DNA of 64,000 bases from Macrostomum hystrix (taxonomy: Eukaryota > Animalia > Platyhelminthes): positions 1,116,001 through 1,180,000 of the forward strand of contig CATNEN010000010.1 of the NCBI GenBank assembly GCA_950097015.1. Reading direction: 5' to 3'. Every line of letters starts with the position of its first letter. Position 1 is the first letter of the stretch. Shown piece by piece: positions 1 to 64,000 of the stretch. The position numbers and the translations under genes were made by a program. The notes under the pieces are model-generated. The model saw nothing but the letters and a program-made list of their open reading frames with translations, was not told where the DNA came from and searched no databases.

Positions 1-700
1 GCACAAGCGACGCTGGCGTCCGCGTGCTCGGTGGCGGCGGCGACCCGGCGGCATCGTTGTCGCCGCTGCGCCGGCCCAAGATTCGAGCCGCGGCGGCCGC
101 CTTGCCTCGGCCGGCCAGGGCGAAGATGACAACGCCGGCGCGGTTAATGAGCGGCAGGGTGCAGGTGACGCGAGTCGGCGGCGGCTTGGGCGAGTCGAGC
201 ACCGCGGCAATGCCGGGCCGCTGCTCGCTGAGGGCGATGTGGTCGGGGAACAGAGAGCAGGTGTGGCCGTCAGGGCCCAGGCCGAGCAACATGAGGTCGG
301 GACCGTCGTCCAGGATGCCAGCCGACCGCAGCTGATCCTCGTAATCTTTCGCGGCCGCCTCCGGCGTCAGGCTGGCGTCGACAATTAGAACTTTGGCGGC
401 GGAGGCGCCGACGCCACTGTCCGCCGACAGGAAGGTGCGGGCGAACTGTGCGTGGGTTCGCTCCGGATCGTCCATCCCAACCAGGCGCTCGTCGCAGTAG
501 AACAGGGTGACGCGGGTCCAGTCGATGACGGCGCTGGCGAGGCCACGCGTCAGGAAGTCGACCAGGCTGCCGCCGGACAGGCCAACGGAGCAACGACCGC
601 GCCGGTCCACACAGTCGCCGATGACGGAGGTGACGAGGTCGGCCAGGGCGGGCACGAGCTGCGCCTCGCTCGGGTAGACGAAAACACGCTTGTCGGGCTG
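1..700 (-). CDS. PGLS: 6-phosphogluconolactonase, large coding exon; 3' end runs off the window; no genomic ATG
   Basis: Hand translation of the minus strand from 700: QPDKRVFVYPSEAQLVPALADLV...VGLSGGSLVDF...VTLFYCDERLV...DLMLLGLGPDGHTCSLFPDH...VLDSPKPPPTRVTCTLPLIN. The GLSGGS, DER, LLGxGPDGHTCSLFP and DSPKPPPxRVT motifs are diagnostic. Acceptor ttccttccag lies at 701-710. This frame is missing from the ORF track because it lacks a start codon. Confidence 0.93.
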
Positions 701-712
701 CTGGAAGGAAGG

Positions 713-1130
713 CAAGCAGGAACAAGTACCTCAGTATTGGGCAGCAGGAACAAAGACATCAGTATTGGGCAGCAGGAACAAGTACCTCAGTATTGGGCAG
801 CAGGAACAAGTACCTCAGTATTGGGCAGCAGGAACAAAGACCTCAGTATTGGGCAGCAGGAACAAAGACCTCAGTATTGGGCAGCAGGAACAAGTACCTC
901 AGTATTGGGCAGCAGGAACAAAGACCTCAGTATTGGGCAGAAGGAACAAGTACCTCAGTATTGGGCAGCAGGAACAAAGACCTCAGTATTGGGCAGCAGG
1001 AACAAAGGCATCAGTGTTAGGCAGAAGGAACAAAGGCATCAGTATAGGGCAGCAGGAACAAAGACCTAAGTATTGTGCAGAAAGAGCAAAGAGCTCACTA
1101 TTGGGTAGAAGGAACAAGGGCCTCACTATC
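713..1130. repeat. 28-bp minisatellite (aacaagtacctcagtattgggcagcagg) directly upstream of the PGLS acceptor
   Basis: Tandem units are directly visible and degenerate toward 1130. They explain ORFs 452..1069, 690..1163 and 793..1020. Confidence 0.9.
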
Positions 1131-1215
1131 TGCAAGAACAAAGAACCACAAAAACAAAACTGAAAACGGTATGGCCTAAAACTAAACAGAGACAGTCTGC
1201 TGGTCTCATAATTGG

Positions 1216-1221
1216 TTTATT
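1216..1221 (-). terminator. Candidate AATAAA polyadenylation signal for ATPIF1
   Basis: TTTATT on the + strand, about 420 nt downstream of the ATPIF1 stop. Position only; no transcript evidence. Confidence 0.4.
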
Positions 1222-1639
1222 TTTTTGCGCAGCACATAATCTATTACTCACAGTAGTGAGTGGTAAGACATGCGACTAAATTTACCCGGATAACAATCAA
1301 CAGTGACTGGTGGGGCTGAAGAAACAAAAAATAGATCAGGCTCAGCAGACGGCCGCCAGCCTACAGTATAACTAAAGGTTGGGCGGGAAGCCTAGGAAGA
1401 GATGAACAATTTTACACGGCAAACTAAACTACAAAAAGAAATTTGAATTTAACAATAGTTAACAATTCGTTTTCTTCACTTAAAAAGTAACCAACCACAC
1501 AACTATGAGGGCTGAAAGATTAGAAGGAACTGACGTTGGGCGGTACCAGAAATGTTCGAGCTAAAGTTTAAGGCGAAATCGGGCGCACAGTGTCTGGCTC
1601 ATGAGTTCCTCTTAAAGTCTTCAGTAGTGAGCCCAAATC

Positions 1640-3680
1640 TCAGTCCTTCTTTTTCTCTCCTTCGTGCTCCTTGGCGCTCAGGTCGTTCATGCGAGCCTTG
1701 TGCCGCTGGATGGCCTCCAGGTGGCGCACGATCTCCTTCTCGTGATGGTCCACCTGCGGGTGGGGCACGGCTGCCCACAGTCAGCGGATTCGAACCCATG
1801 ACCACTCACTGAGACAATGCTAATTTAAAACTGATGAAAATAAATAGTAGATCTCAAACTGAGGACAATGAGGAGCTTGTCTCAAACTGAGGACAATGAG
1901 GAGCTGGTCTCAAACTGAGGACAATGAGGAGCAGATTTCAAACTGAGGACAATGAGGACCTGGTCTCAAACTGAGGACAATGAGGAGCAGATTTCAAACT
2001 GAGGACAATTTGGAGCTGGTCTCAAACTGAGGACAATTTGGAGCTGGTCTCAAACTGAGGACAATGAGGAGCTGGTCTCAAACTGAGGACGATGAGGAGC
2101 TGGTCTCAAACTGAGGACAATGAGGAGCAGATTTCAAACTGAGGACAATTTGGAGCTGGTCTCAAACGGAGGACAATTTGGAGCTGGTCTCAAACTGAGG
2201 ACAATGAGGAGCTGGTCTCAAACTGAGGACGATGAGGAGCAGATCTCAAACTGAGGACAATTTGGAGCTGGTCTCAAACGGAGGACAATTTGGAGCTGGT
2301 CTCAAACTGAGGACAATGAGGAGCTGGTCTCAAACTGAGGACGATGAGGAGCAGATCTCAAACTGAGGACAATTTGGAGCTGGTCTCAAACGGAGGACAA
2401 TGAGGAGCTGGTCTCAAACTGAGGACGATGAGGAGCTGGTCTCAAACTGAGGACAATTTGGAGCTGGTCTCAAACTGAGGACAATGAGGAGCTGGTCTCA
2501 AACTGAGGACAATTTGGAGCTGGTCTCAAACTGAGGACGATGAGGAGCAGATCTCAAACTGAGGACAATTTGGAGCTGGTCTCAAACGGAGGACAATTTG
2601 GAGCTGGTCTCAAACTGAGGACAATGAGGAGCTGGTCTCAAACTGAGGACGATGAGGAGCAGATCTCAAACTGAGGACAATTTGGAGCTGGTCTCAAACG
2701 GAGGACAATTTGGAGCTGGTCTCAAACTGAGGACAATGAGGAGCTGGTCTCAAACTGAGGACAATGAGGAGCAGATCTCAAACTGAGGACAGTGAGGAGC
2801 TGGTCTCAAACTGAGGACAATGAGGACCTGGTCTCAAACTGAGGACAATGAGGAGCTGGTCTCAAACTGAGGACAATGAGGAGCTGGTCTCAAACTGAGG
2901 ACAGTGAGGAGCTGGTCTCAAACTGAGGACAGTGAGGAGCTGGTCTCAAACTGAGGACAGTGAGGAGCTGGTCTCAAACTGAGGACAGTGAGGAGCTGGT
3001 CTCAAACTGAGGACAATGAGGAGCTGGTCTCAAACTGAGGACAATGAGGACCTGGTCTCAAACTGAGGACAATTTGGAGCTGGTCTCAAACTGAGGACAA
3101 TGAGGAGCTGGTCTCAAACTGAGGACAATGAGGAGCAGATTTCAAACTGAGGACAATTTGGAGCTGGTCTCAAACTGAGGACAATGAGGAGCAGATTTCA
3201 AACTGAGGACAATTTGGAGCTGGTCTCAAACTGAGGACAATGAGGAGCTGGTCTCAAACTGAGGACAATGAGGACCTGGTCTCAAACTGAGGACAATGAG
3301 GAGCTGGTCTCAAACTGAGGACAGTGAGGAGCTGGTCTCAAACTGAGGACAATGAGGAGCTGGTCTCAAACTGAGGACAATGAGGACCTGGTCTCAAACT
3401 GAGGAAAATAGTCTCAAACTCGCACCTCATCCTCAAGGTGCTCCTTGAGCTTGGACAGCTGCTCCTTCTGCAGCCGGCGGAAGTACTCCTCCTCCCTAGC
3501 GGCTTCCATCTTGCCGAAGGCTCCGCCGGCCTCGCGGATGCTGCCGCCGGAACCGCCACCTTTGCCGGAGCCGCGGCCCAACTCATCGCCGGACATGGCG
3601 CGCCTGGTGGCGGAGAAGATGGCAGCGGAGGGAGCTGCCGGGCGGAGCTGGAGCAGGCGAGCGAAGCGGCACAAGGACAT
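1640..3680 (-). CDS. ATPIF1: Mitochondrial ATP synthase inhibitory factor 1, 2 exons, 122 aa
   Basis: Exon 1 is 3680-3426 ([10 protein letters not shown]...[49 protein letters not shown], donor GTGCGA). Exon 2 is 1753-1640 ([25 protein letters not shown]...KKKD*, acceptor cccgcag). The junction is phase 0. It has the IATP signature [20 protein letters not shown] and a His-rich coiled coil. Confidence 0.95.
1852..3418. repeat. 28-bp minisatellite (tctcaaactgaggacaatgaggagctgg), about 55 copies, filling the ATPIF1 intron
   Basis: Directly visible, with recurring variants (caatttgg, gcagatttc, gacgatg). Confidence 0.95.
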
Positions 3681-3873
3681 GACCGGAGTAGTGTTGCACT
3701 GCAAACGTGGGCCGGTGGGAAATGCAAGTAGCATGGATTGAGAGGAAAGATGATATATAAAAATACAGGCTAAAATAGACATTAGACAGTGCACTTTCTG
3801 GCAAGCCGTTTAGACTGAAACAGCAAAACTGGTCTACTAAAAGTGATTCGCCAAACAATTTAAAACCTGCTTT

Positions 3874-3879
3874 TTTATT
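3874..3879 (-). terminator. Candidate AATAAA polyadenylation signal about 180 nt upstream of the ATPIF1 acceptor
   Basis: TTTATT on the + strand. It could terminate the upstream GFER transcript; position only. Confidence 0.25.
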
Positions 3880-4124
3880 TGCTCAGTAAATACCTAAAGC
3901 ACTTTGCTTTGGGCGCTTTAGCTTGACAATGAAACCGTGCTTGCCGAAATAAAAAAATCGTCTTATTTGTCAAAATACCGGCGTGTGTGCAATGTCAGCA
4001 CTGCGGCAAACCATATTTAATTCTCAGAATGGGCGATGACCTGCTGTAGCCAGGGTGCCACTTGGGACTTGGACCTGAGGACAAGATAAAGGCTGGATTT
4101 CGATTTGGAGGACGCAATCGAAGC

Positions 4125-4255
4125 GGGATCTATGGACCTGAGGCGGGATTTGAGGACTTTATGAACGCGGGATTTGAGGACATAATGAGGCGGGATTTTT
4201 AGGACCTTATGAACGCGGGATTTGAGGACATAATGAGGCGGGATTTGAGGACCTA
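4125..4255. repeat. Short tandem repeat (gcgggatttgaggac-containing units)
   Basis: A few imperfect copies are visible. Confidence 0.7.
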
Positions 4256-4744
4256 ATAAAGGCAGCATATGAGGACCAGATCGGCGCATCTGTACGTCAA
4301 ACTTTGTCTTACTAAAGAAACTATAAAAAGCAACAAAGCAAACAAGGTTAAATAACTAACCATATACGCTGATATACTTTGGTATCTGGAGCACACAGCT
4401 CAAGCGCAGTAAGCAAGTGCAGCTATCAATGGTCAGACGCTGGATAAAACTTACAGACATGAACGTCAGAATGAAAGCCAAGTGGATAGCCAGGCATTAT
4501 CTATAAGCAAGAACGATCTAACAGAAATGCCATAACAGAAGTGCATAAACATTCTAAGAAATACAAAAGTACATTCATTATCCAATGACGCTCAACAAAT
4601 TATTCACTAGACGGATTAAATTCCAAAAATTGTTTAAGTGATACTTGGGAGCACAATAGAACAGTAAAACGTGTCTGCGCTAACTTTCAGAGATGGGTAA
4701 TCAGAAAAACATTTAGGAAGGGGCTCAGAGAATGGGATAACTAG

Positions 4745-5440
4745 GAGCAGAAAAGGGAGAATGGAATAAGGGAATAAACTGGGAGAATGGAATAAGGGAA
4801 TGAGATAACTAGGAGAAAAAGTGGGGGAATGGAATTAGGGGATAAGATTACTGTGAGAAGAAGTGGGAGAATGGAATCAGGGAATGGGAGAATGGAATCA
4901 GGGAATAGGATAACTAGGAGAAGAAGTGGGAGAATGGAATCAGGGAGTAGGATAACTAGGAGAAGAAGTGGGAGAATGGAATCAGGGAGTAGGATAACTA
5001 GGAGAAGAAGTGGGAGAATGGAATCAGGGAATAGGATAGCTAGGAGAAGAAGTGGGGGAATGAAATCAGGGAGTAGGATAACTAGGAGAAGAACTGGGGG
5101 AATGAAATCAGGGAGTAGGATAACTAGGAGAAGAACTGGGGGAATGAAATCAGGGAGTAGGATAACTAGGAGAAGAACTGGGGGAATGAAATCAGGGAGT
5201 AGGATAACTAGGAGAAGAACTGGGGGAATGAAATCAGGGAGTAGGATAACTAGGAGAAGAACTGGGAGAATGGAATCAGGGAATAGGATAACTAGGAGAA
5301 GAACTGGGAGAATGGAATCAGGGAATAGGATAACTAGGAGAAGAAGTGGGAGAATGGAATCAGGGAATAGGATAACTAGGAGAAGAAGTGGGAGAATGGA
5401 ATCAGGGAATAGGATAGCTAGGACAAAAAATAGAGAATGG
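4745..5440. repeat. 42-bp purine-rich minisatellite between GFER and ATPIF1
   Basis: Unit ggagaagaagtgggagaatggaatcagggaataggataacta. Explains ORFs 4741..5652 and 4829..5473. Confidence 0.9.
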
Positions 5441-5563
5441 GATAAAAATGGGACAAAACGTAAGAGGAAATAAGAATAAGAAAAATGAGGAGAATGAAGC
5501 AAGGGGGATATCCAAACAATGGTATTGTGGAGGCACAGCCAGTTTCTGAACCCCAGTTGCGAG

Positions 5564-7232
5564 TCAATAGTCACAGGACCCATCTGACCATCCGTTGCGC
5601 CATCGGTCGAGCACCTGGTCGCAGTTGAACAGCGGCTTGCCCAGTCGATCATTAACCAGGTTGTGCTGCTCGCAAAGCCACCGGTTCAGGGCCCGGCCGT
5701 CCCGCACTGGAGGCGGAGACCTGCAATTGAAAATAAAAGGACCGTAAAATGAATTGCGTTCAATAACATTTGTCCAAAGAAATATAATTGTGCAGATATG
5801 GATACCTCATTGCCTTTCGACTCTTATACAAGCTAACACTTTAGGAAAGACGGGATAGGGGCCAGTCACTCCAGGAAAGACGGGATAGGGGCCAGTCACT
5901 CCAGGAAAGACGGGATAGGGGCCAGTCACTCCAGGAAAGACGGGATAGGGGCCAGTCACTCCAGGAAAGATGGGATAGGGGCCAGTCACTCTAGGAAAGA
6001 CAGGATAGGGGCCAGTCACTCCAGGAAAGACGGGATAGGGGCCAGTCACTCCAGGAAAGATGGGATAGGGGCCAGTCACTCCAGGAAAGACGGGATAGGG
6101 GCCAGTCACTCCAGGAAAGATGGGATAGGGGCCAGTCACTCTAGGAAAGACAGGATAGGGGCCAGTCACTCCAGGAAAGACGGGATAGGGGCCAGTCACT
6201 CCAGGAAAGACGGGATAGGGGCCAGTCACTCCAGGAAAGACAGGATAGGGGCCAGTTACTCCAGGAAAGACAGGATAGGGGCCAGTCACTCCAGGATAGG
6301 GGCCAGTCACTCCAGGAAAGACGGGATAGGGGCCAGTCACTCCAGGAAAGACAGGATAGGGGCCAGTCACACCAGGAGAGACAGGGTCAATTACACCCGT
6401 AAAGTTAAGATAAGAGGTTCCAAGGACCCAATGGCGAACGGGAGGGAGGTGGGTAAGTTACGCATGAAGGACAGGAGGGTCTATTACCACTGAAGAATAC
6501 CAGTAGCCTATGAAAACGTTTTATAATATACGAGTAAAAGAGACGGCAAAATAAAAATAAAAAGCACAGCGGCTCACTTGGCTATGTTGGCCTGAAAGTC
6601 CTCGCTGCAGTGCGGACAGGGAAACAGGCGGGAGAAGGCACGCAGCAGGGAGTCCATATCGGTCGCCTGCTGAGCGCTAGGCTGGTCCGGGTAATAAGCG
6701 GCTAAGGTGTGCAGCACGGACCAGGACTTGCGACCCAGTGACACCTGTGGGAGATGGGATTTGCTTCAATTAACATTTTTTATAGATGGATAGAGCTTAA
6801 ACCTAGTCCAGTTGGGCCAGATGAGCAGTCAGTAGCCAGATGAGCCAGATGAGCAGGCCAGATGAGCAGTCAGGGTGAGTGGGAGTGACAGATCACTGAC
6901 TAAGACACTACCTGAGGGTGAGTGGGAGTGACAGATCACTGACTAAGACACTGTAGGCGAGCAGAATCAGGAAAGGCCGCTGTCACCTGATCAAGCGGGC
7001 ACTGGGGAGCGATCCTTTTCTGACTGTCGCCCAGTGCCTGGCCGCTTTTCTGCAGCTTGCGCCGTCCAGTGAGGACATCGTTGATGTCGATGCAGGCGCG
7101 ACAGACGCCCTCCAGTAGGGGATTTCGACCCAGCGGTGCCAGCGGAGGCTGCAAAGTTTGACGATTGCCGGAATCCGAAATTTGATCGGCATCATCGGCA
7201 GATGCGTCGAATTCGTAGCGAGATCGGCGGGA
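5564..7232 (-). CDS. GFER: ERV1/ALR FAD-linked sulfhydryl oxidase, 3 coding exons, 189 codons, no genomic initiator ATG
   Basis: Exon 1 is 7232-6987 (SRRSRYEF...LEGVCRACIDIN...QCPLDQ). Exon 2 is 6744-6578 (VSLGRKSWSVLHTLAAYYPDQPS...FSRLFPCPHCSEDFQ). Exon 3 is 5720-5564 (PPPVRDGRALNRWLCEQHNLVNDRLGKPLFNCDQVLDRWRNGWSDGSCDY*). It has the CRAC shuttle motif, the CxxC active site and the HNxVN..LGKP.F.C and RW..GW motifs. All junctions are GT-AG with matching phases. Confidence 0.93.
5845..6375. repeat. 30-bp minisatellite in GFER intron 2
   Basis: Unit ccaggaaagacgggataggggccagtcact. Explains ORF 5807..6370. Confidence 0.9.
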
Positions 7233-7644
7233 CTGAATGATTTGTAATCAAATTTAATGTTGATCTGAATTTTTGTTGGTTTCCAGCTCTAATCAAAAGA
7301 ATGTTAGCAACATACAAAAATTATCAGACAATGAAATATGATTTGCTGCTAAAAGTGGCAGTTTCTCAACATTTAGTACTTATAAGTTTTTTCTGCCACA
7401 TGGTCTGTCAAATTATTGCCTACTGTTGTAGCTTGTTAAAGCTTGTTTTGTATTGTGTTTTTTCATTAAGTTTTTGCCTTTAAATGGCACTATTAAAACT
7501 ATATGACACATTTTTCAGAGGTAATTATAAAACTCAGATGATGACAAATATATATATACCAATATGGAATTCAAAATTAGTTACTAAAAGTACTAAGATA
7601 TAAAGTACAAAAAAATATATTTATCAGAATTTCCTGCTTTGCAT

Positions 7645-7795
7645 ATTGCTGGTACCAATTTAACAGCTGGGTGAACTGAAGCAATGCAGAGTTAAGTGTC
7701 TTGCTAAAGGACACAAATTGTTCCAGTGGAGTCGGGAATCGAACCCCCGACCTTCAAGTTGTGAGTCCGATGCTCTAACCACTACCACTAGGCTA
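7645..7795 (-). mobile_element. tRNA-derived SINE copy (tRNA-like head plus core)
   Basis: The minus strand reads tagcctagtggtagtggttagagc (A-box-like)...gggttcgattccc (B-box), then gtgtcctttagcaagacacttaac...cacccagctgt...tggtacc. This resembles the conserved central domains of metazoan SINE superfamilies; the family was not determined. Confidence 0.65.
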
Positions 7796-8796
7796 CAACC
7801 TCTCTAATAAACATAGCCTAATATAAAGCCATGCATCATCAGCAAAACATGTTTTGGCAATCCTTAAGTCCCATATCTTGCATTATGCAGTTAGGTATCA
7901 GTTGAAAAAACATTTAAATATTCTCAGCAGTTCAAAGTAACAAGTAGGGCCTAAAGCATCATAAAATGCAGGTCATTGATTTCTAAAATACTAATTTTTG
8001 ATTGTATTATAAAACACTAACACCTGACATATATATAAATAGTAAATAAATACAATAGTAAATAGTTTATATCAAAAGCATTTAATTGTAAGTTTAAAAG
8101 CTGTTAAAAACTGTATTTTTTATAGTCATCCCATAGCTAATCTCTTGTATAGTAATAATTTTCATAAAAGTCTCGAAAAATTATGCTAGGAAAAGAAAAC
8201 TATAAGTCTGAGTTTAAAGCTATATTTTTTAAATTTTATATTGCAAAATATCTATGATGTTTTATTATAATGTATGTTTAAAAGACTTGTCTTTCTGAGG
8301 ATAACTCAATGTAAAAGGAATATTTTGGCATATAAACATATCGCTACACTATAACTAAGTCTATCGCTTGTGCCTATGCACACTGGAATAGTCTATTTTA
8401 GAGGACAATACAAAGTTAATTTTTCCATGCTTATTAAGGTCAGTGACATGATGAATGCAAGGACACTAGAAGAAGAGAAGGAGAATCTCAACTGTCTCAA
8501 CAATCTCAACAAATCTCAAAATTTATGCACGCAACATAAATGAAAAAATCAAAATTTACTTTTTTAGCGATATAACAAAACAGAAGCTCAAAGGCCGAAA
8601 CAAATACTTTTATTCCGAAATGCATTGGCTATCTAGATGAAAAAACGTTTTAAAAGCATTTTATTGACCTTTGATAACTAAGTTGCGATTTTAAGACAAC
8701 TATGCTTCCATTTTCAACTTGTCACTGCCGGATCAATTTTTTGTTTATAGATTTTCTAGTTTATGTTATTATCTTTTTGCTCCACATGAAGCAACG

Positions 8797-11700
8797 ATGA
8801 CTATGAATTCAGAGGTGGAGCCACATATAACTAAGAAGTATGAAATCAAGAAGCGACTGGGTAAAGGGGTAAGTGACATGCTTTAACAACTACTTGAAAG
8901 CTCCAGCTCTTTAAATCGTAAACATTAAAATATTACATCTTGAGATGTAAACTGATAAGAATACCATGAATAGCAGCTGCCGATATTGTTAAATTTGTTG
9001 CGATTTTAGGCAGCAAGCTTTTTTCAACGCTGCAAAGTTTGAAACATGAGATACACTTTAATCTAACATCGTATGCTACTTTCATTACCTTGCTTATATT
9101 TTAAGAACAACGTGTTAGTGCTCTGTGTATTTTTTTATTTCTATGTCGATGCATTTTTTTAAATTTTCATTGATTTTCGTTCTTCTGTGTAGCCTTCTAT
9201 AGTTTTTATTCGAAACAAGGCTATTCAACAATATAGATCGTATTAATTTTTGCTCTTCTCTTTTTTCTTATATTTTTTCTTCTTCTCTTCTTTTTTTCTT
9301 CGCTTTTTAGCAAGTGTTATTATATATACGTATATACATATATACTACAAGGCAATATATAATATCTTAAAATTTCAAACAAACGTCGGAATCTTCATTT
9401 CGAAAGTTCTAGCTCCTGCCCCAAATAACTCAGTGTAGAAATGAATAGAAAAACTAAAAACGTGTTCCAAAATCACAACTTCTTTGACCACAACCTCAGG
9501 CCTACGGCATCGTCTGGAAGGCAATTGATCGACGAACCGGCGAAGTTGTTGCTCTAAAGAAAATTTTTGATGCATTTCGCAATCAGACAGACGCGCAAGT
9601 AAGTTTATCAATAAATTCTAATTTTTTTATTTTATATAAGTTTCAACTTGCCAAACTATAGGCCAAATATGAAAGCTTAAGTCTTTATTATTAAATTATA
9701 TGGATTTCCGTTCTCGACATTTTGTCATAAAAATAGCTTGTCATTTTGCAGCGGACGTTTCGAGAAATCGCATTCCTGCAGGAGTTTGCCGACCATCCCA
9801 ACATTGTGAAACTGCTCAACGTCATCAAAGCGGAGAATGACAAAGACATTTATCTAGTGTTCGAGTCTATGGGTGAGGTCTTGTTTATCAATTTCAATGG
9901 ATTGAAATTCGAAGCTTCATGATCGTTCTCCATTTGCCAGACACGGATCTGCACAATGTGATAAAGAAAGGCAACATCCTAAAGGACGTGCACAAGCAGT
10001 ACATCATGTACCAGATGTTCAAGGCCACTTACTACGTGCACTCCGGCAACTGCATCCATCGCGATCAAAAGCCGAGCAATGTCCTGCTGGACTCTGAGTG
10101 TTTCGTTAAGCTGTGCGACTTTGGCCTGGCTCGGTCGCTGTCCCAGCTGGGGCGGCTGGACGAGGGCGGCGCCGACCCGGCCCTCACTGAGTACGTGGCC
10201 ACCCGCTGGTACCGGGCGCCGGAGATCCTGCTGGCCTCGCACCGGTACACCAAGGTAGTAAATCAAATGTTCACCAAGGACCGCTAGGAGTAGAAGAATG
10301 GGAAACAAAGTTTTTAGCAATAATTTAGAGGGGTGGTTTTCGCCGAAAGTTCTGTGACGCAAGTCATTACCACCGAAAATCGCGCGAAAACCGCAGGGCG
10401 TGGACATGTGGTCTCTGGGCTGCATCCTGGGCGAGATGCTCCTGGGCAAGCCGCTGTTCCCCGGCAGCTCCACGCTCAACCAGATCGAGCGCATCATGGC
10501 CGCCATTCCTCCGCCGAGTCCCGAGGACGTCCGGAGCATCGGCAGCGCCTACGGTGCCAGCATCCTGGAGAAGGCGGCGGTGCGCGGTCGGCGAACGCTC
10601 GAGTCGCTGATTCCGAACGCGGATCCTGTAGCAATGGACCTCATGCAGCGCCTGCTGCAGTTCAATCCGGACAAGCGGCTGACGGCTGAGGAAGCGCTGC
10701 GGCATCCATACGTGCGCAGGTTTCACAACCCGGCCGAGGAGATCGCGCTGCATCGGGACGTTGTGCCGCCGGTGAGTGCCGCCGGCCTTCGCTTTGCTGG
10801 TTTGGGCTTAGCCATGCTGGCTTCTCGGAAGTTTTGACGATAAAAAATATTGTTCATGAGAACTCCATTCATGACACAGCTTGTTCATGAGAACTCTATC
10901 CATGACACAGCTTGTTCATGAGAACTCTATCCATGACACAGCTTGTTCATGAGAACTCCATCACGAGAACTCAAAAAAGCTAAATTTTTGCTGACAATAA
11001 TGCTCATCTAAAAAGGAATATGATGTGTTTTCTGAATTTTTGTCTAGGGGTGTTTAGCCCTGTAACGTTCAGATGAGTTTTTTAGCTCCTGGTACAGATG
11101 CTATCTAGTCTTTTGGTGCTATCGATGTTCTAAAATTTGGTATTTGCTTAGATTTACGGATTGTTTCTCCACTGCTGCTGAAATCAAACGCAAATATGTA
11201 AAATCCCCACCAAACAGGTGGACGACAACTCGCAGCTCAGCGTGGCGGAGTACCGCAACCGCCTCTACGAGATGATTGTGGCCAAGAAGGCTGCCAGGCG
11301 TCAGCGCCGTCGTGAGGAGCGCGAGCGACGCCGTCAGGAACGCCAGCACCAGGATCATCAGCAGCAGCAGCCGCCGACGAGGGCCTCAACTTCATCCTCC
11401 GTTAACGAAGCTTCCTCGTCCGCGGCAGCCGCGGCGGCCACGCCTGATTCCGGGGGTCGGGATCGCGGCTACCAGCAGCAGCAGCAGCCAGGTTCTCGAC
11501 GGGGCAGCCTCGGCCGCAGCGGCAGCTACCGGGACCTGCAGCAGCAGCTGTCCTCCACCGCCCAGCTGCGAGCCAGCCGCTCTACCGGCTTCTACGGCGG
11601 CGGTGGCGGCGCCAAGCCCTCGTCAGCGTCGTCTACGGCCTCTGGCGGGCTTCAGCGCCAGCGCAGCTACGAGAATCTCAGCGCCAGCAGCAAGGCCGGC

Positions 11701-13044
11701 GCCCTGGGCAGCTCGCTTAATCGGACTACACCGCTGCACAATGGGACCTATGGCTACTCGGTGAGAACGCACTATTTAGTCACACTGTTCATGTGAATAC
11801 GTGTAGCTACTAAGAGCTACTTAGATCAGTAGGTACTTTAGAAAATAACTTCAAGGATGTTTTTGTTATGTAAAGTATTGCATTTCGTAAAAGGTTTAAT
11901 GAGATAAAACGACCCTTTCGAGGGTCACCCAACATTCCTGTCCGTCAAATCTGGGAGCAAATAAATGTTGCCCAAGTTGGGGAACACTAAAATGCGTAAA
12001 GTTTTTTGGGAAGGAAGTAAAGGAAGTTTGGGAAGTCATTTCAAATCTTTCATTATTACAAATTGTATTAATATCCAGTGCCTGTCACTATAACAAACAT
12101 CCGTTCCCGTCTCAACAGGATGAGGTTCGTATCCTGCAACTGGCGATAGAAAAGATTCAACATTTTGTTTTCGATGCCTTTAACCCATTTTTCAAATCGC
12201 TTTATTGGCTTGATTTCTGCGGTTAGGTTAGCAATCAAATTAAAGCAAGTGTTTATTTCATTCTGCCTGCTCCTTGGTGATCAGCTGAAGCTGCTTGATT
12301 CCTATCATATTAGCCGCCCTGGCTCGACTGCTCAATTTCGCATCCTAATTTTCCCTTGAGTGAGAATCGAACTCTCGACCTCTTGACCAGAAGCCCGACG
12401 CTCTAAAGCATAAGCAAATAGTATCCAGAGTCCTCAGCAAAGTAAAAAAAACAGGAAAACTTTTTACAGTCGGATTCGCAGCAGCAGCATCATACGGGAG
12501 ATTCGGAACGAATTTGGAGTCGACATCAGCAAAGTGTAAACAATATTAGAACATTACTTCTGACTCGAGATCTAGTCGATGTTTGACCTAGTATTCACAC
12601 TGATTAACCTGTCTGTTAAAAGTACATCCTATGTCTGGCCCGCACTGTATGGCTTTTTATTCTCATTCTAGTATTTCTAAGCAATAGAGAGACCATCTTC
12701 TGCCAGAGAATCTGTCACTATTGGATGCGCTGCTAAGAGCTTTTAAAAACTTATTTCTATGCTCCTGTACTGTCTGATTCTTCTTTCTGACTGGCTTTTC
12801 GTCTATTTATAATTCTTTTTAACTCACTCTAATTGCTGCGCTTTATTGCAACGAGAGATTTGAAAAATTGGGCAGAATTGTTTGGAGTGTCGAGCGGGAC
12901 TCTGACGCGATACGCCAACCCATGCTGGCTTTGCAGAGCGCGGCCGCATTGGCTGAAGCCCGGCGTCAGCAGTCAGCGCCGGTGGCCTCCTACCAGTCTC
13001 GACCGCCAACCGGGAGCAGCGGCATCGGCATGGGGGGCGGAGGA

Positions 13045-13081
<37 letters not shown>

Positions 13082-13440
13082 GAGGTGCGTCCTCCAACGT
13101 GCACCACATGCGTTCCTACACATCCGGCCAGCTGAACACGCCGATGGTGCTGCGTGACTCGCCATACGGCCACGGGCCGCCGCTGCGCACTGGACCGTCC
13201 GCCAGGCAGGCGCAGGCAGCTGGACGCGGATACGGTGGTGTTGGTGGCGGCGGCGGCGGTGGGGGTGGCGGCGGTGGCGGTGGAGGTGGCACGGGTGGCG
13301 GCGCCAAACGCCAGTACGACAACCAGCGCAACTATGGCACATCGGAGCCGCGCGGGCACTACGGCTCCTACAGCCAGGCCTACGGCACCGTGACCAGCGC
13401 CCAGCTCAACCAGCTGTACAGCCGCAAGTGGGTCACGTGA
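8797..13440 (+). CDS. MAPK15: Atypical MAP kinase ERK7/8, 7 exons, about 675 aa
   Basis: Exons 8797-8868, 9500-9598, 9752-9872, 9941-10254, 10397-10771, 11218-11760 and 12937-13440 are phase-consistent. Motifs: [40 protein letters not shown] (MAPK15-typical), DFGLAR, the TEY activation loop, and a C-terminal YSQAYGTV motif shared with vertebrate MAPK15. The tail exon boundaries are less certain. Confidence 0.93.
10852..10960. repeat. ~31-bp tandem repeat, about 3 copies, in MAPK15 intron 5
   Basis: Unit ttcatgagaactctatccatgacacagcttg. Confidence 0.75.
12355..12415 (-). mobile_element. Degenerate tRNA-like SINE head fragment
   Basis: gagaatcgaactctcgacctc...cgacgctcta resembles the reverse complement of a tRNA-like head. 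Short and diverged. Confidence 0.3.
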
Positions 13441-16400
13441 TTCTCTGACCAATCATTTTTAGCCACGTAGATTTCGCACATGCTCATTCACCAGCCACAG
13501 TAAAAGTACATCTGGTGTGTCTGACACGGGTTGAAATTTAAGATATGACAAACCCCTGGGGGTGTTCAGTAGTGTCGGTTAATTATCAGCGTTGCCTCTC
13601 ATCTGTCTTCAGCTGCTTTGTCAAACAAAACATTCTATGATATAAAAATACTGCTCTACTCCATATTAAGCACATATTATTGTTTTTATATGAATTTTTA
13701 GCGTTCAGTGCAAATTTGTGATATTTTGTCCTGATTAAAAGTTACCCACAATCGCCTTTGAACTTGATAGCTAATCTTGTGTGACAGTTCTCTCATTTTC
13801 GTGTTTTAATCAACAATAAGCCTGGACAAACATGCCAGGAACCTGGGAATTAGTCAGTCGTTCATGTTGCCAAATCACCTGCTTTGATTATACACAATCA
13901 GTGCAGAGTAAGGAGTATAATGACTGCAGTGATATTTCAACCTATCAATAGAATTACACTGATAGTGCTACTAGAGATGCTGCGAAACTAGAAGTTTTTT
14001 CACCTGCGCGTGCTCGTGCAACCTTTGTTTCTTTCGCTGTCTGTCCGCTTGCAACATTTCTCGTTCATTCGCTCTATTATTTTAGCACATTCCGTCCTCT
14101 TAGGCTCAAGAAAGTGGCCCCGTCTAACCAGTTTTTGATCTTCTTTGTCAACACATAATTCGTGTCTAGTTTCATTTCTATTAAATGCTTTGAACTTTTG
14201 TTTTTATTGAATGAATTGCGGGATTTTTTATAGTTCCTAATTAAATTCGAGCCAAAACAAAGTTTGAAAGATATACAATTTGTAATAACACTAGAAAGTC
14301 TATGCCTTAATAGCGCTAGATAAGTTTTAGTTCGTTTTGGCGCGATTTTAATTTAACTATTTAAACAAAACACTGTGCCGTCATCCGTCAAAAATATCAT
14401 TGTTATTTTTTATTAGCCGCGATTTAAGCTAGCGCATAAGTTCCCGCTTGTTTCTATATTCCTTCTGAACGCAAGTGCGCTAGAAGCCGCCGGCGTTCTA
14501 CAAGTACATGCGATATTGTACGATTTTTGGCCGCAACCCCAACACGCGAAGAAGCCAGTGCGGATGTACTTTCTTTGATCCCGAAAATCGATATTTTTCA
14601 TTGCACAAAATAGATTCAGTCCATGTGGAAACTTTTTTACTTTTGTTGTCTCTGCTCCCACCCCCTCAGTCCGACGGCCACGCCCAGACTCTGCTACTGT
14701 TTCAGTTCGGTCCTATCCTTATGCCTTGCTTTACTTTGAGTAGTGCACCGCGGTCGTAGCGATGGTGGGTGCTGAATATGGAATGCAGTCTGTGATGCTA
14801 TTTTAATTGCTGTTGTATCTTATTTGAAGTGTTCGAGTTTACAGATTCGGGAAATCGATAGTAAACGTAAAAACGCATAGCCAATATATTTCTTTACTTT
14901 TTCTGTTCCCTAGCGCTTAAACCGCAAACTTATCTAACTAAATTAATTAGTTTATTTTTTATCTTTCCTCTGCCCTGTCTCTAAGCGTAGGCACATCAGG
15001 TCTATGAAACTGACATTTTCTCACCTAATAGATTTGTTTGCAGTCCGTCCAATCTTTGAAGCTTATCCCGTGGAATGAAATAATCCATTTGAGAAGGGAA
15101 GCCACATACACTGTACGATTAAGTATCTCTTTGTTTTTGGCGAAAAATCACCCAGATTGAGCTGGGCAGTCTGAAATATGGTGCGCTTGTGTTTGTGTTT
15201 TTCTTGTAAGTCTTTTATTACGAATGCTTTCGAGCAAGTCGTAACAGACCCTAGCAGTATGATAGTCTCAGATGCATTAGCAGATGGGGGGTTGAATTAC
15301 TAGTCTATTATACTATTTTTTACCACAAGGAGTCTAAAGTACGGTGGGGATTTTTTCAAGTCTAGAAAAAATCTGTATTTTTAGAGTTTTGGCTATGAAT
15401 CGTAATTACTGTGAGTTTGATTCATCCTAAATGAAACTCCTGAAAAAATCAACGCCATGAGGCGTCTTAAGTTGCCATAGCAACCATAAATCGAATCAGT
15501 AGTTAAACTGACAGACTCTGTGAGAGGCGAGCTTACTACAATTGGTTATTTCCAGAAAAAATCGGTTACTTAAGGATTGAAAATTAAAACAAAACTAGTA
15601 GAGGTCTTGGTACAATCGTAACAGGGACCGGAGATGGGTTATTTAACTTCAGTTTCATAAGACCCACCGAAGTTCTGGTATAATCAACCAGGAAATTGCC
15701 ATCAAGTGTCCATTAATGTGGATGAGAAGCTGTAGCAAGCTCTACCGACACAACTAACGACCATCAGGTCAGAGCCCTCTTGTCTATACCTCTGAGAATT
15801 GAGCCTATAGCTGCTCCTGGAGCCGTGCACTTGAAAATTTCTAGTGGGTCATGATGACCCTTTTGGCTATTAAATGAATACATCTAAGGTCATGAAAAAC
15901 GGCCCGATTGTAAAATGAAGCCATTTTCTGTGAGCTACTAGTCCACTGTCCTTGATTACTAGGGTTAGACTTGGGTAAAATAGTGGGGCATTGCGATGAA
16001 AAAAAGTTCAATTTTTGCAAATAATTAAGGTGAAAGACAGCAGTAGTTGGCCGTTTTCTTGGCCGTTTTCTGCGTTAAAACTGTCTTCTTTCTGTCTTCT
16101 AGCCAGGGGCGTCGCCGCCATTTAATGATTAGCGCACCGTTTCGACTGACAATTAGGGCAGTTGAGGCATCGACCTACCACTCTCAGTCAGTGTTTTGAT
16201 TACGCAGCGCGCAAGTAGCTGGAACAAGACCTGATTGAGGAGAGGCGGAGCTGGCACTAGGAAGACAGAGGAACCCGAGAAGGTTTTTTGACTAGGGCTG
16301 CCCGTCCCCATCCCACTGTAGGATTTATTTTTGTCAAGCTGGATTCAACTTTTCTAGCCTCACCGAGGCGCCTCCGCCCCAGCCTCCTCGGCAGGCCATC

Positions 16401-16734
16401 CGCTTGCATACTAATAAGACATGGACGGCCGCATGTGCTCCCCAGATGGGTTTGGATAGGTATTGGGCTGAGCTGGCAACCTGTACACCAGATGCAGCTC
16501 TAGGGAATTCTGTTAAGCGGATCTCTGGGCTGCTGGGGCCGTGCCTTATAGCAGCGCTGGACGAATCATTCGCCTTTGAGCTCTGTTTAAACAGCGAGGG
16601 CAGCGGGTGCGGGCTCTGGGATGCGGCCAGGCCGGCTCGGACTGGTTTTTTAGGAGGCCGAGGCGCTGGCCGGTGGGTCGCATTCAAGTGTTCGTTGTTA
16701 GTGTTGGTTACTGTTGTACTGTTAATTAGTCAGT

Positions 16735-16930
16735 TAATTAGTTAGTTAGTTAGTTAGTTAGTTAGTCAGTTAGTTAGTTTGTTTGTTTGTTTGTTTGGTT
16801 GTTTGTTAGTTAGTTAGTTAGTAAGTTAGTTAGTTTGTTTGTTTGTTTGTTTGTTTGGTTGTTTGTTTGTTTGTTTGTTTGTTTGTTTGTTTGTTAGTTA
16901 GTTAGTTTGTTTCTTTGTTATTTATTTAGT
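16735..16930. repeat. Compound (GTTA)n/(GTTT)n microsatellite
   Basis: Directly visible. Confidence 0.9.
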
Positions 16931-17291
16931 TGGCTGTTTCTCTAGTCTGATGCAATGTGCAGCTAGGCTTTTATGACCCGCATTGTGTCGAAGGAAAGCT
17001 TTCTATTGTCAAATATTTTGCCTCAGGACCATGGAAGTTTGCCATGGAAGTGATTGCATTGAGCTGCAACTTCTGAGCTGTCCCAGCGAGACCCCTGTGG
17101 CGCCCCGTTCTTTAAGAACAGCATTCACGCGAAATTCAATTATCTCCCATCGCCTTTGAGGAGTGATTCATTGTGCAGATCCGAATAAAGTGAATGATGG
17201 CTTTGGGCTGATTAGATTGCCAAAAGTTAGGCATAGTCAGTTGAAACCCACGGCGGGATGCTGCAATATTCTATTCCATTTGAGCTGACAT

Positions 17292-17645
17292 GAATTCCAG
17301 TGAGTTCTAGTGAATTCCAGTGAATTCTAGTGAATTCCAGTGAATTCCATTAAATTCCAGTGAGTTCTAGTGAATTCCAGTGAATTACAGTGAATTACAG
17401 TGAATTCCAGTGAATTCTAGTGAGTTCTAGTGAATTCCAGTGAATTCCATTAAATTCCAGTGAGTTCTAGTGAATTCCAGTGAATTCCAGTGAATTCCAG
17501 TGAATTCCAGTGAATTCTAGTGAATTCCAGTGAATTCCAGTGAATTCCAGTGAATTCCAGTGAATTTCAGTGAATTCCAGTGAATTCCAGTGAATTCTAG
17601 TGAATTCCAGTGAATTCCAGTGAATTCCAGTGAATTCCAGTGAAT
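17292..17645. repeat. 10-bp minisatellite (gtgaattcca)
   Basis: Directly visible; most units carry GAATTC. Confidence 0.92.
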
Positions 17646-18318
17646 CGCTTACACTTGGGCAAACCAGCGTAGTCACAAAGTCATTAAGGAAGTCATTTTC
17701 GCATGTCATTCACCAGCAGACTTTCGCAGCTAAATTTAGCGACAAATGATTGCTGCTTTTGTCCAGCAAGCTGCTGAAGGCGCGTGACTTGGCCAGAAAT
17801 GACAATCGAAATCGCTGCCACTTCCGGTCGCCAAGAACATTCTCGTCAGTCACTGTTTCTGCGGGGCTGTAGCTGCTCACCGCTAAAAGATAACTCTTAG
17901 AGACCTTGATTAATAATTATACGGCTCGAACTAATCGGCTGTGGGCAATGGGCACATCATTTGGTGACAGTTGACACGCTGCCAGCGAGGAGGAAATCCT
18001 GCCTATTCCGCTGGCTCCTGAGCACACACAGGCACTGTACACAGGAACACTCCCACGGGTGTGTACATCTGTACTGACTTTCTCATCTCACAATTTCTCA
18101 AACTCGTTAACCGCTTTGCCACTCCTAGCCCTATGACCGTTCATTCTATGACGATTCGAAGGCCATTTTTTGACGATTCAGTGACCACTCTATGACCGCT
18201 ATATGACCATTATAGTTTTCATTCTGTGGCCAGGCCAGAATGGCATGCTCAAGTCAAAATATCCAGGCCCAAGTCACCATAGGCGCGTCGCAAATCACAA
18301 ATCACAGCATTGCATACG

Positions 18319-18364
18319 ACATCAGTCCGAAAGGGCGCGGGTTCGTATCCCACCGCTGCTACCA
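18319..18364 (+). pseudogene. 3' half of a class II (Leu-type) tRNA ending in CCA, probably reverse-transcribed
   Basis: atcag-tccgaaagggc (variable-arm hairpin)-gcggg-ttcgtat-cccac-cgctgct-a-cca. No 5' half is visible. The base at position 58 (18346) is T instead of A. Confidence 0.7.
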
Positions 18365-18530
18365 TGTTGCATTTTTTAATCCAGTAAGAATGAGACACAC
18401 GACTCACAGGTGACACCCTCCCTTCCAAGTTGAGCCAGGGAGGTTCAAAAACGTACCGCCTCCCAGCACTCCACACATCTAGTTATAGCAACGACTCAAC
18501 GGGGTGGTACAAAGAAAAGTTAACGTTACA
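18365..18530 (-). mobile_element. Candidate short LTR (TGTAAC...GCAACA) immediately followed on the minus strand by a tRNA-Leu primer-binding site
   Basis: The minus strand begins TGTAACG at 18530, has ATTAAA near its end, ends TGCAACA at 18365, and continues TGGTAGCAGCGGTGGGAT. No second LTR or gag/pol was seen. Confidence 0.35.
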
Positions 18531-19278
18531 GCTGGGTGCGGGGGTGGCAGTGCTGCTAGCCACTTGATCAACTCATCCGCTGAATGGCGATAGCAGCGCC
18601 TCCAACACGCGAGTGAGATTCGTGGCTAATGAGCAGATAATGAGGAAACAAGCTGCTGCTGGAGTGGAGGGGGTGGCTGCCAGATTTCAGTACTGAATCC
18701 ACTGCCCATGCACACACGGCATGCACCAGTGGCAACCAGCGCCCTCAACTGCAGGGGCTTCCAGCCCAGCTCTCCATCAGCTCTCACTCAGCCGGGCAGG
18801 GAGGGGCCGCTTCCCTCCGCCTCTCCACGGGCTGCCAGTTCAGCCTGCCGGATTGTGGGATATTGGGCTAGGGGAAAATGTTGAGAGGGTGGAGCGTCTG
18901 GCCTCGCTTAATGTTTCTGTTCCGCTGTGAGAGAGCTTCAGGCCCTCTGCATTCCCCCGAGCATCTCATCGCTGCGTCTCTGCTTCAGGCTTACCAGCCA
19001 ATCAGCGAGCTCCTGCCGCTGCACGGCTTCTGATTGGCTGCTAGCAGCGAAAGCAACTATTGCAAGGAGAAAATGCTAATAAGTGTTTCTGCTTCGGCCC
19101 AACCCGTCCGTGTTCTGCATCGGCTCTCAGCTCTGCTCAGCTCTGCTCAATTCTCCTCCCTAAGCGCTGTTCAGATAATATACTGCATAGGCCTATCTGA
19201 GTACTAAGTGTCTTCCTGCATAGCCCAAGTGCTAGGCTCACAGTTCACTGCACCCTGTACACAGAGGACTCCCGCGCT

Positions 19279-19668
19279 ATGCCTTCAGCGGCAGCGATCG
19301 CCGCGGCGACAATCGTCTCAGCCATCCTGCGTGACGGCGCAGCCTCCGCTGCAGTGGCCGTCTCAGCGAATGTCACCGCTCAGCTGGAAGATGACCAGGA
19401 CAACAGCCCGAAAGACTTAATCTTTGTGATTGTGTTCCTTTGCCTCGCCAGCATCGGCTTCGTTGTCCTGGTAGCCTTCTGCACCCGCTACGCCTCGTCC
19501 AAGTCGGAGCGGCAGGCGGAGCGCTACTTGTTCGAGGTGCAGGAGCGACGGCGGATCAGCGCCGAGACGGCGGCGTTGAAGGCATCGAGCTCGGAGCAGC
19601 GGCGGGCAGCCGGTTCCGGTCGACATCCGCAGGTGCCGCAGATCACCATTGAGCACTGCTCATCTTGA
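19279..19668 (+). CDS. Intronless small single-pass membrane protein, 129 aa
   Basis: ATG start; GC-rich, exon-like composition matching the real genes here; N-glycosylation sequon NVT; one hydrophobic segment (LIFVIVFLCLASIGFVVLVAFC); then a basic/charged cytosolic tail. No family was firmly recognised. Confidence 0.6.
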   Translation: MPSAAAIAAATIVSAILRDGAASAAVAVSANVTAQLEDDQDNSPKDLIFVIVFLCLASIGFVVLVAFCTRYASSKSERQAERYLFEVQERRRISAETAALKASSSEQRRAAGSGRHPQVPQITIEHCSS

Positions 19669-20289
19669 CTTGCCCGGAGCTGGTACGGCCGCGTTGAGCA
19701 CGTAGGAGAGCCAGCGTCATGATCAAGTGAAGTCGAATTGGGAGGGCAATTTGATAGAATTGGACTGAAGCTAATGCGCCATCATCGAGGGCGCCCCCGG
19801 ACCACAAACTCTGACATTCCGCTCCGCCCCAGCCTCCTTAGTGTCGTAGATTCCAACAGACAGTGGTCAGAGTCGCTAATTAGCAAAGTTAACCTGCAGC
19901 CGTCACGTTCTTGTTAAAAAATGACTTTGAAATTCGTTGCTCGACTGTTTCATACGATTCGACCCTTCTTTGACTCCCGGATCTGCACCCAGATTGAAAG
20001 CATCGATCGATTTGATGCGAGACACCACGCGGCTTTGACAAAGCTCACGCACAGTCGCTCTCATTGCGTTGTACTTTTATTATTTTACAATACATGCGTA
20101 CACGCTTTGTTTGTCCATAGATGTTTTTGCTTTTTAATTTTGGCTTCGCTCTTCAGTTTTTTATAGCAGTCTTACTCGGCGCAAGTAGAATAGGCAACAG
20201 AATGGTGCACAAAAACTAGATATTCAAGCAAAATCAAAATTGATATTTTTATGTGAATTTAGTTGAATTTTCGAATAAACAATCCGTCT

Positions 20290-21460
20290 ACGGTTCCTGC
20301 TGCGGTTCCTGCTGCGATTCTAGCTGCTGTTCCTGCTTCGATTCTATTTATGGATCCTGCTGCGATTCTAGTTATGGTTCCTGCTGCGATTCTAGCTGCT
20401 GTTCCTGCTTCGATTCTAGTTATGGATCCTGCTGCGATTCTAGTTATGGTTCCTGCTGCGATTCTAGCTGCTGTTCCTGCTTCGATTCTAGTTATGGATC
20501 CTGCTGCGATTCTAGTTATGGTTCCTGCTGCGATTATAGTTATGGTTCCTGCTGCGATTCTAGCTGCTGTTCCTGCTTCGATTCTAGTTATGGTTCCTGC
20601 TGCGATTCTAGTTATGGATCCTGCTGCGATTCTAGCTGCTGTTCCTGCTTCGATTCTAGTTATGGTTCCTGCTGCGATTCTAGTTATGGTTCCTGCTGCG
20701 ATTCTAGTTATGGTTCCTGCTGCGATTCTAGTTATGGTTCCTGCTGCGATTCTAGTTATGGTTCCTGCTGCGATTCTAGCTGCTGTTCCTGCTTCGATTC
20801 TAGTTATGGTTCCTGCTGCGATTCTAGTTATGGTTCCTGCTGCGATTCTAGTTATGGATCCTGCTGCGATTCTAGCTGCTGTTCCTGCTTCGATTCTAGT
20901 TATGGTTCCTGCTGCGATTCTAGTTATGGTTCCTGCTGCGATTCTAGTTATGGATCCTGCTGCGATTCTAGCTGCTGTTCCTGCTTCGATTCTAGTTATG
21001 GTTCCTGCTGCGATTCTAGTTATGGTTCCTGCTGCGATTCTAGATATGGATCCTGCTGCGATTCTAAATGCGGCTCCAGCTGCGATTCTAGTTATGGATC
21101 CTGCTGCGATTCTAGTTATGGTTCCTACTGCGATTCTAGTTATGGTTCCTGCTGCGATTCTAGTTATGGTTCCTGCTGCGATTCTAGTTATGGATCCTGC
21201 TGCGATTCTAGCTGCTGTTCCTGCTTCGATTCTAGTTATGGTTCCTGCTGCGATTCTAGTTATGGTTCCTGCTGCGATTCTAGTTATGGTTCCTGCTGCG
21301 ATTCTAGTTATGGTTCCTGCTGCGATTCTAGTTATGGTTCCTGCTGCGATTCTAGTTATGGTTCCTGCTGCGATTCTAGATATGGATCCTGCTGCGATTC
21401 TAAATGCGGCTCCAGCTGCAATTCTAGCTGCGTTTCATGCTGCGATTCTAGTTATGGGTC
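20290..21460. repeat. 24-bp minisatellite (tgctgcgattctagttatggttcc) with 21-bp variant units
   Basis: Directly visible. Explains ORFs 20253..21533 and 20263..21504. Confidence 0.92.
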
Positions 21461-21837
21461 CTTCTGCGACAGAAAGGGCCCCGGAAGCGACAACTGCTTT
21501 TTAAGTTCAGGCAGTGAGGTAGTAGTTCTGTAAAGTACTTTAAGAGTACTTTGGGTACACAAAAGTAAAATCAGGGATAGTGATAGAGCTTTTTAGATTG
21601 AGCGCATTAAGATGAGATGAAATGTGATCAAATTACGAGCCTGAATTTTTTGAAACCCTCAGCGTAAGAGTGTCGTCAGATCTTTTGAATAGAAAATGCT
21701 TTGCCAAAGAGATTGTGGAATTAAATTACATCTATGTAAATAATTATATCTAAGACATCAACTAATCTGCCAGCTCAAACACAAGCAATAATCCATTTAC
21801 TCAGGATACCTGGATGACTGGCGGGGAAAAACTCCAC

Positions 21838-22135
21838 ATCAATCCTCTTATCTCTATCCACTAGTGCCCCTCCGATTGGCTGAGGGAAGAATAACTCCAC
21901 CTCAATCCTCTTATCTCTATCCACTAGTGCCCCTCCGATTGGCTGAGGGAAGAATAACTCACCTCAATCCTCTTATCTCTATCCACTAGTGCCCCTCCGA
22001 TTGGCTGAGGGAAGAATAACTCCACCTCAATCCTCTTATCTCTATCCACTAGTGCCCCTCCGATTGGCTGAGGGAAGAATAACTCACCTCAATCCTCTTA
22101 TCTCTATCCACTAGTGCCCCTCAGATTGGCTGACG
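21838..22135. repeat. ~63-bp tandem repeat, 4-5 copies
   Basis: Unit aatcctcttatctctatccactagtgcccctccgattggctgagggaagaataactccacctc. Confidence 0.88.
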
Positions 22136-23984
22136 GGGAGCTACCCCACCTCTCCATAAAACTAATATAAAACTACTAGTTCAAATCAGTTTGTATCTGT
22201 AGCTTCTTTGTGAATTAAAATTAAAATAATACAGAAAGTACCTGAAACTGAACTTGTTTCTTTCTAAACTTATCTTAAATCCGAAGCATTTAGAGCCAAA
22301 CAATCCAAGGATTAAGCAATCGCGTCGCAGCGGCCTTCTCGCATCTGACGAGCTCCATCTGCATCTGCCATCGCCTGTGCGCGGCTCACAGGAATTAATT
22401 ACTCGTCAATCGGATAAATCTACCCGCGAGAGGATGAGCTCGCTCTGCACCTGTCACGCAGTTCCTATTGCTTGAAGAGAGCAGCAGCTGGGCCGGGGGG
22501 GCGTTCGCTTCAGCGGATGCACAAAATGGCCTGATGCACAATGAGACGTAAAGACGATGTGAGCAAAGCCTGAGCAAGGCGAGCAGCTCCCGGCAAAAGC
22601 TGCTCTCGATAGCAGTAGCTAAGCTGAATAAAAACAAAATTATAGGGCCTAGTTGCTCGATAGAACTGTTTTGCAGGCGATGAAGTGTGAGAAGAGAAGC
22701 CGGTGAAATCACCGTACGCCATAGATAGCTATTCTCACAGGCGCGGATCGCTAAAAGTTTTGTATCGCGAATGATTAGCCATCTGATTGGCTTCACGGAT
22801 TCATAGGCCTTTTTAGCTTGGTTGTTCTAGTTGGTTTAGTTATTTCTCCATCCAAACCCCCCACCAATCAACATCTGCCCCAGACACCAAATTTTCTACC
22901 CCTTCCAACTATCTAAAATGCTCCGATAGTGTACAAATCCACCACCCCAATAGAATCTCTGCCCTTTAGCGCACTCTGATTGGTTGCAAATTTTGTCGGC
23001 TTAATTTTACTATAACAAGCTTTTTCTATAATAAGCTTGAAAGAATTATTTTATTCTCAATTTTAATGAAAAAAAAACAAAAGAGGAGTACGAGTGAAAA
23101 CTTTTAAAAATAGTTGCTGTATATTAATCATTTTACAAGGGATATGAGTAACTAAGGTGGCTAAGAGAAAGCCAGCAGTTGTTATAGCAAAGCATAAAAT
23201 AATTTTTGCGATTTCATTTCCGCTAACTAAAGCAATAGAATACTCCAGGTTGACATTGTCCTGTCTGCCCTGCTCTGGCGCAATATCTCCATCCTTATCA
23301 GTTAACCGCAGCCAGCAAGTACATTGGTCAAAAGAGGCGGGACAACGCGACCGAAAAAATTTTTTTTTATGGGTCAGCAACATACGATAGGGCGAAGGCT
23401 GGAGTCCAGACCGCTGGACTGATGAGTCCTGCAATTAGCGACTCCTCCGTCTTTCTCACTACTCATCTCCGTCACGTTTCTGCCCACAGGGCTGCTTTAA
23501 TGATGCCCAGACACAGACACACACACCTCACACACACACACACAGGCACACAGACACACACAAACACAGACACCTCACACACACACACACACACACACAG
23601 GCAGACACGCAAGCGGAAATTGACCGCCCGGGCAGCACGGACTACTAAGTACTATCTACTAGTGGTCCTTGCCGGGCAGAGTGTAAAAAATGCCACACCA
23701 GTTCAGCAAGTTAAAATGTTAAATTTCACTCGCTTTCTGAGCTTGACTAGCCGTTGCCGAGTTCATGCCTGCTAACTTATCAGTTGCGAGAAGTTGCGAG
23801 TTAACTTCATGCCTGCTGCAATGGATTTCGCTTCGGGTTCATTCCGGATGTTGTGACTGAAAATTATTGGTTAGGGTCAAAGTTAGTGATTGTGTCATTC
23901 TTATTATTAGTGGGTCAATTGAAAATTCATAATATGGAATCATCTAGGACCATTCCATAGGACTATTCCATAAGTAGTCATCTA

Positions 23985-24142
23985 GGATTATAGAAATCAT
24001 CTAGGATTATTGGAAATCATCTGGGATTATAGGAAATCATCTAGGATTATAGTAAATCACTATCATTAGAGGAAATCATCTAGGATTATAGGAAATCATC
24101 TAGGATTATAGGAAATCATCTAGGGTTATAGGAAATCATCTA
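23985..24142. repeat. 20-bp tandem repeat (gaaatcatctaggattatag)
   Basis: Imperfect copies are visible. Confidence 0.8.
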
Positions 24143-24904
24143 TGCTTCACATCAGCCGAAAGAAACAGTGCCCAAGTCGCTGTGAAAATCGCAGTTGCTG
24201 ATCGCATTTGTTTCCGAATTGCCGGCTCAGACGGCTGAAGAGCGGATTTCCAGTCCTGAGCAGACTGAGGGCGGGGAGGAGGGTTGCGGGATGGGACATT
24301 TATCCCCGCAGCTCCGCCATGATCTGCGCCAGCAGATGCGCACAATGGAGGCGCCGTAGATATGTTAAAGGACACGAGAGGCGAACAGAAAACTGCACGG
24401 CCTGACTCGGGATCTGCAACACGAGGGGCAGCAGGTGGGCTGCTTCTAGGAGCAGAGCGGGGAGGCTTTTGAAGTTCTGCCCCCTTTGTTTCTGCAGCCC
24501 TGTCTCTCTCTCTCTGGCGCCAACAGGTGAAATTAGCGAGATGAATTATAATACTCAGCATCATAGAATAGCAGGGAGACAGAGAACAGACAGACCCGCA
24601 CGCACACACACTGTGGTTCTGTAGGTTCTGTTGGACCGATACTTATCTTCAAGGACTCAATTCGCAGCTATTTATAAAAGTGCTTTCAGTAAAGAAATAG
24701 CTACACAAAAAGGCAGCACTGGCCCACAAGTGCTTGCCCTCAAATCATGACGTCATTGCTCTCATCAAATTCCATAGGCAGCTGGCAGCATTTTTTCAAC
24801 TGGCCCAATAGCAATACCCACTTGACAACCTTGCCAAGCTAAACCATGAGATTTGTGCTCGAATGCATTGATATAGCATCCGCTGACACAACTGTCTGTA
24901 CTGT

Positions 24905-25945
24905 CGGGCAGACCCTGAAACACCTGCCAGTTGTGTCTGTAGTGTCCGTGCAGGCCCTGACACACCTGCCTGTAGTGTCCCTGCAGGACCTGACACACCT
25001 GCCTGTAGTGTCCGTGCAGGCCCTGACACACCTGCCTGTAGTGTCCCTGCAGGCCCTGACACACCTGCCTGTAGTGTCCCTGCAGGACTTGACACACCTG
25101 CCTGTAGTGTCCCTGCAGGCCCTGACACACCTGCCTGTAGTGTCCCTGCAGGACTTGACACACCTGCCTGTAGTGTCCGTGCAGGCCCTGATACACCTGC
25201 CTGTAGTGTCCCTGCAGGCCCTGACACACCTGCCTGTAGTGTCCCTGCAGGACTTGACACACCTGCCTGTAGTGTCCGTGCAGGCCCTGATACACCTGCC
25301 TGTAGTGTCCCTGCAGGACCTGACACACCTGCCTGTAGTGTCCCTGCAGGCCCTGACACACCTGCCTGTAGTGTCCGTGCAGGCCCTGACACACCTGCCT
25401 GTAGTGTCCCTGCAGGACTTGACACACCTGCCTGTAGTGTCCCTGCAGGCCCTGACACACCTGCCTGTAGTGCCCGTGCAGGGCCTGATACACCTGCCTG
25501 TAGTGTCCCTGCAGGCCCTGACACACCTGCCTGTAGTGTCCCTGCAGGACTTGACACACCTGCCTGTAGTATCCCTGCAGGCCCTGATACACCTGCCTGT
25601 AGTGTCCGTGCAGGCCCTGACACACCTGCCTGTAGTGTCCCTGCAGGACTTGACACACCTGCCTGTAGTGTCCGTGCAGGCCCTGACACACCTGCCTGTA
25701 GTGCCCGTGCAGGCCCTGATACACCTGCCTGTAGTGTCCCTGCAGGCCCTGACACACCTGCCTGTAGTGTCCCTGCAGGACTTGACACACCTGCCTGTAG
25801 TATCCCTGCAGGCCCTGATACACCTGCCTGTAGTGTCCGTGCAGGCCCTGACACACCTGCCTGTAGTGTCCCTGCAGGACTTGACACACCTGCCTGTAGT
25901 GTCCGTGCAGGCCCTGACACACCTGCCTGTAGTTTCCTGCAGACA
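24905..25945. repeat. 33-bp minisatellite (ccctgacacacctgcctgtagtgtccctgcagg)
   Basis: Directly visible. Explains the three long ORFs at 24765-25976. Confidence 0.93.
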
Positions 25946-26487
25946 CAGCTGCCTAATAGACCATTCATTAACTTAACACTGAAATGTGAACAAAAGAACA
26001 GCTTAAAAAAGCTTCACTAAAAGATTTTGCAGTGAATGCCAATTTGTTATAAATAAAGGAAGATATTTGAATATATTTGAAATTCGTGTGCGGGCTGAAT
26101 TCGATTGCATTTCCAAACACAAACATGGCAAAGGCTGGGTGACAAACAAGCATTAAGACACAGGCTATTGGCTAATGCTCGGATCACCATGGCAACACGA
26201 GTATCCAAGGTCGCAAGCGAACATGAAATAAAACATAGATTTTTGCAACAGCCAGGGGCTTTTGGACTACATCTATAAAGAATCCGAGAAACTCACTGAC
26301 CGTAGAAAAATAAATAAAGTCTCGCAATAGGCGGTTTTAACCAATCAGAGCGTAGGCAATTAGCAGAATAGCAAATTCATACTGCAGACTAGTCACGTGA
26401 CAGGCATGAGGCATTCGGAGATTTCCAGATTTGGGGATGAATAGGCAGCACAGTTAGACAGTTATCAGCGACTTCCACACACACACA

Positions 26488-26615
26488 TCTCTACCCTCTA
26501 CAGTCGTCCTCTCTACCCTCTACAGTCTTTCTCTCTACCCTTTACAGTCTTCCTCTCTACCCTCTACAGTCTTTCTCTCTACCCTCTACAGTCTTCCTCT
26601 CTACCTTCTACAGTC
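26488..26615. repeat. ~21-bp pyrimidine-rich tandem repeat
   Basis: ctctaccctctacagtct units. Confidence 0.75.
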
Positions 26616-27264
26616 TTCCCCTATACACTCAATTACATTCTCCACCCGACACTTTACATTATTCCCCTCTACTCTCTTTCTCCCATTCTAGTGTATCATT
26701 TTTTGTCTACCTTTAAGCGACTAAATTGATGAAGAACTCCGAACTATGAATTAAGCATTAAATTAATTGTAAACTGCTCGCACAAACACCAATATGACCA
26801 TCAACTTAAGATATTGTAGCGGATAAAAATACAATGACAAAAGAGCTGCTTGAACTAACAAAAAAAATTAATCACTTAATTTACCTATTTATATCTGATT
26901 CCGAATGGATTAAAATTGAAAAGATACACAAGCAAGCATATTTATTAGAATTAGGACAAGCAATAAGCATGGCAGCTATAGCTCTCTCTAAAAATGTGAA
27001 AAAATCGAGTAAACTACTCATAGAATCGGGCAGTAGTGAGTAGCGGCATCTGGAATAGTCGCTGCTATTGTGTGAAATGTTTCTTTACAAAAAATTACGA
27101 ACCGCTCAAATAAAGCGAACAAAACAGGTCAAATATACTGAAAATATGATTCTGCACCTTTGATTTCACTTGCTACCTGAATTATAATGTACTTTGGTGG
27201 CCAATCATTGGCTTCGAATCCGAGTATGAGTGATGAAGTATTTGGTCAACTTGTCAGCTGCCAT

Positions 27265-27925
27265 CAGATCTAATCTCAGTTGAATTGGGATCTAATCTCA
27301 GTTGAATTGGGATCTAATCTCAGTTGAATTGGGATCTAATCTCAGTTGAATTGGGATCTAATCTCAGTTGAATTGGGATCTAATCTCAGTTGAATTGGGA
27401 TCTAATCTCAGTTGAATTGGGATCTAATCTCAGTTGAATTGGGATCTAATCTCAGTTGAATTGGGATCTAATCTCAGTTGAATTGGGATCTAATCTCAGT
27501 TGAATTGGGATCTAATCTCAGTTGAATTGGGATCTAATCTCAGTTGAATTGGGATCTAATCTCAGTTGAATTGGGATCTAATCTCAGTTGAATTGGGATC
27601 TAATCCCAGTTGGATTGGGATCTAATCTCAGTTGAATTGGGATCTAATCTCAGTTGAATTGGGATCTAATCTCAGTTGAATTGGGATCTAATCTCAGTTG
27701 AATTGGGATCTAATCCCAGTTGAATGGGGATCTAATCCCAGTTGGATTGGGATCTAATCTCAGTTGAATTGGGATCTAATCTCAGTTGAATTGGGATCTA
27801 ATCTCAGTTGAATTGGGATCTAATCTCATTTGAATTGGGATCTAATCTCATTTGAATTGGGATCAAATTTCAGTTGAATTGGGATCTAATATTAGTTGAA
27901 CTGGGATCTAATCCCAGATGAATTC
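27265..27925. repeat. 22-bp minisatellite (gggatctaatctcagttgaatt)
   Basis: Highly homogeneous array downstream of the MAP4K stop. Confidence 0.93.
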
Positions 27926-28107
27926 CGATTTCATGACAGTAGTGTATAAATAAATTAAATTAAATATAACCTAGAAAAACAGCCGGTCTAGGGCCAAATA
28001 AAAAGTCCGATGGTTGATGCTGCATCGTTAGTATTTAAGAAAAATGGTTACAGAAATTACAGCAATTCCGGCACATTCTAACAGACCAGTTAGCTGGGTG
28101 AGGTGTG

Positions 28108-31100
28108 TCAGCTGGACAGGTGGCCAATAATGAGCATGAGGTCGCAGCTGGCCATGGGGTCGTCCGCTGGCCGACGCTCCATCACGGGATTCTGACCAGC
28201 GAAGCCGACAAATCTGTACACATGCGCCCGGTCCTCGACATCCTGGACGACCTCGCCGCCCTGGAAAGACTTGGCCTGGAAGCCGTGCTTGTAGAAGCAC
28301 AACAGGGCCTCCTCCAGGCACTGAACATTCTCAATAGTGAACTCGAAGGCCAGTGTGCCCAGCCGGTTGTTGGAGCGGGCGCGGACCAGCCCGGTGTCCA
28401 GCTGGAACACCCGCGCCAGATTGCGGTAGCACACCAGCACAAAGTTCAGCTCCAGCTGCGTCAGGCTGGTCAGCTCCACCTGAGGGACATCAGGGTGTAT
28501 GCTTGTTGGCCTGTACTGGGTGTCTGTTCTGGGAGCCCGTCTGTTCTGGGTGTCCGTCTGTCTGTCCTGGGTGTCTGTCTGTCTGTCTGTTCTGGGTGCC
28601 TGTCTGTTGTTCTGGGTGTCTGTCTGTCTGTTCTGGGTGTCCGTCTGTCTGTCCTGAGTGTCTGTCTGTCTGTTCTGGGTGTCCGTCTGTTTGTCCTCAC
28701 CTCCTCATCCAGCGCAGCCTCATCGTTGGGCCAGAGTTCGATGCTGCCATCCAGCCGGTTGAGGTCCAGCATGCGGAATCGGACGCAGGCTTCGCTGCGA
28801 CCGCGCAAGACGCCGACGCAGGCGAACGGGAGTTTGAAGCCGCTGCGAATCAGCAGCTCGAAGGTGAGTAGCGGCTGCGGCAGATCCGGGCAAGGCAGCG
28901 ATTTGAACTCCAAGAAGGTCCGCCTGGCATTGTCCCATTGGAGCAGTAGCACGGACTCAGGCAAAGCGCAGGCCAGCCAGCGCTCGGCAGTCTCCGGGTG
29001 CTTAGCGGCCGACACTCGCATGCAGCCCTTGGTGCGTGGAATCTTGGCCGAGGGTGGATTGTTGGCCAGCCGCATGGCCACGCGGCCTTTTAGCTGAAAA
29101 AATCAGGAAAAGCAATCGGCGTGAATAACTGCATCGCCGTTTGGCTAGTAAAAACCCCTCGTCATCTAATTATTGAAAGTGCAATTCTGATAATATGTTT
29201 TGACATCGGGCCCAACCTTTGATTTTGTGTCGGCGGGGAACAACTGGGCCAAGTCGTGCCGGTACAGCTGGGGGTGCCGGCCGGACAGGGAGACCAGGAT
29301 GCCGCGGTACACAAAAAGCCACAGGCAGCGCTGGCGCACCAGTAGCAGCATGGCGGGGTCGTGCAGCTGGTCCAGGCTCATGTAGTACAGGCCCTCATTG
29401 GCGCCGACAAAGATCACCTCCGTGCCGGCTTGGTTGATCCACTTGGCCACCGCGTTGATCTTCAGCGGGCAGTCCTCGAAGATCTGGCTCATGCCGGCGC
29501 CCATCTTGGTGGCCGGCCGTGGCGCGGGTGGCGGCTGCTCGGCTGGCAGCGGCGGCACCGCCATCGACACCGGGCGGGGCCGCTTGTCTGGGGCGGAGCC
29601 CGGGGAGGCTGCCACCGACGCGCCCGCGCCGGCGCCGTTCAACCTGGGTGGCGGCGGCCGGGCAGGCGGAGGATTCTTGGCGCCAGCATGCGAGCTGGTC
29701 CGCTGGGGTGGCATCGGCGGCGCGGTGTCTGAGGCATCAGCAGCAGCTCCAGATGCATCAGCGCAGAACAGCACATCGCCCGCCTAAATATTGATGGAGT
29801 CATGATGCCTTAAGTTAGCAGTGTCAAAGATGGTCAGGTGACCTCCTCTACCAGTGTCAAAGATGGGTCAGGTGACCTCCTCTATCAGCTCTATCAGTGT
29901 CAAAGATGGGTCAGGTGACCTCCTCTACCAGTGTCAAAGATGGGTCAGGTGACCTCCTCTCCCACTGTCAAAGGTGGTCAGGTGACCTCCTCTCCCAGTG
30001 TCAAAGGTGGTCAGGTGACCTCCTCTCCCAGTGTCAAAGGTGGTCAGGTGACCTCCTCTCCCAGTGTCAAAGGTGGTCAGGTGACTCAGTAATGTCATTA
30101 CGTGAAGTTAAACTCAAGAAAATGTCTAATGCACTCACTGAACCCGCAGCATCGTTCAATCTGAAAAATTAAAAATTGAATAGCTATTAAATAAACTGAA
30201 ACACTGACGCAGCAACAGCAGCCAGCAGCTCACTTGACTGTGCTACAGATTTCCGCGCTCACCGGCCGCTTCGGCTTGGCCGGCGCGACTCCGGCCGACG
30301 CCAGCGCCGCAGCCGCCGACGGCAGCTCCGAGGTCGGCGTTGTCAGGCCCCTGCGGGACGCGGGCGCACAGACAGGCTTGACAATCTGGTACAGATCGAG
30401 CAAGAACTAGCGTAGCTCTGCAGCCAACGAGTTCGCAGCTCGCTTTAAGGGCAACAAAAGAAGCAGATTTAAAGAAGGCCAACTAACAAGGCACTGATAA
30501 AATGAACAGGCAAATAAGGGAAATTTTATTATCAGTTTTCACATTAAGCTAGTGGGTAAGTTTCGCTTGCATGTTTGGCCTGCATAAACGGATACAAATT
30601 ATTAAATTGTCTAGCAATGGAATCTGCTGTGCCCCTTACTTTGCCGTGCCCAAACACAGACAGTGTGAAAATACTAGCACTGCACTAACTTCTGGGCGAC
30701 CAGACACCGGGATAATAAAAAAGTACTTGTGCTTCAACATCATAAACAATAGAATTAGTAATAAACAATACTGACAATATTATGTACTAGAGGCGATTAC
30801 ACGCATAAATTAAATACTGGCTAGGTGAAGCTTTACCTGTCTCGCAGGCAATTCTCAATGTCTTGCAACAGGTCGATGCTACAAGTGGTTAAAGAGAGAG
30901 AAGAAAGGAAAGAGAAGTAAAGAGTAGCAAAATTAACCAGCAACCTTGGCTAGCAAGTTGTTAAAATATTTGGCAAAATTGAAGTTAAGGTGAAACACGT
31001 CTAAGCCTTGAAATTTTCAATGTTAAGTCAAAGGCCTTGAAGTACTGAGGGTCACAGCCAAGCCCTGAAGGAGGGCCATGAAAGCGAAGGCCCTGAAGGA

Positions 31101-34100
31101 CTGAGTGTCACAGCCCAGGCCCTGAAGGACTGAAGGTCACAGCCCAGGCGGTTAAAGGACTGAGGGTCACAGCCCAGGCGGTTAAAGGACTGAGGGTCAC
31201 AGTCCAGGCCCTGAAGAACTGAAGGTCACAGCCCAGGCGGTTAAAGGAGTGAGGGTCACAGTCCAGGCCCTGATGGACAAAGGGTCACAGCCCAGGCGGT
31301 TAAAGGACTGAGGGTCACAGCCCAGGCCCTGAAGGAGTGAGGGTCACAGCCCAGGCCCTGAAGGAGTGAGGGTCACAGCCCAGGCCCTGAAGGAGTGAGG
31401 GTCACAGCCCAGGCCCTGAAGGAGTGAGGGTCACAGCCCAGGCCCTGAAGGAGTGAGGGTCACAGCCCAGGCCCTGATGGACAAAGGGTCACAGCCCAGG
31501 CCCTGAAGGACTGAAGGTCACAGCCCAGGCGGTTAAAGGACTGAGGGTCACAGCCCAGGCGGTTAAAGGACTGAGGGTCACAGCCCAGGCCCTGAAGGAC
31601 TGATGGTCACAGCCCAGGCCCTGAAGGAGTGAGGGTCACAGCCCAGGCCCTGATGAACAAAGGGTCACAGCCCAGGCCCTGAAGGAGTGAGGGTCACAGC
31701 CCAGGCCCTGAAGGAGTGAGGGTCACAGTCCAGGCCCTGAAGGAGTGAGGGTCACAGCCCAGGCCCTGAAGGAGTGAGGGTCACAGCCCAGGCCCTGAAG
31801 GAGTGAGGGTCACAGCCCAGGCCCTGAAGGAGTGAGGGTCACAGCCCAGGCCCTGAAGGAGTGAGGGTCACAGCCCAGGCCCTGAAGGAGTGAGGGTCAC
31901 AGTCCAGGCCCTGAAGGAGTGAGGGTCACAGCCCAGGCCCTGAAGGAGTGAGGGTCACAGCCCAGGCCCTGAAGGAGTGAGGGTCACAGCCCAGGCCCTG
32001 AAGGAGTGAGGGTCACAGCCCAGGCCCTGAAGGAGTGAGGGTCACAGTCCAGGCCCTGAAGGAGTGAGGGTCACAGCCCAGGCCCTGATGGACTGAGGGT
32101 CACAGCCCAGGCCCTGAAGGAGTGAGGGTCACAGCCCAGGCCCTGAAGGAGTGAGGGTCACAGTCCAGGCCCTGAAGGAGTGAGGGTCACAGCCCAGGCC
32201 CTGAAGGACTGATGGTCACAGCCCAGGCCCTGAAGGAGTGAGGGTCACAGCCCAGGCCCTGATGAACAAAGGGTCACAGCCCAGGCCCTGAAGGAGTGAG
32301 GGTCACAGCCCAGGCCCTGATGGACTGAGGGTCACAGCCCAGGCCCTGAAGGAGTGAGGGTCACAGCCCAGGCCCTGATGGACAAAGGGTCACAGCCCAG
32401 GCCCTGAAGGACTGAGGGTCACAGCCAAAAACTAAATTCTCGCAAACAGCTCTAATCATCGGGCCACGCCATATTGTCGGCCAGCTAAAGACTTACTCTC
32501 CAAACTGTTTCTGCTGCTGCTGTGGCTGTCGTGATGGTGGCGGAGGCGGCGGCGCCTGCTGCTGCTGCTGCTTCTCCTTGCCGGAGACGGCGACCCAGAG
32601 CCGTCCGTAGACTTCGTTATCATCGTCGTCGGCGGCAGGCCGCGGCGGCTGTGGCAGAGGCGGAGTTTTCTCACCGGCGGACCGGCGGCTGGGGATGCGG
32701 CTGGGCAGCAGTGGGGGGTTCAAGGCAGCCGAAGCCGCCACTGCCGCAGCGCCGGCGGCGACTCCTGACTCTTCGTCGTCGTCGTTTGATCCGGCGGCGA
32801 TGAGTTCGTCTAAGAGGCCGCGGCCCTGCGTGAAACGATTGGAGAGAGAAGCTATGCTGTGTGGCTGGCAGAGGTGGATGGGACATGGATTATCGATGGG
32901 TCGTGGATTATCACACTGCGCCGCGAAATAGAAGATACCATGGCTCAGAGAAGTGTCATGTCATTCGCTAAGAATGAAGGCCTATCAATTAGTCAATTGT
33001 ACTGGGCAGGAAATAATTGGCAGTCATCATAATGATGATCACCTGGTACCGGCGGCACTCCTCATGAAACTGCCTCAGCAAGGTTACGGTCAGGTGTTTG
33101 CCCAGCGCCGGATTAGACAGAAACGGATGCTCCAGCAGGTCCTGCGCCGACGGCCGATTCTTCGGATTAAGGCGCAGGGCGGTCTTGAGGAAGTCGTGTA
33201 ACTGGGCGCCCCACATCACTTTGTCGCGCAGTTTAGGCGGCCGGTAGCGACTAGTAGTCATGAGCTGCAGCGCCTTCATCGGGTGCAGGCTGAACATTGG
33301 CGGCTCCAGCTCTGCCAGCTCGATGGCAGTGATGCCAACGGCCCAGATGTCGCAGCGCTCGTCGTAGCCGCCTTTGCGACGGACGTCGGCTACCTGAAGA
33401 CCGAGATTATTAGGCAGGCGTTGCGAATTCTATTGCGAATCTATAACTGACACCCAATGAAGGAGCAGCCCTGAAGGATAAGCTGAAGAGCAGCCCTGAA
33501 GGATAAGCTGAAGAGCAGCCCTGAAGGATAAGCTGAAGAGCAGCCCTGAAGGATAAGCTGAAGAGCAGCCCTGAAGGATAAGCTGAAGAGCAGCCCTGAA
33601 GGATAAGCTGAAGAGCAGCCCTGAAGGATAAGAGGGTCGGCGGCAGAGCGGTTAACGTGTTCGCCTCTCGCACCAATCACCCTAAGCTCGATTCCGCGGC
33701 GAGGCCTCTTTTATTTGGGGCGCAGCCACGGAGAGAAGGCTTGGGGGGCTTGTCGTGCAATTTACGCCTTGAGGGCCAACCTCCAAGGCACAGTGAGAGT
33801 GTGCACTGCCTGACGATGAGAAAGTCAGGGCAGATGTACACACCTATGTGAACGTGTGCCTGCGTACAGTATCTGTGTGCGTGTGTGCTCAGGAGTCAGC
33901 GAAATAGGCAGATCCTCGCTGGCTGCGGGTCTAGTGTCACCAGATGATGTGCCATTGCCCACAGCCCTCCTGCGATTATTATTAATAACCCTGAAGGATA
34001 TGCTGAAGAGCAGCCCTGAAGGATATGCTGAAGAGCAGCCCTGAAGGATATGCTGAAGAGCAGCCCTGAAGGATATGCTGAAGACAAGCCTTAAGGACGG

Positions 34101-37100
34101 GCGGGTGGGTTAAACTTTCAAGGCGAATGTCAAGCGAAGCCGCACCTCAGGCGCCATCCAGTAGGGCGTGCCGATGAAGGACATTCGCTTGCCCAGAGTG
34201 GCGGTGATCTGCGCCGAGATGCCAAAGTCGGCCAGCTTGACGCTGCCGTCTCGAGTGAGCAGGATGTTGGCACCTTTGATGTCGCGATGGATCTGCTGCT
34301 TGGCGTGCATGTGCACGAGGCCTCGGACGGTCTCCCGGATCACGAAGGCGATGGTTGGCTCCTCGAATGGCCGCCTTGTGGTGGTGTAGATGTCCTGCAG
34401 CGACTTGCCGCCGCAGTACTCCATGGCGATCCACAGATTGGTCTGGTTGAGCAGCCGGTTCTCACTGCGACCAGAGCAACAAGGAATTAGTCTAGGATTG
34501 CACTTCAAATAGCTAGCTAATTAAATTAATGCATTGAGGATATTTGTCTATGGTAAAATCTGAGCCAGAGCGCACAATACTAATTTTTACAGCTGCGCTT
34601 CTAACTAAAAAAAGACTGACTTCAGAGCCAGCCAATGAAAGCCAAGTTGACCGCAGCAACTCACGTGATGAATGCGCCAAAGAATTCAACAATGTTGCCA
34701 TGGTGACAGTCCTTGAGTACGAACAGTTCGGTGAGAATGGCTTTTAGATCGTCTGTTGGGTCAATCTTCACACACTTCAGCGCAGCATAGGTGTTCGTGG
34801 CTTTGTGCTTGGCCTAAAGTAAAAAATATATATATAAATTGAGATTTTGCCGCTGTCAATTTCCTACTATCATTCCATTTATAAGTATTTTTTCTAGAAA
34901 TTATAATACGAGTACCAGTCAATGTATTTTCTTCGAAAAAAAACAAAGAAACAATTTTGAAGCTACAAAAATATTTTGGACAGCAATTTTATTATGCTTT
35001 GCTAACTTTATCTACTTATATGACTAAAGTTAATGACTTAATACTCCGGAATATTTTAAGACTGCTGCCTTCGAAACAAGCTTAGATGTATCCCTGAATG
35101 CTGAAGAGTATTCTCGTGCATGTTCTAGGACACCATCAAAGTCTAGGATTAAGCCTGGTGCACAGGAACGCAGATCTTCAGCTTCAGCTACTCGCCTCTG
35201 ACCAGACAGCCAAAAGCCTGAACATAGACAAGCGGCATATACACAGCGGCATCACGTCCCCTGCCTCTGGAACTGATGGCCCTGCCTCTACTACTATCTG
35301 GCAGCCTTCTTGGCCACTACATAAAACTTTCACAACTACACAACTATCAGCAGACTAATAAGAAATAAATATATTTACTTTCCGCAGTTTATCAAAAGTG
35401 TTCAAATTACACTGCAAAAGTAGCCCATATTTTATTTGCTTGGATATGGCATTATGGCATATATGCATTACGCTCAGCTTTTTTGTAAGTTAGAACTAAC
35501 TTTCACTTCAGTTTATGCTAACCAAGCATGCAAATTAATGTCTGGCTACAATTACGTAAATCTGAATATTTGTGATTTTCTAGAAAACGGTGAGAATTTT
35601 TAATTTAAAACACACTTTCAATGGTCTTCCAAATGTTCAGATAAAGTTATGCAGTTGTGATTTGAAAAATGACAATACTATTACATGCCATGGGTAAGTC
35701 ATACGTAACATTTGCTTACATGGCTAGCTAAGAGATAGATAATAAAAATCAATCAAATATTTTTGTTTCCATAAATAATTTGTGCTTGCAATTAAGTCAA
35801 TGTAAGTACTCGTAATATGCAACATATTTGCTTACATGGCTAGCTAGTAGATAAATAATCAAGAATTAATAAATAATGTTAGTTTCTGTACATAACTTCT
35901 CTATGCACCAATGATTTATTATTTTCTTATAACTTGCAAGTGGAGTCAGATAATTTTTTCAGTTGAAACTGTAATCTAAAACTTGTCATTACATATACTT
36001 TCAATTAGAAAAAAATTGTAATTCCTAAAAACCTACTGTTTTCACTTTTTTACTAACTAGTCTATTTTGCGCTCAGCTTCTGCTTCTGCTGATGAAATGG
36101 GCGAGGTGAGTACAATTTAAACGAGAAGCTTTATTCTAGGCAACGATTCTACAGTCTTCTTTTGAATGAAATGATCACCACTTCTGTATGTGAAGAAATC
36201 AACTTTGTGAGCAAGCAAACTCTGAGTAAGTATCTGAACCTGTCCAGCAATTGTCCTCTGCAAAGTTCTAGTCGCACTCGCATTATCTCTGGAATCTGAA
36301 TCTGATGAAGAGCCTTCCGCTGAATCTCGATCCTCATCTTGAAAGCCAAAGCGTCTAGCAAGCGGAATTATTCTCGAACTGTAAGTAAAAACATTATGCG
36401 TCGTGTCTACAGTAGGCAGTGACTCTGGATTCAGAACATCAAATATTGAGTAGTCATCTTCAAGAAAAAACTTAGTAGTTCTGTAATAATAATGCTATTA
36501 ATAATATTGGCGCGAATATCATTTAGTGCTGAAAATTGTGTAGAAATGCCTCTCTCTCTGCTGTATCTCTACAAGCTTGTCTTCTTACATTGAGACATGA
36601 ATGCTTAACCTCATACATTTGTTTTCCATCACGGCCTCTAGGACATAAGAATTTTTACTTAGATAGGTCTCTTGTGCGACATCGTGCACGGAATTCTGTT
36701 TCCTCACAAGGCCAAATAACTTTCCGACATCTGCAGCTATTCAAGAAATCTGCTATTCATGGACCATCTGCTGTTTTTTAGTTTTTAATGATAGAATTAG
36801 GTCACTATGGCGTTTACGCAGGCCAATGAATACTCCTCTTGCTTTTTGAAACTGTATTGATTGAAACTCCAGTTGCTTTAAAACATATATGAAGAGTTGT
36901 AAAAAATAGTAGCGAAGATTCTGCAGTGTCTAGCAATCCTGACGCGGTAACTCTGGTATCTTCATCAAAATCCGAGGATGGCGAGTTCATGTTCTCCAAT
37001 TTTTTTAGCAGTAGAAAATATGACTTTCGGACAACTTCTATACAAATACTTTAGATGCAACCCATCTTATGCGATATATACTCTTGAGTTGATACAAGAC

Positions 37101-40100
37101 AAGCTCCATTGCTTTAGAAGTTTGAGCTAGAGATGCCTTGCGTTTAACTGCATGACGCATATAGAATTTATGAAGAGCATTTATGCTTGAATCCAAATTC
37201 TGCATGTATGGCAAGCTCTCGATGGCATCATATACGAGCGTATTGCAAGTTCCAACTTATGTGTTGCGCAATGATAGTGGAAAAAGTTCTTTTTTTGCCC
37301 AAGGCCTCAGCAAACTTACCATCCCAGCAAGATTTTCAGATGCACCATCAGTTGTAACACCCCATAATCGTTGAGAAATATTTGTTTGTAGGTTATCAGA
37401 AGTGAACACTGCAATGTGCATTTCATATAAGTTACGTCCAGTTTCAACTTCAGTGAGACGCTCAAATCGATAAAAATACATAATAGGCTTGTTATTCTCA
37501 AGCATTCTAAAGTAGACCATTAAGTAGTTATTTAAGTGTATATAAGAAATTGTGTCCAATACGATTGCAATCGGAAGATCCTTCGATGTCTCTTTTTTAA
37601 TGTAGTTTATCAGTGAGCTGTGCATTGTTGTGCTGATTGATGCAGCCATGGCAGTGGCACTTTTTCTGTGCCTATAGTGAGTGAACCATATCTAAACAAT
37701 TCTTTTATTGTATTTCTATTATCTGGTACTGTGCACTGAATGGAAAATTTGATTTGACCTCCGCATAGACAAAACACGAGCAGTAGTCTCATCTCTTTTG
37801 GTTTTTGCCAATTGTGCTGTATTATTGAACTGTTCAATTTGCCTTGAAAGTATTGAACTTTGCTTTTCTTTCATCCACTGCACAGCCTCACTATGAAGTG
37901 CATTTGATGAATGCTCCTGAAGTTTGCTTCGTACACAATTTTTTTCGTGCTGGCTTGAAATGTATTCATCTATGATGTAGCAAGTTTAGATTTTATTTGC
38001 TGCGCGAGAGCTACTGCTCGTGGAACGTTTCTTGCATACTGAAGGCAGAAACGGTACTGTATTGAAGACTTCAGCAAATTTTCAGCATTTTGATTAAATA
38101 TGAACCACGTCTTCATTTCATTATTTACAAATGATCTCGAGAATGATGTCCAAAAAATGTCAACAAATAATTAAAAGGGAGCAACAAGGTTTTTACGATG
38201 GAAAACTGCTCTCAAATGTCAATTTTTTAACAGTAATAAAATTTACATACCTTCCTTGATGTGTTTCCAGAGAATCCAGCTACTCTTCATGAAAATCTTC
38301 TAAATCCTTATTTGCGAGCTTGTAAATTTACTAACTGGAAAATATGTCCTTTGTCAGTAATAAGCGCTCATTGGCAACATTACCGACGCATATTTTTTCT
38401 TCTGAGGAAGTTCATCAGCTTCAGTTGTCTGCCTGTCAGTTGAACTGTCTGAATCGCCTTCACTATCAAGATCAACTCTACCTGCAGCCACGCAACTGCG
38501 TCTCTTCATAGACTGCTGCATTTTTATCTGCTTACTAATTTCTAACTGTAGCTGTAGTGCACTTGTTTCCTGATCTGCACCCAAAATTTCTATTTTCTCT
38601 TCTTATGTCTTATTGCATATTGTCCTTGTTCAACAATATCAGCCGCTTGTACAGCTTGGTCTCTTGAATTGAATTGAATTCTGAATTCTGCAAATTCAAT
38701 GGCCTTAGCCAACTCACTTCTGTGTATACTTGCTGAAAATTCTTCAGGTAATCTTAGAGTTCGAGTTGCTGGTAAACTTGCAGAGGCTGCTGGTTCGAAA
38801 TCAGATTCACCAGAAGGAACATTTACAATAGCTCCTATATTCTCTCCTAAAATCCAATGGAACCTGAGCAATAATTTTCTTCTCCTGGTGTCACAAGTCC
38901 AAGCCTCCATCTATTAAAAAGCAAGGGTTTTGTTCCTCGTTTGCTGATATAGGACACCTGTATATTATAATCCACATGACCAACTTCATCACATTCTCAC
39001 GCTGGTTTAAGCATATAGTCCAGTCTGTTTTTTTAAGTGGAATATATTGATTCAAAAAGAGCATCTGCTATATTATCAAATAATTGCTTCTAGCATATAT
39101 TATCAAATCAAGTACATTGAACCTAAGTAATTGCGGGTATTCTGCAAGTTCTTCATTAACTAGAAGAGTCTCTTGAAAATCTGACCAACTTAATGTTGCA
39201 TACATCTTTGTTAGATGCAACTGTCCAATTCTATCTCTGGTAGCATCAGATCTAAAAAGTCTCTTTGGTAAAGAAGAAAAATAGCCAATGCACTTTACCC
39301 ATTCCCATTCTTTAAAGCATTTGGTTCAGTTGGGAGCACCTTGCTTGCTGAATGAAAGAAGGAATGAATTACTGACTGTGATAATCCACATGGGGCAGTC
39401 TTTGATTGTAATCCAGCCACAACTTTTTCTTTGTTGCACCAGTGAAGTACATACATAAATGTACATTTCCTCTTGCAGCATTAGAACAAATCAGTTTCAG
39501 TTCAATTAAACCTGGAATATTCATGTGCTCCAATATTTGCTTAATCTGTATTCAGCTCACTTATAACAATAGAGTATCATCTTCTCTGGGCTGACAGTTG
39601 GTCAAGATAATAATAGCAGAGAATACAATACAAAAGATGTACATAGTGGTTCTGATTTTTACCATTCAACTGCATTCTTTGTAAGCTTTTTGATGTTGAA
39701 TAATGAGTTTGAATTGGCTTTTGCATGTGCAAAATATTACTTATATATTATTATAATTACTTAAATAATACTTTTACCTTTATAATACTTACTTTTCAAA
39801 TTACTCATATACTTACTTATATAAAATAGTACATACAAGCATGTATGCCTATGCTATGTTATATGCAGGCAATATAATGAGCATTATTGTTCATTTTAGG
39901 CTTTTCAGACTTACTCAAATATGCTTGTAGTTGTTAGTATTCCTTTTCCATTAATAAGCATGCTTTAAATTACAAAATGATAAATGATAAATTATAAAAT
40001 AGTATAAAAAGCATGCCGAAATTGTCAATATGTATGTTCATACATGTGCAACACCCGACTGACCCGGCCAAACTGGCCGGGTGAAACGAGGGCCAAGCAA

Positions 40101-41753
40101 GGTAAGTCGCAAAAACCAATTGACCAAGCACAAAAAAAATCAAAGGGGGGACCAAGGGACAAAAAAGGAAGGTGTGAAGAAAAGGAAAAACGGGAGAGAA
40201 AAAGAGAGCAAATGAGAGCAAACTAAGTTGTAAATAGAGCAATGAAACAAAGTCGCAAATGAGAGCAAAAACTAAGTCACACGGCCGGCTAAGATTTGGG
40301 AGGTTGCGCATTTATGTGTATGTTACATTTCCACTTCTAAAGTCCCACAGCAAGTTGAGGTTGCTGTGGGACTTTGGAGGTTGTGCATGTATGTCATACA
40401 TGCGCAACACCCGGCCGAGCAAGGTAAGTCGCAAAAACCAATTGACCAAACGCAAAAAACAAAGGGGGGACCAAGGGACAAAAAAGGAAGGCATGAAGAA
40501 AAGGAAAAAGGGGAGAGAAAAAGAGAGCAAATAAGAGCAAACTAAGTTGTAAATTAATCAATGAAACGAACTAAGTCGCAAATAAAAGCAAACTAAATCA
40601 TAAATAGAGCAAAAACTAAGTCGCACGGCTGGCTAAGATTTGGGAGGTTGCGCATGTATGATGTATGTTGCAACATAGGCGTAGGAATGATTAAAAAGTG
40701 GGGGGCCAAGGCCAAGGGGAGGATCCATTTCCCCGAAAAAAAATCCCAAAAATGACAATTGTTATTATTTCAATATTGCCCTTGCAGTAAAAAATAGTAA
40801 AAAATAAGTAAAAAGTCTACATTTTGCATTTAAAATGTGGGGGGCCAGATCTCATTACTGGCCCCCCCTCAACTTAAAAAGTGGGGGGGGGGCCATGGCC
40901 CCACTGTCCCCCCCGTTCCTACGCCTATGTGTTGCAATACAATCATTTAGATATAGAAATTATATTACTTTCTTGCTTTATATAAAAAGTTTCTTATTTT
41001 ATTTTAGTACAGAAATAGTTAATACCCTATAGTTGTCATTGATTTAGTAATAATAATATAGTAATTTTACTATCTAACAAAGTAATAAAAGCCACTTTAG
41101 GAACATTGATCATTTTGGTAATAACTGATTTGGTAACAACTGATTTTACAATATGATGAATCAAAGTTATGATATAATAACTAAAAGTAGTACATTTCAA
41201 CCAAAATAAATATGCAATAAATACTAACTCTAAGTACAGCTTTATATTTTCTATTATGAGTGCATGCTATTTTGTTTCTGTTCTTTCTGTCACAATTTAA
41301 ACTTTAACATATATAGTTGCATTTTTTGTTTTTCATAATATGCATTACAATACTCACACTATTAATGAGTAAACAGCTTGATTTCTGGCTAAAAGCATAG
41401 GTCAGAAATATTACCTTTAGAAATGAAAGAAAATATATAGCTAACTAGATCAGATTTGTTACCAAAAACTGTTTTATTTTTTACCAATGTAGACTATTAC
41501 ACTGAGAAGCCATGTATGTGTAAACTAAAAACTAGGCCCTAGCCTATAATCCCTATATTACTTAAGTGCAGATCAGATAAGGAGAAGTGGTGGCTACATG
41601 ATAAATTACCTTGTATACATGACCATATGTGCCACTTCCAATCTCTTTTATGTTTTCGTAGAACTCCCATGGATCATTACCATTAATTATATTGTGCAAT
41701 TGTGGATGCTTCTGTAAAATAAGCTCACGGGGGAATATTTTTTGAGCATTCAT
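28108..41753 (-). CDS. MAP4K: GCK-I family Ste20-like kinase (MAP4K3/MAP4K5/happyhour-like) with C-terminal CNH domain, 10 exons, about 917 aa
   Basis: Exons 41753-41610, 34813-34665, 34464-34146, 33393-33043, 32825-32497, 30878-30837, 30350-30263, 29783-29217, 29093-28701 and 28479-28108 are all GT-AG and phase-consistent (2754 nt). Motifs: [61 protein letters not shown], a Pro-rich linker, and CNH ([12 protein letters not shown]..., KIPRTKGC). The specific paralogue is not resolved. Confidence 0.92.
28510..28690. repeat. ~21-bp degenerate repeat in the last MAP4K intron
   Basis: gtctgtctgttctgggtgtc units. Confidence 0.75.
29818..30085. repeat. 33-bp tandem repeat in a MAP4K intron
   Basis: Unit cagtgtcaaaggtggtcaggtgacctcctctcc. 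Confidence 0.85.
31040..32425. repeat. 29-bp minisatellite in MAP4K intron 5
   Basis: Unit gagggtcacagcccaggccctgaaggagt. Confidence 0.94.
33465..34085. repeat. Two blocks (33465-33632 and 33988-34085) of a 25-bp repeat in MAP4K intron 3
   Basis: Unit cagccctgaaggata(a/t)gctgaagag. Both blocks lie in the same intron, one toward each end. Confidence 0.88.
36150..39650 (-). mobile_element. Decayed hAT-superfamily (ZNF862-like) transposase remnant in MAP4K intron 1
   Basis: Broken minus-strand ORFs: ...[22 protein letters not shown]... resembles the first catalytic Asp region, [12 protein letters not shown] resembles the TTDGAS..G motif, and [10 protein letters not shown] occurs near 36450. 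Multiple stops and frameshifts; the ends were not identified. Confidence 0.55.
40040..40660. repeat. Imperfect direct duplication of about 350 bp
   Basis: caacacccg...gcaaggtaagtcgcaaaaaccaattgacc...ggggggaccaagggacaaaaaaggaagg...ggctaagatttgggaggttgcgcat occurs twice (from about 40048 and about 40405). Confidence 0.8.
40674..40929. mobile_element. hAT-type MITE, 256 bp
   Basis: Perfect 14-bp TIR: CATAGGCGTAGGAA (40674-40687) and TTCCTACGCCTATG (40916-40929). It is flanked by the exact 8-bp TSD TGTTGCAA (40666-40673 and 40930-40937). Confidence 0.9.
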
Positions 41754-43164
41754 TACTTAAAATGTAACTTTGCTAAAACTTTCAAAACTGGATAATATTG
41801 CTTAGATAAACAGAACAGATGAAAAAAGTATAAAATACCACTCAGATATTATTGCGGAGGCATCGCAGGCTTAACCATCGTATTTTTTTCGGCTAAATTT
41901 GAAAACCTGGATGAGACATCTTCAGAATAAACTGCGATGGTAAATTAGCTCCAACCGTATATAACTTTTTTTATTGTGATTCTATGAAACAAAAAATCGT
42001 TTTTTAATAAGCAAAATTAATTATTTAAACAAAACTTTTCGAAAACAAACACAACCTTAAACTGCTTTTATTTTAACAAATTTAAATTTAGCAAATTAAA
42101 AAAAGTAACAATGATATACCATTTAGATTGATAAGCCTTACAGATAAGCTTGACTGCCCAAAAGTCTGTGAATTGCAAATGGCACTCGTGTCACACATAC
42201 GAAGGAAAATAGAGGCTGGTATCGCTGCTTACGATGTGACAATGCGTGCGTCGAGACGGCAAAAAAGTTTAAGCAGAACTTAATTTATACTTTATCTTGC
42301 AGTTTCGCAGTTTAGCAGTCGAGTCGAGTGAAAGAGTTGGAAGAAATACCATACAGTCCTGCACAATTAGAAAGCATTAGAAAGGCTTAAACAAATTGTG
42401 TAAATATATAACTGGATAATAAAATGCACTCCAGGGTACTCCGATTTTTTATTAGTAGGAAACTGTTTAAAGTATCATGTTATTACTCCAGTGTAAAAAT
42501 GTGTTGCACATGGAAACAAACAGAACAATATGAACAATATACAAACTATAAATAACAGAGACTAAACACGCATAGAAACAACCCGGGTTAATTAGACAGA
42601 GCACGATAACTAGCAAAGCTAACTGTGTTTAATCATCAATCGCTTGAAAGGTGAAAGAAAGGCAACAAAAGTAACACATTTAGTCAGAGAAAAATTTAAA
42701 AGGGAAGAGGTAAAAAACCAGCAGCTGTAAAGAAAACTTGACATTGCTGTCCTAATTTATGTGGTTAAGTTTTGCACCGCTTACATAAGAAGCAAAAGAC
42801 ATTGCAAAGAGCACGTGTTAAAGAGCTGGCCGACCAGCTTATGCAAATACTCAGGTGTGGGGATCTGCTACTCGAAAAGTTGATTTGGAATCAACCCTTG
42901 ATTATGAATTCGGGAAGATGAGTAGGATATTAATTAGATGATAAATTAGCTCGTAATACAATCGCTTATTGACTCCAGCAACTGACATTGTCTGAGTGCT
43001 AGTTTAAAGCTGTGGCATAACTATAACACTGCACCATTAACATGATTATTAATGTATTACTGAGGGTGGAGTTTTCGCTATCGACACAGTAAAGAAAATA
43101 TACAATAAAATACTGGGCACATAGCACGAAAATTGCTTTTGTCTGCCGACTATTAAGAAATAAA

Positions 43165-44080
43165 ACAGGGGAGGTTGAGAGGGAGACAGGGGAGGTGGAG
43201 AGGGAGACAGGGGAGGTGGAGAGGGAGAAAGAAGAGGTGGAGAGGGAGACAGGGGAGGTGGAGAGGGAGACAGAAGAGGTGGAGAGGGAGACAGGGGAGG
43301 TGGAGAGGGAGACAGAAGAGGTGGAGAGGGAGACAGGGGAGGTGGAGAGGGAGAAAGAAGAGGTGGAGAGGGAGACAGGGGAGGTGGAGAGGGAGACAGA
43401 AGAGGTGGAGAGGGAGACAGGGGAGGTGGAGAGGGAGACAGAAGAGGTGGAGAGGGAGACAGGGGAGGTGGAGAGGGAGACAGGGGAGGTGGAGAGGGAG
43501 ACAGGGGAGGTGGAGAGGGAGACAGGGGAGGTGGAGAGGGAGACAGAAGAGGTGGAGAGGGAGACAGGGGAGGTGGAGAGGGAGACAGAAGAGGTGGAGA
43601 GGGAGACAGGGGAGGTGGAGAGGGAGACAGGGGAGGTGGAGAGGGAGACAGGGGAGGTGGAGAGGGAGACAGGGGAGGTGGAGAGGGAGACAGAAGAGGT
43701 GGAGAGGGAGACAGGGGAGGTGGAGAGGAAGACAGAAGAGGTGGAGAGGGAGACAGGGGAGGTGGAGAGGGAGACAGGGGAAGTGGAGAGGGAGACAGGG
43801 GAGGTGGAGAGGGAGACAGGGGAAGTGGAGAGGGAGACAGGGGAGGTGGAGAGGGAGACAGGGGAGGTGGAGAGGGAGACAGAAGAGATGGAGAGGGAGA
43901 CAGGGGAGATGGAGAGGGAGACAGGGGAGGTGGAGAGGGAGACAGGGGAGGTGGAGAGGGAGACAGGGGAGGTGGAGAGGGAGACATGGAGAGGTGGAGA
44001 GGGAGACAGGGGAGGTGGAGAGGGAGACAGGGGAGGTGGAGAGGGAGACAGGGGAGGTGGAGAGGGAGACATGGAGAGGG
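43165..44080. repeat. 21-bp purine-rich minisatellite (ggggaggtggagagggagaca)
   Basis: Explains the four ORFs at 42999-44178. Confidence 0.94.
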
Positions 44081-44545
44081 AAACCCTACTCCAAAGACTT
44101 GAACAGCAGCTAAGGGATTTGTATACAAATCTGTGTCTGTATCTGTATTTTTGTAGATGGTCGCTGGGAAGTAGCTAACTGATATTCGAGCTCAGATAGC
44201 AGTAGTTGCCAGGATCGATAAAACAGACCCAGAACACATGGCCAACAAGTATTTACCCGCAATTCAATTCACTTAGCAACCACTTGCAGACCCAATCTGT
44301 CAGCCATCTAACTAAAGTGCTTACATAGGATAGGCATCATTAAAATTCGATCTAAATTCGACATAAAATTGCTGACTTTGACTAGACGAAGTAGACTAAA
44401 GATTGCCTCCTAGATTAAAAGCACTTAATAAAAGCGAGATAAATACTTCTTTAAATAAAACGGCAAAAGCTGAATGATAAAAACAGAAAAAACAAGAAAT
44501 AGCAAAACACAGAAGGGTTGGCTTATGGGCTTGTCCGAACAGTAT

Positions 44546-46711
44546 TTACGCCAACGCCTTGAAGGAGGAGGCTCGCGATGTCGCAGCGGCGGGCCCGGCA
44601 AACCACCAGCTGTGCACGTCCAACGGATATGAACTGTCGTCATCGTCGTGAAATGTGGACGAGACATCAACAGAGCAGACGGGCTGCCAGCCGCGCTGGA
44701 CGAAGAGGTCCAGGAGGCACAGCATCAGCTGGCGGCCGTGGCCCGCCATGCCGCTCTTACTGCTACCCCACGGCGACTGACGGAGTCGCATCTCCCAGTA
44801 CTGGCTGGGCCGCTCACGCTCCTCCTCGACGCCAAACTGGTAGCGCTGCCGCACGAGCTCCCTGGTGGCCTTCTGCAGATCCGGCGGCAGCTGAAGCAGC
44901 CACAGCCGGTTGGCGCTCACGGGAGCCACGCAGCAGTGCGGCCGGTCCTCACAGGGCCCGCGTACGAATAGTAGTGTGGCCTGCGGGTACGGGACATTGG
45001 GACTGGGACATTGGGACTGGGACATTGGGACTGGGACATTGGGACTGGGACATTGGGACTGGGACATTGGGACTGGTACATTGGGACTGGGACATTGGGA
45101 CTGGTACATTGGGACTGGGACATTGGGACTGGGACATTGGGACTGGGACATTGGGACTGGGACATTGGGACTGGGACATTGGGACTGGGACATTGGGACT
45201 GGGACATTGGGACTGGGACATTGGGACTGGGACATTGGGACTGGGACATTGGGACTCAAGGCTCACCTTGTCGTTGGACCGTCTAGCAAGCTCAACGGCG
45301 CTAAGCAGCCGCCAGCCCTTGCTGCGCAGGGCGGCCAGCAGGCCGAGCACCAGCATCCGGGCCTGGACGCTCTCCTCGCCGATGCAGTACCAGGGGCTGC
45401 CCTTAAGCTGAATCGCCAGGAAGCTGCAGTCGGCGCTGCCGCTGCCGACGCCGCTGACGCTGCTGCGGGAGACTCCGGCTCGCCAGAGCTGCGAAACCTG
45501 CAAGCGGTTTGGAAAAATCGGCTCAGTGCAGCGATGGGACTCACACAGTATACGAATTATGTTGTATACAAAAATATATGGCACGCAGTCCGCCTCACCT
45601 TGTTTGCAATGAACTCTTGAGTGTTTGGCTGCGCCCCAATAACCGTCATCATGTCCTTTCCCTTCAGACTGACTGCGAAGGTCTGGTCGCGCAGAAACGG
45701 CTGCTGGAGCAGTTCTGGCTTCGCTGACACCTGCTGGAAGAACAGGCAGCAATCCGTGTCCTTTGAGTGCGTGGCCAGCAGCAGCTGCCAGCCAAGGCTG
45801 TCGGCCTCCCGAATCAGCTGCACCAGCAGCTGCCGGGCCCTCGCTGACACGTCACCGATGACGGCAGTCCACGGCGCGCCGTCCAACTCGAACTGGTAGC
45901 AGCCCTCCGTGCAGATGCGGCAGTTGGGCCACAGTGCCTGCACGAAGGAGGAGAGGCCGCAGATCGCAAAAGACAAGCTTGAGCCATAAGATCATAAAGT
46001 ATATTGAGAATAATGTAATACTTAAAGAGTACTCAAAGACAGAAAATTACTCACATTTCACATTCCGCACACACTCAATGTGCGTGGAAGGACACACGTA
46101 CCCAAATTATAGAACCGTACTCAATGAGTGCTCAAGGACACACATGTATCCTAATTATAGAACCGTACTCAATGAGTGTTCAAGTGAATTACCTGAACGC
46201 ATCGCTGCACAGCCTGGATCAGCGAATTCTCGCAGCAGATAAGCTGAAGCAGGCAGCCGTCGCTGAATGCAACACAGGCCACGGGGCCGGAGGAGGAGAC
46301 GGGAACACCAGCTGATGCAGCCGCGGCGGCAGCGGCTCCTGCCGAGCCCATGGCGAAGCAGAGAGAGGAGACCTCGTACTTGCGGCACAGATCCGTGGCC
46401 AAAATGGGCCGGCAGCCGGTGCCGAGCAGGTGGCGCAGCAGGCCGCACAGGAGCCGCTTGGCCGCCACGCCGGCCTCCTGGCCGCTGTCAGCGTGAAACG
46501 GGGCGTCATTGAGGTGGTAGATGCGCAGGTCGTGCGGGTAGGCGGACTCGTGCTTCACGCCCAGCTCGAACTCCTTGCCGATGATGTCAGCCAGCTGGCT
46601 GCCCAGCTCAGCACCAGCGTTCAGCACCAACAGCTGGTTGGAGGAGCGCATCGTAATTGAGAACATGCCCTCAGGGATGGATAAGATGGGCGCGCTTAAT
46701 TCGTTGCCCAT
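44546..46711 (-). CDS. Uncharacterised protein, 4 exons, 507 aa, four internal ~120-aa repeats, N-terminal MGxxxS
   Basis: Exons 46711-46193, 45937-45599, 45497-45267 and 44980-44546 are all phase 0 with GT-AG. The recurring pattern is hydrophobic strand - L.(G/D)xP(W/F) - (A/G)RxL(L/V)xxLL - G(W/C)x(L/P)(L/V). Confidence 0.8.
44990..45256. repeat. 14-bp minisatellite (gggacattgggact) filling intron 3 of the uncharacterised gene
   Basis: Directly visible; it abuts the acceptor. Confidence 0.92.
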
Positions 46712-49700
46712 TGTGTTGAGTTCCTTTGCTGAGGATGTTAAATGTAAACTGAAACACTATAAAATTGTTAAAATAAATAAACAAAAATAGAACGAAACAA
46801 ATACTTATGAACTTTATTTCAACTCTTAACTAAAATGAAACCACCTATAATTCAACACATTGCATACAAAATTGACCTAAACTGTAAGGATCCTCAAAAA
46901 AATATGTTTCACATATTTTACACCTTACCAAAGTAATCATATTTTGAAAGACTAGAAAGGAATAAAATGATTCAAGATGCAAGCAATTTGACTGGGTAGT
47001 TTGTGCTGTTATTGTAGGGGTTCTCTGATTGATCGGAGACTCCTAAACTTTGCGAAACTGGCTGCAACATGTGTCACAATTTCGACTACTCAAAGAAACT
47101 CAAAACTCAAAGAATAACATGCTTCCAATGAGGTTTGACAATTTGACAGTCAACAGCCTAAACTTGCTGTATTATTGCTTATACTACAGCGACCAAATCA
47201 TTATAATACGAGTAATCAATGACCCTGCATAAAGCTGTGGGTACTTTCACTGAAGATTCCTCATCCCTGATGCCAAGGAGATAGAGCGGAGATGTTAGCT
47301 GTTGTAAGGTCTGATTTGGAGCACAGAAACATGGAATGAACATAATTAAAATGCCATGGCCATTTAATGCCATAAGACAAGACAATGCCATTGTCCATGC
47401 AGACACCGGAACACCTCTGTATCCTCAAAAAAATTGTAAAATGGGTGGAAGTGCTCAGAGCAGATGGCTATGTTCTTAAATTGATTAACATCCTTTCTTT
47501 GCTGAGCTACAGTACATCAAAGCCCATATACATTTTGGGTTTTTTATAGCGCCTCAGTGGATTTGGTCCTTTGTTACATGTTTTTTGTGAATTTTGTGAA
47601 GCTTGATTAGCAGGTCATTTTAGCAGTTTAAGATACCATAATCTATGTTGAGCTTTTGCTAATTATACAATTAAATATAGAATATATAATGTGTAAAATA
47701 TTCTTTTTTTGTTTATAATTTATAAACTTTACACTTTAAATGTTTGATAAAAGCAAAAGTTCTCTAGTCTTGTACCTGTACAATGTCGATCATACCTATT
47801 ATATACCCATGATATATATGGTATATTATATATATATGACATGTACCTAAGCTGTCAATCAATTACCTAATAATGTGCAAGACATACATATATTTGTGGG
47901 ATCTGGTCATTATATGTTCATTTGAAATGCTGCAAATTAGCTTGTTAGCAAGTATTATCATATTTAATACACTGTAGAAGATAACATTTGAAATAAGCAG
48001 ACAAACACTAATAGTACAATTCCCCACCCTTAATATCCACATATTCTACAACTCAAGCATGTCCAAAATATAGAATCCTTGCTTGCTTATGTGCATGGCT
48101 GATATGCCCACAAGTTCTAGAGTTACAGAAGTAGCCACTATGTCCACAAGCAAGCCACAAATCAATATAAGTAACATGGCGGCCATGTGAAAAATATTGC
48201 AACTTAGAAGCATGGCAGCTGTGCCCTTAAGACTGGAATTAGTTTTATATAAAATTAAAATGATTACTATAATATTGTTAAATTGCATTAGGCCAAATGG
48301 TGAATAAAAACAAAAACAGTACCTGCCTACCACAATGAAAAAACAAAATTCAAGAACTATATAAATTATTTTGTGATATACATGTGCAAATTGTGGAATT
48401 GAGCTCCTTCATTTTTCTATATCCATAAGAGGGAAACAAGGTAATTTTATTTACAACAGCATAGCAATGATTAAATAGATTTAATACAATCAAAAGCAAT
48501 TATTTTTTCGTGTTAGTTAGCTATATTCAATAATTTTGAACATTTGCTTAGGTTTCAGGAACCCTCAACACAACATAGGCCTATGTGGTAAAAATAAATG
48601 ACAATCTTTTGTGCAAAATATACAAGTATATGATATACATATACAAGTATGTATATACAAGTATGTATATACAAGTATGTATATACAAGTATGTATATAC
48701 AAAAATATATAAGTATTTGTACAAATTGTATTCAAATATACAATTTGTGCAAAATTCAGGTTAAAATAGATTGTGGTTTGTGGGATTATGGGACTGATTG
48801 ATTATATAATTTTTTATTGACATTGAATTTCAAATATTTCAAAACTACACATTGGAAAACGTTCAAATATATGATAACTAGTTTTCATGGTGTAGCTCAT
48901 ATTAAAGATTAAAGATTTACTGTTTGCAGAAGTTTGTAGCATCTCAAACAGAACTAATACTTTGTCATTTTAAAACATGTTGCAGAATTGCTGCAACAAC
49001 TTGAAACTCTTCATATGTGTAAGTTCATAACATATATTCACAACAAGAATAGACAGCCAGAATTAAAAACCAATACTACAACAGACATGCCATATCAAAA
49101 GTCCTTAGTTAATAAATTGCAAATAGACATTAATCTAGAAAAAAGGCAATCAAGGTTAGATATTTTTTAAAGTAAAAAATGAAAACGAAATACATATTCT
49201 GAATGCAACAGTTAAAATGCATAGATCAGATACAAGGGAAGACAAACAGATTGATTGAAGCGTACCTAGACTTTCTAAGAGAAAAAATTGAAAAATGTAT
49301 GTTTATAATATCATGTTTGCACGACAGTCTAGTTTTAAATAAAAAATTTACTTTTTGACAACTGGTAAAGATAAATTTATCTTTTGACGATATACCTTGC
49401 TATCAGACAGGAAAATTTGTTTAAGTATTGCAGTAACTTACTTTTTTAATTTCGATTTCTGAGTAGGATTTAAAAATGGAAGTAACACTAGTCTTCTTCC
49501 ACCTATTGGCACACTAGTTCTATCCCATTTGTAGGGCCAGATTTTGTGCTATTGGATGTCGTCCTAGTTTCACTGATTTACGATAATTCTATTGGGATTT
49601 ATACTCGTTCATTAGACTACTATTTTTCAATTTATTGCGATTTACACACTGATTGTTTACTAAGTTAGTTAGTTTAGCTTCATTTGATAGAGTTGTTATT

Positions 49701-49746
49701 TGTAGGATAATTTATACTGTTTGACCCAAAGATTGTATCAGCAGCA

Positions 49747-52700
49747 ATGCTTATTAAAGAATAGTAAGTAAACCTTCTCTGGATTTTTTCGTGCCTAGTT
49801 TTAAGGAACTTGTATATCTAATTTTGCTTGTTAACTATGCCATCTATATGATCTGTCTGATTTAAGCCTGCTTCTATAATTTGTGTTTTGTTATTCAAAA
49901 TTTTGCTTACTATGCATTTTCCTATCACTTTGTCATCTAGCCTATGTATATTGCTCCAGTTCAGTTTGGCCAAAGGTTAATTCCTCAGTGCCAAATTGGT
50001 AGTGACAATAGGCCTAGTATTTCACTTCAGCAGTGTTTAGTTAAGAAAATCTACTATGTGTAAAGTTAATGATAGAAAACTAAGCAAAATACATTAATAG
50101 AAACAATTTAACCACCGAAACCACAAAAAGTTTATGTGTCACACTTCTGAAGTATTATAAACTTTAAGCTGATATATTTGAGTTGATTGACTTGATTATT
50201 CTTGACCATCAATAAAAAATATAATTTTATAATATTAGAAGCATCAAATTAGCATGTGATGTGGGCCAAAAGGTTTTTAATTTTAGAATTTGCTTGTGAC
50301 CAAGACAACAATTTATTGTGATATGTGCCATTTAGGCCTACCAGCTAAATTAAAATCTTAGCAGTTTATTTGTCTAAAATGCACTTTTGAATGTCGATGT
50401 ATAGTTTTCAAAAGAAATCTGAGAGTTGGCCAATGAGTTTGTAATTGTCAAAGCCTTAACTTTTTTAAAGTAATTTGAAGTATATAACTTTTTTATTGTT
50501 TAAATAACAAATTAATAAAGGTATCATTATAATTTATATGTAGCATATTAACCCCGAAAACCCGGATGGCCATCCCTGCTGGCCATGGCTCACTAAGCAA
50601 ACTGCCCATAGTCTATGGGAGTTTCATGTTGAAAAGCTACACGGTCCCAACTGCCGGAATGGCCAGCCCAGCTGGCCATGAAACAAAATCGAAAATAGCT
50701 TTGCATTTCTTGGCGTAACCTTTCAGACAAAAGATATTTAACAGTGGTATACCGTTTATTACATGTAAATCAACAAGTGCTAATACGGGTGTATAAAATA
50801 TGATGATCTTTTCAGACAACCTCCAACAAAACTGTTGATTTTGGGCATATATTACGAGCAAAAAACATATTGGAATAGTTTTGCAGCGGAAAAATTTAAA
50901 TACCTAATACTTGTCTACATGTAGAACGTGATGGTTAAAATTCTGTATTAAGGAGACACATGTACAAGAAAAGTTTTTTTCTCCATATATTTCGAGACAT
51001 TACGCAGCTATTACCAGTAAATGCACGAGCTATTTACAGATAAAGACTCATCACAATCATATTTTAATTCCAAAAATATAAATATGCTAGATGATACGAC
51101 TATAGCTTTTAAGACATAATAAAATGGTCTAAAATTCTACTGTGAACAATCAGTTGTCTAGGCGAATCAAAATAGATCAAATCAAAACGAGATCATCTTC
51201 TAGTGGGAGAAATTTCAAAATTTGACGCGCATTTAACAATATACAAACAACTGAACAAAAACACATGAAGCGGTAACGTTGCTGCAGTTTTTTCATTTTA
51301 AACAGGTTTTACATGTGTGCATGCGCAAAATATAAAAAAGTTTACTAAAAACGTGTGCCCTAGACTGTACGCTTTTCCAGATTTAAAAGTATTTAACATA
51401 AAAAAAATTGTTTATCCTTACATCTCAGCCGCTGCATGCCAACGTTCAAAACAGCCTTCAAGACACAACCCAGGCTGGCCGACGCATTCAGGGCAGCAGA
51501 AAACTGTTTTCCTGGCAGACTGACCTTTGAAGCACACTCGGCATCGCTTTGTCGGGTGAGCTTGCTTGTCCGTTGGCGGCAACTTTCTTGGCAGGTGCCC
51601 GGTTCCGACTCTCACAGGACCCAGGTGAAGCTTCCTCTTACGACCGGGACCGGTCGATTCGATCATGTGTCGCACTGCTGAGTCCAGAAACTGCCCGAAA
51701 ACCTTTTTTCCTCCACAGCGCGTGTACACTACCCAAGCATTCCTGCATGATACCAACATCATGTGGACACCGAGGCGCACGAACCAGCGGAAGGTCTTTC
51801 GATCAGGTCTATAGGGTTGCACGGTTGCATCTAGGCGGTCCACGCCACCCATATGCTTGTTGTAGTCCAGCACAGACCGTGATTTCCGCACTCGTTCCTG
51901 GCGCCCACCATGTCCAACCCGTGTTACTTCATGTTCTGCGGCGACATTCGCTGAGTCCAGCATGTAGAGCTGCTTAACTCCGCTGGCTTTCCTATCCGTG
52001 ATTTTTACGGCGAGTATGGATTCGTTGCGCATGAAGGCAGTGCCCGGCGCAGTAAGCCTTAAGTCCCTGAGCTCTGCTGGAATTCCGCGATCGGCCCTAA
52101 CTGTTGCAGTCAGCAGGGTGCCTCTGGTGTCCAGGAACTCTGCTAGGGACAAGGAGCCGAAGTAGCTGTCGCAGTAAACATGGTATCCCAGGCCCAAGAT
52201 CTCTCGGCAGAGCTCGGCAACAACCCTTCCGCCAAAGGTTAGTGTTCCGTCATTAAGCTCCACCCCTACTTGCTGATTCGCTTCCAACGTGGAGTGAACC
52301 TCGAAATTGCTGAGGTAGCCTGTTGACGACTCACACAAGCAGTACATCTTGATACCATAGCGGGCTCGCTTGGTTGGTATGTACTGCTTGCACTTGAATC
52401 GTCCCTTGAAGTGCACCAGGGTTTCATCAACAGCGACTTCTCTCTCTGGCATATAGACACTCTTGAAGCAGCCCTGCAGGATGTTCATAAACGGTCGGAT
52501 TTTCCCCAGGACGTCTTCCTCGTCCTCTGATTGGCAGTCGTAAAATCGCAGAAACAATGAGATGTTTGCAAAGCGATCCCGCGACAGACAACAGGGTAGT
52601 TGAAAGTACGGAGTAGCGTAGAACGCATCAATAAACCAGTACTGCCATAATTCCACCCTTCTGTTAAGCCCCATGTAGAGCACCATGCCAACATACTTCA

Positions 52701-55700
52701 TTATCTCGTTTGCCGTGCAGTCGTACCACGCGCTCAATTTAGCTGGGAGTGGATCTTCAGCGTCCTGATGAGATTCAAATTCTTGTCTAGCTCGCTGAGC
52801 TCGGTTGTTGGTCCAGTGGGCCAGATGCTCAAACAACTCTGGTGTTAAAAAAGATTTAAGTTGTCTTCGATGTTGTCCGACGGATTCAAGCCAGGGTTGA
52901 TTCCCGGGGTGCCCAAAAACTCTCGCTGTTGGACATGAATCGCATCAGTATGTTCATTTACGATTTGCCATGGCGTTGCTTGAACCTCTGGAGTCTGCTG
53001 TGTTTCGTCCATTCCTTCATCTCCAGTTCCTTCTTCAAATTCAGAATTGTCAGATTCCGTTTCGCCGTCTGAGCTGATTTCTGAATCACTGTGCAAGCCT
53101 AGAGCGCGTCTGGCTTCTAAGGCCGCAACTCTTAAAGAGCGTCTGGGGGCTAAAGCCATTTTTTGGAGAGAAAAAGAGACTGAAAATAGGGAAGGTCTGG
53201 GCTTATTTTTGTTTACCGGAGGTTAAGAGAGTGAAGAAGCGAGCAAAAATAGTCTATGGCCAGTCCTGCTGGCCATCCGGCAGAACTGACTGTGTAGGCG
53301 TTAGAGCTTAGGTTTGAAGAGGTTAAATACTTATAGTGCTATTTTTACAATGGGTTTTTGCAACTATAGCAGGTTGTCTTTAGAATATATATAGTAACAG
53401 CCTTGTTGTGCTTGTTAAATAACTTGTTAATTAGTTGTTGTTAATCAATACAGTTTTAAATTATTAATGCCTAATTGATAATATGTTAGTTACCTAGTTT
53501 TAAAATAGCTACTTAATTATTTATTTCTGAATTCTTTGACCTTCTGTACTTAATAAACACAACATTATCTAGCTAGTTCTCTGGATATTTTTTGCATTTT
53601 TATATCTAGCTTCTTAGCTAAGTAATTTTATTTACTACAGGTGATTAGCTGTTCCTTGCTCAATGCTTTATTATTGTCTTAGTTTGGTACATTATCTTGT
53701 CACTCTCCTACAATATTGGGGCATTTCTTTTGTTTCTGTCTAACTTTAACTGTAGCAATTGCATGAAATAACATTTAATTACTTTTATAACTTTCTGCTT
53801 CCTTAGCATAGAATTGTAGTTAAGCATGAAATTTAAGACTTTAAAAGCACAACTTGTCACAGGCAAAGAAGAAATTACAACCTAAGAAATCTAAGTGTGT
53901 TAAGAAAAATATTGTCATTGATTTTTTATGATAGATATCAATATTTTAGATAGCCTTTACGGATAAGAAAGAATCCATCTGGTGTTTATGAAATGACAAT
54001 GGCTGTTCCTATCCTCACCACCCTGTGTAGCCGAGTGATCCTGCCCATGACTGTGGAAGAGTACCACTGCGCCCAGCTCTATTCTGTTGCTGAGGCCTCC
54101 AAGCAGGAGACTGGCGGCGGCGAGGGCATCCTGGTGGTGCACAATGAGCCATTCGATGTCAAAGCCAACAAATGGCCGCCCAAGACTCCACTACTTGGCA
54201 ACAAGGCCAATGGACAGTACACTTACAAGATCTACAAGCTGCAAAAGTGAGTCGAATTTGTTTTTTACTCGCAATTGATTATTTACTCGCAGTTGGTTGT
54301 TTACTCGCAGTTGGTTGTTTACTCGCGATTGGTTGTTTACTGCGAGTAAACTGTAAAATTTTCCACTCTATCCGACGAAACAACTTCCAGAATCACAAAT
54401 CACCTGAATCGTCAGGATAATTAACGATTCGTGTCGGGGTGTCTGGTGGCAAAAACCACCATTATAGGCACAAAGGCGACATTATTTTTGTAACCAAATT
54501 TAATGTAACCATGCTGGCTATCATTTTTGACTATTTTGGATTGATTAAATCATAAATATTTTCATTCTTAATGATTTTTGCACCAACACGGATTCGCCAG
54601 CGGGGTTCATACAGAGCAATGCTAGCTGTCCTTGTCACCAGGGTCTCTGACAAGAATTTCGCCGATGCCAATTTGGACGGCTTTGAAAGTTAGTTCATCT
54701 TATTAAAAGGCGGAAATTTTGATTTAGATAGTGGACTTTCACACGAACCTCGTCATTCGGTTTGGGAGTAGGCAGCGGGTATTCGAAACACCCCCTACAC
54801 AGGGGAAATGGCGTGGTCTTTCTACTGTTAACGCTCGGCCCTCTGGTAAGCAAACACCCGCAGTACCTACTCGCATATCTTGTATTGCATAATCAAATGA
54901 TAACTAAAGGGTAAATTTATCCCCTTCTAGCAAGGTGCCGAAGTTCATCCGCTTGCTGGCGCCCTCCGGCTCCCTGGAGATGACGGAGACTGCCTGGAAC
55001 GCCTATCCCTACTGCCGGACTGTGGTGGAGAACCCCGGCTACATGAAGGAGAACTTCTTCATCAAGATCGAGTCGATGCACGTACAGGATGCCGGCACCC
55101 AGCAGAATGTGCACCAGCTGCCGCCTGATTTGCTAAGCAAGCGCGAGGTTGTCTACATAGACATCGCCAACGATAAGCTCTATTCCAATGCGGACTACAA
55201 GCGCGAATTTGATCCCAAGCTGTTCAAATCGGCGAAGACTGGCCGCGGGCCGCTAGTGAACCAGCCGTGGTGGCAGAACTACAGCGGCCCGGTCATGTGC
55301 GCCTACAAGCTGGTCACCTGCGAGTTCAAATGGTTCGGCCTGCAGACCCGAGTGGAGAGCTTCATTCACACTGTGAGCAGCTGGTGGGCTTTGTAACCAA
55401 CTGGGAGAGTGGGCGCATGGGTAATGACCAACTGGAGTGTAAGGATTGAAGGGATGGTGACCAACTATATGATAATAGGGTAATGAAAATGACCGACTGT
55501 ATGATAATTGAAACAATTACCAACTAAATTATACCTGTAACTGAGGCAATGACCAACTAACTTGGGTAATGACCAAATAGCTGTGGTAATGACCAACTAA
55601 CTTGGGTAATGACCAAATAGCCGTGGTAATGACCAACTAACTGGTAATGACCAGCTAACTGTAGTAATGACCAACTAACTGTGGTAATGAACAACTAACT

Positions 55701-56048
55701 GGGGTTATGACTTACTAACTGGGGCAATGACCAACAAACTTGATTTATGACCAACTAAGGCAATGACCTACCAACTAGATTTTTGACCAACTAACTGGGC
55801 TAATGACGAAATGATTGTGATAATGACCAAATAACCAGGGCAATGACCAACTAAAACTTCCGCCGCCGCCGTATCCGCAGATGGAGCGCCGGATCTTCAC
55901 CAACTTCCACCGGCAGGTGTTCTGCCTCACTGACCAGTGGTTCGGCCTCACCATGGAGGACATTCGCGAACTGGAGGAGCGAACAAAGCGTGATTTGGAC
56001 AGCCAGATCGCCTCCGGCCAGGTGCGCGGAACCCGCGCCGAAGACTGA
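49747..56048 (+). CDS. PITPN: Class I phosphatidylinositol transfer protein (alpha/beta-like), 4 coding exons, 280 aa
   Basis: Exons: 49747-49763 (MLIKEY, donor GTAAGT), 54031-54246 ([32 protein letters not shown]...GQYTYKIY), 54931-55372 ([12 protein letters not shown]...[18 protein letters not shown]) and 55881-56048 ([29 protein letters not shown]). Phases are consistent (843 nt). Confidence 0.93.
50552..53322 (-). mobile_element. piggyBac DNA transposon, 2771 bp, antisense in PITP intron 1
   Basis: TTAA at 50548-50551 and 53323-53326; both ends start with CC; subterminal inverted repeat CCGGATGGCCA at 50562 and, reversed, at 53270-53280; encodes a transposase. Confidence 0.88.
51418..53159 (-). 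CDS. piggyBac transposase split by a single 1-nt frameshift near 52847 (about 580 aa if joined)
   Basis: ORF 53159-52845 has an acidic N-terminus, then TPGINPGL...LNLF*. ORF 52836-51418 has the DDD triad contexts [21 protein letters not shown] and MGGVDRLD, plus a C-terminal Cys-rich domain (CRVC...CCPEC...[11 protein letters not shown]). Confidence 0.88.
55540..55850. repeat. Degenerate ~20-bp repeat (gtaatgaccaactaact) in the last PITP intron
   Basis: Visible imperfect units. Confidence 0.8.
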
Positions 56049-56271
56049 AGTTCCCGGGGATGCAACAGGCAGAACTCGCGCCGCAGTCAGTTGGATGAAA
56101 TTTGATTCACATGTCAATTCTGGGACTTCTTGTAGATCTGCTATCATAACTGGCTTTACTAGACTGTACTTCAACAAGGGCTCTGTTAGATTGGCCAATT
56201 AGTCTTTTAGACAGGGCACTAGTTATCAACTAGGTTTTTAGACAGGCCTGTTGATTTTTTAGACAGCTTAG

Positions 56272-56822
56272 CACCTGTTAGAAGGATTAACTACCTGTTA
56301 GATGAATTAAATACCTGTTAGAAGGATTAACTACCTGTTAGATGAATTAACTACCTGTTAGAAGGATTAACTACCTGTTAGAAGGATTAACTACCTGTTA
56401 GATGAATTAACTACCTGTTAGAAGGATTAACTACCTGTTAGAAGGATTAACTACCTGTTAGCTGGCTTAACTACCTGTTAGAAGGATTAACTACCTGTTA
56501 GATGAATTAACTACCTGTTAGAAGGATTAACTACCTGTTAGAAGGATTAACTACCTGTTAGATGAATTAACTACCTGTTAGAAGGATTAACTACCTGTTA
56601 GAAGGATAAACTACCTGTTAGATGAATTAACTACCTGTTAGCTGGATTAACTACCTGTTAGATGAATTAACTACCTGTTAGAAGGATTAACTACCTGTTA
56701 GATGAATTAACTACCTGTTAGCTGGATTAACTACCTGTTAGAAGGATTAACTACCTGTTAGAAGGATAAACTACCTGTTAGATGAATTAACTACCTGTTA
56801 GCTGGATTAACTACCTTTTAGA
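56272..56822. repeat. 20-bp minisatellite (ctacctgttagaaggattaa)
   Basis: Directly visible, downstream of the PITP stop. Confidence 0.92.
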
Positions 56823-58994
56823 CAGACTGCTCACTTGTTAAGTAGTTGGTCAGAAGCAGTTTAAGGGGGTTAATGTGACATCAGTGACCTTCCCAAATCC
56901 CCACTGCTATCAGAATTGCCAGTTGAAATGGTTTTGCCTGGCCTAACTAGTCGTAAAATTTAGAACTTGGAAATGATTATTGAGTGAATTGGCACAGACT
57001 CCTCGAGCACAATGGTAGACAATAGACCACACCTCCGATTTTTTGTTGTTAGTTTGAGAAATTTGCTATTAAAAAATATTTTTTCTTCTTGCTTGGAGAC
57101 GCCTTCCTTTACTGCCTCCCGCCCGCCAGTACACTGATCATTGCCCTATTTTAATGTCCTCTTTAATTTACGAAATTACTATTTGGATGCTAGCACTGAT
57201 TATGGATATATTCTACCAAATCCAGAGTTTTTCCTATCGCAAAATTGCAACAACTAGTCATTGTTATTGTTAGCCTATTTGTTTTACTGTTGCAATAATG
57301 AAATTCTTTGCTTTAGCCAATAGTTACAGAGCACTATTTTGCTATAGCTACTTTGATTCTATCGTGGTCTAGTCTTGTTAAATAAAGTCTGCGTTTTTTA
57401 GATTAGACTTTGATTAGTTCTGAGCTGCTCATTGCATAGAGAGTGTGCAATATTCTCCGAACTGGCCGTTTATTACCGTGTCGTGAGCCCGGCGTTAAAA
57501 TTTCTCGTAGTTTCCTCTGCTCCCCTCTGAGTCTACTACTCCACTAATCTACACGCGCCATATTCCTGCGTTACACTACTGTTAGTAGTATAACAGTGGA
57601 TTGCTAATTAAAATTCAGATATGAGCATCTAGTTATTTATCGCATCGGTACTTAACTGCTTCTTATTAATTGCTAATTTTATTATTCCACTCGGCCTGGC
57701 TTTAAAATGAATAACCGTTTCATCGCTAGTCCTTCAGCCCCAGCTTTATAAACTGCTATTTCTATGTTTTCGTCTGCACCATTTACTAAACTCTGCGACA
57801 ATTCAAATTACAGTTTTTCTGTAGGCAGTATGTCACTTAACTGATTTTTTGCTGCTGTTGTGTGCCTGATATGGTCATCAGTTCAATCGTTTTATTGACT
57901 AATTGAAAGGCAAGAAATGTTTTACGGATTCTAGTTCTGATTTTCGTGCTCCATGAATTGATATAATATTACTGCGGCTTACGATTCCTTATAAATATAA
58001 TATATATTACTGATAGCTAATCGTGACTCATTTCCCTCTCTGTCTCGTGATCCTGCACTAAAAACGGATTCATTTGTGTCTTTGTCTCTTCAGTTAGAGC
58101 TTTGTACTTTTTACACAAAGTACATTGTATTTAGGTACTCATCATTGAAATGTGGATTCTGCAGACTTCTGTGTATTTGCAATCGTGCATCATCACGGAT
58201 TATATCGTGCATACAGCTACACTGGTGAGTTTGTGCTTCATCTAAATTTGACTTCATCGCATAAGCGCATGGATACTGACAGCATTTGGTCAAGACTTTA
58301 TTCAAAGCATTCGAGCGAATATTTTAACCTTATTATTATCTGAATTTGAGCAATGGGTGACAATTTTCTAATAGAAAATTGTGTTTGATTTACAAACAGC
58401 AGTTATTATGCACAGAAATATTTGAAATTACGACTCAATTTAAACTATTGATAATGCTTCACGATAATTGTTGGCTTATGAAGAATTTATAAGAGTGTAC
58501 ATTACGAGAACAAGCGTTTGGGTTTAACAACAATAAGAAGGGCATTCTCGCACAATACTACTTATACAATTAAAATGATGTAAGTTTAGAAAATCGTTGT
58601 TAACACAAGCAAAGTCGTGACATTATGACAAGCTTGCGGTAATTGGTGCATTGCTCGACTGCCGGGGGGTTATTGACACGTGGAGTGATGATGAGATCTG
58701 AGAGTGATACACAATGGACTGGGAAGCAATGAGAGTGAACGAATTGTGATTGTGGATTTGTTTAGGCGAATATAAAATACATTTTAAGCATAGAAGAAAT
58801 GCATTCTTGGACTGCTGATAGCTTACTCGTAGAGATCGGAGTGGATTTTGCGATTCTGAAGTGTCTCTATCGGATCATTTCAATACTTTTACCGGCCAGA
58901 AGGCTGCGGGTCCGAGCTCTCTATTGTTATCTACTTTTATCGATGGGATTCACAAACTGCTAGACACTTCTTAGCCAGCTTTATAGACGGCTCA

Positions 58995-59750
58995 AACTTT
59001 TAGACCAAGTGCTCAACCTTTTAGACCAAGTGCTCAACCTGTTAGACCAAGTGCTAAACCTTTTAGACCAAGTGCTCAACCTGTTAGACCAAGTGCTAAA
59101 CCTGTTAGACTAAGTGCTCAACCTGTTAGACCAAGTGCTCAACCTGTTAGACCAAGTGCTCAACCTGTTAGACCAAGTGCTCAACCTGTTAGACCAAGTG
59201 CTCAACCTGTTAGACCAAGTTCTAAACCTGTTAGACCAAGTGCTCAACCTGTTAGACCAAGTGCTAAACCTTTTAGACCAAGTGCTCAACCTGTTAGACC
59301 AAGTGCTCAACCTGTTAGACCAAGTGCTCAACCTTTTAGACCAAGTGCTCAACCTGTTAGACCAAGTGCTCAACCTGTTAGACCAAGTGCTCAACCTTTT
59401 AGACCAAGTGCTCAACCTGTTAGACCAAGTGCTAAACCTTTTAGACCAAGTTCTAAACCTGTTAGACCAAGTGCTCAACCTGTTAGACCAAGTTCTAAAC
59501 CTGTTAGACCAAGTGCTCAACCTGTTAGACCAAGTGCTAAACCTTTTAGACCAAGTGCTCAACCTGTTAGACCAAGTGCTCAACCTGTTAGACCAAGTGC
59601 TCAACCTGTTAGACCAAGTGCTCAACCTGTTAGACCAAGTGCTCAACCTGTTAGACCAAGTTCTAAACCTGTTAGACCAAGTGCTCAACCTGTTAGACCA
59701 AGTGCTCAACCTGTTAGACCAAGTGCTCAACCTTTTAGACCAAGCGCTCA
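58995..59750. repeat. 21-bp minisatellite (ctgttagaccaagtgctcaac)
   Basis: Explains ORFs 59110..59763 and 59114..59794. Confidence 0.93.
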
Positions 59751-59898
59751 GCCTGTCAGTCAAGGTGTCCTACAGTTCGATCAGAAGGTGCTGAGTCTAT
59801 TTAGCTCCTGTTAAATTTTCCTCGGACCTGACCCCGTGCCCGGCACTCGCTTTCTCGCACATACACTTATCACACATACCACACACATACCATACACA

Positions 59899-62800
59899 TC
59901 ACACATACCACTCTTTAATGTCTCTCTTCTTTGACGCAATCTTAGTCCGCACGTCACCATTAGCCTGGTGCGGTCCGCCACGTAGCGGCTTCAACGCGGG
60001 ATCCTCGGCGAAGTTCTGCGTCTCGTCCACCCGGTAGGAGCCCTCGTTCTTGCTGCGGCACCGGTAGATCAGGCAGAAGAAGACCAGCAGCAGCACGGCG
60101 CCGGCCGCCGCCACAATCACTATGATGAAGATGTCGATCTTGGCCGATTGCGGCTGCTTGCCAATGCCGTCCTTGGAACTGGCGCCGCTACCGCCTTCGG
60201 AGGCGGTGCCGCTGTTCGATGGCGGTTGAGTTGATTGTGGACTCTCGGGGTCTCTGAAGCAAAGCCGTGGAGCGACTTGTAGCAAAGTAAAGATAAACTT
60301 GTATTTGAGTAAAAATGATCATCAGAAATGTCGTAGCCAATCAGAGACTAGCTTGGGGTAGGCTGGCCGGCGAGGTAAGAGAGATTTGGAGGAATGTGTT
60401 CAACAAAGATTCGCCACTCCTTATTATCAGACCCGCAGCCAATGAGAGATAAGCATGGGGTAGGCCGACAGGCTTAGGGATGTACATTAATATTGAATTC
60501 CCCAAACAATAACGAATGAGTAGGAAGAAATCTGATTAACAAACTAAACCTGTCGGAGTTGTCAGTCCTGTAGTTGGAGACGATGATTCCTCGGCCTCCG
60601 CTGCCGCTGCTGCCACAGTCGGCACCCGGCGAGCATTGAACGGCCGGCCCAATGATGCCTGTGGTGTCGGGCTGGCGATGGAAGAAGCGAAAAAATATGA
60701 GCCTCGTGTGAAAGAGTTGTTGAAGTTGTTCAAATTTGTTCATTCTATGGACTGGGCGGCCAGAATTTTCGAATCGCTACCCCGGCTAGATGATCCTGGT
60801 ATATTTTCTACAGCTGGGTAAACTGAATTCCGTACCTCTAAACCCTGGGCATTAACTTCATTTCAACATCGCTAAAAGTACATCTCAGGCCCACCTCAGC
60901 CGGGCTGGTGGCCGGCAGCAGCCGTGGGTCTCTGTAGTAGGCCGGCCGATCGTCCGGGGGGAAGCCGGCCAGGTTGGGGCGGAACTCGCCGCCGACCAGA
61001 CGGACGCCGCCATGCAGGCTGGCGCGCAGCCGCACCAGATCAGCGGCAGCCTCGTCGCCAGCGGCGATGCGGCTCAGCGACAGGCCGTTCACCACCAGGC
61101 CCACCAGGTGACCCTCGAAGTGCGGCCAGTTTTCCAGGCTGCGGCGCCTACGCCGACTCAGCCGACGAAGTCGTCGTTTTCCATTTACGCCGCCGCCACC
61201 GACGCCTCCGAGCACGTCCCCGCCGAGTCCGCCGGTGAGCATGGCCCGGGCCGAGCTGTCCTTCGTCGGGTCGACGTCGCCGACTTGAATGTACTTTTGC
61301 TTGTTGAACTGGGTGCCCGCGTCCATGCCTGGCGAAGTAGAGGATTTGCTCTTGAGCTGAAATCAAATGCTAATTTAGGGATGAAAAGAAATGCGGAAGC
61401 CGCATCCCACCTGGCTGCAGGATGACGGGCAACTCGTCGTCCAGGAACAGGCTGCCGCTGGCCTCCTCGCGCAGGAAGCGCAGCCGATGATACCGACCGT
61501 CAGCCACGTCAACCCTGGAGGCGCTGGTTAGCTGCAGCCGGCGGGCCTTGACGTTGTACTGAACCACCACGCGGCCGGACCACTGGGGGCATGAAGGGTG
61601 TGAATATTAGCGGGTCACTGAATGACTGGAGAGAGAGTGCCAGTCACCATCGATGAGTTAACAGTTGCCATGCCAACTGACGCATCCCAGATTGCACTCA
61701 CAATGCCAATCAGTATGAAGTCGGAAGTCGGATTGCTGGCCGTGAGAAAGACCAGCACTCCGCTGCTCTTGCGCGTCTGAAATCCCAGAGTGATCTCGTC
61801 CCGGCGCGTGTTGGGCAGGCTGTTGTTGTCCACGAACTCGAAGGACATGCGTCCGGCCTTGCTGTTCACGCCAAACTCAAATGTGGAGTTGCCAACTGCG
61901 GGTGAATAGATTGTTCGAGCTCGTGCTGGCAACCCTTCCTCACCTGGCAACCCTTCCTCACCTGGCAACCCTTCCTCACCTGGCAACCCTTCCCCACCTG
62001 GCAACCCTTCCTCACCTGGCAACCCTTCCTCATCTGGCAACCCTTCCTCACCTGGCAACCCTTCCTCACCTGGCAACACTTCCTCACCTGGCAACCCTTC
62101 CTCACCTGGCAACCCTTCCTCACCTGGCAACCCTTCCTCACCTGGCAACCCTTACTCACCTGGCAACCCTTCCTCACCTGGCAACCCTTCCTCACCTGGC
62201 AACCCTTCCTCACCTGGCAACCCTTCCTCACCTGGCAACCCTTCCTCACCTGGCAACCCTTCCTCACCTGGCAACCCTTCCTCACCTGGCAACACTTCCT
62301 CACCTGGCAACCCTTCCTCACCTGGCAACCCTTCCTCACCTGGCAACCCTTCCTCACCTGGCAACCCTTACTCACCTGGCAACCCTTCCTCACCTGGCAA
62401 CCCTTCCTCACCTGGCAACCCTTCCTCACCTGGCAACCCTTCCTCACCTGGCAACCCTTCCTCACCTGGCAACCCTTACTCACCTGGCAACCCTTCCTCA
62501 CCTGGCAACCCTTCCTCACCTGGCAACCCTTCCTCACCTGGCAACCCTTCCTCACCTGGCAACCCTTCCTCACCTGGCAACCCTTCCTCACCTGGCAACC
62601 CTTCCTCACCTGGCAACCCTTCCTCACCTGGCAACCCTTGCTCTGGACAGCTTTCTACGCCTTAGCAACCCTCTTAGCAGCGCTGCAGCTCGAATTCACC
62701 CACCTCTGTTGCACCAGTCTCCTGTGAAGGTGGTGGCCTCGCAGTTGCAGACGAGGCGGTCCCACTGCTGCAAGCAGACGCCGCCGTAGTGGCAGACGCC

Positions 62801-64000
62801 CTGCCAGCATTCGACTTGCGGCCTCTCGCACCCTGGCGTCAGGTCGCGCTCAAACTGCGGCCGGTTGATGCGAAGCTCCAGCACGTCGGCGGGAGGGCCT
62901 TCGTCGGACTCGTCGTAGAGTCGAACCGAGCCAAGGCAGCCCTGCAAGGGGGTGGGTTTAATATCGGCTTGTAGGTAACCACATGGTTGTAGGGTTCATC
63001 CTTCACAGGGTTGCAGGGTTCTTCGTTCGCAGGGTTGTAGGGTTCTGAGTTTGCAGGGTTGAAGGGTTCTTCGTGTGCAGGGTTGTAGGGTTCTGAGTTC
63101 GCACGGTTGTAGGGCTCAGAGTTTGCAGGGTTGCAGGGTTGAAAGTTGCACAGTATTTGTGGCTATTTATCGCTGAATATTATTGTATGCCATTTACTTT
63201 TAGAAGGCTTTCAGTTTCAATGCCCTTTGTTGCTATTCAAAGACTTCTCGGCTCACCTGAAACCCGGCTGCAGACAGGACGTCACCCTTGTGGCCCTGCA
63301 GCACCTGCGGCGGTGCGCCGCCCAGCCGGAGGTTGTTGCTGTGCACATTCACGTTGAGCCCGGCGCTGCCGGCCCTCGGCGGGGCCCGAATGACAGCGGC
63401 CGGACCGGCCGGCTGGCCGTCCACGCGGAACATCAGCCGGTCCGTGGCCAGGCGGCGAATCTCCACTCTGTGCCAGGCGCCGTCGTTCAGCCGCGAAGTC
63501 GGGTTGCCGATGCGCCGCTCCAGCCTGCCGGAGCCGGCGTCCAGGGCCAGGCGGAGCTCGCCTGCCACCAGCTCCAGGAGGAAGAAGTCGGAGGAGTGCG
63601 AGCCGCCGGAGTTGTACAGCAGGAGGCCGTGCGCCTGGGGGGAATATATTTCTGTGGTTTAGGAGCTTTAGGGTTTCAGAGTTCGGGGATTTCAGGATTT
63701 CAGGATTCGGGGATTTGGGTTTCGAGTTTCGGGATTCGGGGATAGACGGTTTCAGGATTTCAGGGATAGACGGTCTCAGGATTTCAGGGATAGACGGTTT
63801 CAGAATTTCAGGGATAGGCGGTCTCAGGATTCAGGATTTGGGATTCTGGGACAGACGGTCTCAGGACATGGAGATGATGGAGATCTTGTTTTCGGGCAGC
63901 ATCATGCCTGTCTCAGCCCACCTGTCCTGTGCGGAAGTGCAGCTGCAGGCTGAAGTTGGTGTACAGCCGCAGCGGCGGCATCTCAGCGTAGGCCGTGGGG
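59899..64000 (-). CDS. NRXN: Alpha-neurexin, 3' part (LNS5, EGF3, LNS6, stalk, TM, PDZ-binding tail); 5' end off the window
   Basis: Exons >64000-63922, 63634-63257, 62941-62704, 61895-61702, 61582-61411, 61328-60895, 60671-60550 and 60253-59899 are phase-consistent. Motifs: LNDGAWHRV (LNS), [29 protein letters not shown] (neurexin EGF3), a TM segment, [15 protein letters not shown] (band 4.1-binding) and C-terminal KEWYV*. Confidence 0.93.
61925..62640. repeat. 18-bp minisatellite (ctggcaacccttcctcac), about 39 copies, in a neurexin intron
   Basis: Directly visible. Explains the GEEGLP, RKGCQV and LATLPH ORFs. Confidence 0.94.
62985..63140. repeat. Degenerate gggttg(t/c)agggttct repeat in a neurexin intron
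   Basis: Imperfect units are visible. Confidence 0.65.
63670..63870. repeat. Degenerate ggatttcagggatagacggt repeat in a neurexin intron
   Basis: Imperfect units are visible. Confidence 0.65.

Follow-up and report, generated by a model that had tools for sequence, protein, structure and literature searches.

The PGLS gene of Macrostomum hystrix, predicted to encode 6-phosphogluconolactonase (6PGL), has no start codon of its own in the genome. It lies on the minus strand at the edge of the window, the 64,000-nt stretch of DNA that was analyzed. The junction of its exon with a spliced leader (SL), the reading frame across this junction, the absence of a genomic start, and the conservation of the arrangement in Macrostomum lignano were observed directly. 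We consider it highly probable (about 0.9) that PGLS pre-mRNA is trans-spliced to the SL at the AG at 702-701 and that the leader AUG is the initiator of the full-length enzyme.

According to this model, trans-splicing at AG 702-701 would replace all upstream RNA with the 35-nt leader. The mature mRNA would read UUGCAUG followed by CAG CCC GAC AAG, with the leader AUG as its first AUG and in frame. Ribosomes would presumably start there and produce a 255-residue enzyme beginning with MQPDKRVFVYPSEAQ (M-Q-P-D-K-R). The same reaction would resolve a putative polycistronic ATPIF1-PGLS precursor. The features on which the following description is based are listed in Table 1.

Table 1. Features of the PGLS locus and its surroundings (window positions unless a locus is named)
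Feature	Position	Strand	Evidence or remark
PGLS coding exon	1..700	-	PF01182 186.6 bits; TIGR01198 pgl 173 bits
First genomic in-frame ATG (codon 76)	473..475	-	Follows the invariant GLSGGS motif; M. lignano has Pro here
CAG, codon 1 of the genomic frame (Gln); also a possible second AG acceptor (NAGNAG)	698..700	-	CAGCAG conserved in M. lignano
AG of the used trans-splice acceptor (ttccAG); leader joined to base 700	701..702	-	Contigs diverge at L001 2201 (= window 701)
Minisatellite, 28 bp, pyrimidine-rich, 14.8 copies; most of the spacer (outron) before the acceptor	715..1129	-	Repeat analysis
In-frame TGA 5' of the acceptor; closes the frame in unspliced RNA	731..733	-	Frame translation
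AATAAA, the only one between the ATPIF1 stop and the PGLS acceptor	1216..1221	-	Motif scan
ATPIF1 exon 2, ending KKD, TGA 1642-1640	1640..1753	-	Upstream neighbor, same strand; conserved in M. lignano
ATPIF1 exon 1, coding part; ATG 3680-3678, donor GTGCGA at 3425	3426..3680	-	PF04568 84.2 bits
Minisatellite, 24/48 bp	4139-4277		Spacer/intron array
Minisatellite, 42 bp	4725-5423		Spacer/intron array
Minisatellite, 30 bp	5843-6385		Spacer/intron array
Minisatellite, 33 bp, 24.5 copies	L001 1-810 region		Just downstream of PGLS; contigs run into the array

A coding exon with no genomic start codon

PGLS consists of a single exon of 254 genomic codons with no intron. The window contains codons 1-233, and the stop codon TGA is located past the window start, at G000:C10:1115936-1115938 (L001 1436-1438, where locus L001 is G000:C10:1114501-1118800). 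Read 5' to 3' on the minus strand, the sequence is cctgcttgccttccttccAG, followed from position 700 by CAG CCC GAC AAG CGT GTT TTC GTC TAC CCG, and the translation of this frame is AQY*GTCSCLPSFQ, followed by QPDKRVFVYPSEAQLVPALADLV. The first-pass annotation of this DNA had described PGLS as a gene without an ATG that opens in phase 0 at a splice acceptor, with ttccttccAG (702-701) followed by CAG CCC GAC AAG CGT GTT TTC from 700, and had placed an in-frame TGA at 733-731; both descriptions were correct, with the TGA present on the minus strand. No Met codon was found in frame between this TGA and position 700 (GTCSCLPSFQ), and the first 225 nt of the exon are free of ATG in all three frames. 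The in-frame Met codons of the exon are codons 76 and 137 only, in agreement with the earlier estimate that the first Met lies about 75 codons into the fold. The genome thus contains no AUG able to give full-length PGLS, with the TGA 11 codons upstream, the first Met at codon 76, and no candidate for a phase-0 cis-spliced exon in 701-1900. Unspliced RNA would be unable to make the protein because this TGA closes a frame that has no ATG behind it.

The genomic PGLS exon was used as the query for homology searches, without leader sequence or a leading Met. The translation following the acceptor matched PF01182 with 186.6 bits (cut-off, 27), with its residue 11 at profile position 2, and matched the NCBIfam pgl (6-phosphogluconolactonase) profile TIGR01198 with 173 bits (cut-off, 124.45). 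Solved 6PGL structures (PDB chains) aligned from PGLS residue 6, and in the alignment with animal 6PGLs, the fish initiator Met shared a column with Q1 of PGLS. The columns invariant among animal 6PGLs are all kept in PGLS, namely SGGS (42-45), CDER (69-72), G.DGHT.SLFP, DSPKPPP.R, and K200. Based on the profile matches and these columns, the gene product is assigned as a 6-phosphogluconolactonase, and lactonase activity is predicted. The first codons after the acceptor had been proposed to encode the extreme N-terminus of 6PGL, and the start of the fold at residues 6-11 and the position of Q1 bear this out, indicating that the exon opens within a residue or two of the required protein start.

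PGLS is the one strong PF01182/pgl locus in the assembly. Another PF01182 locus, on C38 (L015), is glucosamine-6-phosphate deaminase (nagB, 234.8 bits). A second, weaker pgl-like domain was found in two exons at G000:C1:25284216-25286087 (L014). Its TIGR01198 scores, 63.8 and 31 bits, do not reach the cut-off, and the locus possibly represents the lactonase half of an H6PD-type gene. The 6PGLs of both Macrostomum species contain a Pro/Ser-rich insertion of about 12 residues (GDNDAAGSPPPPSTRT; residues ~205-225, window 20-90, minus strand) that is missing from the other animal 6PGLs aligned.

The leader junction at the PGLS acceptor

Window positions 1-700 were found in eight public runs from two studies, and the contig alignment was examined over L001:820-2300. 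The junction was covered by assembled contigs of runs X5 and X6 (organism C, study P2) and X3 (organism B, study P1), which are not on record as RNA. These contigs follow the exon gap-free up to L001 2201 (window 701) and then leave the genome, reading ATGCAATAAATTGAGTCTTCGC (plus strand) over 22 (X5), 22 (X6), and 13 (X3) letters beyond window 701. The reverse complement, GCGAAGACTCAATTTATTGCAT, together with G701 corresponds to positions 13-35 of the leader CGGTCTCTTACTGCGAAGACTCAATTTATTGCATG (PMC8629364). G701 is compatible with both the genomic AG and the last base of the leader, and it follows from the GT-AG rule that the mRNA reads TTGCATG and then CAGCCCGACAAG. The conserved 254-codon ORF continues the frame of the leader AUG, as TTGCATG followed by CAGCCCGAC is translated as M-Q-P-D-K-R.

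All contigs reaching the acceptor (3 of 3) carry the leader. No contig of any run extends over the flanking positions 702-800, and no cis joint into the PGLS exon was reported among the contigs, which, being assembled, drop rare variants. The contigs end 13-22 nt into the leader, where the assembly graph was probably broken, since many transcripts share the leader sequence. In a protein word search, M. hystrix proteins were absent from the results, as were transcript-derived proteins with MQPDKR at the N-terminus. Junction reads at 700 or 697 had been named as a check of the trans-splicing proposal, and the leader was indeed joined at 700 in the contigs of X5, X6, and X3. The accompanying proposal that the SL AUG gives M-Q-P-D-K-R stands as far as the join at 700 and the frame of the AUG are concerned, and from these we infer initiation at that codon.

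The contigs contained the junction at 700 only; that at 697 was absent from them, although minor forms are dropped from assembled contigs. Splicing at 697 (second AG at 699-698) would also be in frame and would give M-P-D-K-R. Hence, of the earlier suggestion that the tandem CAGCAG offers two in-frame acceptors, the frame of both sites and the use of 700 held, whereas the use of 697 was not seen in the contigs. The sequence TTCCAG fits the trans-acceptor motif [T/C]TNCAG (YTNCAG) described together with the 35-nt spliced leader of M. lignano (PMC8629364), whereas the second site, CAGCAG, does not.

The genome of M. hystrix contains at least 23 exact copies of the leader CGGTCTCTTACTGCGAAGACTCAATTTATTGCATG, many of them ~11.6 kb apart. 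In the copy examined (L007), the leader is followed by a GTAAG donor, an Sm-like U-run, and a terminal hairpin. The leader ends with TTGCATG, and the AUG is located directly 5' of the GU donor. Exact copies recur about every 11.6 kb on G000:C15, C17, and C42.

It is conceivable, though rather unlikely, that the conserved in-frame CAGCAG yields two leader-initiated forms, MQPDKR and MPDKR, with a site preference that is perhaps species-specific, and that a step of the pentose-phosphate pathway is gated by trans-splicing, with a possible tie to SL usage in neoblasts. Methionine aminopeptidase specificity is such that the MPDKR form alone should lose its Met, and the MQPDKR form should not. If this proposal were true, the output of PGLS would be gated entirely by trans-splicing, since the strongest 6PGL gene of the genome has no start of its own, and such a gate could link this output to the strong use of the SL described for neoblast genes.

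The M. lignano orthologue and the upstream gene

The best protein match of PGLS was BOX15_Mlig009380g2 (P0001) of M. lignano, with 81% identity, which is registered at NCBI as "hypothetical protein, partial" (Mlig_3_7 assembly). This model starts with PDKRIFVYPGEAQ (PDKR), at a Pro codon. M. lignano PGLS occurs at three genomic loci, which read gcaccgCAGCAG and then CCGGACAAGCGC. The frame 5' of its CAGCAG is closed by a stop 24 codons upstream, and no in-frame ATG is present between that stop and the CAGCAG. The M. lignano sequence has a single Met, at residue 134, and Pro at the position of M. hystrix Met76; judged from its sequence, it has no conceivable internal start. The similarity between the DNA sequences of the two species starts exactly at CAGCAG, and the 75 codons 5' of Met76 are conserved between them as protein. 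At each of the three M. lignano loci, PGLS is preceded by a gene for IATP in the same orientation. The shared startless frame with its in-frame acceptor indicates that the arrangement is older than the split between M. hystrix and M. lignano.

Thus, BOX15_Mlig009380g2 resembles M. hystrix PGLS in its CAGCAG acceptor, a frame without a genomic ATG, and the same-strand IATP gene upstream. It differs in having three paralogous loci, a model that begins at a Pro codon, and a spacer minisatellite with an unrelated repeat unit. Compared with the junction seen in M. hystrix, the M. lignano model opens one codon further into the frame, as would fit the use of the second AG in that species.

In M. hystrix, the upstream neighbor of PGLS is ATPIF1, and its stop is separated from the PGLS acceptor by 939 nt, or by 524 nt when the 415-nt array is subtracted. 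The AATAAA at 1221-1216, the only one in this spacer, is likely the ATPIF1 poly(A) signal, with the 28-bp array (715-1129) behind it. The criterion used for operons in M. lignano was a repeat-adjusted distance of <1 kb, as repeats inflate operon spacers (PMC8629364). With respect to the criteria of that study, PGLS has an upstream neighbor on the same strand, is a trans-spliced downstream gene, and lies at an adjusted distance of <1 kb. It also shares with the SL-resolved operons of M. lignano (Ustyantsev and Berezikov 2021, PMC8629364) a YTNCAG acceptor and a spacer consisting mostly of repeats. Judged by gene layout and junction, with criteria defined for M. lignano rather than M. hystrix, PGLS probably forms the second part of an ATPIF1-PGLS polycistron. 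The ATPIF1 ATG at 3680 is itself located 18 nt behind an acceptor of the YTNCAG type (cacgtttgcAG, then tgc). Leader splicing at this putative acceptor would place seven more residues (MCNTTPV), read in frame from the leader AUG, before the mitochondrial presequence.

Almost the entire ATPIF1 intron consists of a 28-bp minisatellite (1852-3409, 55.6 copies). On the minus strand, nearly every spacer and intron in window 715-6385 and L001 1-810 contains a minisatellite of its own (Table 1), and arrays are found at matching places in M. lignano. Homology of the minisatellites between the two species, and between the two 28-bp arrays of M. hystrix, was considered and rejected, as the best rotation scores were not above those of shuffled sequences. 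The periodic matches in the DNA alignment of M. hystrix and M. lignano are caused by the near-equal periods of the arrays (28 and 29 bp). The contigs of X5 and X6 extend at least 616 nt past the PGLS stop (L001 820-1438) and then ~200 letters into the 33-bp array, which suggests that the PGLS 3' UTR is at least 800 nt long and contains a minisatellite.

Alternative sources of the start and known leader-AUG cases

A start supplied by a hidden cis-spliced upstream exon with its own ATG, the SL form being a by-product or minor form, is very unlikely. Contigs show the presence, not the absence, of transcript forms, and the spacer (701-1640) does hold nine ATGs. However, no gene-strand ATG in 701-1900 has a GT[AG]AG donor behind it in phase 0, and the sole phase-0 GTs after spacer ATGs are poor donors or leave an intron of 28 nt. 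Furthermore, the leader was present in every contig reaching the acceptor, similarity to the M. lignano DNA does not extend past the acceptor, and the M. lignano model also lacks a start. One cis exon candidate, the ATG at 1271-1269 with the GTGAGT donor at 1251-1246 (1246..1271, minus strand), was rejected, as it is in phase 2, lies in the ATPIF1 3' UTR, and has no RNA support; the first-pass annotation had already judged this pair to be out of frame with the acceptor, and the phase of the donor was confirmed. Translation from codon 76 into an N-terminally truncated protein, with the leader AUG ignored, is highly improbable. On the mRNA, the ATG at 475-473 does come next after the leader AUG, but a start there would drop 75 residues, including SGGS and CDER, and remove one third of the fold. 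Moreover, M. lignano has Pro in place of this Met and no Met other than residue 134, and the 75 codons preceding it are conserved as protein.

The junction contigs could also be derived from DNA, namely from a reverse-transcribed, leader-carrying retrocopy of PGLS rather than from mRNA, given that the junction runs are not on record as RNA. This explanation appears extremely improbable. A 1300-base query (window 1-1300, covering most of the exon and the spacer) was single-copy in the assembly, in which PGLS is the one strong PF01182/pgl locus, and no contig lay on the flanking 702-800. An exon joined to the leader without its flanking DNA is the pattern expected of RNA, and the assembly has no second copy of the 1300-base query that might represent a retrocopy.

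The start of translation at a leader AUG is an already published mechanism in flatworms (Cheng et al. 2006, as cited in PMC12582326 and PMC9851317), and PGLS is a well-supported but ordinary further case of it, which leaves existing knowledge of the mechanism unchanged. Every flatworm leader reported has a terminal ATG that is usable as a start codon (PMC12582326), and in the paper on the M. hystrix genome, the leader ATG was marked as such (PMC10468722). Cheng et al. [quoted passage not shown] PGLS resembles the flatworm SL-AUG mRNAs of this type in that the leader AUG abuts the donor, the exon is startless and in phase 0, and the AUG is needed for the full-length protein; it differs in being a different gene of a free-living macrostomid, represented here by its RNA junction. 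The slORFs of nematodes, Oikopleura, and trypanosomes (slORFfinder, PMC9851317) likewise receive their start codon in trans. They often use near-cognate NUG codons and are often new or alternative ORFs, whereas in PGLS a canonical AUG opens one conserved ORF.

PGLS provides a clean, RNA-supported case, conserved across species, in which a core metabolic enzyme would be translatable only after trans-splicing. The leader Met should be placed at the front of Macrostomum gene models that are labeled "partial" or start at an internal Met, such as that of the M. lignano orthologue. In transgene design, a genomic PGLS fragment without its acceptor context would not be translated.

A second gene without an ATG within 7 kb, GFER, had been noted in the first-pass annotation, and this agrees with the data at the sequence level only. 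In exon 1 of GFER/ALR (window 6900-7320, minus strand), actttgcAG is followed by CCT; the exon runs from 7148 in phase 0 with no in-frame ATG and ends at a GTGACA donor after CPLDQ. The leader AUG placed on this exon is predicted to give MPPLAPLGRNPLLEGVCRAC.
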